DNA of 64,000 nt from Botryllus schlosseri (lineage: Eukaryota): positions 11,222,001 through 11,286,000 of the forward strand of contig CM119371.1 in the NCBI GenBank assembly GCA_051294905.1, in the 5' to 3' direction. Each line of letters begins with the position of its first letter. Position 1 is the first letter of the stretch. The notes below the pieces were generated by a model. The model had not been told where the DNA came from, ran no database searches, and saw only the letters and a list, made by a program, of their open reading frames with translations. This document shows positions 1-64,000 of this stretch, one piece after another. A program made the translations under genes and the position numbers.

Positions 1-30
1 TCAGGCAACTGGTGTCTACATCACACTTTT

Positions 31-812
31 TCATCTTGCGCTTCTTGAAATAAGAACCACGCAGTCTTTCTTCAGTTGCGATATTGCGGTGTATTGAGCA
101 TAACACCTTGCAACCTATTTGTTTTATTTGATTATTTATTATTCACAATGAGTAAACAATGGGCCGTCCACAACGGTAGACCTATAAGGTAGGCTGTAAG
201 CTGTAAAATGTCAAATGATAAGTTCACCGATAGTGCAAAATCTACGGTACAAACGAAATGCAGTTTGCAAAAAAGTTTTAACTTTGCTAACAATTTTGAC
301 ATTATTTGACCTAATGCTACAATTTTTACCCGAATTTGACTTTTTTGGACAAAATCGCCCTAGTTATAAGTAAGTCATGACACTCATAGTGCTAGTCGGA
401 GGAGATTAGCTTATGATTCGAGAAAGATGCGCTCTGTAACTCACACTCATGTTGAATCGTCCTTTGAAAAATACTTCATCATCGCGCACCTTGATGATGC
501 CTTCTTCGTTTGTCAATTTAATGTGCCGAGACATAAATAGATCAAATGGAAATGAGGATTTCGGTAGAGGTCTTGTTGATCGGACCACCTGAAGGACAGA
601 ATCAGGACAACGTTTTAGCAAGAACCAATGCACACTTTAGGCGACAACCTCTCTACCATTTGGGTCGGTTTGACATATGCTCATAAACGTTATCACCAAT
701 TCATCAAACTCACTTTCCAGTCAAGATATCGCGATTCCTTCCGACGAAGTCCGAGAAACGAGCCTAGCGTCCCTGCCGAGAAACAATTTCCTTGCAAGTC
801 CATATGATGAAC
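31..812 (-). CDS. Putative 3' exons of module 1 (714-812, 445-588, 31-114)
   Basis: Phase-0 exons with canonical sites: VHHMDLQGNCFSAGTLG.. (LRR-like, TTTAG/GTGAGT), VVRSTRPLP..FNMS (TTCAG/GTGAGT), VARCYAQ..SAR*. The 588 exon could instead run to the stop at 406. Confidence 0.5.
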
Positions 813-1042
813 CTAAATGTCAAATGTATTGAAGATGGTAGGAACATGAGAGCAGGATAACTGCGTATTTAGAATTCCAACATATTTGTCTAATTATGGA
901 AGTTGCAAGACTACGTGGAGAAATCCCGGGATCTTGGTTCACGACGAATCTTCACGCCGAAACGATATTGATACAAATACAGTTGCTCGATCTACCGTCA
1001 ACCAGTCAGAAATTCAACTGTCCAGGCTTTGTCAAATCTCAC

Positions 1043-1350
1043 CTGAATTCGTTTCTTTTGACACTTTATGATAATATTCAGAATTTCATCGTCGATGTCG
1101 CAATAACTCAAATCTGCTGATTTAAGATCTTCGCTACGTGAAATCAGTGATCCCACTATATGAGCTTCATCGCGACTTAGCGATATTTCAGAAACATCGA
1201 CTGCGGTGAGAGTCTTCAGCAGATCATCGTTATTCGATTCATAAATTGCGGCGTATAGTTCCATGCGAGTTCGCCCGCCGAAGTCTGTCTTTTTCAATTG
1301 CGAAGTCATCGTTTGGGAAATAATTTCGCGCTTCTTCATTCGATCTGAGA
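1043..1350 (-). CDS. Post-NACHT/LRR exon of module 1
   Basis: ISDRMKKREII..LKTLTAVDVSEISLSRDEAHIVGSLISRSEDLKSADLSYCDIDD; RI-type LRR; acceptor ACAG at 1351, donor GTGAGA at 1042; homologous to 21105-21409. Confidence 0.8.
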
Positions 1351-1941
1351 CTGTTTTACAAAAAATAAGGCTTTAAAATAATGATATGCACCAAGCACCG
1401 AAAATGTAATGGAGGGCACAAATCGACCTGTTACGATTGACAATACAATTAACTTTGTCAAGTGGGTCTCATACGAATTGCAACCAAGTTTTCATGCTTT
1501 TAAACCGCCTTTTTTAGTACTACTGTATTGTTGAGTGCTGATATTGTCAATATATTGACAGGGAGCCACTCTTTGGAGTAAGCTACCCAACTAGTATATT
1601 GATTACTTGCCTTATACTTACAGTGGTTCAATTTTAGACTACGCACCCTTTGAACCGTTTTTGAAGCTGAGATATAGTCTTGTCACTTTTCCCTTTTGAG
1701 GTTTTACCAAGTAGGATGTAGTATTTGAATAGATTTATATCACTTTCATAATTGAACTTGTCTTAACAAATAGTCAATGAACCCCCTATTTCATTGCGAC
1801 AAATGCAATAATCAAGTTGATTTTGGATGTCTTCAAATAGACACATCTACTTGTGTCCACTACATGACTACTTTAGTACCTCTGGTCCAAGGCTGATGAT
1901 TTCGCGGAGACAGAGAGCCTCACTAAGACATAAAGCCTCAC

Positions 1942-3435
1942 TTTTGTGAATTCCGTTCGTTGATTTATCAGAGAAAACGATTCCCGAGACAAGTCTTCTG
2001 ACCTCCGACCACTGTCTGGTATGAAGATACTCGTCGTTGAAGCGAGAGAATTCCTCCAAATTCATCTCTGTAACGAAACAAGCAGCGAGAAATTCCTGGA
2101 TACCTGGATAGGAGAAGATGAACTCGCAAATGTCTTTGTTGGACGGACGAATGTGAAAATCGTTGTGCGTAGATTCCGTCATCAAATATTGAACATCTCC
2201 TACGGGTACATCGAAGCGCTTCAAGTATCTACCAGAGAACACAGTCTTTCCTTCAGAAAGGCCCCTAAATGCCAGGGCTTTTAATTTGTGTGTTATCTGA
2301 GAAATCTCGTTGTCCGCGTTTTGAATGCTCGAAGCGCTTGGAAGAGAAGCCATGCCATTCAATGCATCGACTTGATCCGAAGTCCGTTGCTGATTCCGGA
2401 TGTTCGCCGTGCTATGAAGGTCTAATAATATCATATCGTATAGTTCTCTGAGTGCAGTGGGCGGAGGTCTGTTTGGATCACCTCCCATTACGATTGATGT
2501 TAGAACTAGGTAAGCAGGCGTAGATACTAGCTGGACTAAGCGCGGAGACGTAGCTTGGATATTTCCCCATACTTTCCCACCGTTCACGCCGAGTAGGGAT
2601 ATGAAAAGTCTCTCTGAGTCCTGCGCAGAGAAACCCTTCAGTGCGAGGATTCTGTCTGGCCGGGCCATCATCGGTATCTCTGAGACCTTTAGTTCACGTG
2701 AAGCTACGAAGATTTTTACATGACGAAGAACATTGCGAGCCAAGATGTTGTACATGATCGTTGAGGTGCTTGCGGTATGATATTCTTTTGTTTTCCCAAA
2801 ATACCGTCCTGCTTGCTCGAGCCCTTCGACATTTGAAATAGACTGTGCTGTAGGCTTGTCCGAAATTATCCGAGAGTCATCGAATAAGAAATCGGAAGGT
2901 TCGAACCCGTCAAACATTAAAACTGCTTCAGTTTGATGGTCAAAGAGATATCTATAAGCTCTATCCTGCTCATCTTTACTTTTGGAAAGAGAACCAAATG
3001 GAAATTCCGATAGTGTAATGGACGATTGTTCTTGGATATCCTTCAATTGAATGTAATGAACCATCTTTGACGACATATCCGCTTCCTCGGATGACGTTCT
3101 GAGCGATTTCTGAGCTATTCTACGAAGGAGAGTTGTTTTGCCCGAACCGGGTGATGCGACAATGAAAGTGACACCAACTGCATTAGATGGCCCTGGCGAA
3201 TTCATGGTGGGACTTGGTGCCATGACCTCATCAATTGTAATTGATTGACCCCTATTTTTCACTCCACCGTAACGACCCTTCAGCGAGCTGCTTACATCAA
3301 AGATCCTCATCTGTGGGTGAATTTCGATGTCACGTTTCTGCAGCCATTTATGTCTGATATTATCGAGGACTTGAATTGACGTCATTTCCCTGGTATTGTC
3401 GTTCACAATCTTTATCACGTTATTCCACTTTTCTT
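1942..3435 (-). CDS. NACHT-domain exon of NLR-like module 1
   Basis: Walker A-like FIVASPGSGKTT, Walker B region VLMFDG, YNILARN..KIFVASRE and HD1/WH motif IQEFLAACF. Acceptor TTGCAG at 3436, donor GTGAGG at 1941; 1494 nt, phase 1-1; collinear with the 22644-24080 exon. Confidence 0.88.
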
Positions 3436-3479
3436 CTGCAATTATTTAGAACTTACAGTCCGTTTGACATACTGCCATG

Positions 3480-3915
3480 GCTATTTAGCATGGATGTGAT
3501 AATTCGAGTCATGACTCGATTCGAGTCAGACTCGAGTTGCGTATTTTTGATGACTCGACTTCACTGGAATCAATTTCTATATTGACTCGACTTGTACTCA
3601 AGTCATTGCGCATGACTCGGACAAAGTCATATGACTCGGGATGGGGTCTACCAATACGGCATTCATTGTAATTTCGAAGAATAGTAAAGTTATCACACTA
3701 TTATGATTTCGTCTATCAGCAGTGATACTTCAAAATGCTACCAAAAAACTGTGAAAAGTTAGAAAAATTAGTCTTCTATGAATGCAAAGTTATCGATATC
3801 ACCAACCAGAGTTGTGAAAAGTGGGTTTTACATGATAGTATCTTTAGGAACTGAACAGTAAACACAATGACTTGGACTCGAGAGTCAAAACCCTATGACA
3901 CGGACTCGACACTCT
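3480..3915. repeat. Degenerate GACTCGAGTC-rich MITE (family of 21670-22618)
   Basis: Clustered GACTCGA/TCGAGTC palindromic units as in the complete copy; ends not resolved. Confidence 0.55.
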
Positions 3916-3919
3916 AATC

Positions 3920-4580
3920 CAGGGGTTCTCAACCCGCGGCCCGCGGACCCGCGGGCCCGCATAGATTTATTTTACGGCCCGCGACATATTTCATAATGAA
4001 CGCAATTAATACTCACACGGCATTGTTACATATTAATTTATCTGCTTAGGTCTCCTATCGCACCGTTTCTGTTTCGTTTGAATACTCATTTTGGATTGTT
4101 CTGGTTTCTTGAAATATGCTCGAGTTTAGATTGTTATTGTTTTGAATCTGTATTCGGTTGGACTCCGGTTCAACAGATTCCCGCTAGTACATTTTTAAAG
4201 TGTTTTACTCACCGCGAATGGTTTGAACAGAAACAAGAAAGGGGAATGGGAAATTAAACGGCGAAAACTTGGGTTGTAACTCTGCGTGGAACGATGAATT
4301 TGCTTTCTCAGATATAAATGAAAAGCCGATGTGTCATATTTGTCGAAGAGCAGTTTTCGTCAGTTGTAATGAAGCGTAGAAGCTTTAAATGATACCATGG
4401 CAGTTTCGTCTGGAGTTAAACATATCGCCTGATCTTGGAAAAAAACTGCGCGAGTCATTGCCGTTTCCGGAAGTTAGCAGCAATGACAACATCCCCTGGC
4501 ATATTTCGAAGTTACAATTGTCTTATTCAACCGTGGTCAAAAGAGCAACAGCAACGTCAATCGTTCATATTTCGTAAGTT
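3920..4580 (+). mobile_element. hAT (Charlie/Buster-type) 5' end with decayed transposase N-terminus
   Basis: Terminus CAGGGGTTCTCAACCCGCGGCCCGC; remnant AWNDEFAFSDINEKPMCHIC at about 4280-4345 resembles the zinc-finger start of Buster/GTF2IRD2-like transposases. Confidence 0.55.
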
Positions 4581-4759
4581 CTGAAACACGTTGCCTCGTA
4601 GACTGCTTTATCCTAATTCCGAATTCACCGACTCCACAGCTAATTGTCTGAGTGCATTTTATCAGAGTGGGCATATTTGCAGAGCAAATGCTGGCTGGAC
4701 TAACATGGGAGGGGGACCAGCGAAAAACATTATTTTGACAAAACTAACAACTGCTTTTT

Positions 4760-5077
4760 TGGCAAACAAAGATTTCGCATCATGTCATGTTAATATTGAT
4801 AGAATGACCGAGAACAACATGAGGGTTCTTCATAGTAAATTATCTGTACTGTACATGCATAGTATAAAATTAGAAAAAACTACGATTTTCTTCTTAAGAA
4901 GTGAAATATTTAAGAATAAATAGCAAAATGTTCGGATTTTTTAGGGGTATAAATATCTTCTGACAAAGAGCCAATCCGACAAAACTAATGTGATATTCGT
5001 AATCAGTAACCTCAAAAACCCCAGAAACGTCTCTCAGATGTTCTGCCTAAAAATTTTTTCTCATTTTTTGACCAGTG
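4760..5077. mobile_element. Chapaev-type transposon end
   Basis: Similar over about 300 bp to 13605-13918; ends TTGACCAGTG, the inverse of CACTGGTCAA at 11051. Confidence 0.55.
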
Positions 5078-5388
5078 TATCGCTTACTGCCAGCACTACA
5101 TTCAAGATCCCAAAGTCTCTGAAATAGCAGCCTACTGTCTTACCTGACACACCATTATTGCAGATGCTATTTGTAATTACAAATAAGTTTATAATTAAAA
5201 TGCTATCATCAGATAACGATATACATTCTGTACGCTGCGAAACAAAGTTGTTTACTTTGCTGGCGCACCTTGGCATATCGGCGATCAGAGCCCAGAAGTG
5301 ATAAAGGTGATAGAGCCGGTTCCAGAAATATCGGTACTCAAACAATTTCAAGTTTATTAGGACTCGTAACTCCAGATCAGTGTATTAA

Positions 5389-8300
5389 AGGTCAACTATA
5401 TCGACCAAAACAACTTTGGCTAATTCTGTAGAGTTTTTCATGCTGATTCCAAAAATATACATCCTTTCTCCGAGAATTAAGTATTTACTGAGATATCGCA
5501 GCTCAAACTGCCGACTTCTGAGAAACGGCTGTAAAACCAGCACCCGTGACGATGACGTACTACCAGGAGGCTTTGCCGATGCATGGAAAACTGAATGGGA
5601 AGTCATAGTAAGTCGTGGGTTGTTGTTGTCCTCTAAACTTCCTTATTCTGCGTTCTTTTGATCCTAGTCTCCAACTGGGCTATTAAATCTCCATTTTATG
5701 GTACTTTAGGTTCTTATAATTTGTGATGGCTAGCGTAGAGGGAGTGATTAAGAAGAGGAAATACAATCTCAGGGGACTGCGTTGCGTTGCATATGGCTGT
5801 TCCAATAGTATACCAAAGAGGTCATTTCATGTGTTTCCCGATGTAGAAAAGGATAGAGAACGCCATAATGCTTGGGTAAGAATGGTCAAGAAGACGAGAG
5901 ACAAGTGGAAAGGGCCGCCACCAAAATCTTCTCCAGTCTATCATGGTTGTGTTTTATGCTCTGAGCATAAAGCCAGGTGCAATCCCAACGAAATTCTTCC
6001 ATAGACTTCATGACAGCGAGCCAAAAAAGAAGAGAGAAACTGCAGTCCCTCAAAAACTAAAGATTGCCAGAAAACGTTCAGCATCGTCCATAGACAATGA
6101 GGACAAGGTAAAAATGTGTGGTTCTACTAGTTTATTAGTTAGTTTACTTGGGTGACAGTGAAATGACTATGATAAAACAAGCCAACTTAGGTAAATATTC
6201 ATTATCTGGTAGAAACTCTTGATGACTGGCAGTAGACTAGTATTACTTAACGCAGGTCTCCAAGTCTTCATATATTGGACTAACCTGGATGCTCTACAAC
6301 AATACCGATGTTGTCTGACTCACTTCAACATTCTGTGACTCCTGTCAAACTAGATAAGAGTTGTCAAACGCATACTGTGCAATCTATTCATTTTAGGAGC
6401 AAGGGTATATATCATGGTTTGTTATGTTCATAGCATGAGCTTACATATCAGTGTTCTAGGAGTTACCGCAACCCCGTCGACGTCCGATTTCTCCTGTCAG
6501 ACTGGACCAAGTTTTGTGGATTCGAGTCAGTGCATCAGTAGCACCAGCAGTTCTGATACTGATTCGGAAGTCGGTGATTACATGCCTGAAAGTGAAGAAA
6601 CGTCCGAGTAAGTCATTTGAGGTGCAGGAGTAGTGTTTCAAATTCGAAGATGAATTTATGTTTCAGACTCTCCGAGGACGAAGATGTTGCGTTGAAATTT
6701 CTCCTTGTTGAAAAGAAGAAGCTGATAAGTCTATTTACACAGTGTCCACTCTGTAATACAGAATCATCACTCCAGGAATACCGTTCTGGTAGCTTGTTAA
6801 CCATTCACCAACAATGTGACAACGCTTCTTGTAAATTTCAACGAGTTTAGAAAAGTCAAAAGCAACTGAACAGGGGAATTGGCGAAGGGAATATTGCGAT
6901 AAGTAGCGCTGTATTCCTGAGTGGATCTTCTCCAGGAAAGGCCTTGAAGATGCTTCAGCTGATTGGAATGCAAGCTATCTCATATGCTACATATATGCAA
7001 CATCAAAAAAGCTATATCATTCCATCAGTAGGTTATATTTACGATGAAGAGAAGGCGGCATGTATGGCACGGGTAGCAGGGAACTTGTTAACGCTTTCGG
7101 GTGACGGGAGGTTAGTTGTTGTATCATCACACTTCATTTACCGACCGGTTCGAATTAATTTTCAGAGCTGACAGTCCTGGACACTGTGCCAAGTATATGG
7201 TGTACTCTTTAATGGACACAGCCTCGAAGAATATTTTATGCTGCGAATTGGTACAGGTATGTAGCATAATACTGCACTCTTAGATTGTGATTATAATGAG
7301 TGTTTTTCAAGTCCAACGAAACTGGAGGAACTTCACGCACGGAGAAGGAGGGTCTGCGGCGTTGCATGGCTTCAGTTATGCAATCGGTTACAATAAAAGA
7401 GCTTGTGACTGATAGGTATCCACAGATACGAACGTACCTTCGTGATGAATATCCAGAAGTCAAGCATTCCTTTGACACGTGGCACATTGCAAAAGGTATC
7501 GTACTTATTATTCTTACATTATTTAAATATTTAACCCACGTCATGTATCTAATGACACAATTGTCCAAATTCCCCATTTCAGGACTGAAAAAGAAATTAT
7601 CAGCCTTGTCAAGGAGGAAAGACTGTGAGCTCATCGCAGTTTGGCAAAAGGCCATGACTGCTCAACTTTACTTCTGTGCAAGGCGGGGGGGATGGAAATG
7701 CAGAGGTTAATACCGAGGTCTGGAAATCTGTTGCTAATCACATCACCAACCAGCATGTTCATCCAGAGCACACACATTTTCGTGCTTGCGAACATGGGGA
7801 GTTGACTCCTGCACGGCGATGGTTCAATGAAGGTATATACAAAATTTAATGCAATGACAGCACCGCCCATTATTCAACGACAGAATGATGCAAATTTCTT
7901 AATCACAAAATCTGTTCTGCTTCAGATTCCATTGTGTACCAGAAGCTGTACGACGTGATGTACTCCACGCGTATGATGAATGACATTAAGCAATTGTCAG
8001 GGTCAAGCAAAACGTCAGGGAATGAAACTTTAAACGCTCTTCTGAATCACTTTGCTCCGAAGCTGTATCATTACAGATACAGAAGCCAACGTGCAAGGCA
8101 AGTACCCAGTTCTGTTGCCATCACATGTATTGATACCATGAAATCACCACCTCTTCAGGATGCGGCTAGCTGTCCTGCACTTTAATGAAAACAGCTGCAG
8201 AGGGCAGAAGAAAAGCAGGTCCGGAGAGTCACTGTTCGCAGTAAAATATGTTAAATACAAGGAAGGCTGTATCGTTAATAAAAGTGCTAACCGATGCTAC

Positions 8301-9762
8301 TTACAGTAAGCTGCTGTAGTCATTGATTAGTTTAAGGAGTACCTCGTCATCACACTTCCTCTGCCACATAGGATACTGTACAGAGGTGAAGAATGAGGTT
8401 TGGAAGCGTATCTGTCATTCCATCGTAGACGACGAGGTGCGACCAGACCTCCCTCCCTTGCTGCTGCACGTGCAAGATTGCCACGAGAGCAAGCCATCAG
8501 AGAGCAGAAAACTAGGTTCAGCACATCATGATGATACCATATCACAAACGGTAATTATTATTACTTCGACTTCCGTTTCCCTCACAACTTCAAAGTGTTT
8601 TGTAACTTCAAACGACCACCCCTGAAATAGGCTTATATATAACCCCCTTAGTATTGCTGCTGGCTTTCACTTGGGTATCGAACCAGTGTTACGATGAAAC
8701 AATAAAATGGTAGTGTCTATGACCAAACATGATAATTGAATTTCTGCTTTAAATTGCTATTTCAGCCACGCTGACACTCCAGGCTGAGGGCATCATCCTG
8801 GAGTATAACATCAAAAAAAGAGAAATCGTAGAAAAATCCTGGAAATAATGAAGACTTTTTCGAGCAGATTTCTTGACACGATTTCTTTCTGTGACATTAT
8901 AATCCTTGCGATTTTGTATGTATTCAAACCTAGTAAAAGCTTCTGACTTTCCTGTATGTAGTAGTAACAGCTTCTCAGTAGTCATTATATTTTATACAAA
9001 GATGAGGTCAAAGTAGCAGACTGTGAGAACTGATGAGGAGTGTAGAAATCCAGTGGATGCGGTAGAGCGGAGTTCCTGTCGGATGGAATCTAGTCTGGTC
9101 TGGCCAAGCGTCTCTGAAAAGTCAACATGTACTCGGTATATGCATCAGCTCTCGAGCTTTGATCCTCAGCAATCTTATATGCATTCACTAATTTGTTTGG
9201 ACAATCCCAATCACTTGAAAAAAAGGAACTACTTTGGTCACCTGAGGATCACCAAGTAATTCAATGACTTACCTTTATAAGGGTATTCAGATCTATTTTA
9301 CTTTTATATTCTCTTCTTCACTGTCCATTGAGTGTGTTCAAGTGCATACCTCTTCTCTACTTCGCCTAGGCCCTAGGGAGGCCAAGGTGGGTGTCTGATT
9401 TCACAGACTACTCTAAGTCGTTTCGACACCTTCCTAGCTTTCCATTGTATCGTAGTTATGTGGTGTCTTCAGATGATGAAAATGTTAATAAACTGATACT
9501 GAACAGACACCGTGTCGCTATCATACAACTCCATAGCTTCGGCAGATGTTGACATTATCCCACTTCAATGCATGCACAACAGCCGCAGCATCGGAAATCC
9601 TCCTGGTAATACGTCATCGACATACTTTATTGATTTAAGTAGCGTTTTTGCCGGTGATGGCATTTTGAGACTTTTGCTGCTCGATATTTCAGAAAATAAT
9701 TAATTTTAGAAGGTGGGATGTATATTTTTGGAATCAGCATGTTTAGGCGATATAGTCGACCT
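5389..9762 (+). mobile_element. Kolobok DNA transposon (near full length, inactivated)
   Basis: TTAA (5385-5388) then AGGTCAACTATATCGACC; right end GGCGATATAGTCGACCT then TCAA (9763-9766); 26-bp perfect subterminal inverted repeat 5439-5464 / 9716-9741; encodes a THAP-DDE transposase. Confidence 0.82.
5726..8310 (+). pseudogene. Spliced Kolobok transposase (THAP + DDE/H2CH)
   Basis: THAP CVAYGCSN..FP..W..CSEH / KPGAIPT. Spliced core LSGDGR|ADSPGHCAKY, LVTDRYP, SFDTWHIAK, HITNQH..CEHG, SGNETLN..FAPK, RLAVLHFNEN. Lesions: frameshift near 5970, TAG at 6848-6850, frameshift near 7690. Confidence 0.82.
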
Positions 9763-9950
9763 TCAAAAGTAGGTTCACCGACAAAGAATTTCGATATAAA
9801 GTCGACAGGTTTGATATTCGATCGTGTAATATTCGCACCAGGATCGCGTTTTTTATATCCACAAGCGGGCGAATCCGACCTAAGTAATGACTAGAAAAAC
9901 CGTTTTTACCACAGAAGAATATGCGGAAGGAGGATACGACAGTAACTCAC

Positions 9951-10064
9951 GTTGTTCTTCCATTCCGAAAGCGCCTAGAAAACTCATCGGAGTGGGTCTC
10001 CTAAGAAGGTTAATCCCTATATCATCAGCTGAAGTGTTCATCCTTTTTTGAGCAACCTGCTCGC
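9951..10064 (-). CDS. Putative 5' exon of NACHT module 1
   Basis: TCTGCAG acceptor, GTGAGT donor, 114 nt open, phase 1-1 (GEQVAQKRMNT..FGMEEQ), compatible with the acceptor at 3436. Confidence 0.45.
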
Positions 10065-11050
10065 CTGCAGATGAATTAAAGCACATTTTCATCCACATCT
10101 ACTCGACCTCCTAATAACGGCAAAAATGGAGATCACACATATAAATGACTATCAGCTATGACATCGGTAACACGTTTAACAGATATCAGTCGATACGGGT
10201 AAGCTAACGATATGAAATGCATATTTATCAAATAGTTCATGGGCGTAAACAGACTACAGAGTTTGCTGCACTATAGTCAGGCCGTGTTGTAGTTGGCATT
10301 TCGGTAACCGAATGCCAAAACTTCTCGAAATAAAAATTTAAAATGTTAAAAATACGAGTTTTTGAAAATATGGATTTTTATGGAAGATTTGATAAAAATG
10401 TCAACCAGTATCACCAGAAGTCTGTATGGAGCGACAAAGCAAGTGTTTGATCAGAATTCATGAATCATAGGGTCCGTAGATCCTTCGGAAGTCCGCATAC
10501 TACTCTCCGAGGGGTTCATGAAAGATTATTGAAAAGGAAAAAAAACTTCAGTGATAAAATCTGGGTATACAACCAATCTGTGGATTGATCAATCCAGCGA
10601 TTAGGAAGTAGATGGTATTAAGCGATTAGGAAGAAGATGATCTCTGCACGCCAAAGTAGTAATAGGCTTATTTCGGAATCTGTGATAGCGGGCCCCAGTC
10701 TTAAGATTTAGCGCAATTACTAGGCATTTCATTGTTGCCAATGCTCATGCATTTTGTCGCATCATGCCACGCCACGAGCGCTAGTGATCCAGGGCAAATT
10801 TAGCTCAATGTGCATTATGCCAAAATTCCATTCCCTTTAAACTTGCTATTGAAAACTGTATGCATGTTCATTGTTCTATAACTCAAAGATTGTGTAACGT
10901 TTTCCAATAGGGACATAGTTTCATTAATGAACAGACATTGTGCAAAAGGCCTCCAGGTTTATACCTACCGTGCAAACATATTTACATTCAGTCCTTTCCT
11001 AGTTTTTCATTGCGGAATTGGATAATTTTTCATATTATAAATATTGATTG

Positions 11051-13918
11051 CACTGGTCAACACATATTTTTAGGCAGACAAACTAAGTGTGGTTTTGAGA
11101 GTTCTGAAGGGCACTAATTCCGAATATGACCTTAGTTTCTTCAAATTGGCTTTGGTTTTGGAGATAACCCATGGGGCTATTTTGACTAAAATCACCCATT
11201 TTCGTTGTATTTGCTATATGGAAAATCGGCTCAGTCGTACCATAAAGTTTAGAGATTAAATCAACTTGTAATTTTTACGCACAGAGGACTCTTCTAAATC
11301 GAAATACAGCTACAGCACTATATTTAGGGGTATTTGATTTATCATAGCTACAGACTTTCACGGATATCATGTAGCTCATATAAATAAACTCCAGTCTTTG
11401 TATTTAACTAGATCAGTGGTTCTCAACCTTTTTGGCTTCGCAGACCCCTTTTGATTGTTACGGACCCTCGCGGACCCCCTAAAGTTTTAGTTCAATTTTA
11501 GCTCTATTATGGTGTAACCTTCATCTGTTTTGTGCAAATATGAACTGGAGGCTTGTGATAAACAGCAAAATGAATGATTTTTCTTGAAAATAACATCATA
11601 CTATTCATGTAGAAATTGGGAGACTTTAATACGTCGAAGCTACTTTTGCTGCTGTATTTCTTGAAGTACGTGGTCGTGTCTTGGAAATCCGCGTCCTTCG
11701 TTTTAATATGAACGAGGAGTGCCGAATACCATTTCTGCACATATAGATAGAGGCTAATTCAATATCACCGCATACCGCGTCCGACGATACTTTTGGTGTA
11801 ATCGCAATATTTATGGCACCAAAATGAGGAAACATACATTTTATGAACATATCACCCGCAACATCTAGAGCAGGGACGGACAACATACGGACCACGGGCC
11901 CTATTCGGCCCGCGACGGCATTTTGATCGGCTCGCAGAGAGTTTCTACCGTCAAAGTGAAATCCTAATCAAAAAGTATAGATAAATTTTATTCGCCAAAG
12001 AATGGATCCAAGTTTTCCAACCTTAGACAGACTGTTATGAAACGACTTGTTCTGTTCGGGTTTACGTATATATTGACGAGCAAACATTTTCTACCATGAA
12101 CAAATGAACATTAACGAGACAAGGCTGTAACTGGTGGTATGAATTTCGGTGTTGGAGCGTAATGGCTTAATAGCAACGAAACACTCCTTGTTCATCCAAA
12201 AACAGCCTTTTCGATATGGCATCCGCAATAAGAATGCGCCAAATCTGATTGATAGCCGCGAGCTTTAAGAGCAGTTATATCATTGTCCGATTTATGACGG
12301 TGTTAGCCGACAATAGTCTTGTCATTTCGATATGAATATACTACTCAATTGTATACTAAAGTTCTGTACCTCCAAGAAACTATCCAAATAGTTGTTACGT
12401 ATATCACAGGATAAAATGGATTTCGCGTAGCGAGGTTTCAATCCCTGCATTGGGACAAATTGGGGAAACACTTCGGAAATTTTCATTTCAAACGAATGTT
12501 CAGTAAATTTGACGAGACTGACAACTTCAAATCGAGAAGGGTTCGCAGACATTGCGACGTCATCCTGATTAACGGTACTATCTCCATATTTTTATTTTTT
12601 CCACAGACCCCAACAAAACGTCTCTAAACAGCAATATGTTTGTATCAGCAGGTTATTGGAAAATTGCTATGAAAATGAATTTCCCCTCTACGATAGTTCA
12701 TGTCAGACGATTATTATGATGATATGAGTCAAGAGGTTTTAGCAGTTGTGGTGCGAAACTTCCTCATGCTTTCTCAAATTAAAAAATAATATAAAAATAA
12801 GGTTATCAACAATTTTAAAAATTTAGTGGTCTCGCGGACCCCCTGAAATTGCTTCGCGGACCGCTAGGGGTCCGAGGACCCCCGGTTGAGAAACGCTGAA
12901 CTAGATACTCTAACAACGTGGAATTCATTCAATCAGTTTTACGTCAACCACCTAACGTAAATTTGAAATAATCAATTGGAATTTAATAATAACAATTTAT
13001 TTTAAAGCAGAATTGTTTATTGTACGATTTTCACTTGTAAGCTATTTAGTGCAGTTTTTCAACATGTTCCAGCTAACCTGCCACAATACGCTCATCTCAT
13101 CTGCCCTGATGTCTTTCTTTTGTTGTTTTGGTGTCTTGGTGAAACCGAGCCCCTTGCTAATCAACAAGATAATTAGGAAATATATCAAAATGACCGAACA
13201 GGTCGTGAACTTTTTTGCTCAAGTTTTCCATATGCAGATATCAATTTTCGGACCAACTGTTTCTAGTTGGATGCTTTGTGATTATCTAAAAAGTTTCATT
13301 TACTACATCTCAAGAGAAATTCCATGCGGTGAAGTCCTTCCTGATATGAAATTGGACTCTTTCATCGGTATTCGAATCTGAAATCTATCAAAAATACCAG
13401 ATTTAAGCTTTTCGTTTGATAGGGATGGCAGTGACTCAGCGGAAAATTACCCATTTACGAGTCAAAAGAAATGAGACGCATATGAGTATTGTAGTTAAGC
13501 TTTTTAAGGACAAATTTCATAGCTTCGTACTCCTATTGAATCTTGGTAGAATGAACAATTGATACAGGACAATATGTATTTCCATTGTGCAAAAGTGCAA
13601 TTTTTAGGCTTGACAAATTTCGCATCAGGTCATGTTTTGTTAATATTGATGGAATGACTGAGAACGACATGAGGTTTTTTCATACTCAATTATCTATTCA
13701 TAAGCAGTTTAGAATTTGATAAAACTACGATTTCTTCATTCCAAATTAAATATTAAAGGGTAAGTACAGTATTTCGGGGCTTTTTGAGGGGTGTAAATAA
13801 CTTCTGAACAAGAGCTAATCGGGAAAAATAATGTGATATTCGTAATCAGCAATTCCAAAAACCCCAGAAACGGCTCTCAGATGTTCTGCCATTTTTATTT
13901 TCATTTTGTGTACCCATG
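11051..13918 (-). mobile_element. Chapaev (CMC) DNA transposon fossil
   Basis: CACTGGTCAA terminus at 11051 and a degenerate opposite end. Minus-strand remnant at about 13060-13330 reads LVRKLISAYG..VHDLFGHFDIFPNYLVD*QGARFHQDTK..ERHQGR, matching the Chapaev SDEQGERFHQD motif. Confidence 0.65.
11414..12898. mobile_element. hAT non-autonomous element nested in the Chapaev fossil
   Basis: TIR CAGTGGTTCTCAACC / GGTTGAGAAACGCTG; perfect TSD AACTAGAT; decayed hAT dimerisation-domain sequence; same family as 59131-59988. Confidence 0.85.
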
Positions 13919-14383
13919 TTATTAACGTCGCACAATTTTTCTAACAATTGGTTGGGAAGTGAGAGCCGTGATCCAAACGTGTCAGATATTCTTTTGCATT
14001 GTTATCATAAGTATTGTGACATCTGTGAATGCCGGTAATTTTGCACACATGGTGAAACGACTATCGAGAATATACAGTGCAGAAGCACTCGGTTTTGTAT
14101 CGGGTAAATTTGGTCTTCAACATCGTTTTCAATTCGGATTTGAATATTGCTGTTTGATGGCACAGCTTTGCTTGTTTTGGGACTTCCGTATCATATAAAA
14201 GACCGAACTGAAGCGTTTCACACGGTTAATTCGAGTCTATAAATATGAATTCAATCTGTCAAAAATGAAATTTGAAAAATACCAAAAATAACACGGTCTG
14301 ACTATAGGTACTATATATGAATGTTGTGCACAAAGACTCCTTGCAGCTCATTGCCGTCCTTGGATGTAAATTTAAGTTTAGTA

Positions 14384-14676
14384 CAGTGGTTCTCAACCTG
14401 GGGGGCGCTTCCTCCTTGGAGGGGGGCGTGAAATCATCTGAAGGGGGCGCGAAGAAGCGGTAAACTGCGCGATTTACCTCAAATTCAAGCGTGTTTCTCT
14501 ATATATAGACCGAGTTTCATATTTTCGAATTCTGTCATCAACAGTCATAACCTTCCATGCCATCAAACAATTTTTTTGGGTTGCTAACATCCCAGTTGGA
14601 TTTTGTGATATGACGATGAGGGAGGGACAAAAATTTTCACTATCATAAAGGTTGAGACCACTGGTTGAGACCACTG
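14384..14676. mobile_element. hAT MITE
   Basis: TIR CAGTGGTTCTCAACC; right TIR present twice in tandem; perfect TSD GTTTAGTA. Confidence 0.85.
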
Positions 14677-14745
14677 GTTTAGTAGCTTGTTTGACTTACT
14701 AACGAACGACTAATAATCAATGCATACTTGCTATAGGAGGAATAC

Positions 14746-14802
14746 GTGAGACCTCGTCCGGCAGTTCTATAGTTTTCTGTGGAATGACGTCTTGGTAGTT
14801 AC
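14746..14802 (-). CDS. Putative 57-nt phase 1-1 exon (GNYQDVIPQKTIELPDEVS)
   Basis: GGCAG acceptor and GTATTC donor; weak similarity to exon 24672-24719 (GYWDVTP). Confidence 0.3.
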
Positions 14803-15047
14803 CTGCCAGGACAATAATAAGTCAAATATTGCAAACGTAAAGCTATTATAGGAATCTACCATGTACCGTGAAATATTCATATTCCTGAAAATTGCATACG
14901 GTTGGTATGATGTGTGGTTATGAGGAAATTGAGTTTATCGTAATTGCATATGCTAGCAGCGCTATAAAATTTGCGGATCACACCGAAAGTACCGGCTCAA
15001 TCACGCTTGTTCCATGCAACCAAATTACTGCCATCCACAATATTATT

Positions 15048-18000
15048 TTACATAAACGATGAATCGTACGTACTGAGTTTTCGTTTTGCATAACGCCATT
15101 CTGGTTGTAGTCGAATACCTACTTGCCACCCAGTACAGTAATCGTCACCTGGAAATAGGATCATTTAGTATTGCGGAAACAAATTAGTATCAACTCCCAT
15201 TTAAAAATATTATGTAGGCCTACGCCAATTAATTATATAGGGTATACAATATGATTTCCACCATAATTACTTCAAATCAGTAGCCTATTGTTTCTAACTT
15301 GATTCCATAATATTGTGAAACGAAATAATTACATACCGTTCAAAACTTGAACGCTTGAAATCATCAGAACTTTTTCTAATTCCATTTCGTCCAACATTTC
15401 AGTCTCGCGCCAATATATCAGCATGAGCATCTTTGAGTGCTTAGCGAGAGCAATGATGTCGTCAATTGAAGGGCGATATAGCCAATCAACTACACATCTG
15501 ATGCACTTCAACTGTGGTAGGATACGTTATTCCATATCAGTTAAAAGATAAGAAAATCATTTTTATTACTTCCTTCTGTTGACAAGCTTCAAGAATACTT
15601 TGCACGCACGTCGCATTCCGAACGTAGAACACCCATTGCACATTCACGTTAACACCAAATTGACATATGGTATTGATATGTTTCAAAATACCATTATGAT
15701 CTTCAATAGAAGTTTTCCCGTTCCCACTAATACTCAAATGTTCAGCCTGGAATAAAAACAAGCTCAAACATCAAAAATGAATGATCTGTAGAATTATTTG
15801 ACCTGATATTTCTCGGCATAATCTTCAATCAACGACCAGTTGATGTTGTTGTCTCCTCTGCAATCAAAGAAAATCGTTTCCATCTAAAAGTAATATTCCA
15901 CAATTAGACAGAGCTAATCGCGAACGCTGGTGATTATTTGCACATTCTGAATAATACTGTATAGTGAAAGCCTATTCACCCTATTTAGCCTATTCAGACT
16001 CTTGAATGCCTTTTTAAATGTACAACATGATATTTGAAACGACAACCTGATAGCTGCGAGCAAATAAATATATACGTACTTTTCATACATTTTAAGACTA
16101 CAGGACGTTATCATATCACATGACGAGTGAATATCACAGGTTCTTAGTTACAAGCTCCTACACCTCGATTACATACTCGAATGCAGTTTGTTTTCCCCAA
16201 GTAGAAATTACTTTATATAGCGATCACTCTTATATAAGAAATATCCATTAAACTTTGACTGAGCTAATTTTATGACGGTTCGAGATTACAACCGATAACA
16301 TTGCACCATTTATTTTTCATCAGTCACTTTATGTTGGTCACAAACATGCACATTAAAATATGAAAACTGGCGCCACGACTGAAAAACTTTAACATTCGTT
16401 CTCAAACTGGGAGAGGCCGTTCACGCTTTCATTTGGGGCCGTGAAGTCGACTTCTATCAAAACATACAAACCAAGCCTGTGCCTACAGAAGGAGTTTGTG
16501 TACAATCTAAAAAGAGTTCACTGTGCTTAAAAGCTCTCTCTGCCCCGATCACTCGAAATGACATGCCGGTGACGTCATATGTTGTGATACGTTTGTAGAT
16601 ATACAATGTTCTTTCCAATTCTTTACTAGTTGCTTACGACCACCCCTGACGAGGGTCAGCCGAAAATATTCGGGCTCATTTCAATATGTATATACAATTC
16701 AATTGTATAATAATATTTGCAACAAGATTTCAATTTGAATAGAGTTAATATTATGTTAGCTTATTTCCGTGAGGGTAAGACTGGTAATATGGCTTGTATC
16801 TAGATTCTAGAACAGTGGTCCCCAACGTGGGCGATATCGCCCCACCCCAGGGGGCGATTTGGCGATCTAGGGGGGCGAAAATGAGGAAGGGGGCGACAGG
16901 GGGCGAAAATGGACAAAGGGGGCGACGGGGGGCGGAAATAGCGAAGGGGGCGATTATTTTTTTTTTTTTTAGTCATCCACCTAGCAATGCGGAGCGAAAA
17001 AACGTTATTTTCAGCTCTGAGCGGAGATAGATGACCTTTTTTTTTTAGTCAACCCGCCGGTGATTCCAATCTGTATGCCCGATTATCGGTGCACAAAATT
17101 TGTGGGGCGATGATCGGTGTTGACCTTGAAAAGGGGGCGATGGGTCGAAAAAGGTTGGGAACCACTGTTCTAGAACGACACAAACTAGTTCTGAACTCAT
17201 GACCGTTGCAGTTTCGCGGTCGAGATCACATTTGTTGTATAACGGTGATGGACAGTGATCGTGTTGCTCTCATGAACCTGTAGGTTGAATGACTCGCTTA
17301 AAGGTTATAATGACGCATATATGCAGTGTGGTATTCCAGAGTCATGCGTTTGTGTATCTTCCATCTAGGCCACATAGAACACGCCTCAAATGAATGCACT
17401 AAGATTCAGACTCATGTAACTATACGGATAATTGTGCTGCATGAAAGCTGAGTTATCTGATGATGCCATGCATGAACCGAGGACAGCTGCAATCAAGGAC
17501 AGAGATACTGTAAATAACTGTCAATGAATCGTTACAATGATAAGTATCGATATATCACCTTATTAGTTGATGTAGCTCTCATGATCCGACGTAATTCATC
17601 CTGCGGAACATTGATTATAGTAGATTCAGGCTGAAGAAAGGCTTTGAAAAACGTTGCGATGCTCAAACGGTCAGTGTTGTGCAGTGCTTCGAATACCAGC
17701 TTCATTTTCTGAGACAGTAAAAATGTATTAATAGGTTTAACGTCGTCATTTAATATCATCTTCCATAGTTGGAAACCCAATAAATGGATAATACAGGAAT
17801 GAGCCGAAATTGCTGTAAGGAATTTCATTGTTAAGCATATGTTATGTTTAGTATGTCTGGCTATAATATCCTTCAGATCAGTGTTAGGGGAAAACGTCCG
17901 CTAATCTACAATGCTTCGCAAAATGAACCATATTGTCATATTTGCCGTATTTCAGAACGAAATTCTTAATTGTGAACCAGCATGTGATTAGCCAGTGCAG

Positions 18001-19370
18001 TTTTCCAACAACTTAACAAGGTCATAGGTTAAAACCCCATACACAGGGGTGTCAAACGTACGGCCCGCGGGCCGCATCCGGCCCGCAAAGCAATTCTGAA
18101 GTTCACTAAGTTATCCCACAATATGGAGAATGTCGAGCATGGTCATACGCCTCATTATGACCACCAGACAGCCAATTGACACCCAATTCCAAGAAGGCAA
18201 AAATGGGCACACCGAGTTCAGGGTTTTATAGAAATATGGATCAAATGTAGTTATTCACAGAAGCGAAAACGCTAATGCGAAACCATTATATGCCGGCTAC
18301 ATTGAGACTGGAATAGTAGCACAAAATATAATTAAAATATCCGTAATGACACTACGTTTACATATAAATCTCTTGTTCTCCTGACAATCCATACGCAAGA
18401 CAAACGCGAGAACAATAGCCACTTTATTTAACCATCCAATTATCGTACCTTTGCAGGTACGTTATTTTCAAATAACGGTGATGCTATAGAATAGAATCTC
18501 TATGATCCGATTTATAATGTAATGTAACATAATATCACCTGCATAGGCTTGGTAATAACGTAGTCAAGTGAAAAACAAAGGCATGGATTTAGAGGTAGCT
18601 TTATGGAATCATTTGATTGGTCCGGCCAGCGAGCGATCTGAATGTTTCAATCCTGCACGCGACCACAGTTGAGTTTGACACACCTGCTCTATAATAACTA
18701 TATTGTAGCACTGCGTGATAGTATACTAATTACGCAGTGCATCATTATCCCACGAAATTCTCTCGCATGACCGACTGTAACACTTATGAGTCCGTCTCGT
18801 TTCAGGTATAGGCACATTTTGACACATCTACGTGAACGTAGGCTTGCATATATCCAGCCATATTTGTATCGCCTATAATGACTGTAACTTGAGACTTCAC
18901 AGGCCAGGGTTCAGGCCTGTAGAAGTTAAGTAACGAGACAGCCATAACCGACAATACTGGTTGGAGTTGGAGTTAATCTAATAGCCTACTTCGCAAACGC
19001 AACAAGACTCAAATCACCCGCATCAAGTCACATTTTAACATGTGATGGAGTTGACTTGTAACTTAAGTATATATAGGCTACTATTCAATATTCCATGATG
19101 TATGTGTTTGTACTGGCCATATGGCCATTACAGTATCAGTTTGTTAATACTAAATTTAACCCGGCGGAAATTCATTTTTTCTGCGTAAGTGTTAGCACCG
19201 CCCGACGTGTCACCAGCAAATATATAGTCATAACATTCTTAACAAAGCTGCACCTTTTCTCTCACCTTCAAGTTAAAGTGCCCCAAAATACCTTTGCCCC
19301 TAATGTTCATAACGCAGCCCCTCTTCGTCAGTTCAATGTCGTGATTGGTTGTGGTGGTCACTTTGAGAAC
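15048..19370 (-). CDS. Putative 3' exons of NACHT module 2 (19266-19370, 17559-17708, 15570-15746, 15337-15511, 15048-15148)
   Basis: Five open exons with canonical AG/GT and compatible phases (0-0, 0-0, 0-0, 0-1, 1-stop); LRR-like AEHLSISGN. Confidence 0.45.
16813..17167. mobile_element. hAT MITE
   Basis: TIR CAGTGGTCCCCAAC / GTTGGGAACCACTG; perfect TSD TTCTAGAA; GGGGCGA subterminal repeats. Confidence 0.85.
18044..18686. mobile_element. hAT Charlie-type MITE
   Basis: CAGGGGTGTCAAAC..CGGCCCGC / GTTTGACACACCTG; no clean TSD. Confidence 0.6.
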
Positions 19371-21104
19371 CTGAATATTATTCAAATTAGTAGCAGAAGA
19401 TTCTTAGTTGTACATCATGATGAAGAGTACCGATCAGAGGTGGCAGAACTGCGGCTCGCAAGCCGCATGTGGCTCTCTGAACCCATTGTTGCGACTATTA
19501 AATGATTGCAAATATGTGCATGCTATTCCCCATCTTGTTAGGAGATTCAATGTGATGCATATATAGCCTAATATAACTTCTTAACAATATGCCGACAAAA
19601 ATAAGTACCAAATTACTGTGAAGTGCAGCACTATAAAGACTATGTTAGGCATTTGGGATGCCAACACGTCATGATACTGTGACCTCTGGTCTGGGTTAGC
19701 ATTGTGCGCTCTGTACTACACGAGGAATGTGGTACAACACAGTCATAACGTGTCAACAAAGCAATTTCAGCGCGATTTCAGATAGGGGAGTGGCAGAAGA
19801 GAGGGATCTTGCGAATAAAGAACTTGGATACGAAAGTGAATTAAGGTTAAATGACGGTTACCAAAATTTTATGAGGGAAATTTCAGGCACTCTTTAGCGC
19901 CCGCTAGCGGATTTTCAAAAAGGCTATAACACATGGCCTGTCAATATGACGTAACACTCGCAAAGCATTGTGCATCGCCTGTATACGGGAATGGAGAGGA
20001 ACATAGGGCATAAATTAGGCCCTCTCTAATGTGAGCTCTGGTGATTGCTACTTTCTAGGGTCTGAAATAGATTTCTTCACGGGCCGGATTAAATCGTATG
20101 GTGGGCCGTGTCTGGCCTGTCGGGATTGTATTTGACAGCCCTGCCATACTGTTTGGTAGTTGCGCCTCTCTGGCTGTGTGTTGTAACCAGGACCAATACA
20201 ACATTTTTTCAGCCCCTTATGCCCAAAAAGCACTGATCTTGGGCCTACCGTAGGGTAATCTATGAAACTTCTTGGGCACTTACTATATGCATGTGGTTGT
20301 TAAATTTTATGAATGAATTCTCTCGATAATATAGATTCTTCATTATATTAGGCTAATATAAAATGCACCAGCAGGTTGCAAATCCGGCGATTTCCAATCT
20401 TTCATGGTCGCGACCTCATTTCCAATTTGAAAATGTTCCGTGGCTCTACTCAAAATTTGATAAGCTGACCACGGTCTATTTTGGAAGCTGATTACGTCCA
20501 ACATCTTCGCGATCCTCGAATAAAGGCAAAACAACCCCAAGACTTGGAATCACAGTCAGTGACTGAAGCATCCAATCTGCCTTCACGAACTCTAGGAATA
20601 CACCGTTACCTTATAATTGTGATTGCAATTAGACTTTCTTTCAGCAAATTGTGGTTATTTATATTAATTTTTTATTGCATTTTTTGCGAGGGCGATGCCT
20701 GGCCCCTATATTAATAACAATATACGTTGCATTAACTCGCGCGCAGCGCGAAGAAAAATTTCGGATAGCATCAATCTACTTGAAAATAATATTATTTATG
20801 TTGATTTACGAAAAACTTTTGAGCCTACTTCAAGCCTTCCAAATTCTGGACATTAAGGCATATTTTAGAATTTCCCTCGGAACGCACTTTTTACAGTGAT
20901 ATTCCAGACATGTCCGGGAAACTCCGGACGTATGGCAACCCTAGGCTAAATGTCATATGCATATAAGCAAGGCTTGATATAACAGGTTCATCGAAATCTA
21001 GCCACCCACGTCGGGAGCATACTGCAAAGTTGTTACCTTCAAAACTTCAGATTACCTAACAAAAATAAAAATGTAGAATAAATTCAAAAAAGTAGCTTAC
21101 ACAC

Positions 21105-21409
21105 CTGAATGTGACTCGAAACGTGTTTTGCAATGACATGCAGGTCATTATCGTCAATGTTGCATTTGCCCAAATTCAAAGCTTCGAGACGTCCACTTCG
21201 TGCAATCAATGATCCAACGACGTGAGCTTGATCACGACTAAGTGACAATGCTGACACGTCGATCACGGAAAGACTTTTCATCAGGTTTCTGTTTTGAGAT
21301 TCGTAAATCAAGGTGTAGCATTCCATACGAGTGAAACTATCCGTTGTCTTCTCCAATTGCGGAAGAATAGATCGAGATAGAACCTGCTGTTTTTTCGTCT
21401 GATCTGCAA
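21105..21409 (-). CDS. Post-NACHT/LRR exon of module 2
   Basis: VADQTKKQQ..LMKSLSVIDVSALSLSRDQAHVVGSLIARSGRLEALNLGKCNIDD; TACAG acceptor, GT donor at 21104; paralogous to 1043-1350. Confidence 0.8.
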
Positions 21410-21669
21410 CTGTAACGTAAAAATAATTTATGAAAGGGAATAATGAGTATAGGAAGATGTATATATGTTCAACCTGATATTTTAAGAGCTATGCTTAATG
21501 TTAAGAAGACTCGACAGAATACATCCTTGAACCTTGATATATCGCTATATTACAATAGTCTCAAAACCGCAGAGTAAATATTTGTACTTGATGATAAATT
21601 GTAGGATAACTTGAAATAATATTTGCGTAAGTCTGAAATCATATGATATACCAATATATCTCATCTAGT

Positions 21670-22618
21670 CAGTGTTGGGATCAAGTCAGTACCTTCGAGT
21701 CACGAGTCATCTCGAGTCATTGCACATTTTGACTCGAGTCAAGTCAAGTAAATTCGATTTTCAAAGGTGACTCGAGTCAGGTCAAGTCACTCGTTTTTTG
21801 GAAGTGACTCGAGTCAAGTCAAGTCAAGTCAAGTCGAGTCACGAGTCAAGTCACAATTCAAGACAAATTGAATTTTCGAAGTGTCAGTGACGATTCAAAG
21901 TCATTACATTTTGCTAGCTGTGTGAAAAACAGAATAATTTGTCATTTATCTTGCATCAAATAACTGATATAAAGCTTAATATGCATGCAAGAAGGCGTCT
22001 ATCACACACACGTAGAACCGCAAATATAATAAGCGACTAACTGTATAGCTATGCTACAGTATGTTATAATATCAGCCAATAGGCTCGAATACGAAGCCTC
22101 GAGGAGTTGTAACAAATTGATATGAATTTGAATCTTTAAAGTGGGTTGGTAAAGGTGATCACTGCGCAATGTTAGCACTGAGCCGTCCAAGAAACATAGA
22201 TATGTTAATTGCTATTGTATTCTTATTCTTATTCCACTACTACTATACTACTACGACAGCGTAAGCGTAACCTGTGATCTTTTCGTCTGTCGTCAATATA
22301 TTTGTGATGCAATAATAGAGGATCATTCAAACGTACATTCAGTGAATGCCTGGTTACCTTCACAAGTGACACAAGCGTATTGCGAACAATACGAACATAT
22401 GCACAAAATACATTGATTTGATTGATACCGTTTACTTGATGACTTGAAATTGACTCGTAAATTTTGGTCCGAGTCACGAGTCAATCCGCATTTTTGAAGC
22501 GCCGAGTCAAGTCAAGTCAAGTCATTTTTGCAAAGTGACTCGAGTCAAGTCAAGTCATACGAAAAAGTGACTCGAGTCTGACTCGAGTCAAGTCATGACT
22601 CGAGTCATCCCAACACTG
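21670..22618. mobile_element. hAT-type MITE with GACTCGAGTC/AAGTC repeats
   Basis: TIR CAGTGTTGGGAT / ATCCCAACACTG; perfect TSD CATCTAGT; starts 25 bp into the intron after NACHT exon 2. Confidence 0.85.
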
Positions 22619-22643
22619 CATCTAGTATAAGGTGATATCTGAC

Positions 22644-24080
22644 CTTCGTGAAGATCATTCTTTGATTTGGAGAAGACAATTCCCGTAACGAATCGTCGGA
22701 CTACTGACCAACGATTGTCGCGTTGATATCTGACATCGAATCGCGTGAATTCATAATATTCCATTTCGGATGCAAAACTGGCAGCAAGAAATTCCTGAAT
22801 ACTTTGATGGCAAAAAAAGAACTTGAAGGTGCCTTCCATTAAATGACGGCTGAGAAGATTGTTTCCCGGAACTTTTGTCATCAGATCTTTAACTTCTTCT
22901 GCTGAAAGTCCGACTTTTGCCAAGTCGGCATCGTAAAATATGAGTTTCCCTTCCTCCATTCCTTGATATGCCATTGCTTTCAATTTGTTGATTACAGCAG
23001 CAATTTGTTTCCGATTTCTGATGTTTTCTACGCTTTGAAGATTTGATATGATCCTGCTGTACAATTCCGTGATTGTTGTGGGAGGATCTCTGCACGGGTC
23101 CCTTCCCATCACAATAGCAGTTAAAATTAGGAAAACGGGTACGGACACCAATTGCAGTAAACGTGGTGACATGGTTTCGATTTTTTCCCATAGTTCTTTG
23201 CCGTTTTTTCCGAGCAGAAAAATAAATAGTATTCGGGCATCTTCACTGGTGAGACCATTCAAAGCGATGATTATCTGAGGTCGGGCCAACGCCGGCAACT
23301 CCGAGATCTTATATTCACGTGAAGCTATGAATATTTTGACATGACGAAGAATATTTCGAGCTAGAATGTTGTACATAATTGTCGAGGTACTTGCTCGTTC
23401 GTATTTCTTAATCTTTCGAAGGCGTCTTCGGTCAAAATCCCATGTTGCTTGATCTAGCCCATCAAAAATCAAAATGGATCTAGTTTGGTGACCAAGCAAC
23501 CATTCGTATGCCTGATCTTCTTCAGCTTCGCTTTGATATAGACCACTGAATAGAAAGTGGGATGGTTTGATAGATTTTTCCTCTTCGATATCCTTCAATT
23601 CGACATAGTGGACCATTTCCATTTGTTTGTAATTGTCCTTTTTCCTTTCTTGGCTAAGAGCTTGGAGAGCTATTCTTCGCGTAAGAGTCGTTTTCCCCGA
23701 TCCCGCCGATGCAACTATAGCAGTAAAACCAATCTCGTCATCTGGCACTAAATCTTGGAGATTCCATATTGATGCCATAAAATGGTCCGCATCGATCACT
23801 TTGTTATCATTTTGTTGCTGAGGTTGAAACCCGACTTCCTTGGTAAACTGATTATAGAAATCTTCCTGTCTTGATGCGTTATTTCTAGCGTTGTCATCCG
23901 AATATTCCGTTCCAATGTGACCTTTGTAATAGTCTCCGACGTCGATCTTCAGCATCTGGGGGTAAACCGCAAAGTTCGGTTCATGAAGCTTTTCGTACTC
24001 AAAGTCGACGAGTAGATTGACTGATGTAATTTTTTTGGTATGGTCGTTGACGGTCTTTATCAGATATTCTTCAGCGACTT
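22644..24080 (-). CDS. NACHT-domain exon of NLR-like module 2
   Basis: AIVASAGSGKTT, ILIFDGLDQ, YNILARNILRHVKIFIASRE, FCHQSIQEFLAA; TTGCAG acceptor at 24081, GTCAGA donor at 22643; 1437 nt, phase 1-1. Confidence 0.9.
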
Positions 24081-24151
24081 CTGCAACACATATAGTTATA
24101 GAACGCTGGAGTTAGGAGGGATATATAGGGAGGATATGTATGCCTATCTAC

Positions 24152-24561
24152 TAGTGCGGAGCATGGACCGGAGCCGGATTGGATATCCGGCCGGATTTTT
24201 TCAAATTTGGTCGGACCGGATCGGAGCCGGATCAATACTTTTTCTGATACGGCCGGATCAGTACTTTTTTGATAAGGCCAGAATCTTTATGGATAAGCAT
24301 GACGTTTGTAACTAAATAACTACCAACAAACAACACGCAAGTAACCGCCAAGCAAGTGCGAAAAAGGAACGAGCCATATTTTTCAATTCACGGAACCACC
24401 GTACCGCGTTGGGCGGGATTTCCGGCAGGACTTTTTCATTTTTGGCGGAGCCGGATCAGTACTTTTTCCTGATACGACCGGAGCCGGATCGGAGCCGGAC
24501 CAGAGAATTGGCGAACCGGATCGGAGCCGGACCAGAGAATGTGTCGATCCGCTCCGCACTA
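24152..24561. mobile_element. hAT-type MITE with CCGGA repeats
   Basis: TIR TAGTGCGGAGC / GCTCCGCACTA; TSD CTATCTAC/CTACCTAC. Confidence 0.75.
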
Positions 24562-24671
24562 CTACCTACAGATAACAAGAGCACCTACTATATGTTCGAA
24601 AATTCTGATTATTATTGACTTAATTCATTATTAAAACGACATCATCGTACTCCAGTTGGTGGTGAAGTTAC

Positions 24672-25152
24672 TTGTTCTCTCTGTTAAAGTTGATGACATT
24701 GGAGTGACATCCCAATATCCTAAAAGAATATGTACACGATATTTAGTCATGCAAAAACAATGGACAGTACAAAATAATACGGGTTTGTGCGAAACTTTAA
24801 CGACTTCAGGTAATTTGCAATTAACTCTGAATTACTATCGATTGATTAGAAAATTACAGGTTCTTGTAGCCAATCGCAGATAATTTTGATTTCACATTGA
24901 AATATTACAGTAAAATATTTGGACACCATTTTAGAGCAACATTCATTTTTATATGCAGACATAGATGTTTCTCTGATAAAGATAAAATTAAACTCAAAAT
25001 ATTGTAAAAAGGTGTCTTACTATACAAACCTTGGTTTGTACAACTTCCTTCGACAGGGCAGTAAATCGTTTCAATCCCACCAGCGTAAATATTGATAGAT
25101 GGTGGTTTCTTTTCGCTTCCGGGACATGGTGTACTGTACCTTTCATCGATTC
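24672..25152 (-). CDS. Putative 5' exons of module 2 (25021-25152, 24672-24719)
   Basis: Both phase 1-1 with canonical sites: GIDERYSTPCPGSEKKPPSINIYAGGIETIYCPVEGSCTNQGLY and GYWDVTPMSSTLTERT. Confidence 0.4.
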
Positions 25153-25245
25153 CTGATGTATATACGAAGTAATATTAAGAGTAGTTTTATATATTTATAT
25201 CTACCACTAAATACGGAAACCACCACAACTTCATATACTTTCACT

Positions 25246-27555
25246 CAGTGGCGGCTCGTGACAATATCGGGTGGTGGGGCAATGGCTGCGAGCGACTTTT
25301 ATCAACATGACGTCACAATGGCGTTTTCCAATGTAAAAAAAGTAACTTTATGATGTCACATGAATTTCCCAACAACAGTGATTTTAACGTAGGTGCCGCG
25401 AGAGGTTTGCCGGAGAGCCATGACTTGAAGTGTGGTAACAAAAGTTTTATTCATTTTTTTTTAAATCAAAGGAATATTTTATAAAATGTAGGTGAACTAA
25501 GAATCGTCCCTGTGCCACGAATCAATTATCAGGTCATCCTTAGTAGCATGCGTTATGATTTCATGGTAGAGTAAGAGATTACGCAAATCGATAGGCCCTA
25601 ATTTTTCTAAGCCCGTCCGAAAGTGTTTCGTACACGATCCTGGTGTGTTACGACCACTGAGCTGGTGGTTACGACCAGGTGATAGGCAACGATTGGATCA
25701 GTGGACTGGACAACTTAGACCTCTAATTTTCGCTCAAAAGGCAACTGCGTAAACTACGTACGGAGCAAAGATTCAATACGATTCATGTTCGCACTTGACT
25801 TGACCTGACTAATTCCAATGACTAGAACTCGAGAGATTGCGTAAGCCTAACTGGAAAGGTCAACGAGTTCGGACACATACGCAATTGTTATCTCATAGAT
25901 TGGGTCTGTCATATTGAATCCAGAACATCAATTTGAATGGTCTTTGAAAAACTAAGGACAGCAGCCTCGGAACTTCGGTCTCGGAACAACATAGGACATT
26001 TTGGCCTTGAAACTGGAGACTGTGACACAACACATATGGCTTACTGTCTATAAGTCTGCTGCGAAATCGCCGTTGGAAAATATATTAATCAATAAATACA
26101 TGAATGAAAGCCGTAAACTTAGTATACTGTTACAAGAAATCAACGAGAAGTAGCATACGCAATCTCATAATCCATCCCGGCATGGTACACTGTCAAAATC
26201 AATACAAACAGACGAACACCGAACTTTGAGTAAAATAGATCGAGGAATAGGCTGATCCAATGATCAGCTGTTAGCCGACATCGAAAATGAAATAGCTATC
26301 GCATTTGACAGGGGACTGTAAGCAAATGGTTTGAAGGCCACAATTTCACAGTGAAATGGACGTTGGCGAACACAAAATTATGTGAATATTGAATGCAAAC
26401 CGAGAATCTTAGTTAGCTGTTTCATGCGATCATCGAGATATGCCATTGGAAATATCATCACCGATCTCGTTATGGAACGCAGACTAGATTAGCACAGACC
26501 GACGCCGGCTTTTGCGAGAGAGCCGCAATGATGTACCTAGGCTAAGTATCAGATCAGCGCGCATCTCTACCATACTCGACCTCGAAAACGAAATAACTGC
26601 CTCAATCATTGAGTGTCAACTTTAAGACTTGGCACCGCGTTCGATACTAAAATCAAGACATACCGTGCAAAAGCTCATGACAGATCTAGGTATGGAACAT
26701 CGTTAAAATCAATAGAGACCAATAACGGCTTTTGCGTAAATCTGTTAGCGATAAATGAAGAGTCAGCTCTCACTCGACTTTGGAAACGAAATTACTACCA
26801 ACATAGTTCAGCGACAAACTTAAAACTTGTTACAGCGGTCGATACTAACATTAAGACTTACCGTGCCAAATGTCATGACCGATCTCGGTATGAAACATCG
26901 TCAAAATCAATGGACATCAATACCGGCTTTTGAGTAAAATCTGTTTGCTGTACAATGTACATGATAGATCAGCACACACTGAACTTCGGGAACGAAATTA
27001 CTACCCTTATTTTTAAGTAGCAAGCCTGAAACTTGTAGCAGTGGTAAATACTACCTTCACAACATATCATACCAAGTTTCAAGAATTATCATGGTGCGAA
27101 ACACCGTCAAAATCGACCTATACCAGCAAAGGTCGACTCAACGCATATTGCGGTAACCGAGTTCAGATATAGATACGATTGTTACATCACACCTTAGGGG
27201 CAACCAGACATATTTGCCCCGGTTGCTCGGCCATTTTACGAATAGGAGAGAGTAAATCACCGTTTCTTTATTGTGCGCGGCTTTGAGAGAATAGATAGTG
27301 AAAGCTTGTTATGAGCGCTACCGGGGCAAGCCCCGGCTAGGCATTCACAAAGCGAAACACACAGAAGATAATTCGATTTTCGCAGAGACTTCGCTATGTA
27401 TGGGCATTTGCAAGCGAAAGCACAAGAAGAACGCGGGTTTCGCTGTGATCTCGGTATATATTGAGCGCTGTGCGTCTATAAATGGTTAAATTGTTATTGA
27501 ACAGAATTTTAGGTGGGGCAATGCCCCAGTTGCCCTAGAGGGCGAGCCGCCACTG
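25246..27555. mobile_element. hAT non-autonomous element
   Basis: TIR CAGTGGCGGCTCG / CGAGCCGCCACTG; TSD CTTTCACT/CTTTCATT. Confidence 0.75.
26130..27150. repeat. Degenerate tandem array of about 200 bp units (about 5 copies)
   Basis: Recurring CATGAC(A/C)GATCT..GTATG(G/A)AACATCG..AAAATCAAT..CGGCTTTTG..GAAACGAAATTACT motifs; best-conserved units at about 26620-26820 and 26820-27025. Confidence 0.7.
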
Positions 27556-27667
27556 CTTTCATTACAGTTTGGTAAAGATTTTAAGCTAAAACCGAATCTC
27601 AATGCCTTTCCTTCAAATAATTGCTAAAACGCCTTCAAATTTATATCTCGTATCAAATACTATAGTT

Positions 27668-29699
27668 CAGTGCTTTTCAACCTGTGTGACGGTTCGCACT
27701 GGTGCGAATGAAATAAAATTCAGTGCGAATGACGAAGGTGATGCGAATAGTGCGAATGAAAATCCGGATCAAGTGCAAATGACGAAGGTGGTGCGAATGG
27801 TGCGAATGAAAATCTGGATCAAGTGCGAATGAAAATCGTGATTAATTGATAACTTTTCTGACGTGGAATAATTCGAATAAACCTAATAGGAAATTTAAGA
27901 CCAGTGTAACTTTTGCAGTTGCGACGCAATTGTAAAAACTTAATACGACGCACGACTAATCGTAGCTCTCGTAAGCCGCAGTAAATTAATATTCATGCAC
28001 TATAATTATTACGTAACCAAAAGCCGGGTCTGGTAGCTGGTGTCGTGGCAGTATAGAGATCTCTACAATCTCTATAGTGGCAGACATACAGTATATCAGC
28101 CCGTCTCAGCCTTCGACAGGCTGAAAAAATGACATCAAATTGACTTTCTGCTTTCTTTCGCTAAACATTCATAATATTTTCGTAATAACTGTGCGATTAG
28201 CGCGAGGCACGAGGATAGTAGTAAATAACATCATTACAGACTCGCATTTGCAAGTTACTGTAACAACGCAAATATAAACCCTTCAAGGGCTATTAAAGTA
28301 TCGACCGCAAAGGGTATAATTTTGGGTCGACACGGTGCCAGAGCTATCTGTTAATAGGTATGTAAAATTTATTTAATTTATTGCAAAAAAACCTGCGCTC
28401 GTTTTTACATATCCAAGATCACTTTGTTGGGTACTGTAGCCAATAATCGAGACAAGCTATAAATATGGCTTTATCATGAGAATTCATGATAAGATTTGTC
28501 CGACTGTTTTTTTCTTGAAAACATGGTCAAAGACCGTTGCGATGAACTAGTGTAGGGTGTGCGACGAGCGAGATCAGGCCTATGAGACTCATTCATTTCG
28601 ACGCCAACCCCTTTTGCGTCGGGACACATGACGACGTAAAGTTTTGGCGAACAAACCGCTGATAAAATGCGGCGCTAAAAACATAAGCAGTCTAAAAATG
28701 ACCGATGGTGGATGGCCAAACCTTTCGAAATGGATTGGATATGATGCTCCGTTGTCGGCACGGAATAGTCCCGTTATTGCAATCTGAGTAGACAGTAGTA
28801 CAACCGCGATAGGCAGAGGAATTTAATTCGCCCTAATTTGGAATAGAGTGCGTCAGACATGTTTTGTAGAGCTGTGTTGAGTAGAATCGTGGCGTGCACG
28901 TTCTGTATGTCATACATGCCCGTAAAATCGTAGCATACAACTGTAATATTAAAAATAAATTCATTTGTATGGGTGAGGCTCGGGTCGCGAGATGCCACAA
29001 AAACCCAGATTTTGGTGGTATTCTAAAAGCTGCTTTACCGTTATTAAACTGTCATGAATTCTCAAGTTAGATAGAGTAGATAGAGTAGAGTAGAACACAA
29101 AGTATCGTGAGTTATTTGCTTTTCTCATAAACTTGCGAGACAGAAGTGTGAGCAACGTATCATCAGATAGCGAGCGCTAATGTTCCTACTCTCCTTGATC
29201 GTTTTGCACCTTATTTTTCAAAGGCATAAGGCAAAAGCTTCAACACAAACATGTGTGCTTTTCATTCTTTCGACAAACTACAAACTGGAGCCTCACGGGA
29301 CCTTCGTGTCAGCTCTCAAAAACGATTTCTGCCAGCAAGCATTTTTCACTCGCGAAAAATACGCAATATTTTGGATAGGAGTGCAACACAGATTTTAAGA
29401 CCTGGCCATCCAAGCACTGGTAGACGTCCTTGTGCAAATTCCCAACAACATTGTTTGGCCGAGAAGGCTTTAAGTGAAATATTTGAAAGCAAAACGAGCA
29501 AAAAAAGTTGCCTTTTTAATGAGACACTTGATAGCTTCAGCTACATAGTAGCCAATTTTGATGCACATCTGAACGACATATTGTTAAGTAGGCCTATCTT
29601 CATCTTCGTTTTGTATAAAAATTTTCGACTAGTTTGTGCGAATGAAATTTATTTTACAAAAAAAGTGCGAACGGAGCTCAAAAAGGTTGAAAAGCACTG
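27668..29699. mobile_element. hAT non-autonomous element
   Basis: TIR CAGTGCTTTTCAACC / GGTTGAAAAGCACTG; perfect TSD CTATAGTT; TGCGAATG subterminal repeats; related pieces at about 53950-54260 and 57480-57620. Confidence 0.85.
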
Positions 29700-30717
29700 C
29701 TATAGTTCAATACGAGATAGAGGAGTTATTTTTTTTTAAATAATTGTGAAAATGGGACATTGTGGCGCTTGTCACCTTATCGGTCTGGTGCGCCACGACA
29801 GAAATGAGGCGATAGAAGTTCCGGCCGTACGAGAAGGTTATATTTGGTGAACTCAAATTTCAAGTTCAAGCAAAATCAATCAAATATGCTCGGTGCCAAT
29901 CGTATTTTGGGCATGCGAGGAGGAAGTGATCCCCATTCTCGGGTACCAGGCATAAGTCACACAAAGAGGAGTTAATAATACATTTGTGATAGCAGTGTTT
30001 CTACATGTAAATTTTGATGATTAAAAATCCTGACTGACTAAACTAGCAACCGCACATGAATAATATTAGGTATAGATGCCACCTATTAGATCAGGGGTGG
30101 GCAAACTACGGCCCGCATGCGGCTCTCCACACCGTTCTGTGAGGTGCGGGAGAGTCTAAAGAAACTTATTAAAATATTGATAAGATGCGTACTAAAAATC
30201 GAATAGGGACTTGATTAAATTTTGTCTTAGTAGATTTCACCATGATAATTCTAAAGCAGCGGTTCTTAAACTGGGGGACGCACCCTCCTTGGGGGCGTGA
30301 AAGCATCTGAAAGGGGCGCGTCGCTGAGCTCGACTAAAAAAATTTTCGCGCTCTGCGCGACTTACATCACACTAGTCATTGTTGCTATGTATTTAGTCTT
30401 AATTTCGTATTTAAAAATCTCTCATCCATAATCGTAAACTTCCATGCCATCAAACGATCCGTTAGGTTTGCTAGCATCCTGATTGTGTTTTGTGAAATGG
30501 TGATATGGGGTGCGCGAAATCTTAAACCATCATAAGGGGGGGGGGGGGGGCGTGTCCTAAAAAGTTTGAGAACCACTGTTCCAAGTTAAATACTTCCTAT
30601 ATTATCCTTTATGTTTAATTTTCGGCGCGACAGCCCCATCTCAAGCCCCACGCAGTTTGAAAGGAATCATCTGTTAAACATCACAGAATTTCTAAACGAG
30701 ATTGACCTAATTCGGAT

Positions 30718-30936
30718 TGTGGTGATTGTTGTGATTGTATAAGTGCTGATTACTGTAATTAGTTTACTTTGCTCTGTTCATTCCTTTCGTACCTCAGTTG
30801 CTTATATCTGTGTTGTCGAGTGCATGTCCTAGTTCCGTGAAGTTGATTGTAGCTGAATTTCAGTTAATAAAAACCTAGAAAGCTGTCAAGCAGTTTCGTC
30901 TTCGTCTACCTACGCTTTCCTCGAAAGGTCACCACA
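30718..30936 (+). repeat. 5' LTR
   Basis: Identical by eye to 34852-35070. Confidence 0.95.
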
Positions 30937-30937
30937 A

Positions 30938-30949
30938 TTTTATTAACTG
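30938..30949 (+). promoter_or_regulatory. Non-tRNA primer-binding site, complementary to LTR 30861-30872
   Basis: TTTTATTAACTG, 1 nt after the LTR, is the exact reverse complement of CAGTTAATAAAA in the LTR; no TGG start. Confidence 0.75.
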
Positions 30950-30972
30950 CTATTTACACAATCGACCCTTGA

Positions 30973-33900
30973 ATGACTTTCTCTCAAGAGAAGTATATCC
31001 GCGTGCCGGTTCTAGATTTATTACCGAGCTCTCAAGACTCTTCGAAAGTATTCAACCACTGGGACAAAATGTTGTCGAGCTTTATATCGGCTGCAGAGTC
31101 TTCTTTGCCATCGACCAGCAGCACGGACACTGGACAAGAATCTAGCAGTGGCCGTCCCGGGGCAGTTCTCGATAAGTTGGCTATTTTGATTGGTTATGTA
31201 TCGCCAAGCGTGTACGCTTTGATCGAAGATCATGGCACGTTCGAATCTGCCATGGCACACCTAACCAAGTTATATCGGAAGAAAAAGAACATCATATATG
31301 CTCGACATTTACTCGCAACTGCTAAGCAAGACTCTGGTGAGACCGTCGCTGATTTCTCACAAAAGTTGATCGCTCTGTCTCGTGATTGCAATTTTGAAGC
31401 TGTTAATGCAGAAGTCCATAAAATGGAGGCCGTGCGAGATGCCCTAATTACTGGCTTGCGGTCCTCTGCCATTAGATTGCGTCTTCTCGAACATGATGAG
31501 TTAACACTCGAAAAAGCCATGCAGATAGCAGACTCTCTTGAACGGGCGCAAGCGTTTTCCTCGTCCTATGAAATATCGCCTCCTACCGCCAACATGGTAC
31601 CGGGAAATCAGGAAATGCAGAAGACTTCACATACGCCTGATCAATCGCCTATGTTGTCCTGCAGCTCTGAATTGGCTGCATTACAGAAGTCTCCTGAAAA
31701 AAAGAAGTGCTTATTTTGCGGCGGTTTCCATACGATGCTTCGCAAGTTTTGTCCAGCCCGAAACAGCGAATGCTCGAGATGTGGCCGACGGGGTCACTTT
31801 GCCAAAGTCTGCAAATTCAATTTGGCTTCGCTAGCCGGTGTACCCGGTTCTTTGAGGCGTTCGACGTTGGAAGTTTTTGTTGCTGAGAGATTGGTCAAAG
31901 TACTTGTAGATTCGGGGGCATACGAATGCTACATTAGCTCATCATTCGCCAAAATTCTCAATCTCGCTCTTACTCCTCGGGATTGCACTATTACCCTTGC
32001 ATCAAAGTCATCTTCTGCTCGAGTTATTGGTCACGCATACGCGACACTTCGTATTGAAGATAAAGATTACGGCGCAACTCAATTTTGCGTCGTTGATGAA
32101 CTGTGCGCCGACGTAATTATCGGTTTGGAATTCCTCAAACAGCATAAGAGAGTTATATTTGAATTCGGTGGGCCGAAGGGAGATCTCGTAATAGGACGCA
32201 AGCATTGTGCCGTAGCTGCCGCTAAAGTGATTGATCCGCCTGAAATATTCAAGTTTGTCGACCCAGCTGTAAAGCCTGTAGCTGTGAAGTCGAGAAAGTA
32301 CAGCTCAGAGGATCGATCTTTCGTACGGAGCGAGGTGTCAAAGCTCCTGGATGAAGGCGTTATAGAGAAGTCGGTATCTCCCTGGCGAGCTCAAGTTTTG
32401 GTAACCAAGGGCCCTCGACATAAGAAAAGGTTAGTGATTGATTACTCGCGGACGATAAATCGATACACCCCTTTGGATGCTTATCCGCTACCAAAAATTG
32501 ATGACATTGTCAATGAAGTTGCAAAAGGTGTTGTTTATAGCACGATCGATCTCAAGTCTGCCTATCACCAGGTGTCTCTCTCTGCGGCCGACCGACCCTT
32601 CACAGCTTTTGAAGCTGATGGTTGTCTGTATCAATTTCGTCGCCTACTCTTCGGCATCACCATTGGGGTCGCTGCATTTCAGCGGTTCATTGATAAATTT
32701 ATAGCGGACAACCACTTGAAAGGCACAATAGCTTACTTGGATAATGTAACTATATACGGAAGGAATCAGAAGGAACACAATGAGAGGCTCTCTTCGTTCA
32801 TGTCCGCCGCTGATTCAACAGGTCTGACTCTAAATAAAAATAAATGTGCGTTTGGGGTTTCGAAGCTCTCACTGCTCGGCCATCTGATATCCCACAATGA
32901 TATTCGACCCGATCCGGATCATTTGCGACCCTTAACGCAAACGCCGGCTCCAAGCGATACTCGTAGTCTGAAGCGCTGTTTGGGCATGTTTTCGTACTAT
33001 TCAAAATGGATTCCGTCCTTTTCCGACAAAGTGAAGCCCCTATGTGAAAATGTCGTGATTTAATTATTTCAGTGCGTGTAGTTGGTAGATTCGTTCTCTG
33101 TATGCGTAGGATTATAGTATTTATATTTTATCTACACATAGTAGAACATGAATCCTATCATGGTTTTGATGGATTCCGTCCTTTTCCGACAAAGTGAAGC
33201 CCCTATGTGAAAATGTCGTGTTCCCCTTGCTTGAAAAACAGAGAAACGCGTTTGAAACGTTAAAACAGAATCTACTTCGTGCCTGTTTGAGCTGCATCTA
33301 TGATGACGAACCGTTTCAAGTTGAATGCGATGCTTCCGAAGTTGCGATCGCCTCTATTTTAAGCCAAAAGGGCAGGCCTGTTGCGTTCATGTCTCGAACG
33401 CTATCAAAATGCGAAATGAAATACCCCGCTGTAGAAAAGGAAGCTTTGGCCATTGTCGAGTCTCTTCGAAAATGGGATTATCTCTTGAACCGAAATGAAT
33501 TTAAATTGATAACGGACCAAAAGGCATTATCTTTCATATTTAGAAAAGACCATCCGAGTAAGATTAAAAATGCAAAGCTCACTCTGTGGAAACTCGAGTT
33601 AAGTCCGCTAAAGTATCAAATAATTCACCGCCCTGGATCCGAGAATATCGGACCTGATACTTTGTCTCGGGTTTGTTGCTCGTCCCCAGGCCAGCCACAC
33701 ATGAGCCTTCAAGAGATCCATGAAGCGCTGAGTCACCCTGGAATTCGACGACTTGATTACTTTGTCCGATCCAAGAATCTACCTTTTTCTATGGAGGACG
33801 TTAAAAGAACTTGTGCTAATTGTCAAATATGTGCTAAATTGAAACCTCGGTTCTTCATGTCTAATGAAACGAACAAGTTGATAAAAGCTACTCGACCATG

Positions 33901-34819
33901 GGAACGTATTAGCATCGATTTCAAAGGTCCCGTTGATGGACCCAGAAAGTTTGTACTTGTTATTATTGACGAGTACAGTCGCTTCCCATTTGCTTATCCT
34001 TGTCGCGACATGACGTCGTCAACGGTCGTCAATTGTCTCTCATCCTTGTTTTCGCTTGTCGGTGTACCGGAATATGTACACAGTGACAGGGGTGCCTCAT
34101 TTCTATCTAAGGAAATCACCGATTTCTTGACACGCAAGCGTATTGCCACCAGCAAGTCGACTCCTTATCACCCCACAGGCAATTCGCAATGCGAGAGGCT
34201 TAATCAGACTTTGTGGAAATCCGTCAAGTTGCTTTTGGAAAGTCGGAGATTGCCGGAGAGACATTGGGAATCGGTTTTGCCGGATGCTCTGCATTCCATC
34301 CGGTCGCTCTTATGCACGGCAACTAATTGTTCTCCTCATGACAGGTTCTTCAAGTTTGAAAGGAGATCCATGTTGGGCGACTCCATCCCCGACTGGCTTC
34401 TTCATGGCGGCACCGTACTTCTACGAAATTTTGTGCGGAACAAAGGCGACCCCCTCGTTAATGAGGTAGAACTATTGGATGCCAACCCTAAATACGCCTT
34501 AATACGTTACAGAAACGGCGTAGAATCAACGGTTTCCGTTAAAGATCTCGCACCCTACCCTGTTTCTACAAAGTCTTCTGAGGCGCTTGAAAGAAAGGAA
34601 AAAGAGTTTTCCTCTGTCTGCGATACAACGGAGCCGTCATCCGATGAACTTACCACCTCGTCCAGCAGCGAAAAAGATGGCGTTGCTAGTAAAACATTTC
34701 CTCCGCGTCGCGACGAAGTAGTGGAGCCCAGTAGCAGCGCAGATGTCGAGGAACCTCCACTGCGTCGATCCACGCGCATAAGGCGCGCTCCCGAACGTTA
34801 CGGGCAAGGGACCTCGTAA
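30973..34819 (+). pseudogene. gag-pol polyprotein, interrupted at 33058-33220
   Basis: Gag with CLFCGGFH..CPA..CSRCGRRGHFAKVC; protease VDSG; RT YLDN; RNase H ECDAS..EKEA..TDQK; integrase HHCC, SIDFKG, HSDRG, SQCER; no chromodomain. Deleting 163 bp joins the two ORFs in frame (1227 aa). Confidence 0.92.
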
Positions 34820-34839
34820 AAGCTAGTCCCTATTTTCTT

Positions 34840-34851
34840 GGTGGGGGTGAA
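34840..34851 (+). promoter_or_regulatory. Polypurine tract
   Basis: GGTGGGGGTGAA directly before the 3' LTR. Confidence 0.65.
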
Positions 34852-35070
34852 TGTGGTGATTGTTGTGATTGTATAAGTGCTGATTACTGTAATTAGTTTA
34901 CTTTGCTCTGTTCATTCCTTTCGTACCTCAGTTGCTTATATCTGTGTTGTCGAGTGCATGTCCTAGTTCCGTGAAGTTGATTGTAGCTGAATTTCAGTTA
35001 ATAAAAACCTAGAAAGCTGTCAAGCAGTTTCGTCTTCGTCTACCTACGCTTTCCTCGAAAGGTCACCACA
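34852..35070 (+). repeat. 3' LTR
   Basis: Identical by eye to the 5' LTR; followed by TSD CGGAT. Confidence 0.95.
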
Positions 35071-36004
35071 CGGATCACAAGTGTGATTTCAGATTGGCCA
35101 CTCAAGTTTTAATTATTTCAGTGCGTGTAGTTGGTAGATTCGTTCTCTGTATGCGTAGGATTATAGTATTTATATTTTATCTACACATAGTAGAACATGA
35201 ATCCTATCATGGTTTTGATGCTGTCGGCATTGTGTGTACTGGAACTGAACCAAAAGTGGAATTAGTAAATCTGTTAATAGATCGCTGCCCACAGATTCAA
35301 ATTTAAATCCTGTTCTAAGAATCGGGACAACCGACTTTCATCTTTAATAATATAAGCAAATTTATTTTATCCATGTCCGCACTAAAATCAAATACCAATA
35401 TTGCGTTTTGGTTTATAATCTCAATTTTATATAGTGCGGCGCGCGCATTGATTCAGACGTTGAATGCGGCCCGCGAGCTCAAAAGTTTGCCCACCCCTGT
35501 ATTAGATAGTAGACTTCACTAAAGATGGTGCGGGATAATTTTTCTTGCAATAAACAAATCAAATCATTGACACACCGTGTAAAAATTTTTTATTCAACAC
35601 TTTGTGCTTCGAAATTTTGAGATAATATGTATGAGTTGTTGTGTAGTTGGACAATCTGGTTCCAGAACATGTCGATCGATTTTAAGAAAGAAAAGAAAGT
35701 AGGTGGATACATTCATAAGATCATAAGATACATGATCGACATTAATTTTGAAAATCGGTTTGGCACATATAATACATACTGTATGCTATCTCCAGTGTAA
35801 ACAATTTATCACGAAAACCATACCCGTTATTGTTAGAATAGGTACGTTGTGATTGGGAGGATGGATTGTCGCAACAGAAAAGCTTATTATCTACCTTGAA
35901 TGTCTGTAAAAGCAGACGTGATGATCGACTTAGTCAGCGTTGATACTCGGGTAGAAGTATCCGTAACAGCGCATATCGCTAGTTAATTATATGTATAAAT
36001 CGGG

Positions 36005-36280
36005 GTAGCTGGATAGCGTAGCGGTATAAACCGCAGCTGTAACCAATGGGTTGCGGGTTCGAGTCCGGCCGAGGTCGACTCCAGAATTCCTACCTAAGTG
36101 TTGGAGGTTCATTGTGGCTCCTCCTCGCCATATCGTCAGTGTAAGCGGTGTCTTATAAAAGCCTGGAAATGGGCCGTGCTACAAGTCGGTAGCTACGACA
36201 TATAAATGACGAAATTTGGCCTGGTGTAAATGAAGTTGACAAACACCGTGAATATCGCAAACATAAATCATCGAGGTTTC
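36005..36280 (+). mobile_element. tRNA-derived SINE-like element
   Basis: Pol III A box TAGCGTAGCGG (36014-36024) and B box GGTTCGAGTCC (36056-36066); no convincing cloverleaf; 3' end approximate. Confidence 0.6.
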
Positions 36281-37594
36281 CGGGACACGTCAGGAGTACT
36301 TTGAGTGGAAAAAGCTAATGAAAGTATCAAAAAGGTACAGAAATTTCTAAAAGTCAATTTTGTCTGGGAGACGCAAATATTCTGCAATCATTCAGAGATT
36401 GATCTTGGTGACAATCGCAATATGACTAATGACACTGACTTCTAAAATATCCTCAGATACCGTGACACGGGGCCTGTTTCATGAGGTTTGAATGACAATT
36501 TACAAATAAAAGAGAATCAAATGAAAACCACTTAAAAAACTTAAAAAGGGAGTTTATTTCTTAAAGAACCTGTTGAAGAAACAGTTGGAAGTAGTCTACA
36601 AGAGCATACGAGCAAAGTAGTGCAAGAAGGCAAATTATACTGTCGTTCCCCAAAAATGGAGTAGTAGCCTACTTCGCTACTCTAAAGTGCTGCAGAATAG
36701 TATCATTGGTGTCCATCTTTATGCACTAATTTATACCAATAACAATCCATTTTTTCAACCAGTTTTCGAATGAAAATAAAACATATATACTACGGATGGT
36801 ACAAACCCCTAAAAGGTTCAGGTTCGTGTGAACGCGAATCTTGTTGAATGGTTCTGTGTGAACGTGAACGTGAACCTTTGGACATCACGTGACGTCATAT
36901 TGCCAATAGAAACCCTACATTTTAGAACACATAAGCCGCAATGCATAATTAAGTACTTGCTGACGCTTTAAACGTCACGAAATGCGTCAGACTGAGCAAT
37001 CAAATGCTGTAATAAAATCAATATCTTCCGTCGCTTGTCAATAATTTCGACGAGGACTGAAAAGGGAACATAAGTTAACGCCTTAACGGTCCAGGCTAGA
37101 CCGGACAATATATTCGACTATAGTTACATTGGTATTGAGCAGAGTGTAAAACTGGTTTCTATACTTACATCCGATAGTACCCCATGAACAATTTATACAG
37201 TAGCCAACACCCCATTCGCACGGATTTGGTTTTTATGATGCAATGAACATATCAAATCAAGATGCACCCCGTATGGTTGCTATATTTTTTACAGTAGAAA
37301 ACGATGATGTATTCTATATATCAATTTCACTGATTGTTTGAATAAGCATCATTTGCTGACTTCCTGATGCAGTGTACTATGGTATTGATGTCGGGTCATC
37401 ACGGGTCAAGCTCACAGCAGAGAGGCACTAAATATCCACAAGCGTAAAGCTGACTATTTCGAGCGAACTTTTATAACAAAGCAAGTAAAATATTTGAGAT
37501 TGGCAAGTGCATGCTCGTTTAATGTTGATTTTTTATCCGAAGTTGAAATGCAGAGAATTTCAACCAAAGGTGTTTTTTTAGTGACATGAACAAT

Positions 37595-38213
37595 AGGGCT
37601 CTTCAAAAATGAGTTTTTCCTCAAATCGTACTGGTTAGTTGATAAAATTGTTAGGTTACCTAATTTAAGCCTACACACGAAATTTGGCTCAATTCCAGCC
37701 AGTAACCGCTTTGCTACAGGAGAAGTAAGTTTCTATTTATTATATAAAAATAAATAATAAAAAATTTGAAAATTTTCTGTTCATCCCATGAAAGTGTTAG
37801 GCTGTCTATAAAAACGACGCTCACCAAATTTGGTTCAATTCCAACCAGTGGGAGCGGTGTTATTGCCGTCGAAAAATTTGGATTTGGATATAATAGTATT
37901 TACGGTGACCGATTCTTCGTTTATTTATTATAGTTGTGCTCACCGTAAATACTATTTTATTCAAATCAAAGTTTTCGACGGCAATAACTCCGTTTCTATA
38001 GACAGCCTAACACTTTCATGGGGTGACCAGAACATTTTCAAATTTTTCATTATTAATTTTTATATATTAAATAGAAACTTTCTTATTCTGTAACAAAGCG
38101 GTTACTGGCTGGAATTGAACCAAATTTTGTGTGTAGGCTTAAATTAGGTAACTTAACAATTTTATCAAGTAGCCAGTACGATTTGAGAAAAAAAGTCATT
38201 TTTGAAGAGCCCT
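37595..38213. mobile_element. PIF/Harbinger-like foldback MITE inserted in LINE ORF1
   Basis: Long TIRs AGGGCTCTTCAAAAATGA / TCATTTTTGAAGAGCCCT; 3-bp TSD AAT; partial relative at about 46225-46560. Confidence 0.7.
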
Positions 38214-38532
38214 AATGACTGCGATCTGTCGCATATAAGAAGTACTACCGTGCTTTGTAATCCAAATAGTTCGTGTGATGATGTCACCCAAAGTGAAGAA
38301 TATGACGTCGGTAATTTAAATAAGATTATATCCAATACCCACCCCTTGCTCTTTTTCGCCTGTATGGCGGAGATTATCAACCGAATTATTGTGGCGTGTC
38401 GACAGAACGAAGAACTAGATGTTCCTACATTGATATCGTCAGCGTTCGGAAAGTGATTGAGTTTATCATTCGATTCTACCGCCATAAAAGATATGCTAGA
38501 TACGATACCGGACAATCTTCAATCATAATGGC

Positions 38533-41500
38533 TTGTTAATATTACAATGGAACTGTCGTGGTATATACCGAAAGCTACCTGAATTTAAAAGATACATAAC
38601 GGAACTACCAACACAACCTGACATCATACTTCTCCAGGAAACGCATCTAATTGCGAATTATAAGCCGGTATTTCAAGGATATTGCATACTACGACTAGAT
38701 AAAACTGTACGCAGTGGTGGACTGGCAGTAATCATCAAACAGGAACTGAAGTTTACGCAATGTAATGTCACCAAACCCCCCGCTATCGATGTTCTTTGCA
38801 TTGATGTATCTGGAACTAAAATATGCAATGTATATATTGCACCAGATTCACCAGTAGACCGCAACACGTTTAGTTCATGGAGAACTTATCAAGAAAGGCT
38901 TTGATCTTCGGCGATTTCAATGCGCACCACTGGGCGTGGAGTGGGGACGTAACAAACAGACGAGGTACATACTTATACGATGCATTAGATAAATATACGA
39001 TCGTCTCTCTCAATATCCAGTCACCGACTCATTTGAATACAGCGTGCAATGCTGTACGCAGATGGTCGCTTATTGACCTATCATTAGCATCAGCGGATAT
39101 CGCAAACAAATGCTCGACCCACGTAACTACCGATGTTCTGGATAGTGACCACCTTATAGTGCTCACCACGTATATGTGCAGAACCCAGAGAGCGAAAATA
39201 AAGCCACCCAGCTGGTCACTCGGTAAAGCAGATTGGGAAACATTCAGAAATAATGTAGGTACCAATAGTCATTCAGAATCGAATGCTGGTATCGATGCCG
39301 TTGTAAATGAATTCACGGAAAGCATTCTCCATGCTGCTAGTATATCAATTCCTATGACTCGCAACCATCGGAAATCTCCGAATCCTTGGTGGAATGAAGA
39401 GTGCTCTAGGGCTGTAAGAAGGAAGAAAGCAGCATTTATGAAAATGAGAAGAACCTTTAACCAGCATGACATTCTTCAATTCAAAAGGGAACGTCCCCGA
39501 TGTAAGAGGGTAATATTGACGTCGAAGCGAGATTCTTGGAGGGCTTTCTGTGGAATCCTTGAAGCACGCGCTAATCTACAAAAGGTATGGAAAGTAGTTC
39601 ATTCAATTTCCAATAAGCATAGTCATCGTGGGGTACCTTCATTGAAAGTAAATGGTAATTTAACTACAGCCGACCATGAAATCGCTAATGAGATTGCTTC
39701 AACGTTCAAAAATGTAAGCAGCGATTCGAATTTCCCGTCGAACTTTATTGCAACGAGACAAAGTCTTCTTTTGACTGATTGTTACAGTGGCCCCGGTAAT
39801 GATCAACTTAATATCGCCTTTTCATTGACGGAACTGGCCATGGCTTTAAGAACTAAGAAAAATACGTCACCTGGGGGCGACCAATTATGCTATGCTATGT
39901 TCAAAAATCTTCCGCACCAAGGTTTACTGAGATTGCTTGAGATAATAAATTACTCTTGGTCAACGGGTACTATTCCGAAACATTGGAGTCATGCGGTGAT
40001 AATCCCAATCTTGAAGCCGGGTAAAGATCCCACCTCTGCCAACTCTTATCGTCCTATTTCCCTGACCAGCCATATGTGCAAAGTAATGGAAACTATGGTG
40101 GCGAATAGACTTTCATGGTACTTGGAAAAGAATGGATTACTACATACATCACAGTCCGGGTTTAGGAGAGGGAGACGAGCCCTCGATCACGTTCTTCGAT
40201 TGCATGACACAGTTTATCGAGCAATTAACAATGGACGGGTTGTATTAGCGGTTTTCCTTGACATTAAACGGGCTTATGACATGGTATGGCGTGATGGATT
40301 AATTTTAAAACTGAAACAAATCGGAATTTGTGGGGAAATGTTAACTTGGATGAAATGCTTTTTATCAAACCGAACATTACAAGTAAGGATTGGATGCACT
40401 CTCTCAGGAATCAATGAATTGGAAAATGGTATCCCACAAGGAAGTGTACTATCACCTTTATTTTTGCAATTATGAATAATGACCTTCCTCAAGTTATATG
40501 TTCCCAGCTTGGACTATATGCTGACGACTGTGCAATCTGGCAATCTGGGCTCAATATTATTGAGCCGACGCAAAGTATTCAATCCAGCCTAACTGCGATC
40601 TCCAACTGGTGTGCTAAATGGGGTTTTGTTATATCGAAGGAGAAGACGGTCGCCATGCTCTTTACAAGAAGGCGTAAAGTCACGATTCCTGTATTACGCA
40701 TTGATAATTATATTATCAATTTTGCGGACAATTTCAAGTATCTGGGAATTATTTTTGACAAGAAACTGAACTACAAGGGGCACATCGACTACGTAGCGAC
40801 GAAATGTGCGGGCCGCATCAATTTACTCAGAATGCTTTCAGGTACCACATGGGGAGCATCCAATAATCTTCTAGTTGTGCTCTACAGGACTCTCATCAGG
40901 TCAGTAATCGAATACGGTATGGAAGCATACTTCTTCGCTCCGAGGACATATCTGAAGAAAGTAGAGACTATTCGCAATCAAGCTCTACGTATATGTTGCG
41001 GAGCGATGGTCAGTACACCAATTTCTGTAATTGAAATTGAATTCAATGATATGCCTCTATCCCTACGGCACTTGTATCTGTGTTTAAAATATAAATATTG
41101 TCTCAGCACCCAACAAACCCACCCAACTAGTTCGATTTTGGAAGAATCATGGGAAGATATATACAGCTTAATAAATGAACGATTTTCAACCTTTCGATCC
41201 TTAACCAGTGGTGCTGACCTTCGTGATTTGCACGCAACTGGGCAAGTCATATTACCAATACCCCCGTGGATTGCTCAAGCACCTGATGTAGACTCATCAT
41301 TGACAAAATCATTTGGCAGAAATTCCCCTGCAGAAATTGTTAAGGTGACATTTCGGGACCATATTTTCTCGAACTACAGTGATCATACACTTGTATATAC
41401 GGATGGTTCGAAGACATTGTCAGGATGTGGTTATGCCGTATACATTCCTCGGCTGAATGTAAAACTGTCTGTGACGCTTCCTAAATGGTTTTCAATATTT

Positions 41501-42223
41501 TATGTAGAGTTGCATGCCATCAAAGATGCATTATCGTGGGTTGAAAGGAACACGCAGAGTAAAATTGCTATAGTAAGTGACAGTCTGAGTGCCCTAACCG
41601 CCATCGCCAATCATGGGTCGGTCAATGACTATGTTTTGAACGATATATTAGAATATATTGCAGAACTGCAAAATAACAATAAATCAATCACGTTCATCTG
41701 GATACCTGGGCATGCTGGTATTCGTGGTAACGAAATCGCCGATCAATTAGCCAAAGACGCTGCGTCAAGAAAGGATGAAGGGAACAATCACTTATTACCT
41801 CTGCGAGATGCATTGTCCGTCTTGAGACAACATTGTAGATGTGAATGGGATCAGATGTACCAAAGCACTGAGACCGGAAGAGCGTATAAGAATCTGCGAC
41901 CATCAATTACCGACGATATAGCTCAGATTGGAACACGGCGAAGAGACGTAATTCTACTTAGATTAAGAAGCGGCCATTGCAGACTGAATCAACATCTGCA
42001 TAAGATCCGCTGTTCTGAGACTCCACTATGTCAGCAATGTAATGCAGAAGAATCTGTAGAGCACTTTTTGTTACATTGTGTGAGATATGAACATCAAAGA
42101 AGACAACTACATCATGCTGCGCGAGTGAGCCGAATAAATTGGGAGCTGAAAGACGTTTTAACAGATCCAACGATATTGGATAATGTTGTACAGTTCGTGA
42201 TATCGTCTGGACGACCTATATAG
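38533..42223 (+). pseudogene. LINE ORF2 (endonuclease, RT, RNase H, zinc knuckle)
   Basis: ILQWNCRG, LQETH, GDFNAHH, SDH; YRPISLT, QSGFR, PQGSVLSP, YADD; YTDGS, WIPGHAGIRGNEIAD; CQQCNAEESVEHFLLHC. Frameshifts near 38875 and 40470. Confidence 0.93.
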
Positions 42224-42808
42224 TATAGCTAATACATGTTGTATATTCATTATTTGTATAACCAAATGTCGTGTTTGTATATTGTCGGCTAGCTCCTTAC
42301 ATTGAATGTGCATATTGGTATACCTGTAGAACTGAGCGATGCTGTATATATTTTGATAATGCAAATTCATTGTAAAAACAACTATAGAAGTGGCGCACAA
42401 AACCTGAGCCGTGATAAGCGCCACTATCACGATTTTTACTTATAATAATAATAATAATAACAATCGTAATATATGAAAAGGGTTCACAGTTCAGAATCTA
42501 CGAAGGTTCGTTTGTGAACTTGAACCTCTCAATTTCTGAGATTCACACACATAACGCCAACGTTAAACTCATGCTCACACCATCCCCAATATACACATAT
42601 AAACATACCATTGGATTATATATCATGGCTTTTTCGATACGCTTTCAAACCTTCAAGCGTTGTCGCGACGACAAATCACTAGCTCCATATTTACTCCACG
42701 TTTTCGCACTGATTGGACTGTGTTTTGTCCCGAAACTAGTTCTTAGAGTGGTGGATTCGTTCGCATAGACAAATGATATATTTGAACAGTTGGTTTGTGG
42801 TACAGCAC

Positions 42809-43308
42809 TTGAAGATAGCTTTCAATACAACATCCATTGTAGTAAAATATTTATTCAACTCGAAGACTTTTCGGGTGCCTCTTTTCAAGAGTTAACGGTA
42901 CACTAAAGGGATTTAAACAGAATGAAAAGCAAAACCAGAAAGGTGAAGTATGACGCAACAATCAGAAATAACATACGATGAAGTCCGCAATGTAACGATG
43001 GCAACAATAAGAAACTTGAAGAGTACTGTACTAGTAACATAGCATTTTGAAACCAAACAATAGCAAACACGAATTAGAACGCACTAATGGGAAATTTGTA
43101 AGTTATACGTTCTAATTCGTGTTTGCTATTGTTTGGTTTCAAAATGCTATGTTACTAGTACCATACTCTTCAAGTTTGTTATTGTTGCCATCGTTACATC
43201 CCTTCAGTGTGCCGTTAACTCTTGAAAAGACGCCAGAGGCACCCGAAAAGTCTTCGAGTTGAAAAAATATTTTACTACAATGGATGTTGTATTGAAAGCT
43301 ATCTTCAA
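42809..43308. repeat. Long imperfect palindrome (foldback)
   Basis: Arms 42809-43081 and 43108-43308 are near-identical reverse complements around a 26-nt spacer; the left arm carries about 80 extra bp. Confidence 0.9.
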
Positions 43309-43618
43309 ATGATGCATTACTTTTGATAAATTAGTTGAAAAAATACCAATGTGCATCGTCTCACAGCTGTCAACAATGATATGTTTTTATCAAGTCCAGC
43401 GTACTCTGAGCATGCCGCGAGTCATGGTGTCATTCACACTCTATGTATTGATTCGAGTCTTTTCAAAGAGAGATCAGCGTGTTTATTTGTGCGATTATCA
43501 ACAGTGATACAAGGTTTCTTTGATCTCGTGTTCTGTGAGTAAATCTCGAGACCTGCCGCCATTCATGGCGTGAGCAAATTTATATTTTTTATCGTTGTGG
43601 AAAATCAAGATGACTTAC

Positions 43619-43844
43619 TTTTAGACACGGAGTCTTGCGCAATTAATTTCATTTTTCCGCAATCTTCAATGTTTGCGACTTCCAAATCCACATAGCGACG
43701 AAGCTCTTTGCTATAATACTGTATTGTAAATTGACAGTTCCTAATTTCCTCTTCGAAAGCTTTCCAGACTGCAATTTCGACCTCTGATTCGTCGGTCACT
43801 TCCACAGCCTTATTGAAATTTTTGTAACGAACTAATAGCTTCAT
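43619..43844 (-). CDS. First coding exon of an unknown protein, PB1/ubiquitin-like pattern
   Basis: MKLLVRYKNFNKAVEV..FTIQYYSKELRRYVDLEVANIEDCGKMKLI followed by a GTAAGT donor (phase 1); fold assignment from motif memory only. Confidence 0.45.
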
Positions 43845-44960
43845 AACGTTGTCGTTAAATAGTAGCCTAGCATCTGTACACGAAATCAAATTTGAATAGG
43901 CCCCACGAATATACTTCGACATCTCTATTGAAGTATTTCCTACTCAGATGTCGATATCATACGAAGGTCTCCGCAAGTTCAGTCGGACTTGAGTGTAACT
44001 ATTCAATTAAGCAAATAAAATGTCTTCAACACTGGGCCTACTGTCTCCGCGGGAGCAGTTAATAATAATTTGTAAGAGCAACATTCCCATATTTAAGGAG
44101 CGAAATGGTTTAACGGAAACGTGGAGACACTGCTTCATTGTGCAAACTGGTGCTATCACCAATATTTCACTTCTGGAGGAAGACTTCGAGTCACAGTGGA
44201 ATGAAACAGTACAGTTAGTATACCTGGACCTCAGTGTCGAGTTATCACGAAACGAGTTGGTCAATTACCTTAAACGACAATTTGGCGAACCAACCAGTTT
44301 CGAAATGCTTTTTTTTCTGCGTTGCGCTGTTCTGCAAAACAAACCGGCAACGGTACGCGACCCAACGGTCACTGACCACTCACGTGACATGAACGGAAAC
44401 TTGTAATACAAAACAAGTTATATTCAAAGATATTTACTCGGTAATTGTCCGTACTTGTCTTGTCCGTGAAGGGTATCTCGAATCCTAATTTTAGATTGCA
44501 GAATCCGGATTAAACGACCATCTCTATTGACGGAAGAGTCTCGATTACGACCTTGGTGCCGCATACGCGGTCAGAGAATGTTTGTAAAATATTCCTTCTC
44601 GCAGATCTCAATATAATCAAGCGATGTGAACCCTAACTGAAACCGCCATCCTAATAACATACAACTATAACGCGTAAATCACCATGTTCACGAATGCGTA
44701 TAATATGTACGTGCAAGTCCAGCCATTTGTTTAGCTATGTTACGCGGAAGGGCAATTGGTAAAGATTTGAATAGGCCATCCATATGCAGGGAACAGTAAG
44801 GTCACTCAATGTCGTGGGGTAAGCCCAATCACCTGGAGTACCTAATATACGGATCCACGCGCACCTATACCATTGCCGTGCGCATTAAAGTGTGTGTTAC
44901 AACAATTAATCATGTATTGGTTAAAAGAAGACTTTTCAATACAAGGAAGATCGGATAGAC

Positions 44961-45405
44961 TAGGCTTACCATACGTCCTCTTTTAAGGGGATTTGTCCTC
45001 TTTTTTGGCTTTTTTGAAAGTGCCCTCGGAAGACGCCCTTTTGTCCTCTTTTTTGAGATTTTGTCCTCTTTTTTGAAAATTTAGGCAGATTTAGAGCAAA
45101 TTGCGAGTGATATGCCGCATATTAGCACAGAAGTGAAGCTCTGGCGGTCGTTTCGGAGTGAAAAACGGTGATTTTAGCTCTGAGCGAAAAGATGACCTTT
45201 TTTTTTTTTTTTAGTCATCCACCTGGCAATGTGGAGTAAAAAACGTTATTTTGAGCTCTGAGCAGAAGTGATGACCTTTTTTTTAGTCAACCGATCACAA
45301 AGTGGGAAAAATTAACCGGTTTTTGAGAATTTTACTCCGGTTTTGCAAGTTGCAAATTTCTGAAAAAGTGTCCTCTTTTTTGATTTCCAAAATATGGTAA
45401 GCCTA
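44961..45405. mobile_element. hAT-type MITE (TAGGCTTACCATA family)
   Basis: TIR TAGGCTTACCATA / TATGGTAAGCCTA; perfect TSD GGATAGAC; sister copies 60050-60489 and 61658-62086. Confidence 0.85.
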
Positions 45406-46639
45406 GGATAGACTGATCCAGGAGAGTAGAGATACGCTTGTTCCCGCGACGTCTTTGTATATAACTTTTGACCCATCAGACCATCAGCATAAGATTAAAA
45501 AATGGCGTTGAAATGTCACTGAAATCGAATGCAGACTCGCATAGTCGGTATTCGAATCGCTTTGTCTCATCTCATATGCCCATTAGGGTGGTAGATGTCC
45601 CAATTATATAGTCGTCGAGAGAGCGAGATATGACATTGTAAATATGCGCGAGTAGTCATTTACCGAAATCGCATATGTCCTCGATATTGGGCATATGCCG
45701 GATATGACACTCCAGCTCTAGATGTCCTGATAAGATAGGCGTGTGTTCGTATATTTACGTTGGTATCCTTTGACTTTGAGTTGAGTAGAGCTAGTAATCA
45801 GTGGCAATCATTATTTTCTCGTTGAGCTTGTTTCTATATTTATACCGTGTGTTTCGTGATAGACCTACATCGTGCCTGTATTCTCCCTAAAGAAGTAATT
45901 CTATAGTGTTCGCCTCTGTTAGAATTCTGTTTAGGAATAAATATAGTTGACTCACATTAAAATTTACTAGTGTTCTAGAAATGTTCAGAATGTAGCAACC
46001 GGCGTCAAAAGTGATATTTCAACACACCTCTCCATCCCGTTAGAAAAGAATTTTTGTAACTTGGTGACTCCGTACATGATTGACAATTTTTCGATTCGCA
46101 CAGCGTTTGCACATCGCTGAAAGCATTACGCTGTACTCACGGATATTTTCATGTTTGACAGATCGTTGGTTAGTGTGCATTAGCTACCATAGAAGAATTA
46201 GCATATGTCAAATAAGTGTTCATAGGGCTGTTCAAAAAAAACTTTTTCTACAGATTTCACTGGCTACTTGATAAAATTGTTAGGTTGGTGACAACGCTGC
46301 ACACCAATTTTGGCTCAATTCCAACTAGCGGAAGCGATTTTCTTGCAATAGAAAGTTTTGAATTTAGCATTAAAAACTAAAAAATTTAAATTTTTCTGGC
46401 AACCCCCTAATATTGTTAGGCTGTCCGTAGAAATGATGCACAACCAACCACTAGAAGCGAAATTATTTCAGCATAAAAGTTTGGATTTAAATAAAATAGT
46501 AGGCTATTTACGGTGACTAACTCTTTAATTATTTATTATAAAATTATGGAATTGGGAATTTTTCTACTGCAATACCTTCGCTTCGCTTCGTTTGGTGCAA
46601 ACACCAAGCACTGTTTGTGACTTGTTGCCGTCCGCTAGG

Positions 46640-47280
46640 AAAGAGCAATGCTACCCTTAAAGTCACGAATTTTCTACAAATTCTTGCGTGGTACCAAATT
46701 TGTGGTCGTAACTAACCGAAAACCGCTGTCAGCTATTTCTCACGGGACAAGATAACTCCCATAATTATGGTGCAACGCTGACTGCTATGGGCACTAACGC
46801 AGATGGCTCGCCAATACGTTTCCGTTACCAATTGACTCGTTCCTCATTACCAACATTGCATGGATAGTTCACTGTGATGACCTGTTGTAACTTGCCCGTG
46901 CACACGGAATCCACTTTTTATTCAGATAGGTGAATACAAAAGACTTTTGACAATATATAATGATTATGAATGGCTATCAACGGAAGGAATACATTTCCAC
47001 GGAACACTACACTGGTTACCATCCAGAGTCACTGAGAGACAAAACCATGAAACTAAAGAAATTATCCATCGCTTATGGCAGTGCTTCGCAACCGGTGGGT
47101 CACGGAGCAATGCATGGTGGGTCGTGAAGACGTTCTAAATGTCATACCTTCGTATTCAATTTTCAAACTATTCCAAACACTCGTTATTCTCAAGATTAGA
47201 CGAGTAAATGCACATTCTCCTCCTCCAAATAAAATTGTTTTGCGCCAACAAACGCCACAAGCCACGATGCTGTGCTCACA
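46640..47280 (+). pseudogene. Decayed Gypsy RNase H-integrase fragment
   Basis: FYKFLRGTKFVVVTNRKPLSAI and LLWAL resemble the RNase H KFxxYLxGxxF..TDHKPL..RW motif; many stops. Confidence 0.5.
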
Positions 47281-50137
47281 ATAGTTCGTGAGCCAGATTA
47301 GTACCCGTTCACGTTCTGTGTGTGAACTTCAGAAATTGAGAGGATCACGTTCACAAACGAACCTTGGTAGGTTCTACACTGCGAACCTTTCTCATATACT
47401 ACAATTTTCACTTCATTATAACATATTTGGTTGGAATTTATTGCATTTCAACTGCGGGCCACTCTATGTATGGCGCTGGCATCATAACAAAAAATCAACA
47501 CTAAACCAGCATACACCTGGACAATCCCAACAATTTCACTCGCCTTGTTACAAAATTTTACTCGAAATATCCTGCTTTCCATTTGTAAATATTTAGTGAC
47601 TCTCTGCTGTGAGCTTGACCGGCAATGACACAACATCAAGGGCAAAATACACTATCATGTAGTCTGCGAATGATGAGTATTCGACCAATCAAGGGAATTG
47701 ATATCGTTGTCTGATGTAAAAAATCTAGCAGGTGTACGAGGTCAATCTTGACTTCATATGTTTATTGTATCATAAAAACAAAATCGACGCGATTGGGGTG
47801 TTGGCTACTGCTGTAAAACTTGTTAATGTGATAATATATGTAGCAAGTAGAGAAACCCGTTTCAAACTCTTCTCAATAAAAGCGTCGCGATACTCAGACG
47901 CCTAATACATCGTCCGGTCTGGCCTATACCGTTAAGGCGTAAGCTTATATTCCCTTGCACGCCCTCGTCGAAATTGTTGGCAAAGTTGCGAAAGGTAATG
48001 ATTTTGTGGGATTATTTTATCATTTGATTACCACAGTAGATATATTTGGCGACGTTGAAAACTCCAATATGTACTTCAGCATTGTGGCTTTATTTGGCCC
48101 GAATCGTCGCTAGGTATCGTGTACACATAAATATAGACCAGTGGTTCCTAACCTTGCCTCCAGCGCCTCCCAAGGGGCGCTGGCGATTTTGAAGGGGCGG
48201 AAACGCTCAGGGGGCAAAATGGGGGGGCGCTGGGCTCAGGGTGGCGGTATGGGGAGCGCTGGAGAAAAATGGCTTCGCAGTAGATGATGTGGTGGTAGGA
48301 CATATCCTTAATGAGTATTCGGAGCAAATTCACACCGAAAACTTCGTTATATATAATCTACAAAGGACATGTAGGTTTAATTGTCCATGGGCGCCTAAAT
48401 GACTGGCACCGAATGTTCCTGTCTTGGCACTCTCAACCCCAGAAGAGGAATTCCATCTGGTGGGGAAAAATTATATGCCAGTGACGAAATACCAATTTGA
48501 AATCGTGTGAGTCTTTTAGTTTAGTGATTGGGCGACAGGGATATCTAAAACTAGATATTCTTGTTGAGCGATTCTATATTTTGTGATATAGCAGACAGGA
48601 GGTCACGAAATAACATCATGCAATGAAGTCATACCAACGGGTTCGCCCGCCCGAATATGTTTAATTAATAGTTACGGGCCCTACAGTTTCGAAGACACCT
48701 CACAATGTTCGCTCTACGTTTTGATGAGTCTGCGCACACTCAACAACTCACTGCGCAGACCCTTGAACAACAGTGCGTAACGACTAAAAAAAGGTCATAA
48801 CTTCGGATTTGTTGTGCGCAACGTAGATTTTCTGTGCGCAGAGACCGTGTCGGCACTATGCCCACGTGCGCAGCTTAGAGGGGACATTGCACCTCACTCA
48901 GCTCTACTGGTAAATCTGGTAACGTGAGCAGAGAGGACAAGGAATTGATAGCAATATATATGCAATTCCCGATCTTACTGACCGATTTTATCATGAATTA
49001 TCGTAGGTTTTCGCGCTTCGCACTGGCTCGCTAAACAGTACAGCTGATTTCGTGGCAAAAGCGAACAACGTGATGGGGGGGGGGACGATCGGTTTATTAC
49101 CCTATGGGAGCCCAAGACCCAAGTTTTTTCGACGAGCCTGACGAAGTGCCGTTTCGTTCCTGCCAACGAGTATACGTCCGAAGATGTATAATTATTATTG
49201 AAGGGTCCTACCTTTTCAATCACACATCACTCAGCTCTACCGGTAAATGTGTTTACTTTAGAAGAGAGAGCATAAAAATTGATATCAATATACATGCAAT
49301 TCCCGATTATATTGACCAAATCAATCCTTAATTATTGAAACTTTTAGCGCTCGGCGCGTCTAGATGAGCACAGCTGGCACAGTAAATGGACAGTGGACAC
49401 CCAATGTAGATGACTAGTATCAGCAAATAGCGGATAGCAGAAGTGGGGTCTGGGATCGAAGCCCCCCAGAAGTTTGGTTTATCACCAGATGGGGGCCAAG
49501 ACCAACGTTTTTGGGGGGGCTGACGAAGTGCTGTTACGTCCCTGGTAACGAATTAATTGTACCTACGGGCACGCCCGAATATGTTTAATTATTAATTACG
49601 TGCCGTTTATTTCCCCATACAACAGCTCACTAAGCGCTACTGGTAAATCTGATTTCGTGGGCTGGGAGGATAAAAAATTTATAGCGGCTTATATATGTAA
49701 CTAACAGCTATTCATTCATGCATTATAGAAAATTTTGGTACCTAGGGCGAACAGGCCACACAAACTTTGCTGACCATCGAAATCACGCTACGGGGTTCTT
49801 GTATCGAAGCCCTCGGAAGCTTGGTTTATCTTATCACGTTATGGGTGCGCGAGGTAATCTTTTTTAGGGGGTTGACGAACTGCTGTTACGGCCCTCCCTC
49901 TTACTCATTGTCTTTATTACATTCCATACAATATGAGGTTGATGGGGGGGGGGGCGCTGGAGGAAAAAAGGTTAAGAACCACTGATATAGACTATCACTT
50001 CACTGAAATGTTGGGTTTCAATTAGCAATGCGACGTCACCTAACGTCATGAGGTTCACGTTCGCGTTCACACAGAACCTTTCAATAACGTATGTGTTCAA
50101 AGGAACCTGAACCTTTCAGAGGTTCACACCATCCCTA
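47280..50137. mobile_element. TAGGGATG-family MITE (inverted) with nested hAT
   Basis: 47280-47400 and 50020-50137 match the two ends of 62676-63535 in reverse; left boundary approximate. Confidence 0.6.
48139..49984. mobile_element. hAT non-autonomous element with internal tandem repeats
   Basis: TIR CAGTGGTTCCTAACC / GGTTAAGAACCACTG; perfect TSD ATATAGAC. Confidence 0.85.
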
Positions 50138-51504
50138 CTTTATATACGCTATTTTGTCACCCGTGCATTTACGTTAGTATCCTGACCCTGATTTGTATAG
50201 GACTAGTAATCAGTGTCGATCATTATTTTCCCATGTGCCTCTTATGTATTTATACAATGTACACCTTGATCAGCACGAATGGCAGCGACCTGCTATATGA
50301 AAAATTTATCGTTATATTCCCCACCTTTGCTAGTGATTCTGGCTTCTCTTCATTATATGCGAAAACATCGTTTACTCACAGACAGAGAAATATCAAAACA
50401 TATATATTGCAACGCACCAGTGTTTGAGACTTATAGATGCATTTCTTCTTGATTCGTCTGGTCAAGGGTAAATATATTGTATTTGTATTGGAAGTTCACC
50501 ACACGTGTATATTTACCCATCAAACAGAAAACATATTAAATATATTTTTAATATATCTCTCACGAGTTGAAAATATATCCTGCAATTACGTACGTAAGAT
50601 ATACATTTGTCGAAAGAAATGGATATCTTAAAGAAGTCTTGGAAATATGTCTCGAAGATATCCTGATAGACATCCTCAATAACAGTGCAAGTCTTGTGGG
50701 GGGGGGGGGATTATTTCAACAAGAAGTTCCGGGTGAAGGGAAGCATGGATTCGAAGTGTAACTATACGTGTTTGCTATCAAGTTGATCAGATATTCAGTA
50801 CATAACGCCGCCATTTTATTTTCAAAGGGTCTGGAGGGGCCGCAGCCAACCTCCCCCTGTAGGGTTTGCCAGGGTGTCTATGTGGTGTCTATGTCTTTGT
50901 GGTGAGTGCGTAATGTCACCACCATCGTGTCAATTGAATGTGGCAGACTTCTTCGAATTCTTGTTCTGGTGCAAATGCACCCTACTTTCGACATATTTGA
51001 AGTGTGATATGTGACCAACATGGTACCACCTAATATCCATCCGGGATGGGCTTTTTTCCGTAGTACGTTTGATTCCGACAGATATAATTTACAGACCCGC
51101 GGGGCTCATGCGCGTTGGGACCTCAAGTCTAATTACAATGCAGCCGCATTGGAGGCGGATTCTGAATTTATTCAACAGTCGGATTTTAGCCCGATTTTTC
51201 TATTATAATTATGACGTGATTTTGACAGGAGTTTTTCGGACACAGAATACGAAATTAACCAGCCGGATTATTCGTACTTTCAAATCGCCAACTGGAGCCG
51301 CATAGATTCGGATTCCAAAATTTGGGAATCCGACGATCTCTAGGGTTGGAATCCGACTGCGTAATACCAAATACACTAATAGTCCAAATTCATTGGAGGC
51401 TTTATTAAATGCTCTGCACCGAAAGCAACGGATGTGACGGAGCGCAATGATGCGACCTGAAGTTTGTCCTGCAAAACAGCGCAAAGCATCGTGAAACTAG
51501 GTGT

Positions 51505-52310
51505 GTGAGAGAGAGAAAGAGAAAGAAAGAGAGAGAATATTTATTCGTATACATTACATATCAACATAACACTACAAAAATGTAACAGTGAAATGCGACA
51601 TGCAATGTAGACGGGAGGCTCGATATGACATAGTCTTACGAGCCGAGCCACCCGGGACAGGAGCAATTTTCACAGTCGATAACTAATAAATAAAAAATAA
51701 AATTAAAATAAACTAACGAACGTAAGGAAAAATAAGACACAGTATCATGGACCAATTCGAAATACAATGAAAATACAATTTAGCGGTAGTTAGAGATAAG
51801 AGAATGAAAACATTGTTTTTTGAAAGCACAAGAGTCTAAATTGCGGAGATTAGGTGGCAGCTTATTCCAAACATTGACAGCAATAAAACTGATTGAATTT
51901 TGTACTAGACTAGCAGAGTGGTGTTGCACTAACAGAGACAAGTTAGAAGAGAATCAGGTATGATGTTGGTGGGTATCTGAAGGCATCTTGAACGGGATTA
52001 TCAAAATATAGGGGCAGTTCACCCTGATGATAGCTATGCATAAATTTCATTACCTCAAATTTGAAAATACCTTCCACTTTCAATATACTAACGCTTCGAT
52101 GCATGCTATTACAATTTTCATATCTAGATTTCCGACAGAGAATTCGTATGGCTCGGTTTTGCAAGACTTGCAATTTCTGCAGATGTTTTTTCGCAGCAGG
52201 TCCCAAAACTAGGATCCAATTGAAACATTCGGTAGTGACACTTATGGTGACTTATCAGTTATCACTTTATAACAGTAAAAAATCAACTGTACATAAACCC
52301 ACTTTACCAT
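51505..52310 (-). mobile_element. CR1/L2-group LINE 3' fragment
   Basis: GPAAKKHLQKLQVLQNRAIRIL..ILKVEGIFKFEVMKFMHSY is typical post-RT sequence; simple-repeat tail at about 51507-51539. Confidence 0.75.
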
Positions 52311-52849
52311 AACATGAAACAATAACCGAATTTGATTCCTCACAAATCTATTTTCAGCATTCGACAAAATTTGGTCAAGAGAAATATATATTTAGGTTGT
52401 GCTACAGCACGAGGTATGTACAAGATATGACTTTGGCATAACTGGACAAGAAATAGATATCCTATCTTGTTCAAATATGTCTATTGTTTGCTGGGTACAA
52501 AGGTATCCGCGCGTGGCGGTGCGATGAGAGCACGATGTGATTGGAGTCAACATGTGCAGGTTGTCGTTTCGGTAAATCACATATGTCGTGAGAATATTTT
52601 GCATATGCCGGATATACCCACCGAAGTGATAAATGTTTCGATTTATATTTAGCACACACTGAGTAAGTGCGAATATGTTCAAGTATTTGTTTGGCAAAAT
52701 CACATATGTCGCGAGAACATTTTGTTTGCATAACCATTGAACGATTGCCAATCATCTCTTCCTTGTGGTGTGATACTACGGTGATAAAACATCTGTCTGT
52801 GATCGTGCGATGATTCACGGCAATGGCATTTCGACAGGCAACGTAATAT

Positions 52850-53173
52850 CAGGGTTACCATATTTTGGGAACGTGAATGGAGGACACTTTTAAAAAAAAT
52901 CAGACTTACAATACCGGAGTAAAATCCCGAAGAATTGGTAAACTTATTCCGAGTTTGTAAAAAGGTCATATTTCCGACACAACTCACGAAATACCCACCG
53001 GACCGTTACTTAAGTACTTACTTCCTACAGCTAAGTTGAATTTTCACATACATTTAACCAAAATTTAAAAAAGAGAGCACGAATTTTCAAAACATAGGAC
53101 ATTTGGACGTCCTCCGAGGACACTTTCAATAAAGAGGATAAATCCTCTTGAAAGAGTACATATGGTAACCCTA
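52850..53173. mobile_element. hAT-type MITE
   Basis: TIR CAGGGTTACCATA / TATGGTAACCCTA; TSD CGTAATAT/CGTAACAT. Confidence 0.75.
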
Positions 53174-55997
53174 CGTAACATGGTCGTGAACTCCAATTAC
53201 GACGACCTTCGCTTTCCACTCTGGGAAACTCATCACAGCGATCGTCATCCAGCGCTATGAAAGAGGTGGCCGGGAAACACCAACTTAATTTTTTTCTGAT
53301 CTGACTGTCATTATATTCCCTGACGCCAGTGTCAGTGAGACATGCAGTCAAATAGCATATCATATATTCAATTTTTAGTCACGATCAAGTCATCAAATAT
53401 TTTTATTTTGTTTCGCATAGATAAATGCGTATAGATGACTGAATTCAGGTACATATTCTGTATGCTAGACATCGTATACTTCACAACCTTGGTGACATGG
53501 CTTTTCAAGGTTGTATATTGCGACATCAGTAACGAGTTATGTAAGTGCTTAGCATTGCCGTATCATGCTAAATATTGCACAGTTTTATGTAAGAACAGAT
53601 TCCTGGAGGTGCAGAACTTCAATATACAATTGGATAGTATAATCATACTGAAATGAACCCGAATATTTTCGGCTGACACTCGTCAGGGGTAATCGTCTGC
53701 AATTAGTAGAGAAATCAAATGAACATCGTATATCAACAATAGTATTACAATATATGACGTCACCAGCATGAAATGTCGAATACGAGAGCGTCCAATGTAT
53801 TATATTCAGATGGTTAATGAATTCTCTTTGTTGACACAGCCTTGGCTGGTGTATTTTGATAACAGTCGACTACAAGGCACATAAATGAAAGTATGAACGC
53901 CCCCTTCCGACGACGCGAAATCTGTCGTCTCGATAATCTTTCGCACAGGCGGGATTGTCGGGCTCTGCTATTCACAATTGAAAAATAACGAAATAACTCC
54001 TTGTCATTGGGGACCTTATTTTCGAAGACATCAGGCAAAAGCGAACATGTGCATTTTTCACCCTTTCCACAGATTGGAGCCTCCGGGACCTTTGTGTCAC
54101 CTCTCAAAAACGATTTCTGTCAGGAAGCATTTTTCACTCGCGGAAAATACGCTGTATTTTGGGTAGGAATGCAGAACAGTTAAATATCTGGCCATCCAAG
54201 CAATAGTAGACGTCATTGTACAGAAAATAGAGTTGCCTTTTTAATGATCGGGACACTTGATGGCCTGAGGCAGGGTTGGGCAATTATTTGTCGCCGCGGG
54301 CCAAATGACAAGCTGAAAATACGTTGCCAGGCGGAGTCTAAAATTCAAGCCATGTTCTCTAGTGAATTATTTTATTTCTAAATTGAATGAAGTTAATTAC
54401 ACTGCTACTAAATACTGCTGAGTGGATGTGTTAATATTTGGGTATGATAAAGTGATGATAAATTACAAAATAATATATTTATTTGCCGTCATGTTTCGGA
54501 ACAATGTTAAACATGATACATTTTGAACTCCCTTTAAACATCTATCTGCGTTTTTCTGTCTAGACATTAAAATGTATTTGGGATACTACCAGGGCCGAAA
54601 CAGTACTTCGCAGGATTATAATCAAACTTTTGGGTGGCTCCACCAACCAGAATCCTCTTCGCGACAAGCCTTTTTACCACTACCAGTAAGGCACGCATCA
54701 CTGTTATAGCGGTCCTGTGATGTATGTGATCTCGCCATGCACGAAAATTTCCCATATTCGGAATAGAAATTTTTCTATAAGATCGGTAATTGTATAAAAT
54801 GTATTTAATTTTTCATACCCTCTCTTAGTCCACGTGATAAGATTTGCAGGCAGAGCTGAAGGGTTGGCGCGGGACTATTCCGCGCCAATGGACAATCGAC
54901 AGTTGCCATGATATATATTAATGGTCTCGGTCAACATACGGCGGTCATATTCAGGAAGTCGCGTGTTGGCCGAAACTTCAGAAGTCTTGGTGTGTCGTGG
55001 AGCGGCAATCGCCGGCACTAAAATACCTATTTTTTTAATGATGTGTATTTTTTCTTGGGGTACGGACGGTTTTCGGAGTGGACATTCAAGTACAGTATAT
55101 CGCGCCCAGCAAGAAGAAAGTTTTGAAGTTGTAAGAAATCTCATACAAAACACTCTAAAACTTTTATAGATTATCGTAACAATTTTGGGCCCGCCTTCGA
55201 GCTCGCCCCCAATTGGGGTGTTTGGTGCGCGGCAGTTACGTCTCCGGATACTACAACGCTTATCGTGTGCCTTCCGAAAAGTGAGCAGCTTGCGAAATAG
55301 CCTTGATGTTGAGCGAATGTCACAGTTCTACTGAAATCAACCCTCCCTTGGCCGAGTGTATGTCTTCGTATTTTTGTCATGAAACAGACTCAAATTATAC
55401 TTCTTGAAGATGGGATCTGTTCGGGACTAACTAACTAAAAAGAAAGGTTTACCTGTGAATCAAGTAAACAAATATTTAGTTCTCAAAACCTTCTTTGAAT
55501 TTCAGCTTCCAACTTTCTTTTTTGACATGCTCGTTCATCCTTTATCGGTGATGATAACACATGTAATCAATGGCACTGATTGACTTGTTTTGCGAATTAG
55601 GGTTTTATAAACGTAACACGTAACAATTTGAAGCACAGACAGTGTAATGCAGGGGCAGGCAACTTCTCCAGTCGGCGGGCCGGATATGGGTAAATTAAAT
55701 ACTTGGCGGGCCCGATTGCCGAATCGAAACGTTATTCGCACATTTATGCACATATACAAGGAATAAATCGTATTTAATGAGTGTATTTTAACGACAGCAA
55801 TGTAACTTCAAAGCCTTTTCTCGCCAATAATGACGAAGACAATGTGGATTTGAGAACAGCATTGTCATACAGGCACCACCATGTTTGCTTCTCTCTGATC
55901 AATCAACACACGGTGCAATCCTTAATTAAGATTTCAAGGCGTTCGATAAGCCCGGTACCACAAATTCACCAATATATCTCTTCATTAGGGTTTAGTA

Positions 55998-56769
55998 CAG
56001 GAGTGGCCAACCTCTCTGCCATTCACGGCCGCATTTCGACTACTCATGCAGCCTATACGGCCGCATTCCAGGGCATAGTCGTAATGAACTTTCTGGGCGC
56101 CAAATACACATGTTAAAGTCTCTATGTCCTTTTCCGGTGAACTCCGGACTTATCGATTTAATCACATAGGCTTACTATACGCACCGACTTCGCGAGTGTC
56201 ATGTCATGGGCCGCTCCAAATCGCGCCATGCGCGAAAATATTTTACGATTCATCTATGAATTTCGTCATAAATAATAATATTTTTCATATTATTTCTCAT
56301 CCCATGTCATGAGATTCAACTTTAGATTTGATGGGGGTGGTGTTTTTCGAAAATTTAGGAATGGATAAAAATGATGATGAATCTTCGGGTGGGCCAATTG
56401 TAATTAGTCACTTTGTTGCATGCTGTTATTTCTTGACCTACCATCAAGATTATCCAAATAGTGAGGAGTACAAGACTCCGAGTTGGTACTTCTATATGAG
56501 GCGCATCATTTTCATCTGGTGTTCACGTCTGTACTCTGGGGCTATGATTGCAAAGGGTGCCACTATAATAAAATCGATAAACGAAGTCACATTGGATCGC
56601 GCGCAGCGCGAAGAAAATTTTATGATTAATTAGGATCTCTCAAAATATCGTGACTCAATTTGTAAATTCAAATTGCATGTCGACGGCCACCAACACATAC
56701 GGTTCTAATTGAATTACTTTTCCACCGTCGCACAAATTTCTCTTCTACGGCCGCAGGTTGGCCACCCTG
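55998..56769. mobile_element. hAT MITE within a cluster of Charlie-type ends (about 54270-57275)
   Basis: CAGGAGTGGCCAACC / GGTTGGCCACCCTG; perfect TSD GTTTAGTA. Confidence 0.8.
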
Positions 56770-59130
56770 GTTTAGTAGGTGACGAGATATAGCGTGGTTG
56801 TTCAACTGTGTGGCCTAATTTATCTCGATATTGAATTCATGCGGCCCGCGGCCTCTACGACATTTGAAAGTGGCCCACGATCCGTTTCGAGTTGGTGACC
56901 CCTGGTATAAGCGATGTCTTACAAAAGCATAGAAGTGTGCCGTGTGCTACAAGTCGACGGTTACGGAATCAAAAATATGAAATATCGGCCTAGTGTAAAT
57001 GACAATTGTAGTCGACAAACATGATTACCACAAATGACATAAGGGTTGAGCACATCATAAATGCCCATAATGCAAGTCTTCTCGCTTCGATCAACTTACG
57101 AGTGAGCACCAATCTTCCCTCACTGCGCAGTTCGCATACATGTGTATAATAACATACAGTCACTAAAATTTGACGTTCACGCAAGTAGTGGGGAATCTCT
57201 GAATACCGGGGCCGCGGGTCACATTATCATGTAAGACGGAAAACTGTCCGCGGGCCGTATGTTGCCCGCCCCTAGACTGTAATGCGTAATGAGACAATGG
57301 CAACAAAGATGGTTTGGTGACTTCTTGTGACTTCAACTGTTACGACATAATTTGTTATGTCTACTTTATTTTGATTCCGGATTGCGCGTGGGAGGTACGT
57401 AGGCGGCGTAAATGCAGCATACCGCTTAGAATAGATCCACGCGGGTCGCATTTTTCCGAGGTCTGACCTAAAGTATAACAGCCAATTTGTTGCACATCTA
57501 AACAGAATATATTCTCAAGTGTCTTCATCTTTGTTGTATAATAATTTTCGGTTGGTTTGTGCGAATGAAATGTATTTTAGAAACAAAGTGCGAATGGAAC
57601 TCAAAAAGTTGAAAAGCACTGGATTATATTATTATTATTGTTATCGAGACAGCGGATTCATGAGTAAGTTGTGGCAAACGCATTACTGGTGCCCGATGCT
57701 CGTGCTTGATTGAGATGTGGATAGGATGTTATCAAGAGCTGAGGTACCATTCTGCACTGACCTGAGGTGAGCCTTTGGCCGAGTTTGTTGCGCGTCAATG
57801 CCATTCTGTGCATCGTACCGACTATAACACGGCCGAAAGTTTTGTTTAGCAAATACAATCAGAGAGTGACTAACGTCATATGAAATCGACGTGAGTGCTT
57901 TCTGCATAGCGTCTATCCCGTATACTTCGTGAAAAATTGATTTGTCGTCTGTATATCAGATGTCGTGGTATGGCTATCGAAATTTCAAGGCTAACATGTT
58001 GGTTAAAAAATATCGAAACTATAATTCTCGTTGCAAATATCAATCGTAAGGCAATGTTCCCTCTAATTTTTGACAGGTCTGCGCACACTCACCAACTCAC
58101 TGCGCACACCCTTGGAAAACATTGCGTAACGACCAAAAAAAAAGGTCATCACTTCGGACTTTTTGTGCGCAACTTAGATTTTCTGTGCGCAGAGACCGCG
58201 AAAGCACTGTGCAATTGTGCACGTGCGCAGCTTAGAGGTAACATTGATCGTGAGTAATCGAAAATATCGTCTCTGACTACTCGACTAGAACCAATATTTT
58301 CAATACCCGATTCGACTTGCAGCACTCAAATCGTTACGTCTATTTACATGCAGCATGTCTTCCTGAAGTATAGGTCCAGAAGGGTATAATTTTGAGTCCC
58401 ATAGCGATTTTTTATTATTTATGTAATATTTTTTCAATTTCTGGCAACAAAAAAGTTAGCGACGCTTCGCACTATATCGTCAGATTCGATGCGCTTAAAT
58501 CGTTTGCAGCACCACCACGCTATTTTTCTAAATGTAAATTTCATCCGCGAAAAACAACGGACGGTTGTTAACTTAACGATTCAGAGTAATTCAATAACTG
58601 TAAACAAATGATTTATTAACGTTTTTGACCGCAAACCAAATCTGAGTGTTGATGGGATCTCGCTACCCAAGCCTCACATACCGAAAATAATACGTTTTGA
58701 TCTTAGTATGCTACGTTTTTACGTCATGTTTCACATAGAGAACGTGTAGACAATAGCAGCAGCTCTATGAAATATCAGCAGCAACAAAATCAAAAAATAT
58801 TCTATGAAACATGCCGGAAGCGCGCGATTTCAGATTGTAGTGCATTATTGTCCTCTGGGTGTCTCATTTATACTTTATTTGTACTACTCTCTACTCAGAT
58901 TGCCGGGATAGGACCATTCAGGGGTGACCATTTTGTCGACTTATATATCAATATCGAAGGTTTTGACCAATCAGCGATGGTCAATTTTGGCCAAGGTTTT
59001 TGTCGTCGCCTATAATTTTGCACCGCGCCGCTTAATGGCTACAGTACCCAACCTAGTGACTTCGAATGATCAGTTCTATAACCAGTTAGCGAGACACGTC
59101 CAGAAGTGAGTACAAATGCGACATCTAGAG

Positions 59131-59988
59131 CAGTGGTTCTCAACCGGGGGTCCGCGAACCCCTGGGGGTCCACGAAGCCTTGAAATAGTTCATAACCTGA
59201 TTTGTATGTTTATTTTAATTCGGAAAATCACGAGGCAGTTTCTCTTCATTACTAGTAAAACTCCAGAGCACACATCAACAGAATGGCCGTCTGGGATGAA
59301 ATATCCTACTGTGCAGACTCATTTTAATTGCTAAATTGCCAACAGCCTACTGATACAAACATTTTGCTGTTTAAAGATGCTTTGTTGGGGACTGTGGAGC
59401 AAAAGTTCGATGAGTATGGTCACTGGTCAGTCACGGTGACTTCGAAATTTTTACAAAAATCCATTTTCTACTGTGATATGCACAACCATTTTTTCCATGA
59501 TAACTGCTGCTAGATAGAAATGACCAGGCTTGATGTTATATGTTTATTAAAAATAAAACTGTTTGTCACTTATAGTGCCATATTTGTTGCGATCATACCA
59601 AAATATGCCTTCGGAAGTGTTAAGCGTCATCATTACATTCACCACCACCTATATTTGTGGAAATGGATTTTCAGCACTCGTTCATATCAAATCGAAAGAG
59701 CGGATTTTCAAGACACGACACTGTATCCCAAGAAATGCACTTGTAGAATTCACTTTGAAATAATGGAAGTCAACCCAATTTCTATATAATTAGTAGACCT
59801 ATGATCTTATTTTCAAGAAAAGTCATTTTTGTTACTGTTTATCACTAAACCAACAGCGATCACTTGCACAAGACAGATGACGATTGCACGATAATTGAGC
59901 TAAATTTGATCAAACATTCCTTGGGGGTCCGCGGGATCCGTGACGATCCAAAAGGGGTCCTCGAAGACAAAAAAGTTGAGAACCACTG
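59131..59988. mobile_element. hAT (Buster/Charlie) non-autonomous element
   Basis: TIR CAGTGGTTCTCAAC; TSD ATCTAGAG/CTCTAGAG; dimerisation-domain remnant FTTTYICGNGFSALVHIKSKER. Confidence 0.85.
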
Positions 59989-60049
59989 CTCTAGAGGAAA
60001 ATAATGCACCACAATTAGATATCGCTTGCCTCAGATATGTTTCATAGAG

Positions 60050-60489
60050 TAGGCTTACCATACGTCCTCTTTTAAGAGGATTTGTCCTCTTTTTTGACTT
60101 TATTGAAAATGTCCTCGGAGGACGCCCTTTTGTCCTCTTTTTTGAGATTTTGTTCTCTTTTTTGAAAATTTATGTCAGATTTAGAGCAAATTGCGAGTGA
60201 TATGCCGCAAATTAACACAGAAGTGAAGCTCCGACGGGTATTTCGGAGTGAAAACGGTGAATTTAGTTCTTAGCGAAAAGATGACCTTTTTTTTAGTCAT
60301 CCACCAGGCAATGTGGAGAGAGAAACGGTATTTTGAGCTCTGAGCGAAAAAGATGACTATTTTTTTTAGTCAACCGATTACAAAGTGGGAAAAAATTCAC
60401 CGGTTTTTGAGAATTCTTCTCCGGTTTTGCGAGTTTGAAATTTCTGAAAAAGTGACCTCTTTTTTGATTTCCAAAATATGGTAAGCCTA
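60050..60489. mobile_element. TAGGCTTACCATA-family MITE
   Basis: TIRs as in 44961-45405; TSD TCATAGAG/TCAAAGAG. Confidence 0.82.
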
Positions 60490-60829
60490 TCAAAGAGCTG
60501 CGTTGCGTGAAACTGTTGTCTGCGCGTTCTCTATGCCATACGTGCCCGTAAAAACGTAGCATACTAATATTAAAAATGTTTTTTTTTATCGATGTGAGAG
60601 GCTGGGATTGCGATGCGAGATGTCATTAAAACTCAAATTTTGGTCGCGGTCTAAAAGTTTAAAACCAATGTTATGGCGATTTGTGTCAACTTCTCTCACT
60701 AAACCAACTGTCTCGTTTAGTCAAAGATGGAGAAAAGAGAAAGGTCATATTCGTTTTCGCCTGCACCGTCAAGATGCATTAACGATGGAGATTCGATACG
60801 ACCGTATGGTCGTGTAGCCTAGTCTGCAT

Positions 60830-60986
60830 TCCCGTTTAATCTTCTCCATGTGATCCGTGTATGCTGAGCACCTAGCAGGATAGCCGCGGACACCAGTTTT
60901 TGAGTCTTTGGTCTGACCGGACCGGGTATCGAGCCAACGGTCTACAAGGAGCCGGACGAATCACCATTACACTATCTCGCTCGGTA
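60830..60986 (-). mobile_element. tRNA-derived SINE head
   Basis: Minus-strand A box TAGTGTAATGG (60964-60974) and B box GGCTCGATACC (60925-60935), followed by GGTCAGACCAAAGAC. Confidence 0.55.
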
Positions 60987-61185
60987 ACAAAAAAGGAAAT
61001 ATGTTTCCTGTCATGTTGGGCTGAGATTCGTCCCGTGGAGTCGAATATTAGACACGACTTGAGTTCTAGTGTTGCGTGAAAACGATTTCAGACATAATTT
61101 TATCATCCTTGCGCGTATTCAAGCGAGGAAAAACGGTAGCCCCAGTTGTAGGTGATCCTGCATTTTCAATTATATACAGCTAGAC

Positions 61186-63548
61186 CAGTGGTTCCCAACC
61201 TTTTTCGACTCATCGCCCCCTTTTGAAGCTCCACACCGATCATCGCCCCCCAAATATCGGGAAACTAAAAACAGCACTTCGTCACCCCCCAAACCCATCA
61301 GACAGTGGGCCTTTTGTCGCTACATATCAGCTATACCATATTTCATGTACTGTTTGGTGAGTCACCGTATTTCGCCTAAACGCGCGAAGCGAGACAAATT
61401 TATGTAATTCATGTTTGAATCGGTCAATATGGTCGGGAATTGCAAAAATATTGCTATCAATTTTTGGTCCTCTTTCTGCTCGCGTAATCAGATGTGGAGT
61501 GCTAGAAAAGGTAGGACCCCTAAATAATAATTAAACATCTTCGGGCGGAATCGTTAAAACGTACCAAACTAAAAGACGCACATGATTTCAAATCGGTATT
61601 TCTGTACTGGCAAATAATTTTTTCCTTGCGGGATGGCATTTGTCCTGTAGGGTTAAGTAGTCTTACCGTATTTTGGAAATCTAAAAAGAGGACACTTTTT
61701 CAGAAATTTCAGACTTGCAAAACCTGAGAAGAATTCTCAAAAACCTGTGAATTTATTTTTCCCACTTTGTGATCGGTTGACTAAGAAAAAAAAAGGTCAT
61801 CTTTCCGCTCAGAAATCAAAATACCGGTTTTTTCTCCAGATTAAAAAATAGGTCATCTTTTCGCTCAGAGCTAAAATCACCGTTTTTCACTCCGAAATAC
61901 CCGCCGGAGCTTCACTTCTGTGCTAATTTGCGGCATATCACTCGCAATTTGCTCTAAATCTGACCTAAATTTTCAAAAAAGAGGACAAAATCTCAAAAAG
62001 AGGACAAATAGGCGTCCTCCGAGGACACTTTCAAAAAAGTCAAAAAAGAGGACAAATCCTCTTAAAAGAGGACGTATGGTAAGCCTGGGTTAAGGTCGCC
62101 AGAACAGTGACATTCGACGTCAGCCATTGAGGCGCCTATGGACAATTAAACATATATGTATCTATATCGAAGTTGTCGGTCAGCACAAGGGCATTCCTTC
62201 TCGGCCAAGGCCTTCTCGCTGCTGATCGTTCTGGCACACTTCTCGGAGTCGCATGTTACATGGCGTCTAACTTCATGTGTCTTGGTGCGTCGTGGCGCAG
62301 TAATAGCCGACGCCGAAGTCTCCCATTCCCATAAATCATGAGTATTTTTGTTGGGTGACTGGTACCCCAAAATCAAGATATATGATAATACTAAATTGCA
62401 CGTAGCGCGAAAATTCTTTGAAAAAGTTGCATGAATTTCTAAAAGATTACTCTATAATAAATGTTGATTCACGAAATAATTTTGACCTCCCTCAAGTTTG
62501 GGCCCCCAACCCCAGTTGGGGAGTTTGGGATGCGGTAGTTACGGTCCCGACTCCAATATAGCCGCTTTAACGCACCATCGCCCCCTATCGCCCCCTTCGT
62601 CTGTTTTCGCCGCCCCCCATCGCCCCCTTCGTTATTTTCGCCCCCCTAGACCGCCAAATCGCCCACGTTGGGAACTTGGGATGGTGTGAACCTCTGAAAG
62701 GTTCAGGTTCGTGTGAACGCGAACCTTTTCGAAAGGTTCTGTGTGAACGCGAACGTGAACCTCATGACGTCACGTGACGTCATATTGCTAATTCCAACCC
62801 TACATTTCAGTGAAGTGCTATTTTAAGGTACACGATACCTAGCGACGACTCGGGTCACATAATGCCACGATGATGAAGTAGGTACTGACGTTTTAAACGT
62901 TGCCAAATGTATCAACTATGGGATAATCAAATATAATATAATATGTATCGATATTCTTATAAAATAAGTATCTTCCGTCGCTTTACCAACAATTTCGACG
63001 AGGTCTTGCAAGGGAATATAAGCTTACGCGTTAAAGGCTGGGCCCTAACGGACAATGTATTCGGCGTCCGAGTATTGCTACGTTGATATCGAGCAGAGCG
63101 TAAAACGGGTTTCTATACTTGCTACCGCTATCACCCTATTAACAAGTTACACGCAGTAGGCGACACCCCAATCTCACGGATTTGGTTTTTATGATACAAT
63201 AAACATATGATGAAATAAAGCTTGACCTCATACGCCTTCTTTTACATCAGACAACGATATCAATTTCATTGATTGGTTTCATAGGCATCATTCGCTGATT
63301 ACCGACGTAGCTATTAGCGTCGTAGCGTATTTCAATTTTCATGTTGTGTAATTGCGGGTCAAGCTCACAGCAGAGAAACACTAAATATTCACAAACGGAA
63401 AGTTGGAAAATTGTAAAACATGAAAAAGGTTCACAGAGCAGAACTTACCAAGGTTCGTTTGTGAACGTGAACCTCTAAATTTCTGAGGTTCACACCTAGA
63501 ACGCGAACGTGAACCTCACGTTCACACCATCCCTATTGGGAACCACTG
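61186..63548. mobile_element. hAT MITE hosting two other MITEs (61658-62086, 62676-63535)
   Basis: TIR CAGTGGTTCCCAAC; perfect TSD AGCTAGAC. Confidence 0.85.
62676..63535. mobile_element. Intact TAGGGATGGTGTGAAC-family MITE
   Basis: TIR T(T/A)GGGATGGTGTGAAC; perfect TSD TTGGGAAC; GTGAAC subterminal repeats. Confidence 0.85.
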
Positions 63549-64000
63549 AGCTAGACTCATTTTCAGCCTTAAGAATTACGAAGTCTCGGATAAAATTATC
63601 GTCCAATCCGAGGATATATTATTGCTAAAATCCTAAATTCGAGGCATTTTCCTAATTCAGATCAGACCCGACTATATTCTCAAATCGATATACTCTTATG
63701 TCAGCGCCGGCTCCGGAATTGGATAACGAGAATCTCTGATCGCCAAACTACTATTATCGTAACATCCGCTAGATGTCAGTATCTGAGTATATTTACTTCT
63801 CGATGTTGTCAGGTAATTATTGAAATAGGCCTATGTAACTGCCATTCAGAGAATCACGAATACGGTACGTGTGCGTGCCGTCATGACATCGTGTACTTCA
63901 TTTTGTTCCGCCTAATAAATTCCATCCTCGCCACGCCATTACATGCTTATTTTGTAAGTATTGCAGTTATACTTTTAACCTATACCTATAGGCTACTCCT

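Follow-up and report, generated by a model that had tools for sequence, protein, structure and literature searches.

Complementarity between the primer-binding site and the LTR across an animal Gypsy clade outside the chromoviruses points to Tf1-like self-priming

A Ty3/Gypsy retrotransposon of Botryllus schlosseri was found to carry a primer-binding site (PBS) that lacks a TGG tRNA site and can instead pair with a stretch of the 5′ LTR of the same element. The paired feature is real and extends through the whole clade to which the element belongs; host tRNA priming is the rule for animal LTR elements. Judged from sequence comparison, Tf1-like self-priming from the 5′ end of the element's own RNA is probably the mechanism behind it.

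The element (4353 bp, 30718–35070) was analysed within a window of 64,000 nucleotides (assembly GCA_051294905.1, contig CM119371.1, positions 11,222,001 to 11,286,000), to which all coordinates refer, and its self-complementary feature lies at the 5′ LTR/PBS junction. Assignment to the Ty3/Gypsy LTR retrotransposons was based on TG...CA LTRs, a target-site duplication (TSD), a polypurine tract (PPT) and the domain order protease (PR), reverse transcriptase (RT), RNase H (RH) and integrase (IN). Besides a Gag with two zinc knuckles, the frames code for protease, RT, RNase H and integrase; the RNase H domain was found by Pfam, the best PDB match was Ty3 RT, and the ESM Atlas returned generic Gag clusters only. 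No Rfam family matched the region 30600–36200 at E 1. Both LTRs are identical, which indicates a very recent insertion. The features, all on the plus strand, are as follows:

30713–30717 (+): left TSD, CGGAT
30718–30936 (+): 5′ LTR, 219 bp, TG...CA, same sequence as the 3′ LTR
30860–30865 (+): initiator-like TCAGTT, predicted transcription start at about 30861–30862 (from sequence and positional conservation in 23 families)
30861–30872 (+): part of R predicted to act as self-primer by pairing with the PBS (from duplex, shuffles and covariation)
30866–30871 (+): AATAAA poly(A) signal within the paired segment; the 3′ LTR copy is at 35000–35005
30873–30889 (+): remaining R, about 17 nt, from the predicted cut to the poly(A) site, a stretch that minus-strand transfer would use (from three reads; cut placed by the conserved 3′ edge of the duplex)
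30890–30936 (+): putative U5, placed by the poly(A) site and the LTR end
30937 (+): spacer A, 1 nt, between LTR and PBS
30938–30949 (+): PBS without TGG, complementary to 30861–30872 (from sequence)
30973–33063 (+): Gag-PR-RT portion of the polyprotein frame, 696 aa, whose stop lies within an insertion
31708–31812 (+): two zinc knuckles, a pattern common to tRNA-primed Mag-type elements of the same genome
32734–32745 (+): RT catalytic motif YLDN in place of YxDD
33059–33171 (+): 113-nt insertion, same as the flank at 35108–35220, disrupting pol of the present copy
33170–34819 (+): RNase H and integrase portion of the polyprotein frame, 549 aa, without chromodomain
34840–34851 (+): polypurine tract
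34852–35070 (+): 3′ LTR, 219 bp
35071–35075 (+): right TSD, CGGAT

The 113-nt insertion in pol is an exact copy of the flank beginning 37 nt past the 3′ LTR (35108–35220) and is bracketed by two copies of a 50-nt pol stretch (33009–33221); it is either a templated repair after insertion or an assembly error. The whole Gypsy element is nested in a non-autonomous DNA transposon (30092–35499) with inverted ends and an 8-bp TSD (TATTAGAT), which we take to be hAT-like.

At the 5′ junction, the LTR-terminal CA is followed by A30937 and then by TTTTATTAACTG (30938–30949), the exact reverse complement of CAGTTAATAAAA (30861–30872). The original prediction, made from the letters of the window, had described this 12-nt match, and TCAGTT (30860–30865) and AATAAA (30866–30871) likewise lie where it had put them. 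Its statement that the PBS is devoid of TGG also held, and extends to the clade, with 0 of the 36 rows counted having TGG within 14 nt of the LTR end. The 11-nt pairing that it had derived required correction: the duplex measures 12 nt here and 12–19 nt in relatives, and the figure of 11 hinges on the predicted start site. Although the paired segment is 83% AT, 5000 dinucleotide shuffles of the LTR yielded no 12-nt duplex. The family itself was read at 30 loci of the 40 matches listed, with the PBS unchanged in 15 of 16 readable 5′ junctions. Three young family copies carry a change of the LTR segment in both LTRs that is unmatched in the PBS, two of them being G–U compatible.

Relatives were collected from the 495-Mb assembly by an RT search (150 of 151 matches listed, 51–100% identity), and 60 loci were taken across the identity range. 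A clean set of 34 elements, each with an LTR pair and TSD and with RT 51–98% identical, was compared for pairing of the PBS with the own LTR: a Watson–Crick duplex of 12–19 nt was present in 29, three further elements reached 12–17 nt with G–U pairs, one was shifted by 3 nt and one had no duplex. Among 13 family representatives, the letters of the PBS varied, the own LTR paired at least as well as the LTR of any other family, and the observed duplex length was reached by 0–1 of 5000 shuffles. From metagenomes, the best 80 of 560 relatives were kept, and 28 of these 80 had a repeat pair around RT.

A table of 23 families was then evaluated; it is a selected set, its 10 metagenome families having been chosen for showing the duplex. 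Each PBS in it pairs over 12–19 nt with the own LTR, which was strictly the best partner in 22 families and tied in one. Counted from the 3′ edge of the duplex, positions 1–11 were paired with the own LTR at 100% vs 66% across families, positions 12–16 at 83% vs 42%, and positions 17–20 at 29% vs 29%; at positions 6–12, three or four pair types occurred. The spacer between LTR and PBS is a single A in 21 families and 2 nt long in the other two. The paired segment is followed by G or A and then by C, C in most families. G stands at −10 in 21 families and A at −11 in 18, and positions −13 to −15 hold mainly pyrimidines, so that most of the 23 have an initiator-like YA(N)GT located 11–12 nt from the duplex edge. 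Pairing reaches 1–8 nt 5′ of the 11-nt stretch in all 23 families, and two loci (L115 and L118) share a mismatch at duplex position 14. L099 and L101, which share 98.5% identity across 4.1 kb, differ by a change in the PBS that is matched in both LTRs. Loss of the complementarity in relatives had been named beforehand as grounds for giving up the self-priming reading; the covariation within the genome and in metagenomes speaks strongly in its favour.

Unselected loci were subjected to a blind scan for duplexes of 11 nt or more behind a CA. It was positive for 38 of 60 own-genome loci and for 33 of the 47 metagenome loci whose upstream DNA was long enough; L110, among these 33, resembles a chance hit. 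Several of the failures (22 of 60 and 14 of 47) were without LTR pair or had one mismatch. The controls comprised 40 other Gypsy loci of the same genome, 39 with an RT match and 34 with an LTR pair, whose families share 27–36% RT identity with the present element. Only 3 of the 39 were positive, over a span twice as wide and all three in flanking DNA, and the chromovirus reference elements gave no self-duplex of at least 10 nt in the blind scan. TGG was located within 14 nt of the LTR end in 31 of the 34 control elements with an LTR pair, and their self-duplex never exceeded 9 nt. Comparison of the PBS with 34 tRNA sequences of 4 isotypes only gave a best duplex of 4–6 nt, the TGG-bearing controls being likewise unmatched in that set. 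Both types of element occur together at L113:2807–10409, where an element of the self-priming type (13-nt self-duplex) is nested in an LTR element with a TGG site (self-duplex 4 nt).

Two single-cell runs were inspected for RNA of the family; a further run (X21) yielded no reads. Sense reads pile on U3 and span the integrase/PPT/U3 junction, so the 3′ end of the family is transcribed. A tails follow 30889 in three reads of one run, 18 nt past AATAAA, and the DNA at this point is not A-rich; a poly(A) site behind 30889 would give an R of about 28 nt, of which a cut at 30872 would leave about 17 nt. Some contigs end near 30855, but these ends were not taken for a transcription start, which contigs cannot reveal. 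Some sense reads (X23, X24) carry changes at 30869 and 30872, in or beside AATAAA, and some run through U5 (past 30936) into flank outside the element; a diverged LTR copy may have been read through after loss of its poly(A) signal.

Folding predictions were made for the leaders. The primer/PBS helix of 13 families had a predicted mean pair probability of 0.92–1.0 for a start at the full duplex and of 0.74–0.98 for the 11-nt start. A second helix of the Tf1 type, formed with the U5 end, was predicted for only 9 of 23 families, the present element not being one of them, so that a pairing of the bases after the primer with the U5 end, considered for this copy, was not borne out. The overall fold of the leader was no more stable than that of shuffles (z −0.68).

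Self-priming as proposed here would begin with transcription from the initiator-like site near 30861–30862, after which the first 11–12 nt of the RNA would anneal to the PBS and the RNase H of the element would cut after 30872, at the conserved edge between AAA and RCC, to leave a 3′ OH. RT would then copy the spacer and U5 together with the ~17 nt left of R and transfer to the 3′ R. The primer would stay on the minus strand, and plus-strand synthesis would write its sequence back into the PBS; for Tf1, the primer is retained after priming. A retained primer that is copied into the PBS would keep LTR and PBS in step and thereby itself produce the covariation. In families like the present one, the duplex may also mask the AAUAAA of the 5′ end and leave the 3′ copy for use. 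A family-specific PBS that tracks its own LTR, 1–2 nt from the LTR end, is a prediction of a primer derived from the element's RNA, and the position of the initiator-like YA(N)GT, 11–12 nt off the duplex edge in most families, agrees with priming by the capped end. A single start at A does not account for pairing 1–8 nt beyond the 11-nt stretch; the extra pairing at 12–16 nt could stem from spread start sites or from use of the 3′ copy.

The latter amounts to a different route of self-priming, in which the 3′ copy of the segment (at the U3–R junction of the same or a co-packaged RNA) would pair with the PBS over long range and then be cut. As the two LTR copies are identical, sequence cannot separate 5′-copy from 3′-copy priming, and the covariation at positions 12–16 (83% vs 42%) favours the 3′ copy in covering bases upstream of the initiator start, which exist only at the 3′ end of the RNA. 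With a cut in the 3′ R, however, minus-strand transfer would presumably lose its acceptor unless another RNA took over, and the fixed distance of 11–12 nt between YA(N)GT and the duplex edge is at odds with this route. Moreover, the extension is not strict, given the position-14 mismatch shared by L115 and L118, and it could also arise if starts are spread and the primer is copied into the PBS. We regard priming by the 3′ copy as unlikely. A role of the pairing in hiding the 5′ poly(A) signal or shaping the leader, with priming by another RNA (a tRNA fragment or host small RNA) at or near the site, appears improbable as well. AATAAA or ATTAAA does lie inside the paired segment in 16 of 23 families, and the signal is apparently used at the 3′ end, but the other 7 families keep the full duplex without A(A/T)TAAA, the hexamer lying downstream of it in L070 and L080, so that poly(A) hiding cannot be the whole reason. 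The tRNA comparison, having covered four isotypes, leaves room for another primer; the PBS nevertheless varies between families such that no single host RNA fits, TGG is absent in 36 of 36 rows, and the duplex always begins at the point required for priming, 1–2 nt from the LTR end. Given the composition of the segment and a non-significant fold z-score, one could entertain that AT-rich sequence is complementary by chance or that one copy underwent a local inverted duplication. This reading is refuted by the fixed register and compensatory changes in 23 families from several sources, and both the shuffles (0 of 5000) and the absence of the duplex at the PBS of other Gypsy families stand against it; its probability is negligible.

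Self-priming from the 5′ end of the RNA is thus retained as the preferred reading, and the placement of the elements bears on its origin. The main tree was computed from RT-RH-IN (610 columns, 32 rows, with 19 of 51 rows omitted) under LG+G4 without mixture, a model under which the long branches of the outgroup and of the stem of the present clade may mislead; a 51-row FastTree, for which 13 of 58 rows had been dropped beforehand as redundant or short, agrees with it. Reference labels (Mag-type, chromovirus) derive from PBS type, knuckles and Pfam domains rather than from named elements, and the chromovirus references are eukaryotic contaminant contigs in prokaryote assemblies that were not identified as Tf1 or sushi. 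Support was 100/100 for the present clade, 99/99 for the Mag-type and 100/99 for the chromodomain-type elements, with an unresolved backbone. The AU test rejected nesting in the fungal-type chromovirus subclade (L231/L233/L265; p 0.0002) and in one Mag subclade (p 0.001); it did not reject a sister position to Mag (p 0.445) or to all chromoviruses (p 0.057; 0.118 with one more row). Pol therefore forms a clade of its own, neither chromovirus nor inside Mag as sampled, and an earlier guess at the Mag C-clade was dropped after the tree had separated the clades. No chromodomain was found in the present element, three relatives or the Pfam lists of the 120 homologs listed, and six reference elements had one.

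The original classification as a non-chromovirus element is accordingly upheld by an IN free of a Pfam chromodomain and by a Pol outside the chromoviruses (100/99). The epithet 'Mag-like' is apt for the two Gag knuckles, but RT-RH-IN places the element in a separate clade that is at most sister to Mag. As to an independent or wider occurrence of self-priming, the wider occurrence is supported, the feature lying outside the chromoviruses and being conserved in relatives. An independent origin is at most likely, since the sister position to all chromoviruses was not rejected (p 0.057/0.118). Among the homologs listed (120 of 829), the closest named hosts include Styela, Mytilus, Trichuris, aphid, psyllid, corals, Ciona, Trichinella and moths; a Ciona protein falls inside the present clade in the tree. 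Viral contigs searched with the RT of the element yielded no relative.

The self-priming mechanism has been described for Tf1, Tf2 and Tj1 in three sources (PMC10085805, PMC5341516, PMC4600332), which for the Tf1/sushi group (Tf1/Tf2 of Schizosaccharomyces pombe, Tj1, Tosmo1-3) likewise give a PBS complementary to the own 5′ LTR without a tRNA site. There, too, the primer is predicted at the 5′ end of the RNA and freed by RT, as is proposed here. Unlike that group, the present clade lacks a chromodomain or Tf2-type SH3, has a two-knuckle Gag and a duplex of 12–19 nt predicted from sequence, often contains the poly(A) signal in its primer segment, and is not nested in the sampled fungal-type chromovirus subclade (p-AU 0.0002). 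The three-duplex 'pretzel' described for the Tf1 leader in PMC10085805 was inconsistently predicted in the present clade. Self-priming had originally been taken as mainly a Tf1/sushi trait, which stands with an amendment: PMC6317226 lists Tf1/sushi and Tcn1 and proposes it, from sequence, for the plant Ty1/copia TAR lineage (Houba, Osr-1), outside Tf1/sushi. TAR elements are plant Copia and Tcn1 is a chromovirus, whereas the present clade consists of non-chromovirus animal Gypsy elements.

The likeness to the Mag lineage (A, B and C clades; Mag, SURL) comprises the two-knuckle Gag, a 5-bp TSD, short LTRs, a compact single frame and the lack of a chromodomain; two zinc knuckles in Gag are a hallmark of Mag. 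Mag-type elements of the same genome, however, carry TGG tRNA sites, share 27–32% RT identity with the present element and form their own clade (99/99). Cigr-1, the founder element from Ciona intestinalis, is about 4.2 kb long with LTRs near 245 bp and one frame of about 1200 aa, and its Gag resembles that of an echinoderm Mag-type element. Size, Gag type and the Ciona member suggest that the present clade is probably the Cigr-1 clade; alternatively, it may be MolGy1 or MolGy2. The Cigr-1 clade has also been reported from molluscs and annelids (PMC6238403, PMC8556966); the words 'PBS' and 'primer' are absent from the main text of these two papers, and the searchable files of their supplements contain no RT motifs. 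tRNA priming has been argued to have come late (PMC3601003).

A literature search, which took in PMC5006619, PMC6934838, PMC2774666, PMC3670739 and PMC8220671 and ran mainly outside subscription papers and without Repbase, found no report of self-priming for any animal Gypsy clade outside the chromoviruses. Self-primed Gypsy elements of the sea anemone Nematostella are reportedly described in a Repbase Reports note of 2007, which could cover the present clade. The mechanism is known already from Tf1, as is its prediction beyond chromoviruses; new are how deeply the pairing covaries and how far it has spread within a distinct lineage of animal Gypsy elements. In the most far-reaching reading, self-priming of the Tf1 kind would have arisen independently in a pan-animal non-chromovirus Gypsy clade (homologs in tunicates, molluscs, insects, nematodes and corals) whose Mag relatives are primed by tRNA; its primer would vary in length and often coincide with the poly(A) signal, its RT would alternate between YLDD and YLDN, and all this would be unpublished. 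Taken as a whole, this reading is put forward tentatively and with some doubt. If true, self-priming would no longer be mainly a trait of fungal and fish chromoviruses but a solution that recurs, and a widespread, recently active self-priming animal clade would bear on the question whether self-priming is ancestral or repeatedly gained. Such elements would probably lack the site used by 3′ tRNA fragments to silence LTR elements, and annotation tools that require a tRNA PBS for intactness may miss the clade. More than 20 natural covarying primer/PBS pairs with a conserved cut edge provide a set for studying the recognition and cutting of an RNA–RNA duplex by RT.

Several further observations were made on the RT motif, the genome and the window. 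The catalytic motif of RT was YLDN in 7 and YLDD in 6 of 13 own-genome families; 80 metagenome loci gave YxDN in 61 and xxDD in 15, with 4 not read. Young families with identical LTRs were found in both the YLDN and the YLDD state, and the literature search gave no match for a YLDN RT motif. No chromovirus was detected in the own genome: eight chromodomain loci from 150 matches consisted of three host genes and five loci (L214–L218) that presumably correspond to integrase-chromodomain genes of Polinton-type elements, and most chromodomain matches in the genome were multi-copy frames of ~350 aa. Many prokaryote assemblies contain full eukaryotic Gypsy elements including chromoviruses (L219–L265), that is, contamination. 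Within the window, a non-LTR retrotransposon is located at 38874–42223 (+), encoding endonuclease, RT, RNase H and a zinc-binding domain in two overlapping frames, and long, single-exon NACHT/winged-helix frames, resembling NLR-like immune genes, lie at 1868–3445 (−) and 22588–24111 (−).
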